A DNA stretch of 64,000 nt, taken from NCBI GenBank assembly GCA_963771355.1, contig CAVYTA010000006.1, positions 2,240,001 to 2,304,000 on the forward strand, given 5' to 3'. The DNA comes from an uncultured Candidatus Rokubacteria bacterium. GTDB taxonomy: Bacteria; Methylomirabilota; Methylomirabilia; Rokubacteriales; CSP1-6. The translations under genes were made by a program, and so were the position numbers. Position 1 is the first letter of the stretch, and every line of letters begins with the position of its first letter. Below, one piece after another: positions 1 through 64,000 of the stretch. The notes below the pieces were generated by a model. It saw nothing but the letters and a program-made list of their open reading frames with translations. It ran no database searches and was not told the DNA's origin.

Positions 1-528
<528 letters not shown>

Positions 529-529
<1 letters not shown>

Positions 530-1428
530 CAGACCGCCGCCGAGCCCGGGAGCAGGCGGCCCGCGAGGTAGCGCGAGACTCCACGCAGGTCCTCGCGAGC
601 GGCGACGTCCACGAAGCCCGCCGCCGTCATCACCGCGGCGAGCGGCGCCGCCTGTTCTTCCCCGATCTCCAGCACCAGCCGGCCGCCGGGGCGCAGGGCC
701 GCGGGAGCAGCGGTCAGGAGGCGGCGGATCACCTCCATGCCGTCGGGCCCGCCGTCCAGCGCCTGGCGCGGCTCGAAGGCGAAAACCTCGCGCGGTAGCG
801 AGGGGAGGATCCCGCTGGGGAGATACGGCGCATTGGCCACGATCATGTCGAGCGCGGCAGGCTCCGCGGCCAAAGGTTCCAGAAGATCACCGGCAATGAC
901 CCGGACTCGGCCGCCCAAGCCCAGCGCGCGGACATTGCCCTCGGCGACCGCCAGCGCGGCGGGCGAGATGTCCGTCGCGACCACGCGGGCATCGGGGCAC
1001 GCGGCGGCGAGCGCGCAGGCGATGGCGCCGCTGCCGGTCCCGATGTCCGCCAGCAGGGGGGACCCGTTGGAGGACGACGCGTTCAGGAGTTCGAGGGCCC
1101 ATTCGACCAATCCTTCGGTCTCGGGGCGCGGGATGAGGACGTCGGGCGTGACCCGGAGGCGCAGGCCACGAAAGTCCTCGTAGCCGAGCAGGTGCTGCAG
1201 GGGCTCGTGATCGGCGCGCCGGGCGACGAGCGCGCGGAACCGGCCCCCGGCGGCCTCGACCACCGCCCGGTCGGGCTCCAGATAGAGGGCGAAGCGCTCC
1301 CGGCCGAGGACGGCGGCGAGCAGCCACTCGGCGTCCTGCCGTGCGGTGGGCAGCCCGGCCTCCGCCAGGCGCCGGGCGCCTTCGGCGAGGAGGCCGCGGG
1401 ACGTGACGGCGGTGAGCGCGGTGGTCAC
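529..1428 (-). CDS. prmC: Release factor glutamine methyltransferase
   Basis: C-terminal part of ORF 529..2070; [29 protein letters not shown] motifs; GTG start at 1428 overlapping prfA stop. Confidence 0.95.
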
Positions 1429-2495
1429 ACCGTGGTCTCCGCGAGCTTCCGGCCCTGGTCCCAGGCGGTGAGGCCGTCGATGACCTCGTCGAGATCGCCT
1501 TCGATCACCGCCGGCAGCTTGTGCAGCGTGAGCCCGATCCGGTGGTCCGAGACGCGCCCCTGGGGGAAATTGTAGGTGCGGATTCGCTCGCTGCGCTCCC
1601 CGGTGCCCACCTGGCTGCGACGGTCGGCGGCGATGGCGGCCGCCTGCTCCTCCTGCGCCCGCTCGAGGAGGCGGGCCTTGAGCACCCGCATCGCCTTCGC
1701 CCGGTTCTTGATCTGCGAGCGCTCGTCCTGGCAGGTCACCACCAGCCCGGTGGGGATATGGGTGATGCGCACCGCCGAATCGGTGGTGTTGACGCCCTGG
1801 CCGCCGGGGCCCGAGGAGCGATAGACGTCCACGCGGAGGTCCTTCTCCTCGACCTTGATGTCCACGTCCTCCGCCTCGGGCAGGACGGCCACGGTGACGG
1901 TGGAGGTGTGGGTGCGGCCGCTGGCCTCGGTGGCGGGCACGCGCTGCACACGGTGCACGCCGCGCTCGAACTTGAGCCGGCTCCAGGCGCCCTTGCCCTG
2001 GATGAAGAGGATGATCTCCTTGAAGCCGCCGACGCCGGTGGGGTGGCTGTCCATCACCTCGACCTTCCACTTCTGGCGCTCCGCGTACTTGGTGTACATG
2101 CGGGCCAGATCGGCGGCGAAGAGCGCGGCCTCGTCGCCGCCCGCGCCGGCGCGGATCTCCACGAAGACATTGCGGTCGTCGTTGGGATCGCGAGGCAGGA
2201 GGAGCGCGCGCAGCTCCTCCTCGAGCCGGCTCTGCTGGCCCACCAGGGCGTCCACCTCGGCCTGGGCCAGCTCGCGCATCTCGCGATCGGCGTCCTCGGC
2301 CACGATGTGGCGGGCCTCGGAGAGGCGCTGGAGCACGCCCTTGTAGTCGCCGAACTTCTCCACCACCTCCGAGAGCTCGGCGGCGGCCTTCGCGATGCGC
2401 GCGTACTCGCTGGCCTGGCCGATCACCTGCGGTTCGGAGAGTCGGCGGTGGAGCTCGGCGTACCGCTCCTCCAGCTGGCGCAGCTTGTCAAACAT
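1425..2495 (-). CDS. prfA: Peptide chain release factor 1
   Basis: GGQ motif ([10 protein letters not shown]), RF1-type PAT motif (RVPATE), [11 protein letters not shown]. Confidence 0.98.
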
Positions 2496-2611
2496 ACGGG
2501 TCCCTCAGAGGCGGGCGGGCAAGGCACGGCACCGCCGCGCGGGGGAAAGGAGAGGACGAGCGAAAGCGGACGAGACGCCCAGGCCGCGGCTGCGGAAGCC
2601 GGCCGGGCTCG

Positions 2612-2827
2612 CTAACCCTCCGCGATCGGCTTCCTGTTGTACTTCCGCTGAAAGCGCTCGACGCGCCCCGCCGTGTCCACGAACTTCTGCTTGCCCGTGT
2701 AGAACGGATGGCACTTGGAGCACACCTCCACGCGGATCCCGGGGACGGTGGAGCGGGTGTGAATGACCTCACCGCAGTTGCAGGTGATGACGGTATCGAC
2801 GTATTCGGGATGAATGCCTGCCTTCAC
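2612..2827 (-). CDS. rpmE: 50S ribosomal protein L31 (Zn-binding type)
   Basis: MKAGIHPEY...CNC...[21 protein letters not shown] upstream of GTG. Confidence 0.97.
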
Positions 2828-2931
2828 GGCGCACCTCCTAAATGAAGGTCAAAGGATACCAGCCATGGGCGGAAAAGGCAAGAATTCAGCCAACTTGACC
2901 CGCTGGACCCCGGAAAAGCGGCCTCGGAGGG

Positions 2932-4185
2932 CTAGGCGAGCTGGTTCATCTGGCTGAGGAAGTCCTTGTTGGTCTTCGTCAGCTTGAGCTTGTCGAGCAG
3001 GAGCTCCATGGCCTCGACGGGGTTCAGCTGGGACAGCGCCTTCCGTAGCAGCCACACCTTCTGGAGCTCGTCCTTCTCCAGGAGGAGCTCTTCCTTCCGG
3101 GTGCCGCTCTGCTCGATGTTGATGGTGGGGAAGATCCGCTTGTCCATCAGGCGCCGGTCGAGGTGCACTTCCATGTTGCCGGTGCCCTTGAACTCCTCGA
3201 AGATCACGTCGTCCATCCGGGAGCCGGTGTCGATGAGGGCCGTCGCCATGATGGTCAGCGAGCCCCCCTCCTCCACGTTCCGGGCCGCCGCGAAGAAGCG
3301 CCGCGGACGCTGGAGCGCATTGGCGTCGAGGCCGCCGGAGAGCACCTTGCCCGAGGAGGGAATCACCGCGTTGTGGGCGCGTGCGAACCGCGTGATGGAG
3401 TCCAGCAGGATCACCACGTCGCGCTTGTGCTCCACCAGCCGCTTGGCCTTCTCCAGCACCATGTCCGCCACCTGGACGTGCCGCTGCGGGGGCTCGTCGA
3501 AGGTGGAGGAGATCACCTCGCCCTTCACCGAGCGCTGCATGTCGGTGACTTCCTCCGGCCGCTCATCGATGAGGAGGACGATGAGGTAGACCTCGGGGTG
3601 GTTCTTGGCGATGGCGTTGGCCACGTTCTGCAGCAGCACCGTCTTACCGGTGCGCGGAGCCGCCACGATCAGCCCGCGCTGGCCCTTGCCGATGGGGCAC
3701 AGGAGATCGATGGCGCGCGTGGTGAGCTGCTCGCTGTCGTGCTCGAGCCGGAGCCGCTCCATCGGGTAGAGCGGGGTGAGGTTGTCGAAGAGGGTCTTGT
3801 CCTTCGACTGCTCGGGGCTCTCGAAGTTGATCGCCTCCACCTTGAGGAGCGCGAAGTACCGCTCGCTGTCCTTGGGCGGACGCACCTGGCCGGAGATGGT
3901 GTCGCCGGTGCGCAGGTCGAAGCGGCGGATCTGCGATGGTGAGACGTAAATGTCGTCCGGACCGGGAAGGTAATTGTAGTCGGGGGCGCGAAGGAAACCG
4001 AATCCGTCGGGAAGCACCTCGAGCACGCCTTCGGCGAAGATGAGCCCGTCCTTCTCGGCCTGCCCCTGGAGGATCTTGAAGATCAGCTCTTGCTTGCGCA
4101 GCCCGCTGAACCCCTGGACGCCGAGATCCTTGGCGACCGTGTTCAGCTCGGTGATGGTCTTGTCTTTGAGCTCGGACAGATTCAT
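2932..4185 (-). CDS. rho: Transcription termination factor Rho
   Basis: [48 protein letters not shown]. Confidence 0.99.
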
Positions 4186-4416
4186 CTTCTTGCCTCTCTC
4201 CCCTCCGGCTTCCGACGAAATCGGCGCCGGGACCGCAGACGCGTCGGGCGCGTCGCGTGGGGGCGTGCTGCGCTTAGGATTGCGCTGCGAAATGGCGGTC
4301 TCCGGGGGGTTGCACTGTGAACGGGGGAACCAACGACTCCAGGGTCACTGTCCCACACGGTCCGGAATACTGTCAATGGAATTCTTCACCGCCGCCGCGC
4401 GGCGCGGAGCGGTCCG

Positions 4417-5517
4417 TCACAGCCGCATGTCGATGATCGCCCTCTGCCGGATCTCCGCGAGCCACTCGCGGAGCCGGACCTGCAGCTTCTCGCGGAGCAG
4501 GATGTCGCGGATCTGGTTGCGTGCCTGGACCAAGCCGTCGCCCGTGAGCGTTTCCTTCGAGTCCAGGCGGAAGAGGTGGTACCCGACCTGCGAGCGGAAC
4601 GGCGCCGAGGCCTCGCCCGGGGAGAGGCGGAGGATGGCGCTCTCGATATCCGCCGCCAGCTCGCCGCGCTTGAGCGGGCCCAGCGAGCCGCCGTCCTTGC
4701 CGGAGCCGTCCTGCGACAGCTCCTTGGCGAGCTCGCCGAAGTCCCCGCCGCTCAGCACGCGATCATAAGCGTCGGCGGCGCGGCGGCGCGCCTCCTCCCA
4801 GCCGTCTTCACCTCGATTGGGATCGGGGATGAAGAGGATGTGGCGCGCCTCGAAGGTCAGCCCCGTCTCGAGCTTCTGGCGGTTCTGCTCGACGTAGCGG
4901 TCGATTTCCTGTTCGGTGACGGTCACCCGCAGGTTCACCCGCCGCCGCCGCACGCGATCCACCATGATCTGGTCGCGGAGCCGCTTCTTCACGGATTCCA
5001 CGGTGACGCTCTGCGCCCGGAGCGCCTGCTCCAGCTCGGCGTCCGTCTTCACGTTCATCTTCTTCATGATGTCCGCGATCTGCTCGGCGATCTCGGTGTC
5101 CTCGACGGTGATCTTCTCCCGCTCGGCCTGCTGGAGCTGGAGCCGGTTCTCGATGATGCGCTGGATGAGCCGGTCGCGCAGCGCGGTGCGGGCCTCGCCG
5201 GCGGGAGCGGCCTCCTTCGTCTCGTAGAGGTAGTAGGCCTCGGCCTCGTCCAGCTCGAACAGCGTGATGGCGTCGTTGTTCACCACGCAGATGACCCGGT
5301 CGTGGACGCTGTCGGGGTCGAGGGTGGTGCCGGCGGCGGGCGTCACGGCGATGAGGGGTGCGGTGGCCTGCCTGGCCGGTAAGCTGGGCGCCGCGCCCGG
5401 CCCCAGTGGCTTGCTGCTGCCGATGAGCGGGACCCAGGACGGGATGGAGCAGCCGGCGAGGGCGATGCCGGCGAGGAGGAGCAGGGCCAGCGGCGCGTTC
5501 ACTGCCCGCCCGCTCAA
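4417..5517 (-). CDS. SurA-like peptidyl-prolyl isomerase, predicted lipoprotein
   Basis: Lipobox LAGC, SurA N-domain (DRVICVVNNDAIT), parvulin domain (ARHIL...SQDGSGKDGGSLG...GYHLF); adjacent to mfd. Start uncertain. Confidence 0.85.
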   Translation of the reverse strand: MSGRAVNAPLALLLLAGIALAGCSIPSWVPLIGSSKPLGPGAAPSLPARQATAPLIAVTPAAGTTLDPDSVHDRVICVVNNDAITLFELDEAEAYYLYETKEAAPAGEARTALRDRLIQRIIENRLQLQQAEREKITVEDTEIAEQIADIMKKMNVKTDAELEQALRAQSVTVESVKKRLRDQIMVDRVRRRRVNLRVTVTEQEIDRYVEQNRQKLETGLTFEARHILFIPDPNRGEDGWEEARRRAADAYDRVLSGGDFGELAKELSQDGSGKDGGSLGPLKRGELAADIESAILRLSPGEASAPFRSQVGYHLFRLDSKETLTGDGLVQARNQIRDILLREKLQVRLREWLAEIRQRAIIDMRL

Positions 5518-8500
5518 CGGGCGAGCTCCGCCAGGAGACCGGTGAGTGCCGCCCGCACGTCCGGCCAGGGCCCCTTCGGGATCCGAGCTTCCACCGTGAA
5601 CTCCTTCAGCATTTTCATCTTTCCGCGGCTCCGCGCGATCACCGCCAGCAACCGCTCCGGGGTGACCGGGGTCGAGGGCGCGAAGGTCAGGAGCGCCCGC
5701 TCCCCTTGCGCCTCCACCCGCTCCACCCCGACCGGGCGCGCGGCGACGCGCAACCCTACCACATCGAGGAGCGCCTCAACCGATGAAGGCGGCGGCCCGA
5801 ACCGATCGGCCAATTCGGCCCGCATTTCGGTAATTTCGGCGGTGCTGCCGAGCTCAGCGAGGCGCTTGTAGAGCGCAAGGCGCTGATTCTCCTCCGGAAC
5901 GTATGCCTCCGGCAAGAGGGCTTCGACCTCCACGGTGATAGTGGGATCCACCTCGGCGGGGGCGGAATCCCCGCGCAATTCTCTCACAGCCTCCTCCAGG
6001 AGCTTCGTATACAGATCGAACCCCACCGCGGCGATATGGCCGTGCTGCTGGGCGCCCAGGAGGTTGCCGGCCCCCCGGATCTCCAGATCGCGCAGGGCCA
6101 GCTTGAACCCCGCCCCCAGCTCGGTGAGCTCCTCGATCACCTGGAGCCGGCGCTGGGCGGTCTCGTCCAGCCGACCGTCTGCCGGGACCATGAGGTAGGC
6201 GTGGGCCTGCATCCGCTCCCGCCCCACCCGCCCCCGGAGCTGGTAAAGCTGGGCCAGGCCGAAGCGGTCCGCCCGGTTGATGATGATGGTGTTGGAGGAC
6301 GGGATGTCGAGCCCCGATTCCACGATGGCGGTGGAGACCAGGACATCGGCCTGGCCGTCCACGAACTTCACCATCACCGACTCGAGCTCGCGCTCCGCCA
6401 TCTGGCCGTGCGCCATGACCACGCGCGCCTCCGGGACGAGGCTCTTGATGAACGTGGTCATGGAGACGAGCGACTGCACGCGGTTGTGCACGAAGAACAC
6501 CTGCCCCCCGCGCTGGAGCTCGCGCTCGATAGCCTCCTTGATGACCGCGCGGCTGAAGCGCGTCACCACCGTCTCCACCGGCAGGCGGTTGAGAGGAGCG
6601 GTCTCGATCACGGAGAGATCGCGCACCCCCGACATGGCCATGTAGAGCGTGCGGGGAATGGGCGTCGCGGTGAGGGTGAGCACGTCCACCGCATTGCGCA
6701 TCTGCTTGATGCGCTCCTTGTGGGTGACGCCGAAGCGATGCTCCTCGTCCACCACCAGAAGGCCGAGCCGCTTGAACTCCACGTCCTTGGAGAGGAGCCG
6801 ATGCGTGCCGATCACCACGTCCACCGCCCCCGACTTGAGCCCCGCCAGCACCGCCTTCATCTCCTTCGGGGTGCGGAAGCGCGAGAGCAGCTCCACCTTG
6901 GCCGGATACGGCTCGAAGCGGTCGGCGAAGGTGTTGAAGTGCTGCTGCGCGAGCACGGTGGTGGGGACCAGCACCGCCACCTGGCGTCCCTCCGACACCG
7001 CCTTGAAGGCGGCGCGGAGCGCGACTTCCGTCTTGCCATAGCCCACGTCGCCCGCCACCAGCCGGTCCATGGGGCGCTCGCGCTCCATGTCGGCCTTCAC
7101 CTCGTCGATCGCCTTCTGCTGGTCCGGCGTCTCCTCGAAACGGAAGGCGGCCTCGAACTCCCGCTGCCACGCCGCGTCCGGCCCGAAGGCGGGTCGGGCC
7201 GCCAGCTCGCGGGCGGCGTAGAGCTTGAGCAGCTCCTCCGCCATTTCCCGGAGGGCGGCGCGCACCGACTCCTTGACCCGCCCCCACGCGGCGCCGCCGA
7301 GCCGGTCCAGCTTGGCCGCGCCGTCCGGGGCCCCCATGTACTTCGAGATGAGGTCGAGCCGCTCCACCGGGAGGTAGAGCCGGCCGCCCTCGCCGTACTC
7401 GAGGAGGAGGAAATCCGCCTCGCGCCCGCTGGAAGTGAGCGTCTTGAGGCCGTGATAACGCCCCACGCCGTGCGACTCGTGCACCACGAGGTCGTTGACC
7501 GCCAGGTCCGTGAAGGAGGCGATGGCGGCCCCGCGCTGGAAGCGCGGCCGCTGGAGGCGCCGGCGGCGCGCACCGAAGATTTCCTCCTCCGTGAGGACCA
7601 CGAGCCCCAGGGCGGGAAGCTGGAAGCCGGTCGAGGCATCGCCCACCAGGACGCCGAGGCCTTCGGTGCTCCATAGCTTCGCCTCCGGCCAGGCCTCGAG
7701 CCCATGCTCGGAGAGGATCTTGCGGAGCCGCGACGCCTGACTCTCGTCGTTGACGACCAGCCGCACGGCGAAGCCCTCGGCCCGCCACTTCTCGATCTCG
7801 GCCGCGAGCATCTTGAACTGACCGCGGTAGCCGCCCACCGAGCGCGTGCCCATGGCGAAGCTGCCGGCCTCGGGACCGGCGGGGGCAAGTAGCGAGAGGT
7901 CCAGGCGCTGGAACTCCGCGAGCAGCTCGGCCAGCGGCACCGCGGCAGGAGCGTCGTCCGGCGGAGCATCGAGCACGGCGGGATCGAGCAGCACCGCGAG
8001 CGAGTCGCCGGGCATATAGGCGGCGAGCGTGCGGCGAGCGCCGGGCTCGTCCTCCTCGCTCTGCGCGGGCCCCACGAGCGGGAGGACATCGAGGTCCAGC
8101 AGATCCTCCACCGAGCGCTGGGTGGTCGGGTCGAAGAGGCGCAGCGACTCGATCTCGTCGCCGAAGAGCTCCACCCGCACCGGCCGCTCGTGGGAGGGCG
8201 AGAAGATATCCACGATGCCGCCGCGGAGACTCCACTGCCCCACCTCGACGACCGCCTCCACGCGCTCGTAGCCGGCCGCCTCGAGCCCGGCGAGGAGCTG
8301 CTCCCGATCCACCGTCCCGCCCAGCTCCAAGCGGAGCAGGCGCGCGCGATAGTCAGCCGGCTTGAGCAGCGGCGCGGTCAGCGCGGCGGGCGTGGCCACG
8401 ACCACCACCGGCTCGGCGCGCAGCAAACGATGCGCCACCAGCGCGCGCATCGCGTCCTGCTCGCCATGCCGGTTACCCCGCCAGCCCCCGCCCTGCGGCG

Positions 8501-8774
8501 GCGGGAACTCGAGCACCCGGCGGGCCCCCTCCCCCGCCCCGACGAGCGAGTCGAGGAAGTAGGCGACGTCCTGCGCGGTGTGGTGCACCTCGGCATGCCC
8601 GGGGGCGACCACGAGAATGGGGCGCTCGGCGGCGCGCGCGAGGCCCGCGATGACCAGCCCGCGCGAAGAACCCCAAAGCCCGCGGGCCGCCAGACGCAGT
8701 TCTCCCCGGGCGAGGGCGTCAGCCAGGTCCTTGAACGCCCCCCAGCGAGCCATTGCGGAGGGTTGATCGGTCAT
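5514..8774 (-). CDS. mfd: Transcription-repair coupling factor
   Basis: UvrB-like N-terminus, RID (VHESHGVGRY), GDVGYGKTEVA, DEEHRFG, QLRGRVGR, DLEIRGAGNLLG. Confidence 0.98.
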   Translation of the reverse strand: MTDQPSAMARWGAFKDLADALARGELRLAARGLWGSSRGLVIAGLARAAERPILVVAPGHAEVHHTAQDVAYFLDSLVGAGEGARRVLEFPPPQGGGWRGNRHGEQDAMRALVAHRLLRAEPVVVVATPAALTAPLLKPADYRARLLRLELGGTVDREQLLAGLEAAGYERVEAVVEVGQWSLRGGIVDIFSPSHERPVRVELFGDEIESLRLFDPTTQRSVEDLLDLDVLPLVGPAQSEEDEPGARRTLAAYMPGDSLAVLLDPAVLDAPPDDAPAAVPLAELLAEFQRLDLSLLAPAGPEAGSFAMGTRSVGGYRGQFKMLAAEIEKWRAEGFAVRLVVNDESQASRLRKILSEHGLEAWPEAKLWSTEGLGVLVGDASTGFQLPALGLVVLTEEEIFGARRRRLQRPRFQRGAAIASFTDLAVNDLVVHESHGVGRYHGLKTLTSSGREADFLLLEYGEGGRLYLPVERLDLISKYMGAPDGAAKLDRLGGAAWGRVKESVRAALREMAEELLKLYAARELAARPAFGPDAAWQREFEAAFRFEETPDQQKAIDEVKADMERERPMDRLVAGDVGYGKTEVALRAAFKAVSEGRQVAVLVPTTVLAQQHFNTFADRFEPYPAKVELLSRFRTPKEMKAVLAGLKSGAVDVVIGTHRLLSKDVEFKRLGLLVVDEEHRFGVTHKERIKQMRNAVDVLTLTATPIPRTLYMAMSGVRDLSVIETAPLNRLPVETVVTRFSRAVIKEAIERELQRGGQVFFVHNRVQSLVSMTTFIKSLVPEARVVMAHGQMAERELESVMVKFVDGQADVLVSTAIVESGLDIPSSNTIIINRADRFGLAQLYQLRGRVGRERMQAHAYLMVPADGRLDETAQRRLQVIEELTELGAGFKLALRDLEIRGAGNLLGAQQHGHIAAVGFDLYTKLLEEAVRELRGDSAPAEVDPTITVEVEALLPEAYVPEENQRLALYKRLAELGSTAEITEMRAELADRFGPPPSSVEALLDVVGLRVAARPVGVERVEAQGERALLTFAPSTPVTPERLLAVIARSRGKMKMLKEFTVEARIPKGPWPDVRAALTGLLAELAR

Positions 8775-8935
8775 GCGACTTGCGGCCTTGCCGAGGATAC
8801 CTCAAAGAGGGGCGGAGGGCGAATCCTGACGGCCCGGCCGCTGACGTATCTTGCCGCCAAGACTTGCGGGACCTATCATGGCGCCAGCATGGGCTCGGGC
8901 CGCGCGCGCGTATTCAGTTCTAAAGGAATGGGGCG

Positions 8936-9430
8936 ATGACACATATCCAGGAGAAGATCGAGCAGTACATCGACAGTCGGCTTTCCGGGAAGACGGGATA
9001 CCTCGGCTACTATGACCGTACCGCGAGGCGGATGAAGCGCCGGCACCTGCAGAACCGGGCTGCCGCCGCCATCGGCGCGGTGCTCATTCCCGTGGTCAGC
9101 AACCTGCCTTGGGAGATTCCGTTTGGCTCGACCACCATCCAGGTCTCCACGATGGGCGCCTCCCTCATTGGACTGGGGGTCGCCCTCATTCTTGCGCTCG
9201 AAGGGGTCTTTCATTTCAAGGAGCAGTGGCAAAACTGCCGGGGCACCGAGCAGTATCTCCTCTCCCAGCGATTCCGCTTCGAGAATCGCGTGGACGAGTA
9301 CCAGACGTTGACCGACGAGGAGGCCTTCAAGCTGTTCGTCTCGAAAGTCGAGAAGGCGATCATCGATGAAAACAACGTGACGCTCAACATCCTTGGCCGC
9401 TCGGACGCGGCATCGGCCTCCTCGAAATAG
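8936..9430 (+). CDS. DUF4231/SLATT-like two-TM domain protein
   Basis: YYDRTARRMKRRH followed by two hydrophobic helices then W..R.T...L; resembles the DUF4231 family from recall. Confidence 0.65.
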   Translation: MTHIQEKIEQYIDSRLSGKTGYLGYYDRTARRMKRRHLQNRAAAAIGAVLIPVVSNLPWEIPFGSTTIQVSTMGASLIGLGVALILALEGVFHFKEQWQNCRGTEQYLLSQRFRFENRVDEYQTLTDEEAFKLFVSKVEKAIIDENNVTLNILGRSDAASASSK

Positions 9431-9435
9431 CGGGC

Positions 9436-10179
9436 GTGAAGCACTACGCCAAGGCGTTCATTGATCTCCAGCTCCACTTTGCCGGTAAGGTCGCGGCCCT
9501 GTCCGGACTCCCCCTGGCGCGCGCGCTCTTCGAATACACCAATCTCTATATCCGGTTTGGACTGGGTCGTGATTTTGATCCCGCTCATCCGACCTGGCGG
9601 GAGTACCTGGCGGGCCTCGAGGAGGCGACCGATCATCACGAGTGGACGTATCGCTTCTACTTGATGCGATCGGAGGCTCTGGCGGCGCCCACGTTCGTGG
9701 CGACGTTTGGGTGCTTTGCTTACGCTCGGTTGACTGGTGACCGGATCCGCCTTCACTTCCAGAATTCCGAAGGGGATGGGTATTCTCCGCTGGGGACCGA
9801 TCGCCTCGGCCAGCGTCTGGCGGAGTTGGCTGCCCTCTTCAAGCACGTGAAACGCACCGTGAGACAGCCTCCGCGGGTGGTGGGGGCGTCGTGGCTGTAC
9901 AATCTCGATGCCTATCGTCGTCTCTTTCCGCCCGCATACCTGGCGACCGCTCACGCGCTGGGCCGTCGATTTCAGCACATGCCGCTATGGGGGCAGTTTC
10001 TGGACCGACACGGAGAGATCAAGGAGAGTGCGACGCGTCCGTTTCTGGAGCGTCTCGAGCGCCAGTCGAGTCTGGACAATCTCGAGCAGTGCTTCCCATT
10101 CCAGGTGCTCTCGCTCGAGGCTTCGGCACTCGAGTTCTATGACTTCTACGGGATCGAGTCACCGGCCCTTCGCCCCTGA
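9436..10179 (+). CDS. Hypothetical protein
   Basis: 247-aa ORF with normal globular composition, 5 nt downstream of the DUF4231-like gene; no family recognised. Confidence 0.75.
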   Translation: MKHYAKAFIDLQLHFAGKVAALSGLPLARALFEYTNLYIRFGLGRDFDPAHPTWREYLAGLEEATDHHEWTYRFYLMRSEALAAPTFVATFGCFAYARLTGDRIRLHFQNSEGDGYSPLGTDRLGQRLAELAALFKHVKRTVRQPPRVVGASWLYNLDAYRRLFPPAYLATAHALGRRFQHMPLWGQFLDRHGEIKESATRPFLERLERQSSLDNLEQCFPFQVLSLEASALEFYDFYGIESPALRP

Positions 10180-10284
10180 GAGCGAGCCGGAGGGGACGAG
10201 GATCACGGGGGGATTGCCGCACGCAGTACGATTTCTTGGAGCCGCTGATCGACCACCCTCACCACGTCACCGGAGACCCCGCCA

Positions 10285-10752
10285 ATGTCCGAGCACAAGG
10301 CCACCATCAAGTGGGCGCGCAAGAGCGCACCCGACGACTTCGCCAAGGGCAAGTACTCCCGCGAGCACACCTGGACCTTCGACGGCGGGGTGACGGTGCC
10401 CGCCTCCCCCTCCCCGTCCGTGGTGCCGGTGCCCTGGTCGAACCCGGCGGCGGTGGATCCCGAGGAGGGCTACGTGGCCTCCATCTCGAGCTGCCACATG
10501 CTCACCTTTGTCTACGTGGCGCAGAAGGCGGGCTTCGTGGTGGATAGCTACGAGGACGACGCGGTCGGCGTGATGACCAAGAGCGAGCGGGGGGCCACCC
10601 CCTGGGTGAGCCAGGTGACGCTGCACCCGAAGATCGTCTACGGCGGCGAGAAGCGGCCCACCGACGCGGAGGAGGAGCATCTCCACCACGAGGCGCACGC
10701 GCAGTGCTTCATCGCGAACTCGGTGAAGACCGACATCAGCGTGAAGCGATGA
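10285..10752 (+). CDS. OsmC/Ohr-like family protein
   Basis: YSREHTWTFDGG, VDPEE...SSCHML, second Cys in AQCFIANSVKT. Confidence 0.9.
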   Translation: MSEHKATIKWARKSAPDDFAKGKYSREHTWTFDGGVTVPASPSPSVVPVPWSNPAAVDPEEGYVASISSCHMLTFVYVAQKAGFVVDSYEDDAVGVMTKSERGATPWVSQVTLHPKIVYGGEKRPTDAEEEHLHHEAHAQCFIANSVKTDISVKR

Positions 10753-11300
10753 GCACCGCGCGCACCGCCGAGCAGGAGCGCCTCAACGTGACCTGGGAAG
10801 AGCACGTGCGCGACGAGTTCGTGACCCGCGACACGGACGCGACGCTTCGCACCATGGTCCCCGACGCCTACGTGAACCATGTCCCCGTGATGACCGGGGG
10901 CGTCGGACGGGCGGAGCTCCGCGAGTTCTATTCGCGCCATTTCATCCCGAAGATGCCCCCCGACACCGAGATCGTGCCGATCTCGCGGACCATCGGGACT
11001 GACCAGCTGGTGGACGAGATGATCGTCCGCTTCACGCACACGCTGGAGATGGACTGGATGCTGCCGGGGGTGGCGCCGACCGGCCGGCGGGTCGAGATCC
11101 CATTGGTCGCGATCGTCCAGTTCCGGGATGGGAAGCTGGCCCACGAGCACATCTACTGGGACCAGGCCTCGGTGCTGGTGCAGCTCGGGCTGCTCGAACC
11201 GTCCAAGCTGCCGGTGGCCGGGGTAGAGTCAGCCCGGAAAGTGCTGGAGTCGGGTCGTCCGTCGAACGAGCTGATCCGGCGGGCGGCGGCGAAGCGGTAG
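10749..11300 (+). CDS. SnoaL-like (NTF2 fold) ester cyclase family protein
   Basis: WEEH...EF...YVNHVPVMTGGVG...HEHIYWDQASVL; ATG at 10749 overlaps upstream stop (ATGA). Confidence 0.85.
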   Translation: MSTARTAEQERLNVTWEEHVRDEFVTRDTDATLRTMVPDAYVNHVPVMTGGVGRAELREFYSRHFIPKMPPDTEIVPISRTIGTDQLVDEMIVRFTHTLEMDWMLPGVAPTGRRVEIPLVAIVQFRDGKLAHEHIYWDQASVLVQLGLLEPSKLPVAGVESARKVLESGRPSNELIRRAAAKR

Positions 11301-11301
11301 G

Positions 11302-11952
11302 CTACCGGTTGCCCTGGGCGAGGTAGAAGCTGAGCGACTCCAGCTCGATGGAGAGGTCCACGTTCTTGAGCCGCACGTCCTTGACCGCGCGGATGCGGCC
11401 GGGGGCGAAGTTGAGGATGGCCTTGATGCCGGCGGCGGTCAGCTTTTCCGTCACCGCCTGCGCGGACTCGGCGGGGACGGCCACGATGGCGATCTGGAGG
11501 TTGCGCGCCTTCGTCTCCCTCGGGAGATCGCGCATGGGCATGATGGGAATCCCTTCCTCCGTCGTGCCCGCCTTGGCCGGATCGTCGTCGAAGATGGCGA
11601 CGATGCGGAAGCCTTGCTTGGAGAAGCCCTTGTAGTGGAACAGCGCGGCGCCGAGGTTGCCGAGCCCCACCAGGGCCACCGGCCACTCACGGTCCAGCCC
11701 CAGGATCTTCTGCAGCTCCGCCTTGAGCCCTGCCACGTAGTACCCGATGCCGCGCACGCCGAACTCGCCGAAATAGGCGAGGTCCTTCCGCACCTGAGCC
11801 GAGTTGAAGTTGAAGCGCTCCGCCAGCTCCTGGGACGACACCGTCTTGACCCCGTCCTCCTCGAGCTGCTGGAGGCACCGCGTGTAGACGGAGAGCCGGC
11901 GCACAGTCATCTCCGGGATCTTGGGGATCTTGAAGTGCGAGCGCGGCGCCAT
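11302..11952 (-). CDS. rex: Redox-sensing transcriptional repressor Rex
   Basis: RRLSVY, SSQELA, QVRKDLAYFGEFGVRGIGY, VGLGNLG, ILNFAP. Confidence 0.97.
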   Translation of the reverse strand: MAPRSHFKIPKIPEMTVRRLSVYTRCLQQLEEDGVKTVSSQELAERFNFNSAQVRKDLAYFGEFGVRGIGYYVAGLKAELQKILGLDREWPVALVGLGNLGAALFHYKGFSKQGFRIVAIFDDDPAKAGTTEEGIPIMPMRDLPRETKARNLQIAIVAVPAESAQAVTEKLTAAGIKAILNFAPGRIRAVKDVRLKNVDLSIELESLSFYLAQGNR

Positions 11953-12024
11953 GGTTACCCTGCCAGCAACGGCCCTCGACGCGGGCGCCCGGCCGACCGG
12001 GCGCCCGTCCCGCGGGCCGGGAGT

Positions 12025-12336
12025 CTACGACTTCACAAAGAGCAGGATGACAGCAATGACGAACACGAAGAGCACGAGGGACTCGATGAACGCGAGACCC
12101 AGGATCATCGCGGTCTGGATGCGGTTGGTGTTGCCGGGCTGGCGCGCCATCGCGTCCACCGCCGAGCCCGCCGCCCGCCCCTGGCCGAGGCCGCACAGCC
12201 CGGCCGCCAGTCCGAAGCCGATTCCCGCCGCGATCGCGGCGAACGGCTTGATCCATCCCTCGCCCCCGTCCACGGCCCACGCGATTCCGGGCACCGCGAG
12301 CACCGCCATCAGCGCGAACATCAGTGTACGTCGCAC
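12025..12336 (-). CDS. atpE: ATP synthase Fo subunit c
   Basis: GLCGLGQG, ARQP loop, carboxylate in AFIESL; GGAG RBS. Confidence 0.96.
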   Translation of the reverse strand: MRRTLMFALMAVLAVPGIAWAVDGGEGWIKPFAAIAAGIGFGLAAGLCGLGQGRAAGSAVDAMARQPGNTNRIQTAMILGLAFIESLVLFVFVIAVILLFVKS

Positions 12337-12370
12337 GGACTTCCTCCTTGGTGTGTGGGTCCTGGTCTAC

Positions 12371-13153
12371 CTAGTGATGCCCCGCGGGGGCGTGGTGCGC
12401 CTCGTGCTCCGCTTCCTCGAGGGCGCCCGTGATGTAGATCATGGTGAGCATGCAGAAGATGAAGGCCTGGAGGAACGCGACCAGGATTTTCAGCGGCATG
12501 AGGAACCCGATCACGAAGGCGGCGGAGACGAGGGCGCCGGGGGCGCCGATCAGGATGCCCCCCAGCGAGCCCGTCAGCGCCCAGCCGAGCAGCCCGTCGA
12601 AGCCCATCATGAAGAAGAAGATGGCGATGAGGATGTGGCCGCCGGCCATGTTCCCGAAGAGCCGCAGGGAGAGCGAGAGCGGGCGGGCCAGATGGCTGAT
12701 GATCTCGATGACGAACATCAGCGGCTTGAGCGGACCCGGCACCGGTCCGGCGAAGTGCTTGAGGTAGTTGAGCGCGCCCTGCTTGCGGACGCCGATCACG
12801 TGGTAGGTGAAAAAGACGATCAGGGCGCACGCCGCGGTGGTGTTGAGGTTGGCGGTGGGCGCTACCAGTCCGGGCACCAGCCCCATCAGGTTGGAGACCA
12901 GGATGAAGAGCCCCAGCGTGCCGATCAGGGGCAGGTAGCGCCGCCCCCCCGCGCCGATCACCTCGTCCAGGATCTGGTGGAACTGGTCCAGCACCATCTC
13001 CATGAAATTCTGGGCGCCGCGCGGGACCAGCTCGAGCCGGCGCGTGGCGAAGAAGGAGACGGTGACGAGGATGAGCATGGCGATCCACGTATAGGTGACG
13101 TGATCCGGAATGCTCGCGAAGTGCAGGATCGGCGGATGGTCGATGATTTCCAC
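12371..13153 (-). CDS. atpB: ATP synthase Fo subunit a
   Basis: PTANLN, ARPLSLSLRLFGN, LQAFIFCMLT. Confidence 0.97.
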   Translation of the reverse strand: MEIIDHPPILHFASIPDHVTYTWIAMLILVTVSFFATRRLELVPRGAQNFMEMVLDQFHQILDEVIGAGGRRYLPLIGTLGLFILVSNLMGLVPGLVAPTANLNTTAACALIVFFTYHVIGVRKQGALNYLKHFAGPVPGPLKPLMFVIEIISHLARPLSLSLRLFGNMAGGHILIAIFFFMMGFDGLLGWALTGSLGGILIGAPGALVSAAFVIGFLMPLKILVAFLQAFIFCMLTMIYITGALEEAEHEAHHAPAGHH

Positions 13154-13164
13154 GGGGTCGGTCC

Positions 13165-13518
13165 TCAGTCCCGGGCGGCGTGCAGGCCCTGCACCACCAG
13201 CACGGGCGGCAGCACGAGCAGGCCGGCGGCCACCGCCACCGGGTGGGTCCAGTCACTGACGACGAGGCCGCCGAGGCTGGCGAACACGGCGAGCTGGCGC
13301 AGCCCGAGGCGGAGACGGCGCCGGCCGTTGTCGGTGGCGCGCACGGCCTCTCGCGCGAGCCCGCCGAAGTTCAGGAGCGCGACGAGAGCTCCGCCGATCA
13401 CTCCCGCGGCCGCGCCGGGCCCGAAGAGGATGGCGGCCCCCACGGCGAGAGGCAGGGTCACCACCAGCCCGGTCACGATCACGCGCTTCGCCAGCTCAGT
13501 TGCCATTGTTCCCATCAT
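13165..13518 (-). CDS. atpI: ATP synthase protein I (AtpI-like membrane protein)
   Basis: Four hydrophobic segments; position directly upstream of atpB. Confidence 0.75.
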   Translation of the reverse strand: MMGTMATELAKRVIVTGLVVTLPLAVGAAILFGPGAAAGVIGGALVALLNFGGLAREAVRATDNGRRRLRLGLRQLAVFASLGGLVVSDWTHPVAVAAGLLVLPPVLVVQGLHAARD

Positions 13519-13738
13519 TCATGCGGTTCAGCGCCCGGAGGGCGCGGGCGAAATTGACCGCGGCCGCCGCGATTCCGAAGCCCAGCCCGACCAGGAGGAG
13601 CCACGGCTCTGTCCCCAGCCACCGGTCGGCGAAATACCCCAGCGCCAACCCGATGACGACACATCCGAACAGCACCGTGCCGAGCTGCGCAAAGCTCGCG
13701 ATTCCCTTCCATGCCGACCGGTCCATCCCGGGGGCCAT
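13496..13738 (-). CDS. AtpZ/AtpI-family ATP synthase accessory protein
   Basis: GYFADRWLGTEPW...G...G motif; first gene of the Fo operon; start placed downstream of the predicted promoter. Confidence 0.85.
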   Translation of the reverse strand: MAPGMDRSAWKGIASFAQLGTVLFGCVVIGLALGYFADRWLGTEPWLLLVGLGFGIAAAAVNFARALRALNRMNDGNNGN

Positions 13739-13748
13739 GTGAACAGGA

Positions 13749-13777
13749 ACACTAGCACAGGCCCCCTGACCTGACAA
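13749..13777 (-). promoter_or_regulatory. Sigma70-type promoter of the atp operon
   Basis: TTGTCA-N17-TAGTGT with extended TG, read on the minus strand. Confidence 0.6.
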
Positions 13778-13844
13778 GGGCTCCTAACACGCTGATTCAA
13801 CGACGATATTCAATAGCTCTGGCGGAGGGGTTGGGTACAAAGGG

Positions 13845-15512
13845 TCACCCGAAGACCCCCCCCATCCGGGTGCCGGCGATGCGGTTGATGATCACGGTAG
13901 AGATGGCCGCGACGATGATCAGGATCACCCCCAGCGCGGCCGCCTCGTTCGCGCTGCCCGCGATGTAGAAGGCGAAAATGCCGTTGGTGATCGACTCCCA
14001 GCCGCCCAGCGCGAGGAAGAGGACGGCGGAGGCCTCCTGCAGAGAGGTCATGAAGGAGAACAGGCTGCCTACCAGCACCCCCTTCCAGATCATGGGCAAG
14101 GTGATGTCGCGGAAGGCCCGGCCCGCGGTCGCGCCCACGCTGGCCGCGGCCTCTTCCATGGCCGGATGCACCAGCAGCAGCGACGCGTAGGCCCCGCGCA
14201 CCGTGTACGGCAATCGGCGCACCGCCAGCACCAGCGGCATCACGATCCAGAAGGAGGTGAGGCCGCGGTCGAAGCCGGGCAGGTCCCAGTGGAAGGCGCG
14301 GATGTACGCGATGCCGATGGCGGTGCCGGGGATGGCGAGGATCAGGGTGTTGAGCGCGTCGAGCGCCCCCCGCCCCGGCACCTGGGAACGGCCGAGGAGC
14401 CAGGCGATGGGCACGCCCACCAGGATGCAGATGGCCACCGCGATGCCGGAGTAGAGGAAGCTGTTGAGGATGTACTTCGGCGTCTCCACGATCACCCGCT
14501 CGTAGTACTGGAGCGTGTAGGCGGTCGGCAGCGGGGTCAAGGACCAGCCCTTCCCCACCGAGGCCAGCCCCACCCCGACGTACGGGATGAACGAGAAGAG
14601 GAGCACGGTGGCGAGAAAGACCGCCACCAGCGCCTGCTTGCCGGGGCTGAGGCGTCGCCGCGCGATGCGCGAGTAGGAGAGTGAGGAGTAGTCCTTGAGG
14701 CCCACGTAGTGCCGCGCGGCCAGGAGGAAGAACACCGCCAGCAGCACCATCAGCGCGGAGATCACGATGCCCATCCGGAAGATGCGCTTGTCCACGAACT
14801 GGACGATATTGAGGTAGGCCTGCGCGGCGAGGAGATCCTGGACGCCCAGCACCAGCGGGGTGGCGAAGTCGGAGAAGGTCCAGATGAACACCAGCAGCGC
14901 GCCCGCGATGTAGCCGGGGGTGGTGAGCGGCAGCGTCACCGTCCAGAACTTCCGCCAGCCCCGCGCCCCCACGCTCTCCGCCGCCTCCTCCAGCGCGGGA
15001 TCGATCTTGCCCAGGGCATCCACCACGTTCAGCGTGATCATGGGAAAGAGATGGAGCGTCTCCACCAGCACCACGCCGTGGATGCCGTAGAGGAAGTTCA
15101 CCGGCTTGAGCATGTCGAACCAGTCCATGAGCAGCACGTTCACGGTGCCGGCGCGGCCGAGGATGAAGGTGAAGCCCAGCACGCCCACCAGGGGCGGCGA
15201 GATGATCGGGATGATGGTGAGATAGCTGAAGAGGTCGCGACCGCGGAAGTCGTAACGTACCAGGAGAAAGGCCACCGCGATGCCCAGCACGCTGCTGCTG
15301 ATCACGGTGGCCACGCCCAGCACCATGGAGTTCCACAGCGAGCGCAGGTAGAAGCGGTCGGTGAAGAAGTCGTGGAAGTTGGCGAGGGTGAAGCGCCCCG
15401 CCTCGTCGGTCACCGCATCGTAGAAGATCCGCGTGAGCGGATAGACGAGGAACAGGCCCAGGAAGAGCCAGATGAGCGCCACTCCGACGACGAGCGGAAG
15501 CCGCTTCCCCAC
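13845..15512 (-). CDS. ABC transporter permease (FbpB/ThiP-like, duplicated domain)
   Basis: Two EAA loops (LEEAAESVGA, MEEAAASVGA), about 12 TM helices. Confidence 0.92.
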   Translation of the reverse strand: MGKRLPLVVGVALIWLFLGLFLVYPLTRIFYDAVTDEAGRFTLANFHDFFTDRFYLRSLWNSMVLGVATVISSSVLGIAVAFLLVRYDFRGRDLFSYLTIIPIISPPLVGVLGFTFILGRAGTVNVLLMDWFDMLKPVNFLYGIHGVVLVETLHLFPMITLNVVDALGKIDPALEEAAESVGARGWRKFWTVTLPLTTPGYIAGALLVFIWTFSDFATPLVLGVQDLLAAQAYLNIVQFVDKRIFRMGIVISALMVLLAVFFLLAARHYVGLKDYSSLSYSRIARRRLSPGKQALVAVFLATVLLFSFIPYVGVGLASVGKGWSLTPLPTAYTLQYYERVIVETPKYILNSFLYSGIAVAICILVGVPIAWLLGRSQVPGRGALDALNTLILAIPGTAIGIAYIRAFHWDLPGFDRGLTSFWIVMPLVLAVRRLPYTVRGAYASLLLVHPAMEEAAASVGATAGRAFRDITLPMIWKGVLVGSLFSFMTSLQEASAVLFLALGGWESITNGIFAFYIAGSANEAAALGVILIIVAAISTVIINRIAGTRMGGVFG

Positions 15513-15527
15513 GAGCGGAGCCGCCGA

Positions 15528-16568
15528 TCAGCCCTGCCCGAGCTGGCGGCGGAGGTAGTCGCCGATCTCCAGCGTGCAGGCCATGCCTTGCGGGATGGCC
15601 CGGGTCAGCGACACGAAGGCGTGGATCTGCCCCGAGTACTCCCGGTACTCGACGTCCGCGCCCGCTTTCCGGAGCGCCTCCGCGTAGAGCTGGCCCTCAT
15701 CCCGCAGCGGGTCGAAGCCCGCGGTGACCACCAGCGCGGGGGGCTGGCCGCGGAGGTCCCCGCGGATGGGCGAGGCGCGGATGTCGAGCTTGTCGGCGTC
15801 TCCCCGCAGGTACTGCTGGGCGTACCAGAGGATGCGGTCGCGCGGGATGATGTGCCCGTCCGCGAGCTCGGCGTGGGAATGCGTGTCGAGCGCGAAGTCG
15901 GTCGCCGGATAGATGAGCACCTGGCAGCTCGGGACGGGCAGGCCTTCCGCCCGGGCCTGCTGAGACACCACCGCGGAGAGATTGCCGCCCGCCGAGTCGC
16001 CGCCCACACCCACGCGCGCGGAGTCGGCACCGATCTCGCGCCCGTGCCCGCGGAGCCAGCGATACGCGGCCAGGCAGTCCTCCACCGCGGCGGGGAACTT
16101 GTGCTCGGGGGCCAGGCGATAGTCCACCGCCACCACCACGATGCCCGCTCGCTGCGCGAGACGCGCGCAGAGGCCATGATGGGTCTCGAGGTCGCCTTGC
16201 ACCCAGCCGCCGCCGTGGAAATACGCCAGCGTGGGCCGGACCCCTCCCCCGCCTACTGGATCGTAGACACGCGCGGGGATGTCGCCGGCGGAGCCGGGAA
16301 TCTTGATCTCCTCGATGCGCGGCAAGGCCGGCGCCGGCTCGTCCATCAGGGTCACCATGGTGCGAAGCTGCTGGCGCAGCTCGGGCAGTGGCGGGTAGTA
16401 GCCCGGCACGCGGATCGACTTCACGAACTCGCCCACGATCTGCGCCTTGGGGTCCATGGTGCGGCCGCCCAGGCTGATGCGATGTCCGGCGAGGAAGGTG
16501 AGCGCGCCCGCCTCGTCCAGCAAGGTGTGGGCCAGCTCCAGCTTGGGCAGCGTCGGCTTCTCCGTCAT
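15528..16568 (-). CDS. Alpha/beta hydrolase (HSL/family IV esterase)
   Basis: HGGGW, YRLAPEH, GDSAGG, DPLRDEG, HAF motifs. Confidence 0.93.
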   Translation of the reverse strand: MTEKPTLPKLELAHTLLDEAGALTFLAGHRISLGGRTMDPKAQIVGEFVKSIRVPGYYPPLPELRQQLRTMVTLMDEPAPALPRIEEIKIPGSAGDIPARVYDPVGGGGVRPTLAYFHGGGWVQGDLETHHGLCARLAQRAGIVVVAVDYRLAPEHKFPAAVEDCLAAYRWLRGHGREIGADSARVGVGGDSAGGNLSAVVSQQARAEGLPVPSCQVLIYPATDFALDTHSHAELADGHIIPRDRILWYAQQYLRGDADKLDIRASPIRGDLRGQPPALVVTAGFDPLRDEGQLYAEALRKAGADVEYREYSGQIHAFVSLTRAIPQGMACTLEIGDYLRRQLGQG

Positions 16569-17653
16569 GGCTCCTCCGGTAACGCCAGGGTGACCGAGGC
16601 CGGGAAGGACACCGTCACCGCCTGGCCCAGGGGCATGGGATCGTGATGCCAGGGATCGCGAATATCGGCCTTGAGCACGAGCCCGCTGCCGGTCTCCACG
16701 TCATAGCGCAGGGTATTGCCGAGATACGAGGTGAAGGACACGCGGCCCCTCACGTGATTGCCGCCGGCCGTGCCCTCCGCGAGGGTGGCGTCTCCCCGGG
16801 CGATGGCAATGTTCTCCGGGCGAATGGCGAGCACGCAGCGGTCCGCGATCGCGGCGGCGTTGGGGATGGCCTCGAGGCGGCCGACTCCGGTCTCGACGAA
16901 CATGCGCTCGCCGCGCCGCTCGCGCACCTGGCCGGGCAGGAGGTTATTGGTCCCCACGAAGTCGGCGACGAAGCGCGTGCGCGGCCGCTCGTAGAGCTCC
17001 TTGGGCACGCCCACCTGGAGCACGCGGCCGTCCTTCATGACCGCCACCCGATCCGAAAGCGACAGCGCCTCCTCCTGGTCGTGGGTGACGTAGATGGTGG
17101 TGATGCGCAGCTCCTGCTGGAGCTTGCGGATCTCCGCGCGCACCTGGACCCGGATCTTGGCATCCAGGTTCGAGAGCGGCTCGTCGAGCAGGAGGATGTC
17201 GGGGTTGAGCACCAGCGCCCGGGCCAGCGCCACCCGTTGCTGCTGCCCGCCCGAGAGCTGCCCCGGGTAGCGGGACTCGAGCCCGCCGAGATTGACCTTG
17301 GCGAGCCCCTCGCGCACGCGGCGCTCGACCTCCGCGCCGCCGAGCTTGCGGAGGCGGAGGCCATACGAGACATTGCCCGCCACCGTCATGTGCGGCCACA
17401 GCGCGTAGTTCTGGAACACCATGCCGATATTGCGCTCGTAGGGCGCGAGCCCGTTCACCACCCGCTCCCCGAAGCGGATCTCGCCCCCGTCGGGCTGGTA
17501 GAAGCCGGCGAGGAGCCGCAGCAGGGTGGTCTTGCCGCAGCCCGACGGGCCCAGCAGGGTGAAGAGCTCGCCGTCGGCGACGTCCAGCTCGGCGCGGTCC
17601 ACCGCCGTGACCGCGCCGAACCGCTTGACGACGCCGTGGATGCCGATCTTCAC
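16565..17653 (-). CDS. ABC transporter ATP-binding protein (FbpC/PotA-like, TOBE domain)
   Basis: GPSGCGKT, LSGGQQQR, LLLDEPLSNLD. Confidence 0.95.
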   Translation of the reverse strand: MKIGIHGVVKRFGAVTAVDRAELDVADGELFTLLGPSGCGKTTLLRLLAGFYQPDGGEIRFGERVVNGLAPYERNIGMVFQNYALWPHMTVAGNVSYGLRLRKLGGAEVERRVREGLAKVNLGGLESRYPGQLSGGQQQRVALARALVLNPDILLLDEPLSNLDAKIRVQVRAEIRKLQQELRITTIYVTHDQEEALSLSDRVAVMKDGRVLQVGVPKELYERPRTRFVADFVGTNNLLPGQVRERRGERMFVETGVGRLEAIPNAAAIADRCVLAIRPENIAIARGDATLAEGTAGGNHVRGRVSFTSYLGNTLRYDVETGSGLVLKADIRDPWHHDPMPLGQAVTVSFPASVTLALPEEP

Positions 17654-17672
17654 GCGAGGTCTTGCGCCCGCT

Positions 17673-18794
17673 CTACTTCTTCAGCTCGTCCCAGCGGGCT
17701 TCGATATCGGAGCGGAACTTGGTCTTCAGCGCCTCCGACCGCTTGGTCGCCACCGCCTCGTCGTAGACATTGGCCACTTCCTGGTCGAAGTAGGAGCGCA
17801 CGCCGCCGGTGAACTGCACGGCCAGCTCCGCGGTGGAGCCGGGCGGCCCCTGCACCTTGTACTTCGGCGTCAGCGGGAAGAGCCCGCGCTCCATGAAGAC
17901 GCGCTGGCCCCGCTCGGTGAGGAGGAACTCGATGAAGGCCCGCGCCGCCTTCGGATTGCGGGCGCCGGCCAGGATGGCCATGGGCTCGGGCGTCACGAAG
18001 GCATTCTTCGGCGCCACGAACTTGAGGTCGAAGCCGGCCAGCTTCTCCTCGAAGGCCATGTAGGACGGCACCGCGAAGCCGGCGGCGAACTCGCCCTTGG
18101 CCACCACCGTCGGCACGTCGCGGCTCCGGGCGGTGAAGTGGCCGGTCTGGGCGGCGAGCTTGCGCAGCCACTCCCAGCCCTTCTCCTCCCCGAGCATCGA
18201 GAGCATCACCTCGTAGGTCGCGTTCGACGACGACGATCGGGTGGGCGCGCACTGGACCACCTCGCCCTTCAGCTTGGGGTGGAGCAGATCGTCCCACTCC
18301 TTCAGCTCGGGAACGCCGAGGCGCTGCAGACGTCGCGGGTGATAGACGAGGCCGTAGGGCTCCAGTGCGGTGCCCACCCAGTAGCCGTCCTTGTCCTTGA
18401 GCGGGATGGGCTTGGGCTTGCCGATGGCGGCGGGAATCCCGTCCCACGCCTCCTTGGAGATCTCGACCTTCTGCAAGAGCTTCTGCTCCGCGAGCTTCTC
18501 GAACAGCGCCGACTCCCCGCCCCAGAAGATGTCCACGTCGGGCTTGCCCTTCCACTCCGTGACGCGGCCGTACGCCACCGGCGTGCCGGCCGGGATGGCG
18601 CTCACTTTCATGGTGACGTTCCACTTCTCCTTGGCGTAGTCCGCGAAGGCCTTGAGGGCGGCGTCGTGGATGAACTTCGACACCGGCGTGATGAGGGCCA
18701 GCTCGCTCTCGATGGGCGCCTGCGCGGCGGCGGGGCCGGCGGGCGTGGCGAGGACGAGCAGGGCGAAGGCGAGCGTGGCGACGATCCGGATCAT
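17673..18794 (-). CDS. ABC transporter extracellular solute-binding protein (Fe/thiamine-type)
   Basis: Signal peptide MIRIVATL...AAAQ after AGGAGG RBS; DIFWGG, WDDLLHP motifs. Confidence 0.9.
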   Translation of the reverse strand: MIRIVATLAFALLVLATPAGPAAAQAPIESELALITPVSKFIHDAALKAFADYAKEKWNVTMKVSAIPAGTPVAYGRVTEWKGKPDVDIFWGGESALFEKLAEQKLLQKVEISKEAWDGIPAAIGKPKPIPLKDKDGYWVGTALEPYGLVYHPRRLQRLGVPELKEWDDLLHPKLKGEVVQCAPTRSSSSNATYEVMLSMLGEEKGWEWLRKLAAQTGHFTARSRDVPTVVAKGEFAAGFAVPSYMAFEEKLAGFDLKFVAPKNAFVTPEPMAILAGARNPKAARAFIEFLLTERGQRVFMERGLFPLTPKYKVQGPPGSTAELAVQFTGGVRSYFDQEVANVYDEAVATKRSEALKTKFRSDIEARWDELKK

Positions 18795-18814
18795 GCGAGG
18801 CCTCCTTTGAGAAG

Positions 18815-20323
18815 TCATGTCTCGGGCTCTGCCCAGGCGCGGGCGCGCTCGACGGCGCGACGCCAGCCGCGATAGGCGAGGTCCCGTGCGGCCGGTGAAG
18901 CAGCCGGCGTGAAGCGCCGGTCCAGCCGCCAGCGCCCGCCGAGATCGCCCGGCGCCCAGAGGCCCGCACCCACGCCGGCCAGATAGGCGGCGCCGAGCCC
19001 GGTAGTCTCCGTCACCGCCGGGCGGAGGACCTCCACGCCGAGCATGTCGGCCTGGAACTGGCAGAGGAAGTCGTTGGCAGCGGCGCCGCCGTCGACGCGC
19101 AGGGTGCGAATGGGGGCGCCCGCGTCCGCAGCCATGGCGTCGAGCACGTCGCGGCTCTGATAGGCAATAGCTTCCAGCGCGGCCCGCGCGAGGTGAGCGC
19201 GCCCCGTCCCCCGCGTGAGGCCGACCAGGGTGCCGCGAGCGTAGGGATCCCAGTACGGCGCGCCGAGCCCGACGAAGGCTGGCACCATGTAGACGCCGCC
19301 GGTATCGGGCACCGACTCGGCCAGCGCCTGGGTCTCCGCGGCCTGGGCGATGATGCCGAGCCCGTCGCGCAGCCACTGGATGGCCGCCCCCGCGATGAAC
19401 ACGCTGCCCTCGAGCGCATAGGTGACGCGATCGCCCAGGGACCAGGCCACGGTGGTGAGGAGGCCGTGGGTGGAGGCCACCGGTCGCGCGCCGGTATTGA
19501 CGAGGACGAAGCAGCCGGTCCCGTAGGTGTTCTTGGCGGTGCCCGGCTCGAGGCAATTCTGGCCGAACAGCGCGGCCTGCTGATCCCCTGCGATTCCCGT
19601 GATCGGGATGCCGGCGGGGAGAAGGCCGCCGGCCACCGTCTCGCCGAAGACTCCCGCCGAAGGACGCAGCTCGGGCAGGAGCGCCATCGGCACGCCGAGC
19701 GCGGCGGCCAGCTCGCCGTCCCAGGCGAGCTTCTCGATGTCGAAGCAGAGCGTGCGCGAGGCGTTGGAGGGCTCGGTGGCATGGACCCGGCCGCCGGTGA
19801 GCCGCCAGAGGAGCCAGGTGTCCACCGTGCCGAAGGCCAGCTCACCACGTTCTGCCTGCGCGCGCGCCCCACTGACGTGGTCGAGGAGCCAGCGGATCTT
19901 GGTCCCCGAGAAATAGGCGTCGAGGACCAGGCCGGTCTTGCGCCGGAACAGGCCCTCGAGCCCGTCCGCCTTCATGCGGTCGCACATCTCCGCGGTGCGG
20001 CGGCATTGCCAGACGACGGCGTGATGGATCGGCCGGCCGGAGGCGCGCTCCCACACCAGCGCCGTCTCGCGCTGATTGGTGATGCCGATGGCGCCCACCT
20101 CGGTCCCGTCGATTCCGGCGGCGCGCAGCGCCTGGCCGGCGGCCTCCTCCACCGTGGACCAGATCCGCTCGGGGTCGTGCTCGACCCAGCCGGGCCGGGG
20201 GAAGAGCTGCGGCAGCTCGGCATAGCCGCGCGCGCGCACTGCGCCGTCGGGATCCACCACCAGCGCGGTGGAGCCCGTCGTGCCCTGGTCCAGCGCGAGG
20301 ACGAAGCGGCGAGCCGCGCTCAT
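18815..20323 (-). CDS. glpK: Glycerol kinase
   Basis: [42 protein letters not shown]. Confidence 0.98.
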
Positions 20324-20330
20324 CGCGGGC

Positions 20331-21161
20331 TCACCGGCCCAGGGCGCGCTTGGCCAGGTCGGGCCGGTCGGTGATGATCACGTCTACGCCGAGGTCGATG
20401 AAGCGACGGATGGCCGCTTCGTCGTTCACCGTCCACACGCCGAGGGACATCCGCGCCTTCCGGACGAGCCCGACGGTGTCGGCGTCGAGCAGACCCTGGT
20501 GCAGACCCAGGAAGGTCACGCCGGCCTGGCGCGCGTGGTCCAGCTCCGCCGGGAGGGTCGAGCCCAGGTCCCCCAGGGTCCGACGTGAGTAGAGCGCGCA
20601 CGCGCGCGCGTCCGGTCGGAGCGCGCGCACCCGCCGCCACGTCTCCGGCTCGAAGGCCATCACCACCGTCTCCGGCGTGGCGCCGTGGCGGTCCAGCACC
20701 GCGAACACCTTCTCCTCGATGCCCGGATAGCGCTGGCCCGCCTCGTCCACCTTGATCTCGAGCAGCATCTGGCGCCGCGTGCGCATCGCGAGGACCACCA
20801 CGTCGTCCAGCGCGGGCACCGGCTCGTCCGTGACGGCCCCGGTGCGGTCCCGCAGCCGCAGCGCGCGCAGCTCGGCGAGCGTGCGCTCGCGCACCGGCCC
20901 CCGGCCGGTGGTGGTCCGATCCAGGGTGGGATCGTGGATCACCACCACCTCGCCGTCCTTCGACAGGTGCACGTCGAACTCGAGGAAATCGACGCCGAGG
21001 GACTCGGCGGCATTGCGGAAGGCGAGAAGACTGTTCTCCGGCCAGAGGAGCGCGCCGCCCCGGTGGGCGGCGAAGCGCGTCGTCGAGGTGGCGGACTGGG
21101 CGGCGGAGGGCCCGGCGAGCGCGGCCAGGCAGCTCAGGGTCAGCCCGGCCAGAACGAGCAT
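20331..21161 (-). CDS. Secreted glycerophosphodiester phosphodiesterase (GDPD family)
   Basis: Signal peptide; AHRGG...PENSL, EFDVH, IHD, LEIK, WTVN, IITDRPD. Confidence 0.92.
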
Positions 21162-21163
21162 CC

Positions 21164-22015
21164 TCACTTCTCGCTCTCCACCAGACCCTTCACGAACCAG
21201 CGCTGCATGAACACGACCACCGCGACCGGCGGGAGCATGGCCAGCACCGCAGTGGCCATGATCAGGTTCCAGTCCGTCTGCGCGTCGCCGGTGCCGATCA
21301 TCTTGGTGATGCCGATGACGATGGTGTCCATGCTGCGGCTGGTGGTGATGAGGAGGGGCCAGAGGTACTGGTTCCAGCCGAAGATGAAGAGGATGACGAA
21401 GAGCGCCGCGATATTCGTCCGGGACAGCGGAATCAGGATGTCCTTGAAGAACCGGAGCGGCCCGGCGCCGTCGATCTTGGCGGCCTCCACCAGATTGTCG
21501 GGGATGGTCATGAAGAACTGGCGGAATAGCAGGGTGGCGGTGGCGGAGGCGATGAGGGGGACAGTGAGGCCCGCCACCGTGTTGATCATGCCGAGGTCCG
21601 ATACCACCTTGAAGGTGGGGATGATGCGCACCTCCACCGGCAGCATGAGGGTCACGAAGATCATCCAGAAGAAGAACATGCGCCCCGGGAAGTGGAAGAA
21701 CACCACCGCGTAGGCGGAGATGACGGACACCGCGATCTTCCCGACGGCGATCACGAGGGCCATCACCAGGCTGTTCAGGAGCATCCGGGACACCGGCGGA
21801 GCCTTCACCCGGAGCCCGCTGCCCTCGGTCCAGGCCTGCGCGTAGTTCTCCCGCGCCAGCCCACCGGGGGTGAGGGGAAGGCTCCCCCGCCCGATGGTGC
21901 CCGCGTCGTGCGTGGAGCCGACGAAGGCCATGTAGATGGGGAAGGCGAAGACCACCACGCCGAGGCTGAGCACGAGGTGGGGCAGCCACGCCATCCGAGA
22001 GCGCGACTCGATCAT
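21164..22015 (-). CDS. ugpE: sn-glycerol-3-phosphate ABC permease
   Basis: [38 protein letters not shown]. Confidence 0.95.
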
Positions 22016-22896
22016 CCGTAGTGCACCCGGCGCTCGATGAAGCGGAACTGGAAGGCGGTGAGGGCCATCACCACGATGAGGAGGATGACGGACTGCGCGG
22101 AGGAGCCGCCGAGATCCAGGTTGATCACCCCGTCGACGTAGACCTTGTAGATCAGGGTCTCGGTGGCCTTGCCGGGACCGCCGCCGGTGAGCGCGTGGAT
22201 GGTCCCGAACGTGTCGAAGAAGGCATACACGAGATTGACCACCAGGAGGAAGAAGGTCGTCGGAGACAGGAGCGGGAAGATGATGCTCCAGAAGCGGCGC
22301 GCGGGCCCGGCGCCGTCGATGGCGGCGGCCTCGATCACCGGCTTCTGAATGGCCTGCAGCCCGGCGAGGAAGAAAAGGAAGTTGTAGCTGACCTGCTTCC
22401 ACGACGCGGCCACGATCACCAGGCCCATGGCCTGGGCGCCGTTGAGCTTGTAGTCCCAGGCGATGCCGAGATCGCGGAGGCTCCGCCCCAGGATGCCGAT
22501 GGTGGGATGCAGCACGAAGAGCCACAGCACCGCCGCCACCGCGGGCGCCACCGCGTAGGGCCACATGAGGAGCGTCTTGTACACGCCGGCGCCGCGGATC
22601 TGCCGGTCCGCCATCACCGCGAGAGTGAGGGCGCTCGCCATGGACAGCCCGGTGACGGCGGTGCTGAACACGAACGTCCGCCCCGCCGAGGCCAGGTACA
22701 GCGGATCGGTGAGTACGTGCCGGTAGTTCTCGAGCCCCACGAAGATCAGTCGGAGGCCGAAGGCATCCTGGAGGAAGAACGAGTAGTAGACGGCCTGGCC
22801 GGCGGGCCAGAAGAAGAAGATGAGGGTGATGGCGACCTGGGGCGCCAGGAGCAGATAGGGCAGGAGCTTGCCGTCGAAGATCACGCGCCGGTGCAT
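22012..22896 (-). CDS. ugpA: sn-glycerol-3-phosphate ABC permease
   Basis: LPYLLLAPQ...[32 protein letters not shown]. Confidence 0.95.
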
Positions 22897-22956
22897 GGGG
22901 CCTCCATGCGCCCGGCGCGTGTGCCCGTGGCCATCTGGTGCCGGGGCCGACTCAGC

Positions 22957-24297
22957 CTAGGAGCGATTCGCCCGCTCGAAGTTCCGGAGGACGACGTTAC
23001 CCCGCTGGACGGCGCTGTCGAGCGCCTGCTGGGCGGTCTGCTGGCCCTGGAAGGCCTTCTCCAGCTCCTCCTGGATGATGTTGCGGATCTCCGGCATGTT
23101 GCCCAGGCGCAGGCCGCGCGAGTTCTCGCTCGGCTGCGTCCGGGTGAGCTGGAGATAGGGAATGTCCGTGCCCGGGTTCTGCTGGTAGAAGCCCGACGCC
23201 TTCACCTTCTCGTAACCGGCGATGGTCACGGGGAGGAAGCCGGTGTCGGTGTGCCACTTCGCTACCACCTCGGGCTGGCTGATGTAGCGGAAGAACTCGG
23301 CCACCGCCTTGTACTCCTCCGGCTTGCGGGTCGGGGAGGTCATCACCCAGAAGCTCGCCCCGCCGATGATGGAGTTCTTGGGCGCATTGGGCGTGCCCGG
23401 CCAGTACGGCAGCATGGTGGCGCCCCAGTCGAACTTGGCCTCGCGCAGGATGCGGGCGCGGAGGCCCGAGGAAGCGTGGATCATGGCGCACTCGCCCGAG
23501 GGGAAGAGCGCGTCGCCGGCGGCGTCGCGCCCGCCGTACTTGAAGGTCCCCTCCTTCTGCATGTCCATGAGCGCCTGCACGTGCCTGACGTGGAGCGGGC
23601 TATTGATCTTGAGCTCGGCGTCGAGGCCCTCCATCCCGTTGGCCTTGGTGGCGAGCGGGACGTCGTGGATGGCGCTGAACTGCTCGAACTGCGCCCACGT
23701 CGGCCAGGCGGTGGTGAAGGCGCACGGCGCGGCGTTGGCGGCCTTGATCTTCCTCGCCGCCGCGATGAGGTCGGGCCAGGTCTGCGGCGGCTTGGCGGGG
23801 TCGAGGCCCGCCTTCTTGAAGGCGTCCTTGTTGTAGAACATGATCGTCGTCGAGCTGTTGAACGGCATCGACACCATGCGGCCGTCGGGCAGGCTGTAGT
23901 ACCCCTTCACCGCAGGGACATAGGCGTTCGGGTCGAAGGTCACGCCCGTCTCGCGCATCAGCTCGTGCACGGGCTTCACCGCGCCGCGCGCGGACATCAT
24001 GGTGGCGGTGCCCACCTCGAACATCTGCACGATGTGCGGTGCATTGCCGGCCCGGAAGGCGGCGATCGCGCCCACCATGGTCTCGGGATAGGAGCCCTTG
24101 AAGCTCGAGTTGACCTGATACTGAGTTTGCGACGCGTTGAAGTCCGCCGCGATCTTCTCGAGGAGCCCACCCAGCGGCTGCCCGAGGCCATGCCAGAACT
24201 CCACCTGGACGCGGGATTGCGCGCGGGTGGGCAGGACGGTGAATACGGTGGTGGCCAGGACAAGCGCCACGAAGATAGCGAGGTTTCGACGAGTCAT
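22957..24297 (-). CDS. ugpB: sn-glycerol-3-phosphate-binding protein
   Basis: FWH, AAFRAGNAPHIVQMFEVGTATMM, MPFNSST, IIGGASFW, GLRLGN. Confidence 0.95.
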   Translation of the reverse strand: MTRRNLAIFVALVLATTVFTVLPTRAQSRVQVEFWHGLGQPLGGLLEKIAADFNASQTQYQVNSSFKGSYPETMVGAIAAFRAGNAPHIVQMFEVGTATMMSARGAVKPVHELMRETGVTFDPNAYVPAVKGYYSLPDGRMVSMPFNSSTTIMFYNKDAFKKAGLDPAKPPQTWPDLIAAARKIKAANAAPCAFTTAWPTWAQFEQFSAIHDVPLATKANGMEGLDAELKINSPLHVRHVQALMDMQKEGTFKYGGRDAAGDALFPSGECAMIHASSGLRARILREAKFDWGATMLPYWPGTPNAPKNSIIGGASFWVMTSPTRKPEEYKAVAEFFRYISQPEVVAKWHTDTGFLPVTIAGYEKVKASGFYQQNPGTDIPYLQLTRTQPSENSRGLRLGNMPEIRNIIQEELEKAFQGQQTAQQALDSAVQRGNVVLRNFERANRS

Positions 24298-24392
24298 GCC
24301 GGGGTTCCCCCTTGCCGCGAAGTTCAGTGTGAGCAACGCATTCTAATGCACGGACTGCGACGGGGCAATCATCGCACCGATGGTAGTGGATT

Positions 24393-24584
24393 GGCGAGCC
24401 GCAGCCGAAGGCGAGGCGAGCGGATCAGTAATGGTGTCCCCGAGCGGAGCGAGGGGGGCGAGCCGCAGCCGAAGGCGAGGCGAGCGGATCAGTAATGGTG
24501 TCCCCGAGCGGAACGAGGGGGGCGAGCCGCCGCCGAAGGCGAGGCGAGCGGACAAGTAATGGGTCTCCCCGAGCGGAGCGAGGG
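24393..24584. repeat. 64-bp tandem repeat, 3 copies (intergenic, REP-like)
   Basis: Unit GGCGAGCCGCAGCCGAAGGCGAGGCGAGCGGATCAGTAATGGTGTCCCCGAGCGGAGCGAGGGG starts at 24393, 24457 and 24521; third copy more diverged; no spacers. Confidence 0.92.
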
Positions 24585-24587
24585 CGG

Positions 24588-26225
24588 TTACGCGGGTTGC
24601 CGGAAGCGGTGGGAGCGGTCGACGTGCTTCTGGTAGGCCTCGAGCTCGGCGTCCAGGCGCCGGGAAGACCAGCCGGCCACCTCGGCCATGCGCCGGCCGA
24701 TGGTCTCCGCGCAGTCGAGACCCTGGCAGAGGCTCTGGCCGATGCCGGTGCGGCGGATGAGCACGTCCTGCAGGGAGACCGCCATCTCCTCGCGCACCGC
24801 GTGGTGGAGCTGGGCCACGATCTCGGGATTGGAGGGGCAGAGGCGCTCGGCGCCGTCCGGCAGCTTCTTGGCCAGCTCGAGAACCCGCGCGTAGCCACCA
24901 CCGTACGTATCCACCAGCACCTGGAGCGTCTCCCGGGGCAGCCCGGTGGCCGCCATCTCCGCGGAGACGTCGAGCCAGGCGCGCGCCTCCAGCTTGGCCA
25001 CGTCCTCGTCGAGCCCATCCAGGCTGAGCCGCGCGGAGGTGGACGGCTGCCGGCGGCCGATACGCGCCATCACGAGGTCGCCCACCTCCTCGGACAGGCT
25101 CCGGAAGCAGGTGAGCTTGGTGCCGGTCACGGTGAGGAGACGATCCTCCGGGCCCTCCAGCACCACCTTGTGATCCCTCGAGACCTTGGAGGCGGCGGCG
25201 CCCGACTCGAACGAGAGCGGCCGCACGCCCGCGTAAGTGTAGGCGACGTGTTCAAGGGTCACCCGCGGGTCCGGCAGCACACGGCGCACGGCGCTCAAGA
25301 GGTACTCCACCTCCTCGCGCGTGGCCCAGAGCCGGTCGGGATCGCCGGCGAAATCGGTGTCGGTAGTCCCCACCAGGGAGAAGTCGCGCCACGGGATCAC
25401 GAAGATCATCCGCTCGTCGGAGTCGGAGGAGAGGTAGACCGCGCGCTCGGTGAGCCGGGGCAGCAGGCAGTGGATGCCCTTGGTGGTGCGGACCACGCGC
25501 GGGGTGGTGCGGGTCACGCCCGCCAGCTCGCGCACGCGGTCCGCCCAGGGCCCCGCCGCGTTGACGACCACGGAGGCACGCACCGAGAAGACTTGATCCG
25601 TGAGGAGGTCGCGCACCCGCACCCCGTCGAGGCCCCGCGTTCCCTTCACGATCTCTTCCACCTGGCAGTAGTTGTGGACGCGCGCGCCGTGGCGCGCCGC
25701 CGACAGGATGTTCTCCAGGCACATCCGCTCGGGGAAGAGGAGGAGGTCGTCGAAGTAGTAGCCGGCCCCCTTGAGGTCCTCAGCGCGAATGTTCGGTTCC
25801 ATGGCGAGGGTGTCCACTGCCCGCAGGGTGCGGTACCGCTCGGTGACCTTGCCGGGAGTGAGGAGGTCGTAGAGCCACATGCCGATGCGGACGAGGACGA
25901 GCCCGCGCCGACTCCCCTTGAACACCGGGACCAGGAAGGGCAACGGCCGCACCAGGTGCGGCGCCACGCGCTCCAGCGTCTTCCGTTCGCGGAGCGACTC
26001 GCGCACGAGCTTGAAGTCGCCCAGTTCGAGATAGCGCAGGCCGCCGTGAATGAGCTTGGACGATTTCGACGAGGTGCCGGAGGCGAAGTCGCCCTTCTCG
26101 AAGAGCGCGACGGCGACACCGCGGAGGGCGAGGTCCCGCGCGATGCCGGCGCCGGCCATGCCGCCCCCGATCACCACCGCGTTGAACGGCGTCTGGTCGA
26201 TGCCCGCGAGCCGGCTCTGGATCAT
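24588..26225 (-). CDS. glpD: FAD-dependent glycerol-3-phosphate dehydrogenase
   Basis: IGGGMAG, DFASGTSSKSSKLIHGGLRYLE, VNAAGPW, AGVRPL. Confidence 0.93.
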   Translation of the reverse strand: MIQSRLAGIDQTPFNAVVIGGGMAGAGIARDLALRGVAVALFEKGDFASGTSSKSSKLIHGGLRYLELGDFKLVRESLRERKTLERVAPHLVRPLPFLVPVFKGSRRGLVLVRIGMWLYDLLTPGKVTERYRTLRAVDTLAMEPNIRAEDLKGAGYYFDDLLLFPERMCLENILSAARHGARVHNYCQVEEIVKGTRGLDGVRVRDLLTDQVFSVRASVVVNAAGPWADRVRELAGVTRTTPRVVRTTKGIHCLLPRLTERAVYLSSDSDERMIFVIPWRDFSLVGTTDTDFAGDPDRLWATREEVEYLLSAVRRVLPDPRVTLEHVAYTYAGVRPLSFESGAAASKVSRDHKVVLEGPEDRLLTVTGTKLTCFRSLSEEVGDLVMARIGRRQPSTSARLSLDGLDEDVAKLEARAWLDVSAEMAATGLPRETLQVLVDTYGGGYARVLELAKKLPDGAERLCPSNPEIVAQLHHAVREEMAVSLQDVLIRRTGIGQSLCQGLDCAETIGRRMAEVAGWSSRRLDAELEAYQKHVDRSHRFRQPA

Positions 26226-26232
26226 GATGTGC

Positions 26233-27012
26233 TCACGACAGAATCTCTCGCACGGATCGTATCACGTGGTCGGGAGCGAGGCCGGGGATTCGCGGGTCGT
26301 CGGGCCGCGTGATCCCGCTCAGCACGAGAATGGTGGCGAGTCCGCTGCGCTTGCCCATCGCCACGTCGGTCTCGATGCGGTCGCCCACCATCACCGCGTC
26401 CGCCGCGGCCACGCCGAGCGCGGACAGCGCCACCTCGAGGATGATGGGGGAGGGCTTTCCCACGATGGTCTCCACCTTTCGGTCCGTCACCGCTTCCACC
26501 GCTGCAATCATCCCCGCGCAGTCGGGGATCTCGCCGCCCTCCACCGGGCAGGTGCGATCGGGATTGGTGGCGATGAGGCGTGCGCCCCCCTTCACCGCCT
26601 GCAATGCGGTGTTGAGCTTGGCATAGGTGAAGGTGCGGTCGAAGGCGATGACCACCCAGCGGACGCGCTCGTCATCACGCACCTCGAAGCCGTGCGCGCG
26701 CATCTCCGCCAGCAGCGGCGGCTCGCCGATCACGTACACCGGCGCGCCGGGGTCGAGCACGTGCAGGTGCCGGGCCAGCACCAGCGACGCCGTGATCACC
26801 TCGTCCGCGTCCACCGGGATGCCGAGGCGGGTGAGCTTGCGCGCGTAGTCGGCGCGCGTCTCCAGCGGCTTGTTGGTCAGGAAGGCGAGACGCCGGGCCT
26901 CCGCGCGCAGCGCCGCCACCACCTCGGCGGCGCCGGGGACGAGGCGCTCGCCCACGTAGATGGTGCCGTCGAGGTCGAAGAGCCAGCCGCGATACGGGAA
27001 CCTGACCGCCAT
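26233..27012 (-). CDS. HAD-IIA family phosphatase (NagD-like)
   Basis: DLDGT, LTN, ATNPD, GKPS, MVGDRIETD. Confidence 0.92.
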   Translation of the reverse strand: MAVRFPYRGWLFDLDGTIYVGERLVPGAAEVVAALRAEARRLAFLTNKPLETRADYARKLTRLGIPVDADEVITASLVLARHLHVLDPGAPVYVIGEPPLLAEMRAHGFEVRDDERVRWVVIAFDRTFTYAKLNTALQAVKGGARLIATNPDRTCPVEGGEIPDCAGMIAAVEAVTDRKVETIVGKPSPIILEVALSALGVAAADAVMVGDRIETDVAMGKRSGLATILVLSGITRPDDPRIPGLAPDHVIRSVREILS

Positions 27013-27039
27013 GGCGCGGTGCGGAACCCGCCGGGCGCC

Positions 27040-28512
27040 CTACCGGAGGAGCGGGGCGAGCGCGGTCTGGGCGAGGTCGAAGTACGCCGCCGGCATCACG
27101 CCCAGCCACACTACCCCGCAGAGCGCGACGAGGATGGCGAGCGAGCCGCCCAGCGAGGGGACCATCACGGTGGGGGCGCCGTCCGGCTCCCGCATGTACA
27201 TCACCACCACGATGCGAAGGTAATAGTAGGCGGCCACGGCGGAGTTGAGCACCCCGATCACCGCCAACCACACATAGCCCGCACGCACGGCCGCGCCGAA
27301 GAGATAGAACTTCCCCACGAAGCCGGCGGTGGGGGGGATGCCCACCAGCGAGAGGAGGAAGATCGTCAGCACCAGCGCCATCACCGGATGCCGCGCGGCG
27401 AGCCCGGCGAGGTCCGCGGTCTCCACTGCCTCGCGGCCGCCCCGCTCGAGGAGCAGGATCACACCGAAGGCCCCCGCGGTGGTGAACGTGTACACGAGGA
27501 GATAGAAGAGCACGCTGGAGTTGCCGAGGGAGCCCCCCGCCGCCACGCCGATGAGAATATAGCCCACGTGGGCGATGGACGAGTACGCCAGCATGCGCTT
27601 GACGTTCTGCTGGGCGATGGCCACCACGTTCCCCACCGTCATGCTGAGCACGGCCAGCCCCCACATGAGCAGCGACCAGTCCGCCTGACCCTGGCGCAGC
27701 GCCACCAGCAGCACGCGCAGCAGGGCGGCGAAGGCGGCCGCCTTGGAGCCGGTGGCGATGAGGATGGTGATGGACGTGGGCGCGCCCTGATACACGTCGG
27801 ACACCCACATGTGGAAGGGCACGGTGGAGATCTTGAAGCCGAAGCCCACCACCAGGAGGCCGAAGCCCACCAGCAGCAGCGGATCCCGCGCGGGCCCCGC
27901 CCCGATGGCGACGGCGATGCGGTCGATGTTGGTGGTGCCGGTGGCCCCGTACACGAGCGCGATACCGTAGAGGAAGAACCCGGAGGCGAAGGCGCCGAGC
28001 AGGAAGTACTTCATCGAGGCCTCGGCGGACTCGATGCGGCCGCGGAACGATCCCGCCAGCACGTAGAGCGCGAGGGACATGGTCTCCAGGCCGAGGAACA
28101 CCACGATGAGGTCGCCCGCCCCTGCCATCAGGGTCATTCCCACCGCGGCGAGGATGACGAGGATGTAGAACTCGCCGGACTCCGCGCCCTGCCGGCGGGC
28201 GTAGTCGAGCGACTGCAAGAGCACCAGGCCCACCCCGAAGCCGATCACCAGGTTGAAGAAGATGGCGAAACCGTCCAGGATCACCATGCCCTGGAAGGCG
28301 CGCTCGTCGGCGCCCCAGAGATACAGCGAGACCACCAGCGAGCCCACGATCCCCGCCAGGCCTACCACGCCCATGTGCTCCTTGCGCTCCCGCGGGGGCA
28401 GGAGATCGAGGACAAGGAGCACCAGCGCGGTGATGGCAAGCACCAGCACCGGCCCGATGGCCGCGAGGTTGATGGCCGGAGCGACGAGGGCGGGAGCGAG
28501 GGTGGGCGGCAT
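27040..28512 (-). CDS. nuoN: NADH-quinone oxidoreductase subunit N
   Basis: EASMKYFLLGA, FKISTVPFHMW, KRMLAYSSIAHVGY, GIPPTAGFVGK. Confidence 0.95.
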   Translation of the reverse strand: MPPTLAPALVAPAINLAAIGPVLVLAITALVLLVLDLLPPRERKEHMGVVGLAGIVGSLVVSLYLWGADERAFQGMVILDGFAIFFNLVIGFGVGLVLLQSLDYARRQGAESGEFYILVILAAVGMTLMAGAGDLIVVFLGLETMSLALYVLAGSFRGRIESAEASMKYFLLGAFASGFFLYGIALVYGATGTTNIDRIAVAIGAGPARDPLLLVGFGLLVVGFGFKISTVPFHMWVSDVYQGAPTSITILIATGSKAAAFAALLRVLLVALRQGQADWSLLMWGLAVLSMTVGNVVAIAQQNVKRMLAYSSIAHVGYILIGVAAGGSLGNSSVLFYLLVYTFTTAGAFGVILLLERGGREAVETADLAGLAARHPVMALVLTIFLLSLVGIPPTAGFVGKFYLFGAAVRAGYVWLAVIGVLNSAVAAYYYLRIVVVMYMREPDGAPTVMVPSLGGSLAILVALCGVVWLGVMPAAYFDLAQTALAPLLR

Positions 28513-28516
28513 GGGG

Positions 28517-30030
28517 CTAACGCACGGCCAGCGCGGCGGTAGCCGCGGCCTTGGCCTGTACCTGGCTGATCAGGGCCTGCACACTCGCCTCCGTGAGCCG
28601 GGTGAAGGGCGCGGGGTAGACGCCGATCCACACGATGAACAGGAGCACCGGCGCCAGCACCACCCACTCGCGCACGCTCAGATCCGGGAGCCGGCGGTTC
28701 TCCTCCCGCGTGATCTCGCCGAAGAACACCCGCTGGTACATCCACAACATGTACACCGCGGCGAAGATGATGCCGGTGGTGGCCAGCACCGCCACGGTTC
28801 GGTTCCACTGGAAGGCGCCGACCAGGATGAGGAACTCGCCCACGAACCCGTTGAGGCCGGGCAGCCCGATGGAGGACAAGGTCACCACCAGGAAGAGCGC
28901 GCTGAAGGCGGGCATCACCTTCCACAGCCCGCCGTAGTCCTCGATGAGCCGGGTGTGGCGCCGCTCGTAGATCATGCCCACCAGAAGGAAGAGCGCGCCG
29001 GTGCTGAGCCCGTGGTTCACCATCTGGATGATCCCGCCCACCAGACCCTGGGGATTCAGCGCGAACACGCCCAGCATGACGAAACCCAGGTGGCTCACGC
29101 TGGAATAGGCCACCAGCTTCTTGATGTCGGCCTGCACGGTGGACACCCACGCCCCGTAGATGATGCCGATCACGGCGAGGGCGATCACCCAGGGCGCGAA
29201 GGTGATGCTGGCCTGGGGAAAGAGCGGCAAGCAGAATCGCAGGAAACCGTAGGTTCCCATCTTCAGGAGCACGCCGGCGAGGATCACGCTGCCGGGGGTG
29301 GGCGCCTCCACGTGCGCGTCGGGGAGCCAGGTGTGGAAGGGGAACATCGGCACCTTGATGGCGAAGGCCAGCGCAAAGGCGAGGAAGAGGAGATTCTGGG
29401 TCTGGCCGCCGGGGAGCACGTACTGGGTGAGCAGGGGCAGGTCGAAGGTGTAGTTGCCGGTCGCGGCGCCGTGCTGGAAGAACAGCGCTAGGATGGCGAC
29501 CAGCATCAGCAGGGAGCCGGCCAGGGTGTAGAGCACGAACTTCACCGCCGCGTACACGCGGTTCGTCCCGCCCCAGATCCCGATGATCAGGTACATCGGG
29601 ATGAGCATGGCCTCCCAGAACACGTAGAAGAGGAACAGGTCCAGCGCCACGAACACCCCGAGCATCCCCGTCTCCAGGAGCAGCATGGTGACGGCGAACT
29701 CCTTCCACCGCTTCTCGATGGAGTGCCAGGAGGCGAGGAGCGTGAGGGGCATCAGGAAGGTGGTCAGGAGCACGAGAAGGAGGCTGATGCCGTCGATCCC
29801 CAGGTGGTAGGTGATGCCCAGCGTGGGCATCCAGGGCCGGCGCTCCTGGAACTGGTAGTCGGCCACCCGCGCGTCGAAACCGAAATAGATCGGCAGCGAC
29901 ACCACGAAGGTGATGAGCGCCACCGCCAGGGTCGCCTGCTTGACCAGGCCCTCGCGGTCGCGCGGCAGCAGCGTGATCAGCAGGCCGCCCAGGGCGGGCA
30001 GGAACACCACGAGGGACAGCGCGAGGCCCC

Positions 30031-30034
<4 letters not shown>
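28517..30034 (-). CDS. nuoM: NADH-quinone oxidoreductase subunit M
   Basis: C-terminal half of ORF 28517..31759; ATG 30034 overlaps nuoL stop; IKVPMFPFHTWLPDAHVEAPT, LLKMGTYG. Confidence 0.96.
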
Positions 30035-31914
<1,880 letters not shown>

Positions 31915-31943
31915 GGTTGTGCTTTCGGGTACAAACCCGCATC

Positions 31944-31973
31944 ACTCTATAAGAAGGGGCGTCCGCGTGTCAA
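31944..31973 (-). promoter_or_regulatory. Sigma70-type promoter of nuoL
   Basis: TTGACA (31973-31968)-N18-TAGAGT (31949-31944). Confidence 0.55.
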
Positions 31974-32116
31974 ATGCCCGGCGCACAGAGGAAATAGCGC
32001 GGGCTAACTTCCTAACTGTATAGCCTCCCGAGCGGTGCGGAGGCCGTCAACCCCCGCGTTTGTGCCCGGGATTGTGCCCGTTAGTCGACGGGTAGTCTCC
32101 TGGAGATCGGCGTCGC

Positions 32117-32325
32117 TTACGATGGCATAGCGGCGACAGTCAAGCGCCGTCCGCGGAAGAAGGGGTCCAGATGGGCGAGCCGGCGGTTGGCCTCCTTGCC
32201 TCGCGCTCGCCCGTCGTCTCGTAGTGCCGCTTGAGGTCGTTGCGCGCCTCGTCCTAGGTCACGCGATCGCGTGTTCTCGCGGATCGGCTTGCCTTGCGCG
32301 TAGTACTTGATCCAGTAGACGCGGA
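32117..32325 (-). pseudogene. Tyrosine integrase N-terminal remnant
   Basis: Fragments VYWIKYYAQGKPIRE / DRVT*DEARNDLKRHYETTGER / RRLAHLDPFFRGRR in shifting frames with an internal stop; no catalytic domain. Confidence 0.6.
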
Positions 32326-32692
32326 GAAAGTGTTCCCTTCGGAACAGTCCGCAATTCTGTTTTTGCAGAATCCGACAAATTTTCTGGAATCTCTCTAGCG
32401 CTCGGCGAGAAGCGCGCGTAGGGTCATCAGTAGGAGCGACGATGATCCGACTCGGAGTAATAGGACTGACAATTCTCCGCTGGCTCGCCGTAGCCTCCAT
32501 GGCCGTTCTCGCCTACTTCCTCGCCGACTGAATGTCGGGGGTGTTCAATCCCGCGAGCTGGCCCCTAGCACTGGTAGCCGCGATCATCCCTGTGCCTCCC
32601 TGTAGCGTCTGACCGCTCCGTAAAGGACGTCCTTGCTTTCGCCTCACCAAAGTGTTCACTTTGGAACACTTTTTCGGACTCGGAGGCCACCC

Positions 32693-32860
32693 TTGACGAA
32701 CCGGATCGACCGCCACGGGAATCCGATCTGCCCGGTCTGTGAACTCCCCCTCCTGAAGCCCTACACCTGCCCATTTGTCGGCGAGCAGCGGGTGCACCAC
32801 GAATGCTGGGCCACGCCATTTCCGCGTAGCGCCGGCGGGCCACCGCGGCAGTCAGGCTGA
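32693..32860 (+). CDS. 55-aa CxxC/HxxC microprotein (copy 1)
   Basis: GGAGG RBS then TTG; MTNRIDRHGNPICPVCELPLLKPYTCPFVGEQRVHHECWATPFPRSAGGPPRQSG; paralogue at 33569. Confidence 0.7.
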   Translation: MTNRIDRHGNPICPVCELPLLKPYTCPFVGEQRVHHECWATPFPRSAGGPPRQSG

Positions 32861-32867
32861 AGCGCGT

Positions 32868-33041
32868 ATGAAAATGAAAGTGATCAACCTGGACACACGG
32901 ACCAACATCGCCACCTTGGAGTGCGAATGCGGGGGCCTGACGCTCATTTCCACGGCGGGGGCGACGGAAGCCATGCCCAATCGAGGGCACTGTCCCGTAT
33001 GTAACGAAACCTTCGACTACCCGAACGACCTGACGACGTAG
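32868..33041 (+). CDS. 57-aa Cys-rich (CxC...CxxC) microprotein
   Basis: MKMKVINLDTRTNIATLECECGGLTLISTAGATEAMPNRGHCPVCNETFDYPNDLTT, 7 nt after previous gene. Confidence 0.55.
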   Translation: MKMKVINLDTRTNIATLECECGGLTLISTAGATEAMPNRGHCPVCNETFDYPNDLTT

Positions 33042-33350
33042 CGACGTTACAGTCCCTCCTCCAATCGTTGACGGTTCTTCCCCGTAGAGCGGTCTGGGCC
33101 TAATGGCCCTCCTCCGGCCCCTTGAGCAGCCGCGCGAGATCCTGGCGGCGCCTTGAGTCGGCGGCGGCTGTCATCGCGCTTGCACCTCGAGAAACGCCCG
33201 CCCGCATGACGAGGACGATACTCGGGAGCAACTCGCCGCGCTGCGCCTCGGTCAACGCCGCCTCATTCTGAACGATGGGCGGCGGCAGCGCGGAAGTGGC
33301 ACTACAACACAGCCGGCCGCCTCGAGGATCGCGGCACCGGTGCTCGAAAA

Positions 33351-33379
33351 CCCCTGGAAGTAGTGAACTTTCCAGGGGG
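33351..33379. terminator. Stem-loop, putative intrinsic terminator
   Basis: CCCCTGGAA...TTCCAGGGG inverted repeat preceded by AAAA (U-tract on minus strand). Confidence 0.45.
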
Positions 33380-33568
33380 CTCGATGCTCCCCGGCGTCAA
33401 ATGCCCGGGAACCAAAGGAAATAGATTTCACATCCCCAGCCGTAGCTCACGGCAGTCATTCGCTTCCCTCCTGGTACGCCTTTAGTCCTACGCCGCAGGG
33501 CGTCTTGCGTTCGAGTCGAGAAAGTGTTCAATAAGGGACACTAATCGTTCTGACTCGGAGATTCGCCG

Positions 33569-33733
33569 GTGCCCAACCGACTCGACCCTTACGGGAACAC
33601 GATCTGTCCGGTCTGTGAGTTGCCCATCTTGAATCCCGACACGAGCCCTTTCGTCGGCGATCAACGGGTACACGCAGCCTGCTGGGCCACGCCGCTTCCG
33701 CGCAGCGTCGGCGGGGCACTGCGCACGTCATGA
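33569..33733 (+). CDS. 54-aa CxxC/HxxC microprotein (copy 2; absent from ORF track)
   Basis: GGAG RBS then GTG; MPNRLDPYGNTICPVCELPILNPDTSPFVGDQRVHAACWATPLPRSVGGALRTS; ungapped paralogue of 32693 with many third-position changes. Confidence 0.7.
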   Translation: MPNRLDPYGNTICPVCELPILNPDTSPFVGDQRVHAACWATPLPRSVGGALRTS

Positions 33734-33739
33734 AACCAG

Positions 33740-34009
33740 ATGCCTGACCAGGCGCGGCTGCGAGAACACGCGCGCGCGGCGATCCGCAGGGGAAAATTAC
33801 CGGCGCGGGCGCCTGATCGCACCTGGGGCGGCCGCGGTGTAGGGGCTCCCTGCTCGGTTTGCGAACTCCTCGTCTCCACGGACCAGGCGGAAATCGAGAT
33901 CGAGTTCGCCCATGACGGCAGCGCCCCCGGACTAGAGAAGCATCACGTCCATCCACGGTGCTTCGCGGCGTGGGACCTCGAGCGGACGGGAGGCACCTGG
34001 CAGCCGTAG
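33740..34009 (+). CDS. 89-aa CxxC/HxxC putative Zn-binding protein
   Basis: WGGRGVGAPCSVCE...HVHPRCFAAW; 6 nt after copy 2. Confidence 0.7.
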   Translation: MPDQARLREHARAAIRRGKLPARAPDRTWGGRGVGAPCSVCELLVSTDQAEIEIEFAHDGSAPGLEKHHVHPRCFAAWDLERTGGTWQP

Positions 34010-34031
34010 CCCGCCCCTGGCTGCCCGGGTG

Positions 34032-34448
34032 TCAAATGCCCGACCGCGCGGGATCCACGAAGCGGAAGTAGACCAGCGGGATCAGGTAGAACAGGAGCAG
34101 CTGGCCCGACGCCATGCGCAGGGAGCCGGCCTCGGAGAGTAGGGTGAGGCCGAAGTTGAGCACGGAGTAGGCGGCGGTGGCGGCCAGCAGCCCGCGGAGC
34201 GGCGGCGGCACGTGGCCGGCGAGGGCGCGCCAGTCGTAGAAGTGGAGGTGCTTCCACCGCCGTGCCGGCGTGTCGGCGCGGCGCAGCCGGATCAGCATGG
34301 CGCCGAGGAGCGCGAAGGCGCCGGCGAGGAGCCCCACCACCCATCTGTCGTCGATCCGCTCCGCCAGCGGCGTGAAGCTCGCCAGGTGCAGGAGCGCGCT
34401 GGCGCCGAAGCCCACCGCCGCCGCCGCGTGGAGCACGCGCCCGAGCAT
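34032..34448 (-). CDS. Hypothetical membrane protein
   Basis: Three to four hydrophobic segments; ATG at 34448 after GAGG. Confidence 0.7.
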   Translation of the reverse strand: MLGRVLHAAAAVGFGASALLHLASFTPLAERIDDRWVVGLLAGAFALLGAMLIRLRRADTPARRWKHLHFYDWRALAGHVPPPLRGLLAATAAYSVLNFGLTLLSEAGSLRMASGQLLLFYLIPLVYFRFVDPARSGI

Positions 34449-34504
34449 GGCCTCTTCTATCACGGAAATTGACGCCTCCCGGCGGCGGTCGGTATGATCG
34501 CTCG

Positions 34505-35932
34505 GTGGCACGTCCCAGCGCGAAGTTCTGGCTCTTCCTCGTCCTCATTCCCGCGCTCGCGATCGTGGGGGGCGTCTCCGTGCTCGCCTGGCGGCAAACC
34601 GTGCCCGGCGTCAAGGCGGAGCTCGTGCCCATCCCGCGCTTCCTCGGCGTGAAGACCCCGCTCACGGTGGTGCTGCGCGCGGCCAAGGGCGGCCTGGTGA
34701 GCGCGGAGCTGCGGCTCGTGCAGGGCCAGGGACGCGTGGTCCTGGCGAGCCCCACCTTCACCGGCGGGCCCGCCGAGCAGCGCCTCGATCTCACGGTGGA
34801 GGGACGCAGCACGGGGCTGCGCGAGGGGCAGGCGACGCTGGAGGTCCGTGCGCGTGACAACTACTGGCGGCTCCTCCGCGTCGACGACCGTCCGGTCCTC
34901 ACCCTGCCGGTGACGCTCGACTTCTCGCCGCCCACGCTGGAAGTGCTGGGGAGCACGCGCTATCTGACCCGGGGCGGCGGCGGACTCGTCGCGCTGCGCG
35001 CCCGGGGCGCCTCGCGCGTGGGCGTCAACGCCGGCGGCGTCTTCTTCCCCGCCGTTCCCGCCGGCGTCGAGGGCTCGGGCACCATGGTGGCCATGCTCGC
35101 GCTGCCGTGGGACCTGCCCGCGGGCGCCACCATCAGCGTGCTCGCCCAGGACGAGGCCGGCAACACGGTGACGCGCGGCGTGCCGGCGGAGATCAAGGCC
35201 CGGCGCTTCCCCACCGACACCATCGAGCTGAAGGAGGAGTTCCTCCGGCAGAAGGTGGCGGAGCTCCTTCCCGAGAAGGCCAACGCGGGCCCCGCCGAGA
35301 TCATTCCCGCCTTTCTCCGGATCAACCGCGAGCAGCGCAAGGCCGCGGAGCAGACCAAGCGCGAGCTCGCCGCCCGCAGCCAGCCGCGACCCCTGTGGGA
35401 GGGGGCCTTCGTGCAGCCGCGCAACACCAAGGTGTTCTCGAACTTCGCGGAGACGCGCTCCTACCGCTACGAGGGGCGCGAGGTGGACGTGCAGGTGCAC
35501 CTGGGCTACGACCTCGCCTCCAGCCGGCACAGCCCGGTGCCGGCCGCCAATTCGGGAGTGGTGATCTTCGCGGCGCCGCTCACCATCTACGGCAACACGG
35601 TGGTGCTGGACCATGGCTGGGGGCTGCAGACCCTCTACGCCCACCTCTCCTCGGTCACGGTGAAGGACGGCAACACCGTGCAGAAGGGGCAGGAGCTGGG
35701 CCGCACCGGCACCACCGGGCTCGCGGTGGGCGATCACCTCCACTACGAAGTCCTGATCCACGGTATCCCGGTGACGCCGCTCGAGTGGTGGGACGGCCGC
35801 TGGATCCGCGACCACATCGGCCGGCCGCTGCGGGACGCAAGCCTGCCCGCGGCGATGGCGGGCACCGCGCCCCCCTCCGAGGACGACGACCGCTCCGCGG
35901 CGCGCCGCCGGCGCGGCGACCGGAGCCGCTGA
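34505..35932 (+). CDS. M23 family metallopeptidase, membrane-anchored
   Basis: HLGYD (HxxxD), YGNTVVLDHG, YAHL, HLHYE; N-terminal TM; TTGACG-N18-TATGAT immediately upstream of GTG. Confidence 0.92.
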   Translation: MARPSAKFWLFLVLIPALAIVGGVSVLAWRQTVPGVKAELVPIPRFLGVKTPLTVVLRAAKGGLVSAELRLVQGQGRVVLASPTFTGGPAEQRLDLTVEGRSTGLREGQATLEVRARDNYWRLLRVDDRPVLTLPVTLDFSPPTLEVLGSTRYLTRGGGGLVALRARGASRVGVNAGGVFFPAVPAGVEGSGTMVAMLALPWDLPAGATISVLAQDEAGNTVTRGVPAEIKARRFPTDTIELKEEFLRQKVAELLPEKANAGPAEIIPAFLRINREQRKAAEQTKRELAARSQPRPLWEGAFVQPRNTKVFSNFAETRSYRYEGREVDVQVHLGYDLASSRHSPVPAANSGVVIFAAPLTIYGNTVVLDHGWGLQTLYAHLSSVTVKDGNTVQKGQELGRTGTTGLAVGDHLHYEVLIHGIPVTPLEWWDGRWIRDHIGRPLRDASLPAAMAGTAPPSEDDDRSAARRRRGDRSR

Positions 35933-35939
35933 GGGCGCG

Positions 35940-37259
35940 TCAGCGCGGCCCCGGCATCATCTGCCGGGGCAGCCAGAGGGCCAAGTCCGGGAACGCGAAC
36001 AGCAGCGCCACCAGCACGATCATCAACACCACATAGGGCGTGGTGCCGACGGTGATGTCCCGCGCGCGGCTGCCCGGCATGAGGTTCTGGATCACGAAGA
36101 GGTTGAGCCCCACCGGAGGCGTGATGAACCCGATCTCCAGCCACACCACCATGATGATGCCGAACCACACCGGGTCGAAGCCGAGACCGGTGATGAGCGG
36201 AAAGAGGATGGGGAGCAGGATGATCATCACCGACAGCTCCTCCAGCGCGTAGGCGATCACGAGGAGGAAGGCGAACACCGCGGTGAAGAAGGCCCACTTG
36301 GGCAGCCCGAGGCCGGTGACCAGGGCCAGCAGCGCCTTGGGCGCGCCGAGGAGCGCGATCACGTGGGAGAAGATCGCCGCGAAGACGATGATGAGCATGA
36401 CCATGGCGGTGGTGCGCACCGTCTCCTGGAACGCCTGGTTCAAGGTGGCCCAGGAGAGGTTGCCGTACCAGCGCGCCAGCACCAGGCTGACCACGGTACC
36501 GAGCGCGGCCGCCTCCGTCGGCGTCACGATGCCGATATACATGGAGCCGAGCACGGTGAAGATCAGGATGGCGACGGGCGCCACCTCGCCGAAGGACTTG
36601 AGCTTTTCCCTGAAGGTCCCGCTGTCCGACGCGATCCGCGGCGCCGATTCCGGCCAGAAAGCCGCATAGCCGATCGCCCAACCCGCGAAGAGCAGCGCCA
36701 GCAGGGCGCCGGGGACGATGCCGGCCATGTAGAGGTGGCCGACCGAGGTCTCCGTCATCACGCCGTAGATGATCATGGGCACCGAGGGCGGGATGAGGAT
36801 GCCGAGCGTCCCGCCGGCCGCGATGGCGCCGATGATGAGCGGCTTCGCATACCCCCGCCGCTCCATCTCGGGAATGGCGATCATGCCGATGGTGGCGGCG
36901 GTGGCGACGCTGGAGCCCGACACCGCCGCGAAGATGGCGCAGGAGAAGATGCTCGCCACCGCGAGCCCGCCGGGGAGGAAGCCCACCCAGCGCGCCACCG
37001 CGGTGAAGAGTCCCTTGCCGATGCCCGAGTGCAGAAGGATGCCGCTCATGAAGACGAAGAGGGGGACGGCGACGAAGGTGAAGCTGGTCGCGTTGGACCA
37101 GGCGATGGAGCCCACCACCCCGAGCCCCACCGTCCAGCCCTTGAGGTAGAGCAGCCCCAGGACGCCCACAATGCCCATCGCGAGGGCGATCTCCATCCCC
37201 ATCGCGAAGAGGAGGAACATCAGCGCGACGAGCAGCGCGCCGAGGCCGGCCTCGCTCAC
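35940..37259 (-). CDS. dctM: TRAP transporter large permease
   Basis: AVPLFVFM, FAAVSGSSVATAA, GTLGILIPPS, GIVTPTEAA, ITPPVGLNLFV. Confidence 0.95.
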   Translation of the reverse strand: MSEAGLGALLVALMFLLFAMGMEIALAMGIVGVLGLLYLKGWTVGLGVVGSIAWSNATSFTFVAVPLFVFMSGILLHSGIGKGLFTAVARWVGFLPGGLAVASIFSCAIFAAVSGSSVATAATIGMIAIPEMERRGYAKPLIIGAIAAGGTLGILIPPSVPMIIYGVMTETSVGHLYMAGIVPGALLALLFAGWAIGYAAFWPESAPRIASDSGTFREKLKSFGEVAPVAILIFTVLGSMYIGIVTPTEAAALGTVVSLVLARWYGNLSWATLNQAFQETVRTTAMVMLIIVFAAIFSHVIALLGAPKALLALVTGLGLPKWAFFTAVFAFLLVIAYALEELSVMIILLPILFPLITGLGFDPVWFGIIMVVWLEIGFITPPVGLNLFVIQNLMPGSRARDITVGTTPYVVLMIVLVALLFAFPDLALWLPRQMMPGPR

Positions 37260-37768
37260 CCGGTCTCCGTCGTGGGCGGCACCTCGTCGCGGCGGTCCCG
37301 CGGACCCAGCGCGGCCCGCAGCTGACGGCGGAGCGTCCCCACCATGCACAGCGCCATCAGCAGGAGGCCGGCGGGAATGAGGAGCATCGGCACCCAGAGC
37401 GGGTAGAGCAGCACCGCGGAGACGCGACCGTAGCGGTACGCGGTGAGCGCCGACTGGGAAGTGACCCAGATGACCACCGCGAGGAAGACGAGACCCAGCG
37501 CGAGGTTGAGGAGCCGCAGCCACGCGCGCGCCGCCGGCGGCAGGTGGGACGTCACCAGGTCCATGCGCACGTGGCCGCCCACGCGGTAGGTCTGGGCGGC
37601 GGCGCCGAACACCACCAGGAGCAGGAGGAAGGGACCGATCTCGTCCACGATGAGCTGCGGACGGTTGAAGAAGTACCGCATGAGGACGTCGAAGGAGATG
37701 AGCAGGGCCAGGACCAGGGTGGCCAGTCCCGACACCAGCGCCGACGCTTTCGACGCCCTCCCGATCAC
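37256..37768 (-). CDS. dctQ: TRAP transporter small permease
   Basis: DVLMRYFFNRP, GHVRMD, four TM helices. Confidence 0.92.
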   Translation of the reverse strand: MIGRASKASALVSGLATLVLALLISFDVLMRYFFNRPQLIVDEIGPFLLLLVVFGAAAQTYRVGGHVRMDLVTSHLPPAARAWLRLLNLALGLVFLAVVIWVTSQSALTAYRYGRVSAVLLYPLWVPMLLIPAGLLLMALCMVGTLRRQLRAALGPRDRRDEVPPTTETG

Positions 37769-37778
37769 GCGGGCGTGA

Positions 37779-38804
37779 CTATCGGCCCAGCGCCTTCAAC
37801 GCGAGCTCCAGGCCCCGCTTGCCGTCGGCCCCCGTGCGCTGAAGCCAGGTGTCCCAGGCGGCTCTGGCGATCTGCCGCGCCTTCGCCAGCTCGTCCTTGG
37901 ACGGCTCGACGATGGTCATGCCCAGCTCGGGCAGCCGCTTGCGCGTGCGCTCCTCGGCGGCGGCGGCGTCCTGCCACTCCTTCTCCTCGAGGTTGGACTC
38001 CTTGACCGCGTCCAGCACCGCCGCCTGGAGATCCTTGGGGAGTCCGTCCCACGCCTTCTGATTGGCCACCAGCCACTCCTGCGCGGCGCCGGCGAGGTAC
38101 CAGTAGTCGAGGAACTTCGCCACCTCGAAGAACTTCATGGGCTCGGCGTTGGTGGCGGAGGTCATGGCTCCGTCCACCGTCTTCTTCTCCAGCGCGGAGT
38201 ACACCTCGCCGAAGGCGATGTTGACCGGCGACCCGCCCAGCAGGCGGGTGACGTTGGCGGAGTCGGCGCCGTACACGCGGATCTTCTTGCCCTTCCAGTC
38301 GGCCACGGTGCGGATGGGCACGGTGGAGAAGATCTGCTGCGACGGCCACGTGTTGATGGAGAGGAGCTTGAGGCCCTTCCGGGCCAGCATCTCGGTGTAG
38401 AAGGGCCGGAGCTGCATCGCCGCCTTCTTGTGCTCCTCGATGCTCGACGTCATGAACGGCAGCTCCAGCGGCCCCATCTCCAGGAGCACGTCGGTGAGGT
38501 ACGACGCCAGTACCGTGCCCACCTCGGAGCGGCCGTCGAGGACGGCGGGGATCAGCTCCGGCCCCGGGTAGAGCGAGGAGGCGGGGTGGACGCGGATCTC
38601 CATCCGGCCGCCCGACTTCTCCTTCAGCTTGGCGGCGAAGGCATTGTAGTTCACGGTGTGGTAGTAGGTCGGCGCCGCCACCGTGGGGAGGTTCCACACG
38701 ATCGGCTTCGCCTGGGCGCCCACGGGCGCCGGCGTCAGGGTGGCCCCGCCCGCCAGCACGGCGAGGACGGCGAGCACCGCGCTCAGATACGCGAGCTTCT
38801 TCAT
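37779..38804 (-). CDS. dctP: TRAP transporter substrate-binding protein
   Basis: Signal peptide; KSGGRMEI, ELPF, GKKIRV, FGEVYSALEKKTVDG. Confidence 0.93.
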   Translation of the reverse strand: MKKLAYLSAVLAVLAVLAGGATLTPAPVGAQAKPIVWNLPTVAAPTYYHTVNYNAFAAKLKEKSGGRMEIRVHPASSLYPGPELIPAVLDGRSEVGTVLASYLTDVLLEMGPLELPFMTSSIEEHKKAAMQLRPFYTEMLARKGLKLLSINTWPSQQIFSTVPIRTVADWKGKKIRVYGADSANVTRLLGGSPVNIAFGEVYSALEKKTVDGAMTSATNAEPMKFFEVAKFLDYWYLAGAAQEWLVANQKAWDGLPKDLQAAVLDAVKESNLEEKEWQDAAAAEERTRKRLPELGMTIVEPSKDELAKARQIARAAWDTWLQRTGADGKRGLELALKALGR

Positions 38805-38821
38805 CGAATGCCCCTTTCGCG

Positions 38822-39334
38822 TCAGACCGGTTCGACCAGCTTGGTGAGCATCTCGCCGAGCGCCGCTTCCGCCTTCCGCCGCTGATCCTCCGCGGTCTCC
38901 CCGCCCTTGCGGTGGGGGATCACCACCAGCGCGAGGTCAGGCACCGCTTGCAGCTTCGCCTGCATCCGGGCGGCCTTCTCGAAGTTGTCCCACACCACCG
39001 TCACCGTGTGTATCCCTCGCTTCTCCAGCGAGGCGGCGTCGAGCACACTGCCCGACGTGCACGACCCTCAGAGGCCGATGCCGACGACGGCGACGTCGGC
39101 CTGCGCGGCCTCCTCGATGAGGGAGGGCGGCGAGGGCGCGGTGCCCGACGGCTTCACCAGGCGCTTCACGGTGGCGCCCGCGCGCTCGGCCAGCAGGGTC
39201 TCGAGCCGCGTGGTGAACGGAATGTCGAGGTTGTCGTCCACGATGGCCACCGTGGCCCCCGCCAGCCCGCGGAGGCGGCGCTTGGCGGCGGGTCCTTCCA
39301 CCGCGCTGGACCAGACTGGGCTCAAGATCTCCAT
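38822..39334 (-). CDS. UGSC-family selenoprotein (170 aa; in-frame UGA at 39068-39070 read as Sec89)
   Basis: GGAG RBS + ATG 39334; frame stays open through TGA: ...VGIGL-TGA-GGG-TCG-TGC-ACG = L-U-G-S-C-T-S-G-S-V-L-D-A-A-S-L-E-K-R-G-I; hairpin right after UGA. Confidence 0.85.
39038..39065 (-). promoter_or_regulatory. Candidate bacterial SECIS hairpin
   Basis: GTCG-T-GCAC-[GTCGGGCAGT]-GTGC-T-CGAC begins 2 nt after the UGA. Confidence 0.55.
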
Positions 39335-39348
39335 GTCGTCGTTCTCCT

Positions 39349-40428
39349 TCAGCGGCCGCCGGGCCGCCGGATCTGGCGCGTGACCGCGTACCCGCCGAAA
39401 CCGCCCCAGCCCGGCAAGACCGCGGCGAAGTAGCTCCGGCCGCCCGCCACCACGATGTGGATGTCCTCCGGGTCGCGGGTCACCGGCACCCGCGTGGTGG
39501 GATTGACCAGGTCGTAGCGCAGGGGGTACCGGCCGGCGTCCTGCTCCATCTTGCGGAACTGCTCGTGGACGACGCCGCAGGCCCGCACGTCGCCGATCGG
39601 GCGGCGGGCGTGCTCCCACAGGTACTGCCGCACGTCCCCCTTGCTCCAGCCACGCTTGGCGAACTCCTCCGCGTTGAGCGGGTTCAGGGTCACCAGCATC
39701 TGCCCCATCACATGCATGTTGTTGTTGCCGAGCGAGCACATGGAGTCCGTCAGCACGTGCAGCATCTCCTCCGGCGTGCCGTAGCAGAATACGCTATGGG
39801 GTCCCTCGCAGGCAAAGACGGTGACCGCGTCCGAGCCCGGCGGGCAGCCGCGATCCACATGCAGCGGCGTCCAGGGATTGTCCTCCTCCTCCTCCGCGAT
39901 GCAGAAGGCGTACTCCCCCGGATGCGAGAGGGTGGACTTGTCGGTATCCCACGGCGTCGCGCCGCCCAGGTTCCAGAGGGCCAGGCGCACCGCCCGCCCC
40001 ACCGCGGCATTGGCCCGGTAGCCGTTGCCGAACACGCCGTCGCGCGAGTTGAAGTTGAGCGCGCGCGCGATGGGGCCGTTGACGATGACCAGCGAGACGC
40101 ACATGTGGGTGGTCTGGCTCACCCCGTTCAGGTTGTGGGCGGGATCGAGGAGCGCCTCCATGGCGGCGAGCACGACGGGAAAGTGCTCCGGACGGCAGCC
40201 CCCCATCACCGCGTTGATGGCGAGCTTCTCGACGGTGGCGGCGCCCCCCTTCGGCGGCACCGGCCCCAGGCTCTCCTGCGCGTCCCGCCCCACGTGGGCG
40301 ATGAGAGCCTCCACCCGGCGAGGCGTGGGAAGCACCACCGGCAGACCGTCCGTCCAGCCCCGCGTGAAGAACAGCTCGACCGCGTCCTCGTACTCGTCGA
40401 TGTTCAGGCGCTCTGATACCAGGTTCAT
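39349..40428 (-). CDS. Conserved uncharacterised protein, partner of UGSC-family proteins
   Basis: GWTDGLPVVLPT, ATVEKLAINAVMGGCRPE, NGP...NS...G.G.RANA..GRA, E.EE.NPW; family recalled as adjacent or fused to UGSC proteins. Confidence 0.8.
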   Translation of the reverse strand: MNLVSERLNIDEYEDAVELFFTRGWTDGLPVVLPTPRRVEALIAHVGRDAQESLGPVPPKGGAATVEKLAINAVMGGCRPEHFPVVLAAMEALLDPAHNLNGVSQTTHMCVSLVIVNGPIARALNFNSRDGVFGNGYRANAAVGRAVRLALWNLGGATPWDTDKSTLSHPGEYAFCIAEEEEDNPWTPLHVDRGCPPGSDAVTVFACEGPHSVFCYGTPEEMLHVLTDSMCSLGNNNMHVMGQMLVTLNPLNAEEFAKRGWSKGDVRQYLWEHARRPIGDVRACGVVHEQFRKMEQDAGRYPLRYDLVNPTTRVPVTRDPEDIHIVVAGGRSYFAAVLPGWGGFGGYAVTRQIRRPGGR

Positions 40429-41468
40429 GGGTGTCCTCCCTCGTCACACGCCCGCGGCACCACCTCCCGCCCCCAGCGCTCGATGAAACGGCGCGGCTCG
40501 CGGACGAAGCCCGTGAGCAGGAGCTGCGGCGCGCCCGCCGCCGCCGCGCTCCGAGCCGCGGCCGCGCATTCCTCCGGCGTGCCCGCGATGGCGAAGCGGT
40601 CGGCGAGATAGTCGGTCAGCCCCCAGCGGTCGGTGAGGCCCGCGTTGGGGGTGGCGCCCAGCACCTCATGATGGTGGGGCTCGTACTCCTTACGCAGGCC
40701 GCGCACCTGCTCGTGGAGATCAGGGGCGAGCCCCTTGCCCTCGAAGGTGAAGCGGAAGGCGTGGTTGGCGCTCGCCGCCAGCGCCATCTTGATCGGCTCC
40801 ACCGCCGCCGCGCGGCTTTCCGCCACGTTGGATTTCACGAGCCACCACACGTCGAGGTCCTCCACGCGCCGCCCCCCGTCGCGGGCGCCCGCGGCGATGG
40901 CCTCCCAGCTGAGGCGCACCACGTCCGGGGTGAGCCCCAAGCCCACGATGATGCCATCCGCCACGCGGCCGGCGAGCCGGAGCATCTCGGGCCCTTCCGC
41001 GGCGAGATAGATGGGGATGCGCCGCTTGGCGTGACGCACCCGCCAGATATGCCCGCCGTGCTCCACCGGCTCGCCCGCGGTGAGCCGGTTCGCCGTGGCC
41101 ACCGCCTCCTCCAGCGCGGCGCGGGTGGCGGGCGCCGCGCCCACCGTATAGAGCGCGCTGTCTCCCGACCCCAGCCCGAGAACGGCGCGGCCGTCCGAGA
41201 CCTCGTCGAGGCTCGAGATCGCACTGGCGGTCACCACCGGATGCCGCGTCACTGGATTGCTCACGAGCGGCCCCAGGCGCGCGCGGCGGGTGGCCAGGGC
41301 GGCCACGGTGAGGCTCACGTACGCCTCGCGGAAGACCGACTGCGAGTCGCCGACCCCGAGGAGCTCGAAGCCGGCGTCCTCCGCCTCGCGGCAGGTGGCG
41401 CCGAACTCGCTCAGGACTTCGGGAAGCAGGATGAGGCCGAAACGGACGCGCGAGGCGCCCGCCGGCAT
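40425..41468 (-). CDS. LLM-class (luciferase-like) flavin/F420-dependent oxidoreductase
   Basis: AEDAGF, V.NPVTRHP, SDGRAVLGLGSGD, IPIYLAA.GP..LRLAGRVADG. Confidence 0.92.
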   Translation of the reverse strand: MPAGASRVRFGLILLPEVLSEFGATCREAEDAGFELLGVGDSQSVFREAYVSLTVAALATRRARLGPLVSNPVTRHPVVTASAISSLDEVSDGRAVLGLGSGDSALYTVGAAPATRAALEEAVATANRLTAGEPVEHGGHIWRVRHAKRRIPIYLAAEGPEMLRLAGRVADGIIVGLGLTPDVVRLSWEAIAAGARDGGRRVEDLDVWWLVKSNVAESRAAAVEPIKMALAASANHAFRFTFEGKGLAPDLHEQVRGLRKEYEPHHHEVLGATPNAGLTDRWGLTDYLADRFAIAGTPEECAAAARSAAAAGAPQLLLTGFVREPRRFIERWGREVVPRACDEGGHP

Positions 41469-41469
41469 C

Positions 41470-42291
41470 TCAACGCGCCTCGCCCGGCCGATCGGCGGCG
41501 CCCAGCACTCGCGAGAGCGACCGCGCGGTGTCCTTGACCTGCTTGGCGAGGCGCGCGAAGTTCGCGTTCATCCGCGCGCTCGGGCCGGCCACCACCAGCG
41601 CCGCGGTGAGCTGGCCCTCGCGGTCGAAGATGGGCGCGGAGATGCCCCCCGCTCCCTCCACCACTTCCTCGCGGGTCACCGAGAGCCCGGTACGCCGGAT
41701 CTCGGCCAGGTTGCGCTTGAGCGCGGCGCGGTCGGTGATGGTGTGTCGGGCCACCGGCTTGAGCCGCGTGGAGTGCAGGTACTCGTCCTGCGCCTCCGGC
41801 GTCATGTAGGCGAGGAAGAGCTTGCCGATGGCCGAGCAGTACAGCGGCCGGCGCTCGCCGAGGGAGACCGTGTAACGGAGCGGGTTCTGACTGTCCACCT
41901 TGTCGATGTAGACGGCCACCGGGGCGTCGGTGGCCAGGGTGCCGATGAGTGCGGTCTCGCCGCTGCGCTCCACCAGATCCTCGAGGAAGGGGCGCGCCAG
42001 CTCCGGGAGCTCGCGGCTGGACAGCGCCGCCATCGCGAAGGTGAAGGCGCCCGGACCCAGCCGGTAGCGGCTGTCGGCGCCGCGCACGAGATACCCCAGC
42101 CGGGTGAGCGAGCGCAGGAGATAGAAGAGGCTCGACTTGGGAGAGCCGAGCCGCTGGCTCAGCTCGCTGAGGGTCTCCCCTTCGCGGTGGCGCGCGAGGA
42201 CCTCCAGCGTTTGCAGCACGCGGCCGATGGCGCGCGGCCCCCCGTCGCGGGGTCGCTGGGCACTGCTTTCGGACTGGGTCTCGGTTCGCAT
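41470..42291 (-). CDS. IclR family transcriptional regulator
   Basis: HTH (LSELSQRLGSPKSSLFYLL), L...SGET, PLYCSAIGK, ISAPIFD. Confidence 0.95.
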   Translation of the reverse strand: MRTETQSESSAQRPRDGGPRAIGRVLQTLEVLARHREGETLSELSQRLGSPKSSLFYLLRSLTRLGYLVRGADSRYRLGPGAFTFAMAALSSRELPELARPFLEDLVERSGETALIGTLATDAPVAVYIDKVDSQNPLRYTVSLGERRPLYCSAIGKLFLAYMTPEAQDEYLHSTRLKPVARHTITDRAALKRNLAEIRRTGLSVTREEVVEGAGGISAPIFDREGQLTAALVVAGPSARMNANFARLAKQVKDTARSLSRVLGAADRPGEAR

Positions 42292-42350
42292 ATATGAAGT
42301 CGTATCGGAAGACCGAATTGCACACTACGCAGGCAGCCCGCGTGTGTCAA
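42284..42350 (-). promoter_or_regulatory. Sigma70 promoter and candidate IclR operators
   Basis: TTGACA (42350-42345)-N17-TAGTGT (42327-42322); imperfect palindromes TTCGGTCTTCCGAT and TTCATATATGCGAA between promoter and start codon. Confidence 0.55.
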
Positions 42351-43540
42351 ACGCTTGGGCGAAGGAGGGAGCCCGCGGGGACGAAATCGCCGAGCACGCC
42401 CAGCACCTGGTCGAGCCGCGCGGGACGGCGCGCGAGGGTGTGCGCGGCGAGGTTGGCGAGGAGCCGGTGGGCGATGAGCCCCTGCAGCGCGCGCGTGAGC
42501 CGCGCCTTGCCGCGGAACGCCGCGCGGCGCGCGCGCCCGTACGGCGCGAGCGCGGCGCGCGAGCACTCGCCCCCGCGGAGCGCGTCGTGGGCGACCTCCG
42601 CCAGGAGCTCGGCGCCGCGGAGCGCAGTGTAGAGGCCTTCGCCGGTGAAGGGATCGTAGAAGCCGCCCGCGTCCCCCACCAGGGCCACTCCATCCGCGCG
42701 CGGCTCGGCCACGTGATAGGCGAGCGGGCCCATGGCCATGAGCGGACCCACCGCTCGGAGTCCGGCGAGGCGCGGGGCCAGGTGGCGGAGCTGCTTGAGC
42801 CGCGCCGCGAAGAAGACGTCGAGCCGCCCGCGATAGGGCTGAACATGCGCCAGCGGCACCACCAGGCTCAGGTTCGCGACCCCCACCGCCACCGGATTGA
42901 GGATGGAGTAGTCGGGCGGGTCCACGTAGATCTCGCCCATGTCGTCGAGACCGGCGAGGCCCTCCACGTCCTGAACGAGCGCCATCCGCTGCAGGCGATG
43001 CGGGCGCACGAGCCCCAGCGCGCGTGCCACCACGGACGCGCGGCCGTCCGCGCCCACCACCAGCCGGGCGCCCACCTCGAAGGGCCGGCCGGCGGCGTCC
43101 TCCGCCTGGACTCCCGCGACCCGGCCCCCGTCCATCCGCAACCCGGTGACGCGGTGGCGCTCGCGCGCGTCCGCGGTGAGCCCCCGCGCACGCTCGAGGA
43201 GGATGCGGTCGAGGATCTCGCGGGGCACCGCGAGGGCGTGGTCCCGATAGCCGCGCCAGGGGCCCGCGGTGGGATAGCGGCCCTCCAGCCGGGTGCCGTC
43301 GGGCGCCACGATGCGCATGCCCCGCAGCGGCCGCGCACCCGCCGCGTCCACCTCCTTGAGGGCGCCCAGGCGGTCGAGGATGCGCGCCGCTTCCGGGGAG
43401 AGATACTCGCCGCAGATCTTCGGCCGGGGAAAGGCCGCCTTGTCGAGGAGCAACACCGACCAGCCCCGCTCGGCGAGGAGGATGGCGGTGGCGCTGCCGG
43501 CGGGGCCCGCGCCCACCACGATCACGTCATAGGTGCTCAT
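42347..43540 (-). CDS. FAD-dependent oxidoreductase/monooxygenase (geranylgeranyl reductase-like)
   Basis: VVGAGPAG, FPRPKICGE, VVGADGRAS, LVGDAGGFYDPFTGEG. Confidence 0.9.
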   Translation of the reverse strand: MSTYDVIVVGAGPAGSATAILLAERGWSVLLLDKAAFPRPKICGEYLSPEAARILDRLGALKEVDAAGARPLRGMRIVAPDGTRLEGRYPTAGPWRGYRDHALAVPREILDRILLERARGLTADARERHRVTGLRMDGGRVAGVQAEDAAGRPFEVGARLVVGADGRASVVARALGLVRPHRLQRMALVQDVEGLAGLDDMGEIYVDPPDYSILNPVAVGVANLSLVVPLAHVQPYRGRLDVFFAARLKQLRHLAPRLAGLRAVGPLMAMGPLAYHVAEPRADGVALVGDAGGFYDPFTGEGLYTALRGAELLAEVAHDALRGGECSRAALAPYGRARRAAFRGKARLTRALQGLIAHRLLANLAAHTLARRPARLDQVLGVLGDFVPAGSLLRPSV

Positions 43541-44265
43541 CGCGCGAGCCCGCGGCCGCCGACCAGACAGTAGCGCAGCAAGGGCGCGTAGCGGCGAATC
43601 ACCACGTGACGAAGTCCCGCGCGCGCGCAGAGCCCGCGCACCTCGTCGGGGGTGTACGCGCGCTTCACGGACAGCGGCCCGTCGTGACGCGACAGCCGGC
43701 CGCAGGCCAGCACGCGCGTGGCGAGCCACACCAGGATCAGGGCGGTGCGGCTCCGCGCGAGATCGTTCACCACCAGGCCCGCACGCGCCACCGCGTCCAT
43801 GGCGGCGAGGTACGCCGCCGCGGCGGCGGGCTCGAGGTGATGCAGGGTGAGCGCGGAGATGGCAAGGTCCACCGACTCGGGGCGGAAGGGGAGCGCGAGC
43901 GCGTCGGCGCGCACGAACGTGATCTCCCCGTAGCCGTCGGTGGCCTGGCGCGCCACCGCCAGCGTGGCCGCGTCCAGGTCGAGCGCGATGACCCGGAGAG
44001 ATCGCCCCGCGCGGCGGGCCCAGCGCACCAGCGCCCGCGGGATGTCGGCGCTGCCGGTGCCGACGTCGAGCACGGTGACGGGCCGGTCCGGCGGGTAGCG
44101 GGCGAGGAGACGCCGCACATGGCGGAGGGTGACGAGGCGCCCGCCGAAGACGCCGTTGAGCCGCGCCACGTCGCCGAGGCTCCGCACGAGATCGCGGAAC
44201 GGCACCGGTCCGTCGAGAAGCTCGCGGACTCCAGCCGCCCGCGGCAACGGTGCGAAGAGGGGCAT
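43537..44265 (-). CDS. SAM-dependent methyltransferase
   Basis: ELLD, VLDVGTGSAD, LTLHH, VNDL.R, HDGPLSVKRAY. Confidence 0.92.
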   Translation of the reverse strand: MPLFAPLPRAAGVRELLDGPVPFRDLVRSLGDVARLNGVFGGRLVTLRHVRRLLARYPPDRPVTVLDVGTGSADIPRALVRWARRAGRSLRVIALDLDAATLAVARQATDGYGEITFVRADALALPFRPESVDLAISALTLHHLEPAAAAAYLAAMDAVARAGLVVNDLARSRTALILVWLATRVLACGRLSRHDGPLSVKRAYTPDEVRGLCARAGLRHVVIRRYAPLLRYCLVGGRGLAR

Positions 44266-44266
44266 G

Positions 44267-45304
44267 CTACCAGCGCAGCAACGCGCCCTCGGCGGCGAAG
44301 CCGGGGCCGAGCGCGATCATGAGCCCCCAGTCACCGGGCCGCGGGGCGCCGGCGCGCAGCGCCTCCTCCAGCACGAAGACCACGGTGGCGGAGGACATGT
44401 TGCCGAAGGCACGGAGCACGTGGCGAGAGTGGGCGAGCTGGTCGTCGGTGAGGTCGAGAAGCTTCTTCGCGTGCTCGATCACGCGGCGGCCGGCGGAGTG
44501 CAGCACGAAGTGGCGCACGTCGTCCTTCTTGAGTCCCTGGCTCTCCATCAGGAGATCGGCCATCTCCTTCATCATGCCGGCGCCGATGCGCCGCACTTCC
44601 TTGGAGAGCACCACGCGGGGCCGCCCGCCCGGGTACTCGAAGCCCATGGCGGGAAGGTGCTCGGGGCGGAACAGCGTGCGGTGCTCCACCACCGCGGGGC
44701 CGTGGGCGTCGTTGGACAGCGCGATGGCGCCCGCGCCGTCGGCGAAGATCGCGTGCGCCACCGCGCTCTCGAGCCGGTCGTCGAGATAGTAGGCGGCGGA
44801 GCAGAGCTCGACCGCCACCATCACCGCGCGATGGCGCGGGAACGCGCGGAGGTGGTTCCAGGCCTGCTGGAGGGCGACCACCGCGGACGCGCAGCCGGTA
44901 TCCCCCACGTGGACCCGCTGGACCTGGGGCCGCAGCCCCAGCGCACGGATGAGGTGGGCGTCGAGGCTCGGGCACAGGCGACCCGTGCAGGTGGTGGTCG
45001 CGAGGAAATCCACGTCCTCGGGCCGCCAGCCCGCGCGCTGCACGGCCAGGCGAACCGCCTCGGTGGCCAGCTCGACGGCGCCGCGCTGGAAGCGGTCGTT
45101 GAGCTCGTCGACCGTCTCGTGCGGCGTCTGGCCCGCCTTGAAGGTCTCCGGGTCGAAGTAGAGGTAGCGGCCCTCGATCTGGCTGTTGGCGAAGAAGCCC
45201 GCCCGCTGGGCGTCGCCGTAGCCGGCCATGCCGAGGACGGTGCGCTGGTCGAAGCGGTGGCGGGGGGTGGCGGTCGCGACGCCCGCGATCTTGGGCGTGG
45301 TCAT
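44267..45304 (-). CDS. Type III polyketide synthase
   Basis: TTCTG..CPSLD, catalytic Cys (TGCAS), VELCS, FADGAGA, His (LHSAG), Asn (FGNMSSA), GPGF..E. Confidence 0.92.
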   Translation of the reverse strand: MTTPKIAGVATATPRHRFDQRTVLGMAGYGDAQRAGFFANSQIEGRYLYFDPETFKAGQTPHETVDELNDRFQRGAVELATEAVRLAVQRAGWRPEDVDFLATTTCTGRLCPSLDAHLIRALGLRPQVQRVHVGDTGCASAVVALQQAWNHLRAFPRHRAVMVAVELCSAAYYLDDRLESAVAHAIFADGAGAIALSNDAHGPAVVEHRTLFRPEHLPAMGFEYPGGRPRVVLSKEVRRIGAGMMKEMADLLMESQGLKKDDVRHFVLHSAGRRVIEHAKKLLDLTDDQLAHSRHVLRAFGNMSSATVVFVLEEALRAGAPRPGDWGLMIALGPGFAAEGALLRW

Positions 45305-45375
45305 GGGCGCAGGGTACGCCCCGGCTATTGTCATGTCCAGGAGCCGGGTGCTAGCGTGACCGAAAGGAGTTCCCC

Positions 45376-45900
45376 ATGCCCCTCTTCGCCTTCGAAGGAA
45401 AGACGCCGAAGATCCATCCCACCGCCTTCATCGCGCCCACCGCCAGCATCATCGGCGACGTGACGGTGGAGGAGAATGCGTCCATCTGGTACAACACCGT
45501 GCTCCGCGCCGACTTCTCCCCCATCGTGATCCGGCGCGGGGCGAACGTGCAGGACGGCTCCGTGATCCACGTGACGCCGGCCGGCGGCACCGAGGTGGGC
45601 CCCGGCGCCACCATCGGGCACCTGTGCATGGTGCACGCGGCCACCATCGGCGAGGAGGCGCTGGTGGGCAATGCCTCCACCGTGCTCGACGGGGCGCGCA
45701 TCGGCGCGCGGTCCATGATCGCGGCCGGCTCCCTGGTCACCCCGGGCACGGACATTCCCGAGGGCGTGCTCGCCCTGGGCGCGCCCTGCAAGGTGCGCGG
45801 GCCGATCGCCGGCACCCCCGCCGAGCGCTGGGTGCAGATGAATCCCGCCGGCTACCAGGCGCTTGCCCAGCGACATCGGGTGGGCGTGACGCCGGCATGA
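45376..45900 (+). CDS. Gamma carbonic anhydrase family protein
   Basis: IHPTAFIAP..IIGDV, VLRAD, NVQDGSVIH, TIGH...H; hexapeptide repeats. Confidence 0.93.
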   Translation: MPLFAFEGKTPKIHPTAFIAPTASIIGDVTVEENASIWYNTVLRADFSPIVIRRGANVQDGSVIHVTPAGGTEVGPGATIGHLCMVHAATIGEEALVGNASTVLDGARIGARSMIAAGSLVTPGTDIPEGVLALGAPCKVRGPIAGTPAERWVQMNPAGYQALAQRHRVGVTPA

Positions 45901-46580
45901 GCGCGGTGGCCGGCGGGACCGGCGGCCACGTCCTCGTGACCGGCTTCGAGCCCTTCGGCGGCGACACCGCCAATCCCTCCCAGGAGGTGGCGAAGGCCCT
46001 CGACGGCCGGCGTCTCGGCGACACCGTCATCCGCGCCCTCGTATTGCCCGTGCAGCACGAGGACGCGCGCGCAGCGCTGGTGCCCGCACTGGCCGAGGGG
46101 GGGCTGCGCGCCGCCGTGCTGCTTGGACTGGCCGGCGGGCGCATGCGGGTGGCCCTCGAGCGCGCCGCCCTCAACGTGATGGACTATCTCGAGCCCGACA
46201 ATCGCGGCGACGTGGTGCGCGGCGCGCCCTGCGCGCCCGGCGGTCCCGCCGCCTACTGGAGCACGCTGCCGCTGGCCGCCATCCTGGAGGCGCTGGGCGC
46301 CGAGGGCATCCCCGCCTACGTGTCGAACTCCGCCGGGACCTTCCTCTGCAACTACACCCTCTATGCGGCGCTCCACGCCCTCGCGGAGAGCGGGCGGGGG
46401 CTGCCGGCGGGCTTCATCCATCTCCCCTACCTCCCGTCCATGGTGGCCTCGCATGGACGGGACGAGCCGAGCATGGACCTGGCGCTCATGGTCCGCGCGG
46501 CAGAAGTCGCCGCGAAGCTGGCGCTCGCCCATCAGGGGCTGGCGGCGGGCAGGCACAGCGCCACCGCGAAGCCCATGTAA
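45897..46580 (+). CDS. pcp: Pyroglutamyl-peptidase I
   Basis: LVTGFEPFGG..NPS, LER.A.N, SAGTFLCN, GFIHLP. Confidence 0.93.
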   Translation: MSAVAGGTGGHVLVTGFEPFGGDTANPSQEVAKALDGRRLGDTVIRALVLPVQHEDARAALVPALAEGGLRAAVLLGLAGGRMRVALERAALNVMDYLEPDNRGDVVRGAPCAPGGPAAYWSTLPLAAILEALGAEGIPAYVSNSAGTFLCNYTLYAALHALAESGRGLPAGFIHLPYLPSMVASHGRDEPSMDLALMVRAAEVAAKLALAHQGLAAGRHSATAKPM

Positions 46581-47155
46581 TCGATCCACGCCTGCTGGCC
46601 GCGGACGAGATTCCCCAGGTCGAGCCGATGGATCCGCAGGGTCCCCTCGCCGCGGGCGACGCGCTCGTAGACCTCCAGTGCCCGCTGCCGGCTCTGGTCG
46701 GTGTCATCCGGTCGTTGCCAGAGCAGCCGGTCCAGCGCATCCGCCGCCGCGCGGTAGTCCTCCCGCTTCACCACGAAGCTGAAGTCGCGTCGCGCCGGGG
46801 GCGCGTTCACTCCGCCGAGATTCGGCCCCGTATTGTCGGGATTCCGGAAGTGCCAGCCCTCGATGAAGCGCGCGTTGATCCCTCGGTGCGGCGGGGTCAC
46901 CACGGCCGCATAGTCCTCGTCGTCGCGGGGCGCCCGGACCACCTTGATCGTCCAGCCCAGCGAGGGCGCGGGGTCAGGTTCGAGGAGGAAGACGAGGTCG
47001 CCTTCGATCCGCCGCTCGAAGCGCTGCCCTCGCCCGACCTCGCCCGTGAAGTCGGCCGCACGGCACGCCGTCGCCGTCACACCCAGGGTCTGGGCGGCCG
47101 GAGCCGCCGCGACGGCGTGGAGTGCGAGCAGGGCGAGGGCGCCGGCGCGGATCAG
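46532..47155 (-). CDS. Hypothetical secreted protein (start codon uncertain, possibly CTG)
   Basis: C-terminal part of ORF 46532..48697: signal-like LIRAGALALLALHAVAAAPAAQ followed by a globular sequence. Confidence 0.65.
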   Translation of the reverse strand: MIRAGALALLALHAVAAAPAAQTLGVTATACRAADFTGEVGRGQRFERRIEGDLVFLLEPDPAPSLGWTIKVVRAPRDDEDYAAVVTPPHRGINARFIEGWHFRNPDNTGPNLGGVNAPPARRDFSFVVKREDYRAAADALDRLLWQRPDDTDQSRQRALEVYERVARGEGTLRIHRLDLGNLVRGQQAWIDYMGFAVALCLPAASP

Positions 47156-48909
47156 CGCGCGCCCGGCACCGCCTCGAGCGCGGCCAGCGGAACCGGGGTC
47201 CAGTCGGCGAGCGCGTCGAGCCACTCGATCTCGCGCGCGCCGAAGGCGGGTGCGGTGGGGTCGCGGGGAACGAGCCATCGCCGCAGATAGAGCGCCCCCG
47301 TGAAGAGCGTGTGGGCGTCGCCGCGCGCCTCCAGGAGCGCCTGGCCCTCGGAGAGGAGCAGGCTCGCGGCGAGCAGGTGGTAGAGCGTATCGGCCACCGG
47401 CCGCGCTTCCAGCTCGCGCTCCGCCGCGGGGAGGGCCGGCCAGCCCCCCACGCGCCGGCGCACCGCCTCGAACCCGTCGAGCGCCACGTCCACCCAGGGC
47501 TTGGCGGCCGCCTCGCTCACGCGGCGCAGCCGGTCCGCCGCAAAGGCCAGCAGCGGCTCGTGGGCGGCCTCGCGCAGGATCGCGCGCTGCACGTCGAGCG
47601 CCACCACATTGCTCGCGCCTTCCCAGATGGCGCCGAGATAGCTGTCGCGCACCAGCCGCGCGTTCACCCACTCCTCGATGTAGCCGTTGCCGCCGCGCAC
47701 GTTCATGGCCTCGGCGGTGACGAGCCGCGCGTGCTGGGTGATCCAGTATTTCGCCAGCGGCGTGGTGATGCGGAAGAGCGCCCGCGCCTCGGCCACCCCC
47801 CCGTCCCACCGGTCCAGCGTGCTCGCTCCGTGCAGCACCACCGAGGCGGCGGCTTCCGTGTCCACCACCATCTGCACGAGCTGCGCGCGAAGCAGCGGCA
47901 GCTCGGCGAGCGGCCGCCCGAAGGCCACGCGGGCGCGCGCGTGCGTGAGCGCCTCGTGCAAGGCGCGGCGCATGAGGGCGGCGGAGCGCATGGCGTTGGA
48001 CAGCCGGGAGACATTGACCATCTCCATCATCTGCTTGAAGCCGCGGGCGAGATCGCCGACCGGATAGGCCACCGCGCCGGCGTAGGTCACTTCGGCGCTG
48101 GCCATGGACCGCGAGCCGAACTTGTCCTTCAAACGATTGATCGTCAGCGCGTTGCGGGTCCCGTCGGGCAGCACCTTGGGGACGAGGAACATGGCCAGCC
48201 CCGCCGTGCCCGGCGGCGCGCCCTCGGGGCGCGCGAGCGTGAAGGCGATGTCGGCATTGGCGTTGGAGCAGAACCACTTGTCGCCCCAGAGCCGCCAGGC
48301 GCCGTCGGCATCCCGGCGCGCGACCGTGGTGGCCGCGCCCACGTCGGAGCCGCCGGTCTTCTCCGTCATCCACTGCGTGCCCTGGCAGAGCGCGTCCATG
48401 TCCGTGGCGGTGAGTCTCTCCAGATAGCGCGCCCGGAGATCCGCGCTGCCGTAGTGCCGGAGCATGCGCGCCCCGGAGTCCGTCATGTTGACGGGGCAGA
48501 GAAGCCCGAACTCGGACTGGGCAAAGAGATAGGACAGCGCGTACTTCACCACGTGGGGCACCGGGCCCGGCCAGCCCAGCACGCCCGGCCGGTGGGACAT
48601 GGCGGCCAGCCCGAAGCGACCGAAGGCCAGCGCCTCCATCCGCCGGTACGACGGATGGAAGAGCACCTCGTCCACGCGCTCGCCGCGCTCGTCCCACTGC
48701 CGCAGGACGGGCGGGTTCTTGTCCGCCTCGTGCGCGAGGGCGTCCAGCTCCCCGCCCGCGACCTCCCCCATGGCGACCAGGTGCGGGCGCGCGCGGGCGA
48801 AGGTCTCCCGGTCCATCACCGCCGCGCAGAGCCGCTCGAGGTTGCCGTCGGCGAGGTAGAAGTTGGTGCCCCGCGTGCTCGGCATGGCGTTCTGCGCCGG
48901 CGTCGTCAT
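47152..48909 (-). CDS. Acyl-CoA dehydrogenase family protein (AidB-like)
   Basis: CPVNMT, QWMTEKTGGSDV, KWFCS, RLKDKFGSRS..S.E, GGNGYIEE, IWEG. Confidence 0.92.
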   Translation of the reverse strand: MTTPAQNAMPSTRGTNFYLADGNLERLCAAVMDRETFARARPHLVAMGEVAGGELDALAHEADKNPPVLRQWDERGERVDEVLFHPSYRRMEALAFGRFGLAAMSHRPGVLGWPGPVPHVVKYALSYLFAQSEFGLLCPVNMTDSGARMLRHYGSADLRARYLERLTATDMDALCQGTQWMTEKTGGSDVGAATTVARRDADGAWRLWGDKWFCSNANADIAFTLARPEGAPPGTAGLAMFLVPKVLPDGTRNALTINRLKDKFGSRSMASAEVTYAGAVAYPVGDLARGFKQMMEMVNVSRLSNAMRSAALMRRALHEALTHARARVAFGRPLAELPLLRAQLVQMVVDTEAAASVVLHGASTLDRWDGGVAEARALFRITTPLAKYWITQHARLVTAEAMNVRGGNGYIEEWVNARLVRDSYLGAIWEGASNVVALDVQRAILREAAHEPLLAFAADRLRRVSEAAAKPWVDVALDGFEAVRRRVGGWPALPAAERELEARPVADTLYHLLAASLLLSEGQALLEARGDAHTLFTGALYLRRWLVPRDPTAPAFGAREIEWLDALADWTPVPLAALEAVPGAR

Positions 48910-48913
48910 CGCC

Positions 48914-49708
48914 TCACCGCCCGGTGAAGTTGGGCTTCCGCTTGTCCATGAAGGCCTGGACACCTTCCTTGTGGTCCGACGTCTCGCGCACCACCGCCAT
49001 GTGCGAGGACACGAGGTCGAGATGGGTGCGGAGATCGAGCCGCATGGACTGGTACACCAGCCGCTTGATCATTCTGATCGGCACCTGCGGCCCGCTCGCG
49101 ATCTGGGCGGCCAGCGCATAGGTGGCGTCGCGCAGCTCGGCGGCGGGGACCACGCGGTTGACGACGCCGAGGCGAAGCGCTTCCGGCGCCTCGATGAAGT
49201 CCGCCGTCCACAGGAGCTCCAGCGCCTTCGCGGTGCCGGTGAGGCGCGGGAGGAAATAGGTGTCGCCGTCGCCGGGCACCAGGCCCACGCGCACGTAGCC
49301 GGTGGAGAAGCGCGCGGTGTCCGCGGCCACCCGCATGTCGCACATCACGCACATCCCCATGCCGGCGCCCACCGCCACGCCGTTCACCATGGCGATGACC
49401 GGCTTGTCCATGGCCTCCAGCGCCTTGGGCACCCGGTGGATGTTCTCCCACAGCCCGTTCTTGTGGTCGAGCGGGCTCGGTCGCCCCTCGCCCATGCGTG
49501 CCACGTCCCCGCCCGCGCAGAACGCCTTGCCGGCGCCGGTGACGATGACCACGTTCACCTCGGGATCGCGCTGCGCCTCCTGCAGCGAGCCGGCCCAGGC
49601 GTCGATCATGGGCCCCGTGAAGGCGTTCATCTTGTCGGGGCGGTTCAGCGTGAGCGTCGCGATCTTGTCCTTCACCTCGTACAGGAGCTCGTCGGTCTTC
49701 GTCGACAT
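48914..49708 (-). CDS. Enoyl-CoA hydratase/isomerase family protein
   Basis: TLNRPDKMNA, AFCAGGD, KPVIAMVNG.AVG.G. Confidence 0.93.
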   Translation of the reverse strand: MSTKTDELLYEVKDKIATLTLNRPDKMNAFTGPMIDAWAGSLQEAQRDPEVNVVIVTGAGKAFCAGGDVARMGEGRPSPLDHKNGLWENIHRVPKALEAMDKPVIAMVNGVAVGAGMGMCVMCDMRVAADTARFSTGYVRVGLVPGDGDTYFLPRLTGTAKALELLWTADFIEAPEALRLGVVNRVVPAAELRDATYALAAQIASGPQVPIRMIKRLVYQSMRLDLRTHLDLVSSHMAVVRETSDHKEGVQAFMDKRKPNFTGR

Positions 49709-49825
49709 GGGGTAGATCCTCCGGGCGGCTAGTATACGTTCGCCCGGAGGGCGACACCATCGTCATCGCCGGGATCCTGGCCCCCTTGACAACCGTCAGA
49801 CGCGGGACCCATACTCGCGCCGGCC

Positions 49826-51211
49826 ATGGCGGAGTACGGGAGTTCCATCCGTCCCGATTGGGTCCCGGTGACCATCCGGGTCGTGTTGCCCGCAGGCATC
49901 TCCAGAGCTGAAGCGTTCGACGCAGCCGAACACCAGATCCTCACGCTCAAGATCAGGATCAAGTTCGATCGCGGCTACCCCCCGTGGCGATTCGCCCGCC
50001 GCGGGCCGAGCTGGAAACGTTCCGCAAGAGCGAACGGCAGCTCTTCGTGGTCCGGGCCTGGGTTGATCCGCAAGACATCGCGCAGCTGAAGGACCAGCCG
50101 TGGGTCCACCACGTCGCTCGCGACTCCCGGCTGGAGCCGTTCGGACGGCCGGAGCCGACGATGGCCCATCAGACCGCCGCTCTGCAGGGTGCGCTTGCCC
50201 GTGTCGACTGCGGCGCGACCGTCAAGGCCGACGGTACGGCGGCGGACGTGGCGAGGGACCTCGGCGTCGACGCGGATCTGGGCCGCTGGGCACACTGGAC
50301 GTGGGATTGTCGTCGGCGTGGTGGACGGCGGCATCACCGCTCATGGGCGACCCACCCAGTTCGGTGCCTGGCCCGCCATTCCTCAACCGCCCGCGGGGGG
50401 CGAGGTGATCGGCGGTTGGCCTCCGCTGAACTGGGGCACGACGGCGGAGGGTTGGGGCCAGCACGGGAACATGATCGCCTTCGACGTCCAGGCGATGGCC
50501 CCGGATGCGGAGCTGTGGGACATCCGCATCTGGCAGCCCGAGGCGGAGTTCGAGACGTACGTGAGCAATGCGGAGCAGGGCTATCAGCTGGTGATCGATC
50601 ACTACAAGGTGCACGGGGTCCCGCAGATCCTCGTGAACAGCTGGGGGGTCTACGACAGCGATAACGGCCCCGATTACGCCTTCAACCCCACCAGCAATAT
50701 TGCGCTCCTGATCGAGGAGGCGCTCGACGAGGGCATCCTGATCCTGTTCGCCGCCGGCAATTGCGGCGACGGGTGCCCGTACGCCTCGGGAAGTCTCTGC
50801 GGCTACGGCAATCGCGGGCCCGGTGCGAGCATCCTCGGCCCGAACGGCCACCCGGAAGTGATGAGCGTCGGCGCCGCGACGCTCAGGGGCGAGTGGTGCG
50901 GCTACACGAGCCAGGGCCCGGCCGTCCTGCCGCCGCAGGACCCCGACAAGCCGGACTTCTGCTCGATCTCGCAGTTCGAGGGGTTCTTCCCGAACGAGTC
51001 CGGCCTGCGGCCCTTCGACGGCGGCACGTCGGCCGCCACCGGCATCGCCGCCGGCGTGGTCGCGCTGCTGAAGCAGGCACGGCCCGGCCTCACCCAGGAG
51101 GACTGCAAGCGCCTGCTGAAGGAGACCGCCCGGCCGATCAGGACCCCGGCCGCCCAGGACGGTGCCGGCGCCGGCATCATCGACGCGCTCCGCGCGTTCC
51201 GGTCGCTATGA
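49826..51211 (+). CDS. S8 (subtilisin-like) serine peptidase with propeptide; two 1-nt frameshifts as assembled
   Basis: Joins ORFs 49826, 49984 and 50189 (missing base in C-run 49978-49983, extra base near 50274); triad motifs VVDGG, HGNMIA, GTSAAT and oxyanion AAGN; promoter TTGACA-N18-CATACT at 49786-49815. Confidence 0.8.
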
Positions 51212-52326
51212 CGCCCGCGCGGCTCCTCGTCATGGGCGCGGGCAGCGCCGGAGCGGAGAATCTCATCCGCAGCCTGCGCGGAGCCGACCCGTCGCTCGTC
51301 CTTTTCGGCTGCAACGACGACCGCTTCGTCGTCAGGCGCTCGGCGGCGGACGCTCGCCATGTGGTGCCTCCGCCGGGAACCCCGCGCTTCGTCCCCGCCC
51401 TCCGCCGGCTGATTCGCGAGTCGCGCATCGACCTGGTCATCCCCACGATCGACCGGGACGTGCAGGCGCTGTCCGACGCTCGCGCGGAATTCCGCGGCAA
51501 GATCTTTCTGCCCGCGGCACGGGTCATCGCGCTCTGCCGCGACAAGTACCGGCTCACCACCGCGCTCCTCCGGCAGGGCGTCCGGGCGCCGGCGACGTAC
51601 CCGGTGCGCGAGCCCGATGGCGTGGACGAGATCTTCGCCCGGCTCGGCCGTCCGAGTCGGGTCTGGTGCCGGCCGCGGACGGGGACGTGCGCACGCGGCG
51701 GGGGCGCCGTGTCGACGCCGGACCAGGCGCGCCGGTGGATGGCGGTGTGGGAGACGATGCAGGGCGTCCCGATGTCGGCCTTCACCCTCGCCGAGTACCT
51801 GCCCGGGCGCGAGATCCTCTGTCAAAGCGTGTGGCAGCGCGGCCGGATGGTCCTCGCCAACACGTTCGAGCGGCTGGCGTACTTCGGCGCCGACAATATC
51901 CCGAGCGGCGTCACCTCCCTGTCGTCCCTGGCCAAGACCGTGGTCGAGCCCGACGTGGTGGAGATCTCCCGGGCGGCGATCGAGGCGGTCGCGCCGGGCG
52001 CCTCCGGGGCCTTCAGCGTGGACGTCAAGGAGGATGCCGATGGGCGTCCGCACGTCACCGAGATCAACGCCGGGCGATTCTTCATGGCGATGACGGCCTT
52101 CGACCGCGTCCTCAAGCACAACATCGCGCTCACCTACGTGCGCCTGGCGCGGAAGGAGCGGGTCGACCTCGGCGAGGTGTACGACGCGGTCGCCGACTAC
52201 TACATGGTGCGCGACATGGATACCGAGCCGGGCGTGTTCCACGCCGACGACTTCTTCGACGGGGTGCACGACGCAAGCGACGCTGCGCAGCTCACCGTTC
52301 GACCGCTGGGAACGGCAAGGAGTTAG
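51208..52326 (+). CDS. ATP-grasp domain protein (carbamoyl-phosphate synthase/PylC-like architecture)
   Basis: ATGA overlap with S8; LLVMGAGS, IDLVIPTID, CRDKY, EYLPGRE, SVD..., VTEINAGRF. Confidence 0.85.
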   Translation: MTPARLLVMGAGSAGAENLIRSLRGADPSLVLFGCNDDRFVVRRSAADARHVVPPPGTPRFVPALRRLIRESRIDLVIPTIDRDVQALSDARAEFRGKIFLPAARVIALCRDKYRLTTALLRQGVRAPATYPVREPDGVDEIFARLGRPSRVWCRPRTGTCARGGGAVSTPDQARRWMAVWETMQGVPMSAFTLAEYLPGREILCQSVWQRGRMVLANTFERLAYFGADNIPSGVTSLSSLAKTVVEPDVVEISRAAIEAVAPGASGAFSVDVKEDADGRPHVTEINAGRFFMAMTAFDRVLKHNIALTYVRLARKERVDLGEVYDAVADYYMVRDMDTEPGVFHADDFFDGVHDASDAAQLTVRPLGTARS

Positions 52327-52329
52327 ACC

Positions 52330-52551
52330 ATGGGCATGGATCCGCTGTCCCCGAACGACGACTTCGAGCTGGCGATAACCCTCGAGGGACCCGTGAAGAA
52401 GAAAGCGTTTCGCGACTTCAGGAAGGCGTTGCACGATTTCATCGACGCCTGCGAGAAGATCGAAAGCGGCTTCGAGGATAACGCAAATCCGCCCAACAAG
52501 CTGAAGCTGAAGGTGCGCGAGATCCGCGGCGGCTTGCGCAGAAAGGCCTAG
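52330..52551 (+). CDS. 73-aa hypothetical microprotein
   Basis: AAGGAG RBS; starts 3 nt after the ATP-grasp stop. Confidence 0.75.
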   Translation: MGMDPLSPNDDFELAITLEGPVKKKAFRDFRKALHDFIDACEKIESGFEDNANPPNKLKLKVREIRGGLRRKA

Positions 52552-52559
52552 CGCTCGAG

Positions 52560-52721
52560 ATGGCGCGGCCAAAGGTCGTCGCTCGCCCGCTAACGATCAA
52601 GCTCCGGACGACGCGGAAAGCGGCGGAAGCGCTCTCGCTCCAGATCCGACGACTTGCCGGTCGTCTGGGGCTTCCGACCGCCGCCGTGCGCATCCGTCGG
52701 GTGAAAGGCCGGGCTAAGTGA
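52560..52721 (+). CDS. 53-aa basic microprotein (absent from ORF track)
   Basis: MARPKVVARPLTIKLRTTRKAAEALSLQIRRLAGRLGLPTAAVRIRRVKGRAK; fills the gap to the convergent cyclase stop. Confidence 0.5.
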   Translation: MARPKVVARPLTIKLRTTRKAAEALSLQIRRLAGRLGLPTAAVRIRRVKGRAK

Positions 52722-55700
52722 GGGCGGCGAGCTCCGCTTCGGCCCGGGCGAGGTCGGCGCTCATTCCGAGATCGCGGAACCCTGCGCAGGCGAGCTGAAA
52801 GGCGGGCCGGGCTCGGCCCGGCCGACCCGTCCGACCGAGCAGGCGGGCGAGACCCAACGTGCAGCGCGCGCGGAGCGGGCGCATGCCAAGCTCGTCGGCC
52901 AGGCCCGTGGCCTCTTCGTAATACTCTTCCGCTTTGACCGCATCGGCCGGGCCCTGCCTGGCGGTGATATCACCCAGGACCCTCAGGGCGTGGGCCACGT
53001 GTCCACGCTCGCCCTGCTGGCGGAAGTGGGCCAGGGCGCGCGCCGCCACCTCGGCTCCCTCGGCAACGCGGTCCGCCAGGAGGTAGACCTCGGCGAGGAG
53101 AAGGAGCACCTGCGAGTAACTCGAGGTCTGCCGGCGACCCGCCTCCTCTGCCGCCTCCTGTACCATCGGGACGGCCTCGATGGCGCGCCCGCCCAGTGCC
53201 CACGCGACACCGAGTTCCGAGCTGAGCCGTGGGCGATACGTGGGCATGTCATGCTCTCGACACACCGAGTACGCTCGCTGGAACGCTTCGGTGGCCGCCG
53301 CGACCTCGCCGCGCGCGAGATAGTGGACCCCCGCGCCGTGGTAAGCCCAGAGAACGGTGTCGGGGTGCTTCGTGGCCTCCGCGAGCTCCACGGCCTCGTC
53401 GACATATCGGCGGCTCTCGTCGAAGCGCCCCGTCTCCGCCAGGGACTCCACGAGATGACTGCGCGCGAACACGGAAGGGAGGACGGGCACGCCCAGGTGG
53501 TCGTGCGCCAGGGAGCCGGTCAGCGCGGCCACGATGCCGCCGAAGATCTCGATCGCGCGCGGGAAGTCGCCGAGGTGCAGATGAGCCCGGCCCGCATACA
53601 TGTCGGTCACCGTTCTCAGGCGAACGTCCTCCAGCTCGTCGGCCACGACCCGGGCGCGGCCGGCGCACTCGATCGCCTGCTCGTGCGCGCCGAGCAGGAA
53701 CAGACAGTTCACTTCGAAGGACAGCGCACGTCCGAGCCGAGCTCGGTCACCGAGATGATCCGCGAGCGCCTGCGCCCTCCGGAGGTATTCGAGGGTCCGC
53801 TCGTGCTCCCCGAGCAACGTGAACGCGTTCCTGAGGTCGAGAAGCACCTCCACGGCCTCCGCCTGCGTGGCGGGGGTATCGGCCAGGCCCTGCAGGACCT
53901 CCAGCGCCTGCTCGAACCAGGCGGCGGCCTCGCGGTTGGCGGAATGAGCGAACGCCTTCGCGCCCGCCTGGCGTAGATAGCGGGCCGCTCGATCCCAGCG
54001 CTGACCACGGCGGGCATGATGGGCGAGTCGCTCGACGTGCTCGGCCAGCCGGTCGGGATAGAGATGCTCGATGGCGTCCACGATCCGGGCGTGGAGCGTG
54101 GAGCGCGGCTCTCGCAACAGCGAGTTGTAGGCCACCTGGCACGTCAGGCCGTGCCTGAACATGTACTCGGGCTCTGGGAACAGGGTGATGTCGTAGACGA
54201 ATTCAGCCGCTCGGAGGCGACCGAGGCTGTCACGCAGCTCATTCTCCGCCATGTCGGCAACCGCGTGGAGCAGGCCGACGGGCACGTTCTCTCCGATCAC
54301 CGACGCGCACTGCAGGAGCCGCTTGTCTCCGGGCGCGAGGCGGTCGATCCGCGCCGCCAGGACCGCCTGGACCGTGGCCGGCACCAGGATCGCCGGCATG
54401 GGCTTGCCCAGACGATAGCGCCCGCGCTCCCCGACGAGAACACCGTTCTCGGCCAGCGTCCGGACGCTTTCCTCGAGAAAGAAGGGGTTCCCCTCGGTGC
54501 GATCGATCAGTACCTGCTTGAGAGCGGCGAGATCAGTGCCTCCGCCGACGAGGGTCGAGAGAAGTTCCTCCGCGCTTCGTGGCGACAGCGGATCGATACG
54601 GAGCTGGCCGTAGCAAGTCTTGCTCCCCCAGTCGTGCCGGTATTCCGTTCGGTAATTGACGAGGAGGAGAACCCGCGCGGTCGGCAGGCGGTCGATCAGG
54701 CTGTCGAGGAACGCCTGGGTCTCGGAGTCGATCCAGTGCAGATCCTCGAAGAGAAGACATACCGGCCGCACCTGACTCTCTCGCAGCAAGAGGTGGGTGA
54801 CCGCGTCCATCGTGTGCTGCCGCCGCTGGCGGGGAGCCAGCGCACGCCACTGCGCGTCGTCGTCCCCTGACACGTCGAGGAGCGAAAAAAGGGCGGGTAG
54901 CGTCGGGGCGAGGTTCTTGTCGAGCGCCAGTATCTTGGCCGCGATCTTGTCGCGGGCGTCCGGGTGGTCGCCCGGCCCGTGGAGCTCGAAGTAGACTCGG
55001 AGGAGCTCGATGATCGGCTGGTAGACCGTCGCCTTGCCATAGGCGGCGGCCCCCGTCCTCAGGACCAGCCACTCGGCCATGCGCTCTGATCCCGTGAACT
55101 CGTGGAAGAGCCGGGATTTTCCCACCCCCGGCTCACCCACGACGCCGACCACCTGGCCGCGGCCGGCCGCCGCCGACTGCAGGGCCCGGCCGAGTAGGGC
55201 CAGCTCCGCATCGCGGCCCACGAAGCCGGTCAGCCCGCGCGCCGCCGCCGCCTCCAGCCGCCACCGCGCGGCGCCGCTCCCCGTGATGGCGTAGACCTCG
55301 ACGGGAGCGTCGAGACCGCGGATCGGCAGCGGGCCGAGCGACGTCACGCGGACATGGCCTTCGGCCAGTCGGAGCGTGTCAGCGGTGGCGAGGATCGATC
55401 CCGGCTCGGCCATCTGCTCCATGCGGGCCGCGAGGTGCGTGGTGTGCCCCACCGCCGAGTAGTCCGTCCGGAGGTCGTTGCCGATGGACCGGACCACGAC
55501 GTCGCCGGAGTTGAGCCCGATCCTGATCTGGATCGGCACCCCGCGGGCGTGCCGGATCTCCTCGGCGTGGCGCCGAACCCGGTCCTGCATGCGCAGCGCC
55601 GCGTAACAGGCCCGGACGGCGTGATCCTCGTGGGCCAGCGGAGCCCCGAACAAGGCCATGATGCCGTCGCCCATCACCTGGTTGACGGTGCCCTCGTAGT

Positions 55701-56082
55701 GATGGACGGCTTCCATCATCAGCTCGAGGACGGGGTCGAGGATCCGCCGTGCCTCCTCCGGATCACGGTCGCCCAGCAGCTCCATCGAGCCCTTGAGGTC
55801 GGCAAAGAGCACGGTCACCTGCTTCCGCTCGCCTTCGAGCGCCGCCCGCGAGGTGAAGATCTTCTCGGCCAGGTGCCGCGGCGTGTAGGATCCGGGTGAC
55901 GCGAACCGGTCGTCGGCGGACCGCGGGAACCCCTCCAGCGCACATCCGCAGTGCGGACAAAACTTTGCCAGGGCGGAGACCTGACCGCCGCAGACGGCAC
56001 AGGCCCGGTCGAGGGGAAACCCGCAGTGCTCACAGAACTTCGGGGACGCTAGGTTGTCCTGAAGACACCGGGGGCACTTCAT
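52714..56082 (-). CDS. Double zinc ribbon-class III adenylate/guanylate cyclase-AAA ATPase-TPR protein
   Basis: Four CxxC, VLFADLKGS, GDGIMALFG, GEPGVGKS, FEDLHW, GNPFFLEE, helical repeats; ATG 56082 after GGAGG. Confidence 0.92.
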   Translation of the reverse strand: MKCPRCLQDNLASPKFCEHCGFPLDRACAVCGGQVSALAKFCPHCGCALEGFPRSADDRFASPGSYTPRHLAEKIFTSRAALEGERKQVTVLFADLKGSMELLGDRDPEEARRILDPVLELMMEAVHHYEGTVNQVMGDGIMALFGAPLAHEDHAVRACYAALRMQDRVRRHAEEIRHARGVPIQIRIGLNSGDVVVRSIGNDLRTDYSAVGHTTHLAARMEQMAEPGSILATADTLRLAEGHVRVTSLGPLPIRGLDAPVEVYAITGSGAARWRLEAAAARGLTGFVGRDAELALLGRALQSAAAGRGQVVGVVGEPGVGKSRLFHEFTGSERMAEWLVLRTGAAAYGKATVYQPIIELLRVYFELHGPGDHPDARDKIAAKILALDKNLAPTLPALFSLLDVSGDDDAQWRALAPRQRRQHTMDAVTHLLLRESQVRPVCLLFEDLHWIDSETQAFLDSLIDRLPTARVLLLVNYRTEYRHDWGSKTCYGQLRIDPLSPRSAEELLSTLVGGGTDLAALKQVLIDRTEGNPFFLEESVRTLAENGVLVGERGRYRLGKPMPAILVPATVQAVLAARIDRLAPGDKRLLQCASVIGENVPVGLLHAVADMAENELRDSLGRLRAAEFVYDITLFPEPEYMFRHGLTCQVAYNSLLREPRSTLHARIVDAIEHLYPDRLAEHVERLAHHARRGQRWDRAARYLRQAGAKAFAHSANREAAAWFEQALEVLQGLADTPATQAEAVEVLLDLRNAFTLLGEHERTLEYLRRAQALADHLGDRARLGRALSFEVNCLFLLGAHEQAIECAGRARVVADELEDVRLRTVTDMYAGRAHLHLGDFPRAIEIFGGIVAALTGSLAHDHLGVPVLPSVFARSHLVESLAETGRFDESRRYVDEAVELAEATKHPDTVLWAYHGAGVHYLARGEVAAATEAFQRAYSVCREHDMPTYRPRLSSELGVAWALGGRAIEAVPMVQEAAEEAGRRQTSSYSQVLLLLAEVYLLADRVAEGAEVAARALAHFRQQGERGHVAHALRVLGDITARQGPADAVKAEEYYEEATGLADELGMRPLRARCTLGLARLLGRTGRPGRARPAFQLACAGFRDLGMSADLARAEAELAALT

Positions 56083-56099
56083 CGACCCCTCCGAGCCGC

Positions 56100-57293
56100 T
56101 CAGTCCTTGGGGAGGCCGAGCACGCGCTCGCCGAGGATATTGCGGAGGATCTCGGTAGTGCCGGCGCGGATACCGCTGCCGCGGGCGAGGCAGCAGTAGA
56201 ACTCCCACTGGCCCTCGTCCACCGCCCACGGGCTCGGCGCCGCGATCTGCGAGTAGGGTCCGATCACCTCGGTGGCGATCTCCGCGAGGTCCTGATCCAC
56301 CTGGCTCCAGAAGAGCTTCGAGGTCGAGCCCTCGGGACCGGGGGCGCCGCCCTTGAGGATCTTGGTGAGGCTCCGGTACCCGTTGAGCTGGAGGCACCGC
56401 TCCGCGACCATCAGCCCCGCAAGCTTCTGGCGGATCACCGGCTCCGCCGCCGCGGTCTGCCCGTTGCGCGGCGTGCGCTTGGCCAGCGCGATGAGCCGCT
56501 CCAGCGCGGTGCGCAGGCTGATGTGGCGGATCATGGTGAGGACATCGCGCTCGTAGGACAGCGTGGTGATGGCCACGCCCCAGCCCTCGTTGACCTTGCC
56601 CACCACGTTGGATGCGGGCACGCGCACGTTCTCGAGGAACACCTCGTTGAACTCCGCCTCGCCGGTGATCTGGCGCAGCGGCCGGATGGTGACCCCCGGC
56701 GATCTCATGTCCAGCAGCAAGAAGGTGATGCCCTTGTGCTTGGCGGCGGCGGGATCGGTCCGCACCAGGAAGAAGCCCCAGTCGGCGACATGCGCCATGC
56801 TGGTCCACACCTTCTGGCCATTGAGCACGTACCAGTCGCCGTCGAGCACCGCGCGCGTCTGGAGATTGGCGAGATCGCTGCCCGCGTTCGGCTCGGAAAA
56901 TCCCTGGCACCAGATCTCCTCGGCGGTGAGGATCCGGTCCAGATGGCGACCCTTCTGGGCGGCGGTGCCGTGCTTCATGAGGGTGGGGCCGAGCATGGAG
57001 AGCCCGCTCCGGTTGAGCGGCTGGGGCGCCTGCGCCCGCGACATCTCCTCGTAGAACATCACCTGCTCCACCAGGGAGGCGCCGCGCCCGCCGTACTCCG
57101 TCGGCCAGTCCATGCCCACGTAGCCGGCCTTGTACAGCGTGCGCTGCCAGTCGCGGAGCCGCCGCACCGCTTCGAGGTCGGCACGGGAGGAGGCAAACCC
57201 GCGGCCGCGCAGCTCCGCGGGGACATTCGCCTCGAGCCAGGCGCGGACTTCCTGGCGGAAGGCTTGCTGGTTTTCGGTGAAGTCGAAGTCCAT
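56100..57293 (-). CDS. Acyl-CoA dehydrogenase family protein
   Basis: WCQGFSEPNAGSDLA, NGQKVWTS, FNEVFLENV, GTTEILRNILGERVLGLP. Confidence 0.94.
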   Translation of the reverse strand: MDFDFTENQQAFRQEVRAWLEANVPAELRGRGFASSRADLEAVRRLRDWQRTLYKAGYVGMDWPTEYGGRGASLVEQVMFYEEMSRAQAPQPLNRSGLSMLGPTLMKHGTAAQKGRHLDRILTAEEIWCQGFSEPNAGSDLANLQTRAVLDGDWYVLNGQKVWTSMAHVADWGFFLVRTDPAAAKHKGITFLLLDMRSPGVTIRPLRQITGEAEFNEVFLENVRVPASNVVGKVNEGWGVAITTLSYERDVLTMIRHISLRTALERLIALAKRTPRNGQTAAAEPVIRQKLAGLMVAERCLQLNGYRSLTKILKGGAPGPEGSTSKLFWSQVDQDLAEIATEVIGPYSQIAAPSPWAVDEGQWEFYCCLARGSGIRAGTTEILRNILGERVLGLPKD

Positions 57294-57326
57294 GGTGCTA
57301 GTTCTACCCCCTCTTTCACCATCAGT

Positions 57327-57377
57327 GGGGGCCTCGAAATGGCCCCCGCTCTCCCCTACCGGCGGCCTTCGGCCGCC
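57327..57377. repeat. Two adjacent GC-rich hairpins (REP-like)
   Basis: GGGGGCC-TCGAAAT-GGCCCCC (57327-57347) and GGCGGCC-TTC-GGCCGCC (57361-57377). Confidence 0.5.
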
Positions 57378-57388
57378 CAGCGGGCCGC

Positions 57389-57803
57389 CTAGATTATGCC
57401 GGTGTCGGGGCGGGCGACGACGGCGTTGATCTTCCAGTCGCCGCCTTCGGCCACCAGCTCGTAGACGGCCTCGACGCTCACCCCGTTGGCGCCGCGGATC
57501 TTGAGCACGAGGTAGACATTGCCGTTGGGCGCCAGCTCGCCTTTGGCCACCACCGCGAAGACGGAGCGCGCGATCTCTGGATAGCCGCCCGATGACCATC
57601 CGCTCGAAGGCCGCGCGATCGAACTGCTGGTGGATGGCCTCGGAGGCGAAGGGTAGGCGGTATCGAAATCGCTCGCGGCGGAAGGCCTCGAGCTGCTTCA
57701 TGACGGGCTCCGTCGCCGCCGCCACCGCCGGCTCGTCCGCGCCCTCCGTCCCCGGCGCCAGGCCGAGCAGCAGCGCGAGGACGAGACCGACCCGCGCGGT
57801 CAA
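57389..57803 (-). pseudogene. DUF4864-like secreted protein, three 1-nt indels as assembled
   Basis: Reconstruction: MTARVGLVLALL...QLEAFRR.DFDTAY.FASEAIHQQF...FERMV.GGYPEIARS...VEAVYELV...WKINAV. Confidence 0.7.
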
Positions 57804-58597
57804 TGCATCACGCTGCCGCCGTCCACCATCAGGGCCTGGCCCGTGATGTTCCGCGCCTGCTCCGACGCGAGGAAGACGGCCGCCCAGCCGATGTCCTCCG
57901 GAGTCTGCTCGCGCTTCATCGGAATGACGTCGGCCACGCGCTTGTCGAACACCTGGCGGGCGGACATCCCGGCAAAGGCGGGGTTCGTATCCGCGATGTA
58001 CTTGGCCAGCCCCTCCCAGAACGCGGTCCAGAGCACGCCCGGGCAGATCGCGTTGACGGTGATCCCGTGCGGCGCCAGCTCCTTGGCCACCACGCGCGTG
58101 AAGGTGATGACCCCGCCCTTGGCCACCGAGTAGGGCGGCATCGTCTGCGCGGCCAGCGGGCCCGCGATCGAGGCGATATTGATGATGCGCCCGGCCTTGC
58201 GCTCGATGAAGTATGGCGCGATCGCCTTGGAGGTGAGGAACACGGACTTGAGATTCACCTCGTAGGTGCGGTCCCAGTCCTCCTCCGTGTTCACGGTGAA
58301 GGGCATGCCGGGAGGCGACGCCATCCCGGCATTGTTCACGAGGATGTCGATCCGCCCCAGCTCCCGCTTGATGCGGTCGAAGGCGGCCCCGATCTCCGCG
58401 CTCTTCGTCACGTCGCAGCGCATGCCGATGGCCTTCCGGCCCAGCGCCTGGACTTGCCGCGCGACGTGACCTGCGTTTCCTTCCTGAATATCGGGGATGG
58501 CGATGTCCGCGCCTTCCTTGGCCATGCACATGACGATGCCTTCGCCGATGCCCGACCCGCCGCCCGTCACCACCGCCACCTTGCCGTCGAGTCTCAT
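57800..58597 (-). CDS. SDR family oxidoreductase
   Basis: TGGGSGIG, VNNAG, YSVAK, VNAICPG, ITGQALMVDGG. Confidence 0.95.
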   Translation of the reverse strand: MRLDGKVAVVTGGGSGIGEGIVMCMAKEGADIAIPDIQEGNAGHVARQVQALGRKAIGMRCDVTKSAEIGAAFDRIKRELGRIDILVNNAGMASPPGMPFTVNTEEDWDRTYEVNLKSVFLTSKAIAPYFIERKAGRIINIASIAGPLAAQTMPPYSVAKGGVITFTRVVAKELAPHGITVNAICPGVLWTAFWEGLAKYIADTNPAFAGMSARQVFDKRVADVIPMKREQTPEDIGWAAVFLASEQARNITGQALMVDGGSVMH

Positions 58598-58646
58598 ATG
58601 CGAGCGACTATATAATGTCGCCCTACCCCACTCAAGGAGGCCCTCG

Positions 58647-60377
58647 ATGGCCGAGGTCGCGCTGCGCAGCCGCAACTGGTTCGGGCGAAAGGATCTGGAC
58701 GGGTTCGCCCATCGCTCGTGGATCAAGGCGGAGGGCTTTTCCGACCTCATGTTCGACGGCCGCCCCGTCATCGGCATCGCGAACTCGTGGTCCGAGCTGA
58801 CGAGCTGCAACGCGCATCTCCGCACCGTCGCGGAGGCGGTGAAGCGCGGCGTGCTCTCCGCGGGCGGCTTCCCCCTCGAGTTCCCCACCATCTCGCTGGG
58901 CGAGGTCCTGATGAAGCCCACCACCATGATGTTCCGCAACCTCATGGCGATGGACGTGGAGGAATGCATCCGCGCCTACCCGCTCGACGGCGTGATCCTG
59001 CTCTCGGGCTGCGACAAGACCACGCCCGCCATGCTGATGGGCGCCGCCTCGGCCGACGTGCCGGCCATTCTCCTCACCGGCGGCCCCATGCTGAACGGCA
59101 TCCGCGGCCAGGAGCAGCTCGGCTCCGGTACCGACACATGGCGGCTGTGGGCGGAGCGGCGCGCGGGGCGCCTCAGCGAGGAGGAGTTCTGCGAGCTGGA
59201 GGCGTGCATGTCGCGCTCGGCCGGTCACTGCATGGTGATGGGCACCGCGTCCACCATGGCCTCGATGGGCGAGGCGCTCGGCATGGCGCTGCCCGGCAAC
59301 GCCGCCATCCCCGCCGCCGACTCGCGGCGTCTCGCGCTGGCCGAGATGGCCGGCCGCCGCATCATCGAGATGGCGCGCGAGGGCCTCAAGCCGTCGCAGA
59401 TCCTCACCGCCAAGGCCTTCGACAACGCCATCCGCGCCGACATGGCCATCGGCGGATCCACCAACGCCATCATCCACCTGGTGGCCATCGCCGGCCGCGC
59501 CGGGGTGCCGCTGCCCCTGACGCGCTTCGACGAGCTCTCGCGCAGCACGCCCTTCCTGGTCAACGTGAAGCCCTCCGGCAAGTACCTGATGGAGGACTTC
59601 TTCTACGCGGGCGGGCTGCCCGCCGTCCTCCGCGAGCTCCTCCCGCTGCTCCACGGCGACGCGCTCACCGTGACCGGCCAGACCCTCGCCGAGAACGTGG
59701 CCGGGGCGGAGAACTGGAACGCGGACGTCATCCGGCCGCTGGGTCTGCCCATCGCGCCCGAGGGCGGCACCGTGATCCTCACCGGCAATCTCTGTCCCGA
59801 CGGCGCCGTGCTCAAGCAGTCAGCCGCGTCCCCGCACCTGCTCGTGCACCGCGGGCGCGCGGTGGTGTTCGAGGACCATGCCGACCTCCACGCGCGCATC
59901 GACGACCCGGCCCTCGCGATGGACGAGACCTCGGTGCTGGTGCTCAAGCGCGTGGGGCCCAAGGGCGCCCCCGGCATGCCCGAGTGGGGCGCCGCGCCCA
60001 TTCCCGCGCGCCTCCTGCAGAAGGGCGTCAAGGACATGGTACGGATCTCGGACGCGCGGATGAGCGGGACGTCGTACGGGACGGTGGTGCTGCACGTGTC
60101 GCCGGAGGCAGCGGTGGGCGGGCCGCTGGCGCTCGTTCGCGACGGTGACGAGATCGAGCTCGACGTCCCTAACCGACGGCTCAGCCTCCGGGTCCCCGAC
60201 GAGGAGCTGGCGCGCCGGCGCGCCGCGTGGACGCCGCCGCCGCCGCACTTCGAGCGCGGCTATGGCCGGCTGTTCCTCGACCACGTGCTCCAGGCGCATC
60301 TGGGCGTCGACTTTGATTTCCTCGTCGGGAAGACGCCGGTGCGGCTCGAGGACAGCGCCGGGCCGAGCCACGCGTAA
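58647..60377 (+). CDS. IlvD/Edd family dehydratase (sugar-acid dehydratase-like)
   Basis: AGGAGG RBS; CNAHL, GCDKT, GHCMVMGTASTM, GGSTNA, PGMPEW, SDARMSGT, LHVSPE. Confidence 0.93.
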   Translation: MAEVALRSRNWFGRKDLDGFAHRSWIKAEGFSDLMFDGRPVIGIANSWSELTSCNAHLRTVAEAVKRGVLSAGGFPLEFPTISLGEVLMKPTTMMFRNLMAMDVEECIRAYPLDGVILLSGCDKTTPAMLMGAASADVPAILLTGGPMLNGIRGQEQLGSGTDTWRLWAERRAGRLSEEEFCELEACMSRSAGHCMVMGTASTMASMGEALGMALPGNAAIPAADSRRLALAEMAGRRIIEMAREGLKPSQILTAKAFDNAIRADMAIGGSTNAIIHLVAIAGRAGVPLPLTRFDELSRSTPFLVNVKPSGKYLMEDFFYAGGLPAVLRELLPLLHGDALTVTGQTLAENVAGAENWNADVIRPLGLPIAPEGGTVILTGNLCPDGAVLKQSAASPHLLVHRGRAVVFEDHADLHARIDDPALAMDETSVLVLKRVGPKGAPGMPEWGAAPIPARLLQKGVKDMVRISDARMSGTSYGTVVLHVSPEAAVGGPLALVRDGDEIELDVPNRRLSLRVPDEELARRRAAWTPPPPHFERGYGRLFLDHVLQAHLGVDFDFLVGKTPVRLEDSAGPSHA

Positions 60378-60427
60378 ACAGGACGGAGGATGACGGCGTC
60401 CAATCGGTAGGGAAAGGAGGCAAGCAC

Positions 60428-60862
60428 ATGCGTCGACTCATCGCACTCACCGTCGCCATCGCGCTCGCCCTACCAGTGATCATCGCGTTCGGACCCACGC
60501 CGGCTCGCGCCGACAACGGCACCGCCACCAACGTGGCCCTGGGACTGGCCGCCTTCGCGGTCTTCAACCAGCTCCTGGGCCCCCGCCCGGTCCAGGTGGA
60601 ATACCGCCCGGCGCCGGTGTACCACGGGCCGGCCCCGGTGTATCGAGAAGGGCCCGGCTATCGGCAATGGCCCGGGTATGGAAGCGGACACGGGTACCGG
60701 AGAGTACCCGCATACCCGCACGGATACCCGCGCGTGGTGCCTTACCCTCAGGGCCGGTACGAGCTCCGCGGCGACGGCTACCACGCTCGGTGGGTGTGGA
60801 TCCCCTACGGGCGGCACCCGGCGCCCCCCCTGCCGCACTTTCCGCCGCCGTATCATCGTTAA
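60428..60862 (+). CDS. Hypothetical exported Pro/Tyr/Gly-rich protein
   Basis: AGGAGG RBS, signal peptide ending PARA, low-complexity YxxP repeats, WVWIP motif. Confidence 0.75.
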   Translation: MRRLIALTVAIALALPVIIAFGPTPARADNGTATNVALGLAAFAVFNQLLGPRPVQVEYRPAPVYHGPAPVYREGPGYRQWPGYGSGHGYRRVPAYPHGYPRVVPYPQGRYELRGDGYHARWVWIPYGRHPAPPLPHFPPPYHR

Positions 60863-60895
60863 CCACGGGCGATAACCACGGGCTGAACCGTCGAG

Positions 60896-60927
60896 GAGGC
60901 CCCTGGGGCAAATGCCTCAGGGGCCTT
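60896..60927. terminator. Stem-loop between convergent genes
   Basis: AGGCCCTGGGGCA-AA-TGCCTCAGGGGCCT imperfect inverted repeat. Confidence 0.4.
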
Positions 60928-61022
60928 GCTGGCGAGCGGGGTCAGAGAGGAGTCCATGCCGTCTCCCTACCAAGCGTCATTTTCGGCCTCAACGCGCGAT
61001 TCCCCGGGTGCGCTTCCCGGCC

Positions 61023-61919
61023 TTACGGCTCCAGCGCGCGCCCGAGAAATTCGTGGGCGGCGGCCAGCCGCCGGGCGGCCTCCCGGCGGTCGACACCCAG
61101 GCGCGCCATCACGATGGCGAGCTTGGCGCGCCCGCCGGCGGCGGCGAGCAGGCGCTGGGCGACCCGCGGCGTCACGCGACCCAGCTCGACGACCAGAGCC
61201 GTTGCGCGCGCGCGGAGCTTGGCCGAGCGCGGCAGGAGATCCACCATGCGGTTGCCGTGGACCTTGCCGAGCCGCACGAAGACTGCGGTGGTGAGGGTGT
61301 TCAGCGCAAGCTTGGTGGCGGTTCCGGCCTTGAGACGAGTGGAGCCGGCGAGGACCTCCGGCCCGACCGCCAGGGGAACGACCACCCGCGCCGCCGAGCG
61401 GGAGATCCCGGGATTGCACGTCACCAGCACGGTGGCGGCGCCGCGCCGCCGCGCCTCCGCGAGCGCCCCGCGCACGAAGGGCGTCACGCCGCTCGCGGCC
61501 ACGCCCACCACCACGTCGCCCCGCCGCGCCCGTCGGCGCACCTGGCGCGCCCCGTCCGCGGCGTCGTCCTCGGCGCCTTCCCGGGCCCGGAACACGGAGG
61601 ACCGCCCGCCCGCCATGACCGCCTGGACCAGAGCGGGCGGAGTGCCGAAGGTCGGCGGGCACTCCGCCGCCTCGAGCACCCCCAACCGGCCGCTCGTGCC
61701 CGCGCCCACGAAGACGAGCCGGCCGCCTCGCGCCAGCGCGCGCGCCGTCAGCTCCACCGCCCGCGCCAGCGGCGCCGCCGCGCGGCCCACCGCGCGTACC
61801 GCGCCCCGATCGGCGCGGTTCATGAGCCGAGCGATGGCCAGCGGGGTCAATCGATCGAGGCGGCGGCTCGCGGGATTGGGCCGCTCGGTGGGCAGGCGCG
61901 CGTAGCGAATCTTCCGCAT
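61023..61919 (-). CDS. murQ: N-acetylmuramic acid 6-phosphate etherase
   Basis: LPTERPNP, GAGTSGRLGVL..AECPPTFG, EGAED, GPEVLAGSTRLKAGTA.K, GNRMVD. Confidence 0.96.
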   Translation of the reverse strand: MRKIRYARLPTERPNPASRRLDRLTPLAIARLMNRADRGAVRAVGRAAAPLARAVELTARALARGGRLVFVGAGTSGRLGVLEAAECPPTFGTPPALVQAVMAGGRSSVFRAREGAEDDAADGARQVRRRARRGDVVVGVAASGVTPFVRGALAEARRRGAATVLVTCNPGISRSAARVVVPLAVGPEVLAGSTRLKAGTATKLALNTLTTAVFVRLGKVHGNRMVDLLPRSAKLRARATALVVELGRVTPRVAQRLLAAAGGRAKLAIVMARLGVDRREAARRLAAAHEFLGRALEP

Positions 61920-61954
61920 GGGCGGGCGCGCCTATCCTACTACTATAGAAGCTG

Positions 61955-63127
<1,173 letters not shown>

Positions 63128-63134
63128 GCCCGCC

Positions 63135-64000
63135 ATGGTGACCCTCGAGGAGCTTGTCGGCCGGCGGCTGGTGTTCGGGCTGGTGGGTCCGGACCTCACG
63201 GACACCGACGTGCGCCTGTTCCGCGATACGCATGCGGGCGGGATCATGCTCTATCGCCGCAACTTCGAGACGCCCGAGCGCTTCCGCGCCCTCATCGACG
63301 GGCTGGAGGAGGCGCTGGGCCGGCGGCTCCTCATCACCACCGACCACGAGGGCGGCCGCATCATCATGCTCAACCGCGGGGTGACCATCTTCCCCGACGG
63401 GCTCGCCGCCGGCGCCTCGGCCGACGCGCACTTCGTGCAGCGGCAGGGGCTCATCGAGGGGCGCGAGCTGCGGCGGCTCGGCGTGGACGTCAACTTCGCC
63501 CCGGTGCTGGACGTCCTCACCGAGCGCTACAGCCCGAACATCGGCATCCGCTCCTACGGCAAGGATCCCGCGCTGGTCGGGCGGCTCGGCGCCGCGCGCA
63601 TCCGCGGGATGCAGGCGGCGGGGCTCTCCGCCTGCGCCAAGCACTTCCCCGGCAAGGGCCACGCCCCCGTGGACGCGCACCTGGGGCTCCCCGTCATCGA
63701 CTCCGACTGGGCGGAGATGCACGCGGGGCACCTCCCGCCCTTTCTGGCCGCCATGGAGGCGGGCGTGGACTGCATCATGACCTCGCACCCGCTCTATCCC
63801 CGCCTCGACCCCGCCGCCCGCATGCCCGCGTCGTTCTCGCGGCTCATCGTCACCGACTATCTGCGCGGCGAGGTCGGCTACCGCGGCGTCATCATCTCCG
63901 ACGACCTCGAGATGGGCGCCATCGGCGAGCTCTGTCCCATCGGCGAGGCGACGGTGCGCACCGCGGCGGCGGGCCACGATCTCCTCCTCGTGTGCCACAC
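63135..64000 (+). CDS. nagZ: GH3 beta-N-acetylhexosaminidase (partial, runs off window end)
   Basis: Manual translation: DHEGGR, NFAPVLDV, IGIRSYG, KHFPGKG...DAH, IMTSH, ISDDLEMGA. Confidence 0.88.
   Translation, partial: MVTLEELVGRRLVFGLVGPDLTDTDVRLFRDTHAGGIMLYRRNFETPERFRALIDGLEEALGRRLLITTDHEGGRIIMLNRGVTIFPDGLAAGASADAHFVQRQGLIEGRELRRLGVDVNFAPVLDVLTERYSPNIGIRSYGKDPALVGRLGAARIRGMQAAGLSACAKHFPGKGHAPVDAHLGLPVIDSDWAEMHAGHLPPFLAAMEAGVDCIMTSHPLYPRLDPAARMPASFSRLIVTDYLRGEVGYRGVIISDDLEMGAIGELCPIGEATVRTAAAGHDLLLVCH

Follow-up and report, generated by a model that had tools for sequence, protein, structure and literature searches.

A conserved unit of a UGSC selenoprotein, its Unknown_1 partner and a TRAP transporter, with a possible thioredoxin-recycled selenocysteine reductase

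Our analysis of an operon in the window (the whole 64,000-nt stretch of DNA that was analysed) reveals a conserved core comprising a UGSC selenoprotein, a partner protein of the 'Unknown_1' family, and a TRAP transporter. The partner and the UGSC protein likely form one enzyme, and profile comparison shows the UGSC protein to be homologous to the selenocysteine (Sec) domain of GrdB and PrdB. We propose, as a reading that we hold at close to an even call, that the pair is a Sec reductase that works without a pyruvoyl group, is recycled by thioredoxin, and takes an imported small acid as its substrate. Compared with the preliminary description of the locus, the pair as a unit, the GrdB/PrdB kinship, the TRAP link, and the F420 connection are retained, while the luciferase-like (LLM) oxidoreductase as part of the chemistry and the label 'undescribed' are given up.

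The operon comprises seven co-oriented genes on the minus strand, separated by gaps of 1, −4, 14, 17, 10, and −4 nt, in the layout first described. The genes encode an IclR-family regulator of 273 aa (41470..42291; PF09339 and PF01614), an LLM oxidoreductase of 347 aa resembling Mer and TIGR03842 (40425..41468; PF00296), the partner of 359 aa (39349..40428; identified by the Fig. S1A motif of PMC2398784), the UGSC selenoprotein of 170 aa with the motif U89-G-S-C92 (38822..39334; PF24696), the TRAP solute-binding protein DctP of 341 aa (37779..38804; PF03480), the TRAP small permease DctQ of 170 aa (37256..37768; PF04290), and the TRAP large permease DctM of 439 aa (35940..37259; PF06808, and TIGR00786 above cut-off). 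Pfam matches are present for six of the seven products, the exception being the partner. Beyond a type III PKS cluster, a pyroglutamyl peptidase gene is located at 45882-46580 on the opposite strand.

The promoter is the weakest element of the described locus. The elements previously named, a candidate sigma70-type promoter, TTGACA-17-TAGTGT (42322..42350, minus strand), and two palindromes (42285..42316, minus strand), are present, but a consensus promoter scan returned 0 promoters, the candidate falling below the scan threshold. The candidate is retained in the closest related loci, a conservation that is confounded because the TGA within the −35 element TTGACA also terminates the FAD-reductase gene, which lies upstream in the same orientation. 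RNA contigs from three rhizosphere runs of one study are short, low-depth pieces over the stretch, promoter region included. The IclR start codon is spanned by a 14-bp imperfect palindrome (42298-42285), of which locus L002 has a perfect version, and a weak second palindrome with 4-bp arms is located at 42305-42316; together they may constitute an IclR operator. Control of the operon by IclR is likely, and the regulator, though present here as described, is patchy, occurring at 6 of 38 DctP-orthologue loci.

The TGA at codon 89 of the UGSC gene (39070-39068), inside the U-G-S-C motif, very likely encodes Sec, because it is accompanied by a conserved SECIS hairpin, by Cys homologues, and by SelA, SelB, SelD, and tRNA-Sec in the genome. 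The bacterial SECIS hairpin (39037..39057, minus strand, within the UGSC gene) has a 9-bp stem and begins 11 nt past the TGA, with its GTG loop 20 nt past the UGA. The stem is matched by only 22 of 1000 codon-resampled controls, while the folding energy is ordinary (306 of 1000 controls). Among 121 sequences, 74 have a stem of at least 6 bp downstream of the TGA, versus 18 of 121 upstream controls; in orthologues the SECIS is retained at synonymous sites, and in paralogues the stems are altered yet still paired. Cys versions of UGSC occupy the same alignment column as Sec, and conservation across the family is 95% for U89 and 96% for C92. The in-frame UGA in a UxxC motif, the SECIS, and the Sec machinery that mark a UGSC selenoprotein are thus all present. 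A UGSC protein search yields only 13 proteins, mostly truncated, as expected because gene calls end at the TGA.

The UGSC protein scores 114 bits against PF24696 (cut-off 25) and 84.3 bits against the equivalog NF041046, under the cut-off of 125, which by sequence places it in a divergent subfamily relative to NF041046. UGSC proteins are among the most abundant selenoproteins of aquatic metagenomes and have been without a function since 2007-2008; in the family to which this soil lineage belongs, they are found in 124 of 125 sampled genomes, mostly in multiple copies.

Comparison of the UGSC profile with 31 GrdB/PrdB-like Sec domains bears out the likeness to GrdB and PrdB that had been suspected, aligning Sec on Sec with an hhalign probability of 97.2% (E 4.5e-11, 91 columns). 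The probability is 95.4% with the motif masked and 2.7% for a reversed control. The homology spans UGSC residues 70-169 only; at just ~170 aa, UGSC is without the N-terminal part of GrdB, and the UGSC protein has no match to PF07355 (GRDB). PF07355 is matched in 139 of 201 relatives; neither it nor PF09338 was found in the 99.8% complete host genome, in searches whose controls likewise gave no match. A thioredoxin-like fold was supposed for UGSC in PMC2398784 and repeated in PMC13188914, whereas our model predicts a flavodoxin-like fold: the sheet is parallel, both the order of strands and helices and every top match are of flavodoxin-like or Rossmann type, and no thioredoxin-fold chain is among the best 50 matches listed in either fold search. 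A sequence search of solved structures gave only weak matches, to FtsZ and cysteine synthase, which we take as general Rossmann-type likeness.

The partner has been in print since 2008 as part of a 'UGSC/Unknown_1' fusion (Zhang and Gladyshev 2008, Fig. S1A, PMC2398784), and 'undescribed' was thus too strong a word; what differs is that the published form is a fusion, while here the genes are separate and share an operon with TRAP, IclR, and LLM genes. The partner carries the Fig. S1A segment A-x-N-x-V-M-x-G-C-x-P ... N-G-P, as judged by eye from the supplement text of PMC2398784 and the alignment consensus. Its conserved residues include D27, N72, C78, T107, N140, R145, and E179. It has no match in Pfam or NCBIfam, and its family comprises 5,243 clusters at 50% identity, with at least 150 matches in one groundwater genome. 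The structure model has a pLDDT of 95 and is without a clear solved fold: a sequence search of solved structures returned nothing, and three fold searches returned nothing above Z 7.1 or TM 0.27, with residues 1-80 barely covered, a null that is not proof of a new fold. Descent from GrdE or PrdA was considered and rejected (probability 0.1% against 22 GrdE-like sequences).

Partner and UGSC recur as one unit, as had been claimed. Specifically, all six UGSC genes of this genome adjoin or are fused to a partner, and fusions to UGSC parts, in both orders, occur in 43 of the best 150 partner representatives. It is because of the fusions alone that we suggest that the two proteins bind each other, and the partner is predicted to be the substrate-binding subunit. 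A selenoprotein with a larger second subunit is likewise found in D-proline reductase (PrdA/PrdB) and in glycine/sarcosine/betaine reductase (GrdB with GrdE), although the partner is unrelated to the PrdA/GrdE pyruvoyl proprotein family (PF09338). In 4 of the 11 plasmid contexts read, a TrxB or TrxB-like gene is no more than three genes away from the pair, one of these four being ordered trxB-trxA-partner-UGSC; the same holds for 3 of 7 betaproteobacterial loci. TrxB and TrxA are absent from this operon and from the other 7 of the 11 plasmid contexts; thioredoxin and thioredoxin reductase are encoded elsewhere in the host genome. Neighbouring genes are so diverse across the family that they favour no one class of substrate. 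Two plasmids have aconitase X genes nearby, which we disregarded since the homologues there lack both Sec and Cys.

The linkage of the pair to transport genes is conserved: among close loci, 18 of the 19 that are informative have TRAP genes downstream of the pair. Partner, UGSC, and TRAP make up the core, a DctP orthologue being present in 21 of 25 genomes with a partner orthologue, versus 17 of 133; at 22 of 38 DctP loci (one uninformative), DctP occurs without the pair nearby. The transporter has the full DctP-type complement of DctP, DctQ, and DctM, together with the conserved Arg (R176) whose role in acid binding is described in PMC4646407. The operon serves as a handle on the substrate, as first suggested, to the extent of narrowing it to a small acid, and no further.

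Pyroglutamate was considered as the substrate, being raised by the nearest structures and by oxoprolinase neighbours, and is weakened by tree and motif differences. The solved structures nearest to DctP are 2PFY, 2PFZ, and 6WGM, of which we take 2PFZ and 2PFY to be the PDB codes of Bordetella pertussis DctP6 and DctP7, the closest of the solved relatives (E 4e-36; next 1e-24). DctP6 and DctP7 are described as TRAP receptors that bind pyroglutamate (PMC13274462); the accessible part of the PMC11485210 supplement mentions none of 6WGM, 2PFZ, or DctP6. Of the plasmid homologue contexts read, the two nearest both adjoin 5-oxoprolinase genes, and this DctP shares W-P and R-x-Y motifs with the pyroglutamate-binding receptors. 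However, its identity to three oxoprolinase-linked DctPs is only 29-31%, against 41-44% among those three, it lacks their motifs E, T/S-G-V, and W-x-P-x-N in the pocket region (positions obtained by alignment, not from coordinates), and a quick tree, which gave long-branch warnings, places it in its own clade outside them. A small acid resembling proline or pyroglutamate is a quite doubtful identification.

The LLM oxidoreductase is a genus-level accessory, a local add-on rather than part of the core. Its best NCBIfam matches, the F420-dependent LLMs Mer and TIGR03842, all lie so far below cut-off (e.g. 137 versus 295) that no function can be transferred. The protein is putatively F420-dependent, and the F420 biosynthesis genes cofD and cofH are present in the genome, in keeping with the F420 chemistry envisaged before. 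The LLM adjoins the pair in three same-genus genomes only.

In the mechanism that we propose, the TRAP system would import a small organic acid, and the enzyme formed by partner and UGSC would reductively break a carbon-heteroatom bond in it. The partner may bind and activate the substrate, taking the role that the pyruvoyl subunit has in proline and glycine reductases. Sec89 would attack the substrate, as Sec of PrdB is described to attack the alpha carbon of proline (PMC11229817), and Cys92 would free the product, leaving a Se-S bond that, by the same analogy, thioredoxin and thioredoxin reductase would resolve. The LLM may be an accessory F420/flavin enzyme of this genus that prepares or finishes the same substrate and is dispensable for the pair.

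Alternatively, the pair could be a non-redox enzyme, in which Sec, used as a nucleophile or base and then recycled, would drive isomerisation, elimination, or ring-opening hydrolysis of the imported acid with no net electrons. We regard this as unlikely: MmgE/PrpD, CoA-transferase, and lyase genes are common near the pair, some fused homologues (on Sporomusa and Vibrio plasmids) have lost both Sec and Cys, and the partner model weakly resembles chorismate-mutase/RidA-type proteins, a cyclic amide hydrolase, class I fumarase, and MmgE/PrpD (Z 4-6), but every partner fold match is below Z 8, a level that the tool deems uninformative, the 96% conserved second Cys fits a resolving Cys, and TrxB recurs near the pair across unrelated lineages. 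The earlier version, in which LLM, partner, and UGSC together make up a pathway of three proteins dedicated to the TRAP substrate, is favoured by the tight packing of the genes, the overlap of the partner start codon with the LLM stop codon, the intact arrangement in the closest relatives, the F420 synthesis genes, and locus L026, where the partner is preceded by the remnant of a more distant LLM. It is quite unlikely, given that a full LLM is adjacent at just 2 of 21 close partner loci and 2 of 38 DctP loci, that 27 LLM relatives with 64-68% identity all lack the pair within 1.5 kb, and that genomes with a partner orthologue show no enrichment of the LLM (7 of 25 versus 28 of 133).

A UxxC motif with TrxB would fit equally well a methionine-sulfoxide-reductase-like reduction of heteroatom oxides or disulfides in imported compounds (sulfoxide, N-oxide, S-S, or S-sulfonate) with no carbon cleavage. 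Three plasmids carry phosphosulfolactate-synthase and sulfur-transfer genes close to the pair, but most contexts read are without sulfur genes, and GrdB and PrdB, the sole demonstrated homologues, attack carbon; we consider this reading quite improbable. Highly unlikely is a metalloenzyme or metal-handling module in which UxxC ligates a metal or iron-sulfur cluster. The best natural fold match of UGSC, chain H of the MCR activation complex (Z 11.2, rmsd 3.8, 131 aligned), is presumably Mmp7, judging by size only. Mmp7 is described as binding Fe-S clusters (PMC12176620), and this partner clade has several His and Cys residues; however, TIR and receiver domains tie with chain H at Z 10-11, and most of these residues of the partner lack conservation family-wide.

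Returning to the thioredoxin-recycled reductase, a broader formulation, which we advance only as a possibility, is that UGSC and Unknown_1 represent an unrecognised class, pyruvoyl-free and thioredoxin-driven, that would combine a minimal GrdB/PrdB Sec domain with a substrate-binding domain of unsolved fold and would comprise thousands of substrate-specific paralogues, each paired with a binding protein of its own. In that scheme, this operon would handle a small acid resembling proline or pyroglutamate, opened by reduction once the TRAP system had imported it. In itself, the seven-gene form adds little, because LLM and IclR are local extras. Linking UGSC with GrdB/PrdB, thioredoxin reductase, and one particular binding protein makes its function assayable, and cultured hosts that carry Cys versions together with trxB (Arthrobacter, Roseovarius, and Variovorax plasmids) make such an assay practical.

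The cluster comprises seven ORFs, all on the minus strand: IclR (42291-41470), a luciferase-like monooxygenase-family oxidoreductase (LLM; 41468-40425), a 359-aa partner protein (40428-39349), the 170-aa selenoprotein UGSC (39334-38822), and a TRAP system consisting of the solute-binding protein DctP (38804-37779) and the permeases DctQ (37768-37256) and DctM (37259-35940). Successive gaps are 1, −4, 14, 17, 10, and −4 nt; the ORF coordinates thus bear out the co-oriented run of seven genes, with gaps of at most 17 nt and two overlaps, claimed in the preliminary description, and the operon is real. Pfam identifies six of the seven genes (IclR, luciferase-like monooxygenase, UGSC, DctP, DctQ, and DctM), and the partner gene matches neither Pfam nor NCBIfam. 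The closest relatives are from Candidatus Rokubacteria or Methylomirabilota. A tblastn search with the operon IclR (E 1e-5) found no further IclR in the 5.5-Mb genome. The sigma70 promoter proposed for the operon is a candidate: promoter-like TTGACA-17-TAGTGT is present and conserved among close loci, but a consensus promoter scan returned 0 sites and the −35 box includes the stop codon of the upstream gene. Immediately upstream, in the same orientation, lies a type III polyketide synthase, methyltransferase, and FAD-reductase cluster (42347-45334, minus strand); since its FAD-reductase gene stops 55 nt before the operon, read-through from this cluster is possible.

The core of the operon is a known, uncharacterised selenoprotein pair, partner plus UGSC, linked to one TRAP clade. 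All six UGSC genes of the source genome adjoin or are fused to one of its eight partner genes. UGSC parts are carried by 43 of the 150 best representatives of the partner family, which numbers 5,243 clusters at 50% identity; 15 carry a whole N-terminal UGSC and 24 its post-TGA half, and another 4 have the pre-TGA half C-terminally. The partner corresponds to the 'Unknown_1' domain of PMC2398784 (supplementary Fig. S1); the pairing was therefore already published in 2008, whereas the operon had been put forward as a candidate undescribed one. The accessible parts of PMC13188914, PMC1976440, and PMC9312934 yielded no function for UGSC or the partner.

Linkage of the pair to TRAP genes extends across genomes. 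Among 21 close loci (partner identity ≥84%), UGSC lies 3′ of the partner in 20/20 informative cases and TRAP genes lie 3′ of the pair in 18/19, DctP being missing from 4 of these. In a family survey of 158 other genomes, 25 have a partner orthologue (one frameshifted copy, in G125, escaped the search), 38 a DctP orthologue, and 35 an LLM at ≥61% identity. Lists crossed by hand place a DctP orthologue in 21/25 partner genomes (15 adjacent, 6 elsewhere) versus 17/133 others. The pair is adjacent at 16 of the 38 DctP loci, IclR at 6, and LLM at 2. These genome sets are overlapping, incomplete, and related, making the counts descriptive. In a quick DctP tree, paired and unpaired DctPs are intermixed, with paired ones, including a Burkholderiaceae copy, near the base; this topology fits an old pair-TRAP link and its repeated loss. 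Loci L003, L004, L005, and L007 keep DctQ and DctM, with a short DctP remnant left directly after UGSC. A second UGSC-partner pair of the source genome (L036:7272-9899) also precedes a TRAP system, its DctP being 20% identical to that of the window.

The LLM, which had been read as acting with the pair, is a local addition. The 21 close loci include 3 with IclR upstream and 2 with a full LLM, and LLM frequency is 7/25 in partner genomes versus 28/133 in others. Among the best 30 LLM loci, the pair occurs at 3: that of the window itself and 2 others at 85-87% identity; none of 27 relatives at 64-68% identity has it within 1.5 kb. Nine of 80 metagenome LLM loci were examined: the 5 that share the operon's synteny are closely related to it, and the pair is missing from the 4 at 64-68%. 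The LLM comes closest to F420-dependent families, with scores under every cut-off; the proposed check for F420 biosynthesis genes found cofD and cofH in the genome.

UGSC codon 89 is TGA, within U-G-S-C, and coding-type base use persists past it (GC3 0.90 after versus 0.95 before). Downstream of the TGA lies a hairpin of 9 bp whose loop begins with G; rokubacterial and betaproteobacterial orthologues conserve this SECIS-type element, and paralogue stems are altered yet still paired. Stems of ≥6 bp follow the TGA in 74 of 121 non-redundant TGA-bearing UGSC sequences, versus 18 upstream. Synonymous shuffles match the window hairpin's stem length in 22/1000 cases; its folding energy is unremarkable (306/1000). 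The genome encodes tRNA-Sec, SelA, SelB, and SelD, and Cys versions of UGSC exist.

The likeness of UGSC to GrdB/PrdB, the Sec subunits of glycine and proline reductases, is upheld by profile comparison. Specifically, UGSC aligns with 31 GrdB/PrdB-like Sec domains of related genomes at 97.2% probability (E 4.5e-11, 91 columns), Sec to Sec; the probability is 95.4% with the motif masked and 2.7% for the reversed control. No published statement of UGSC-GrdB homology was found in the accessible literature, subscription papers lying outside this coverage. The UGSC model (pLDDT 93.7) is a five-stranded alpha/beta sandwich whose best matches are flavodoxin-like or Rossmann-type (Z 10-12), no single one standing out; the thioredoxin fold guessed in print would fit this predicted sandwich poorly. 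The partner model is also confident (pLDDT 95.4), and its fold has no clear match: the best Foldseek hit is class I fumarase (E 5.8e-4, TM 0.26), and the best Z scores, 7.1 and 6.2 over ~80 residues, indicate weak chorismate-mutase/RidA-type and cyclic-amide-hydrolase likeness. The partner shows no relationship to GrdE-like proteins, which are of the pyruvoyl proprotein type (probability 0.1%). According to PMC11229817, proline reductase opens the ring of its pyruvoyl-bound substrate through attack of Sec on the proline alpha carbon. Most likely, the pair works like a GrdB/PrdB-type reductase without belonging to that family, a predicted activity. GrdB-like selenoproteins (PF07355) are common in the phylum (139/201 genomes; loci L101-L129), many with UGT(S/G)TRC instead of UxxC, and were found in 0/7 genomes of the source genus.

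As for a candidate electron donor, the operon contains no thioredoxin gene, but TrxB homologues are encoded elsewhere in the genome. Among 11 contexts examined from 24 partner-bearing plasmid records, annotated trxB lies within three genes of the pair in 3, one reading trxB-trxA-partner-UGSC; a TrxB-like gene occurs in 1 more, and the other 7 have neither. Of 7 betaproteobacterial loci, 3 carry a TrxB-like gene, with SelB present as well in 2 of those 3.

The TRAP substrate is likely a small acid; pyroglutamate itself is not favoured. The operon DctP keeps the acid-binding Arg. Among solved structures, the closest to it are 2PFY and 2PFZ (E about 1e-35), followed by 6WGM (1e-24), all of which we take to be pyroglutamate binders. 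PMC13274462 confirms pyroglutamate binding for DctP6 and DctP7 by name, and oxoprolinase genes adjoin both plasmid DctP-homologue contexts examined (2 of 18 matches). Against pyroglutamate, the operon DctP is 29-31% identical to three oxoprolinase-linked DctPs; these group in a separate clade, 41-44% identical to each other, and differ from it in several pocket-region motifs; ordinary oxoprolinase-family genes are also present in the source genome. About 3.6 kb further upstream, in the opposite orientation to the operon, is a pyroglutamyl peptidase gene (PF01470; 45882-46580, plus strand).

UGSC (PF24696) matches occur in 164/201 genomes of the phylum and 124/125 of the family. One genome with a Chloroflexi-labelled locus (G201; L074-L093), of about 5 Mb, has at least 150 partner matches (150/150 candidates scored, of 199). 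A 389-kb sample of it, picked for partner richness, contains 70 partners (50 fused), 73 UGSC domains (70 with TGA), and 72 family-5 solute-binding lipoproteins; partners, mostly fused to a TGA-containing UGSC domain, alternate with these lipoproteins, which lie ≤2.5 kb from 55/63 informative partners, density alone accounting for part of this proximity. We infer that many substrate-specific enzymes would fit this expansion better than one housekeeping redoxin. The array is interspersed with MmgE/PrpD, HMGL-like, glycyl-radical, and CoA-transferase genes. At the acidobacterial loci L030-L033, fused UGSC-partner genes with the motif HUSTC form tandem arrays of four beside PQQ-type dehydrogenase genes, and phosphosulfolactate-synthase genes lie near the pair on haloarchaeal and Arthrobacter plasmids (L313, L317). 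On plasmids of Sporomusa and Vibrio, fused homologues (L312:6377-8101, L314:6398-8083) retain neither the Sec nor the Cys of the motif and adjoin aconitase X and DUF126 genes; they possibly form a non-redox subfamily.

The pair itself was already known; GrdB/PrdB homology, the TrxB link, and the handle offered by the binding protein make the old question of UGSC testable.
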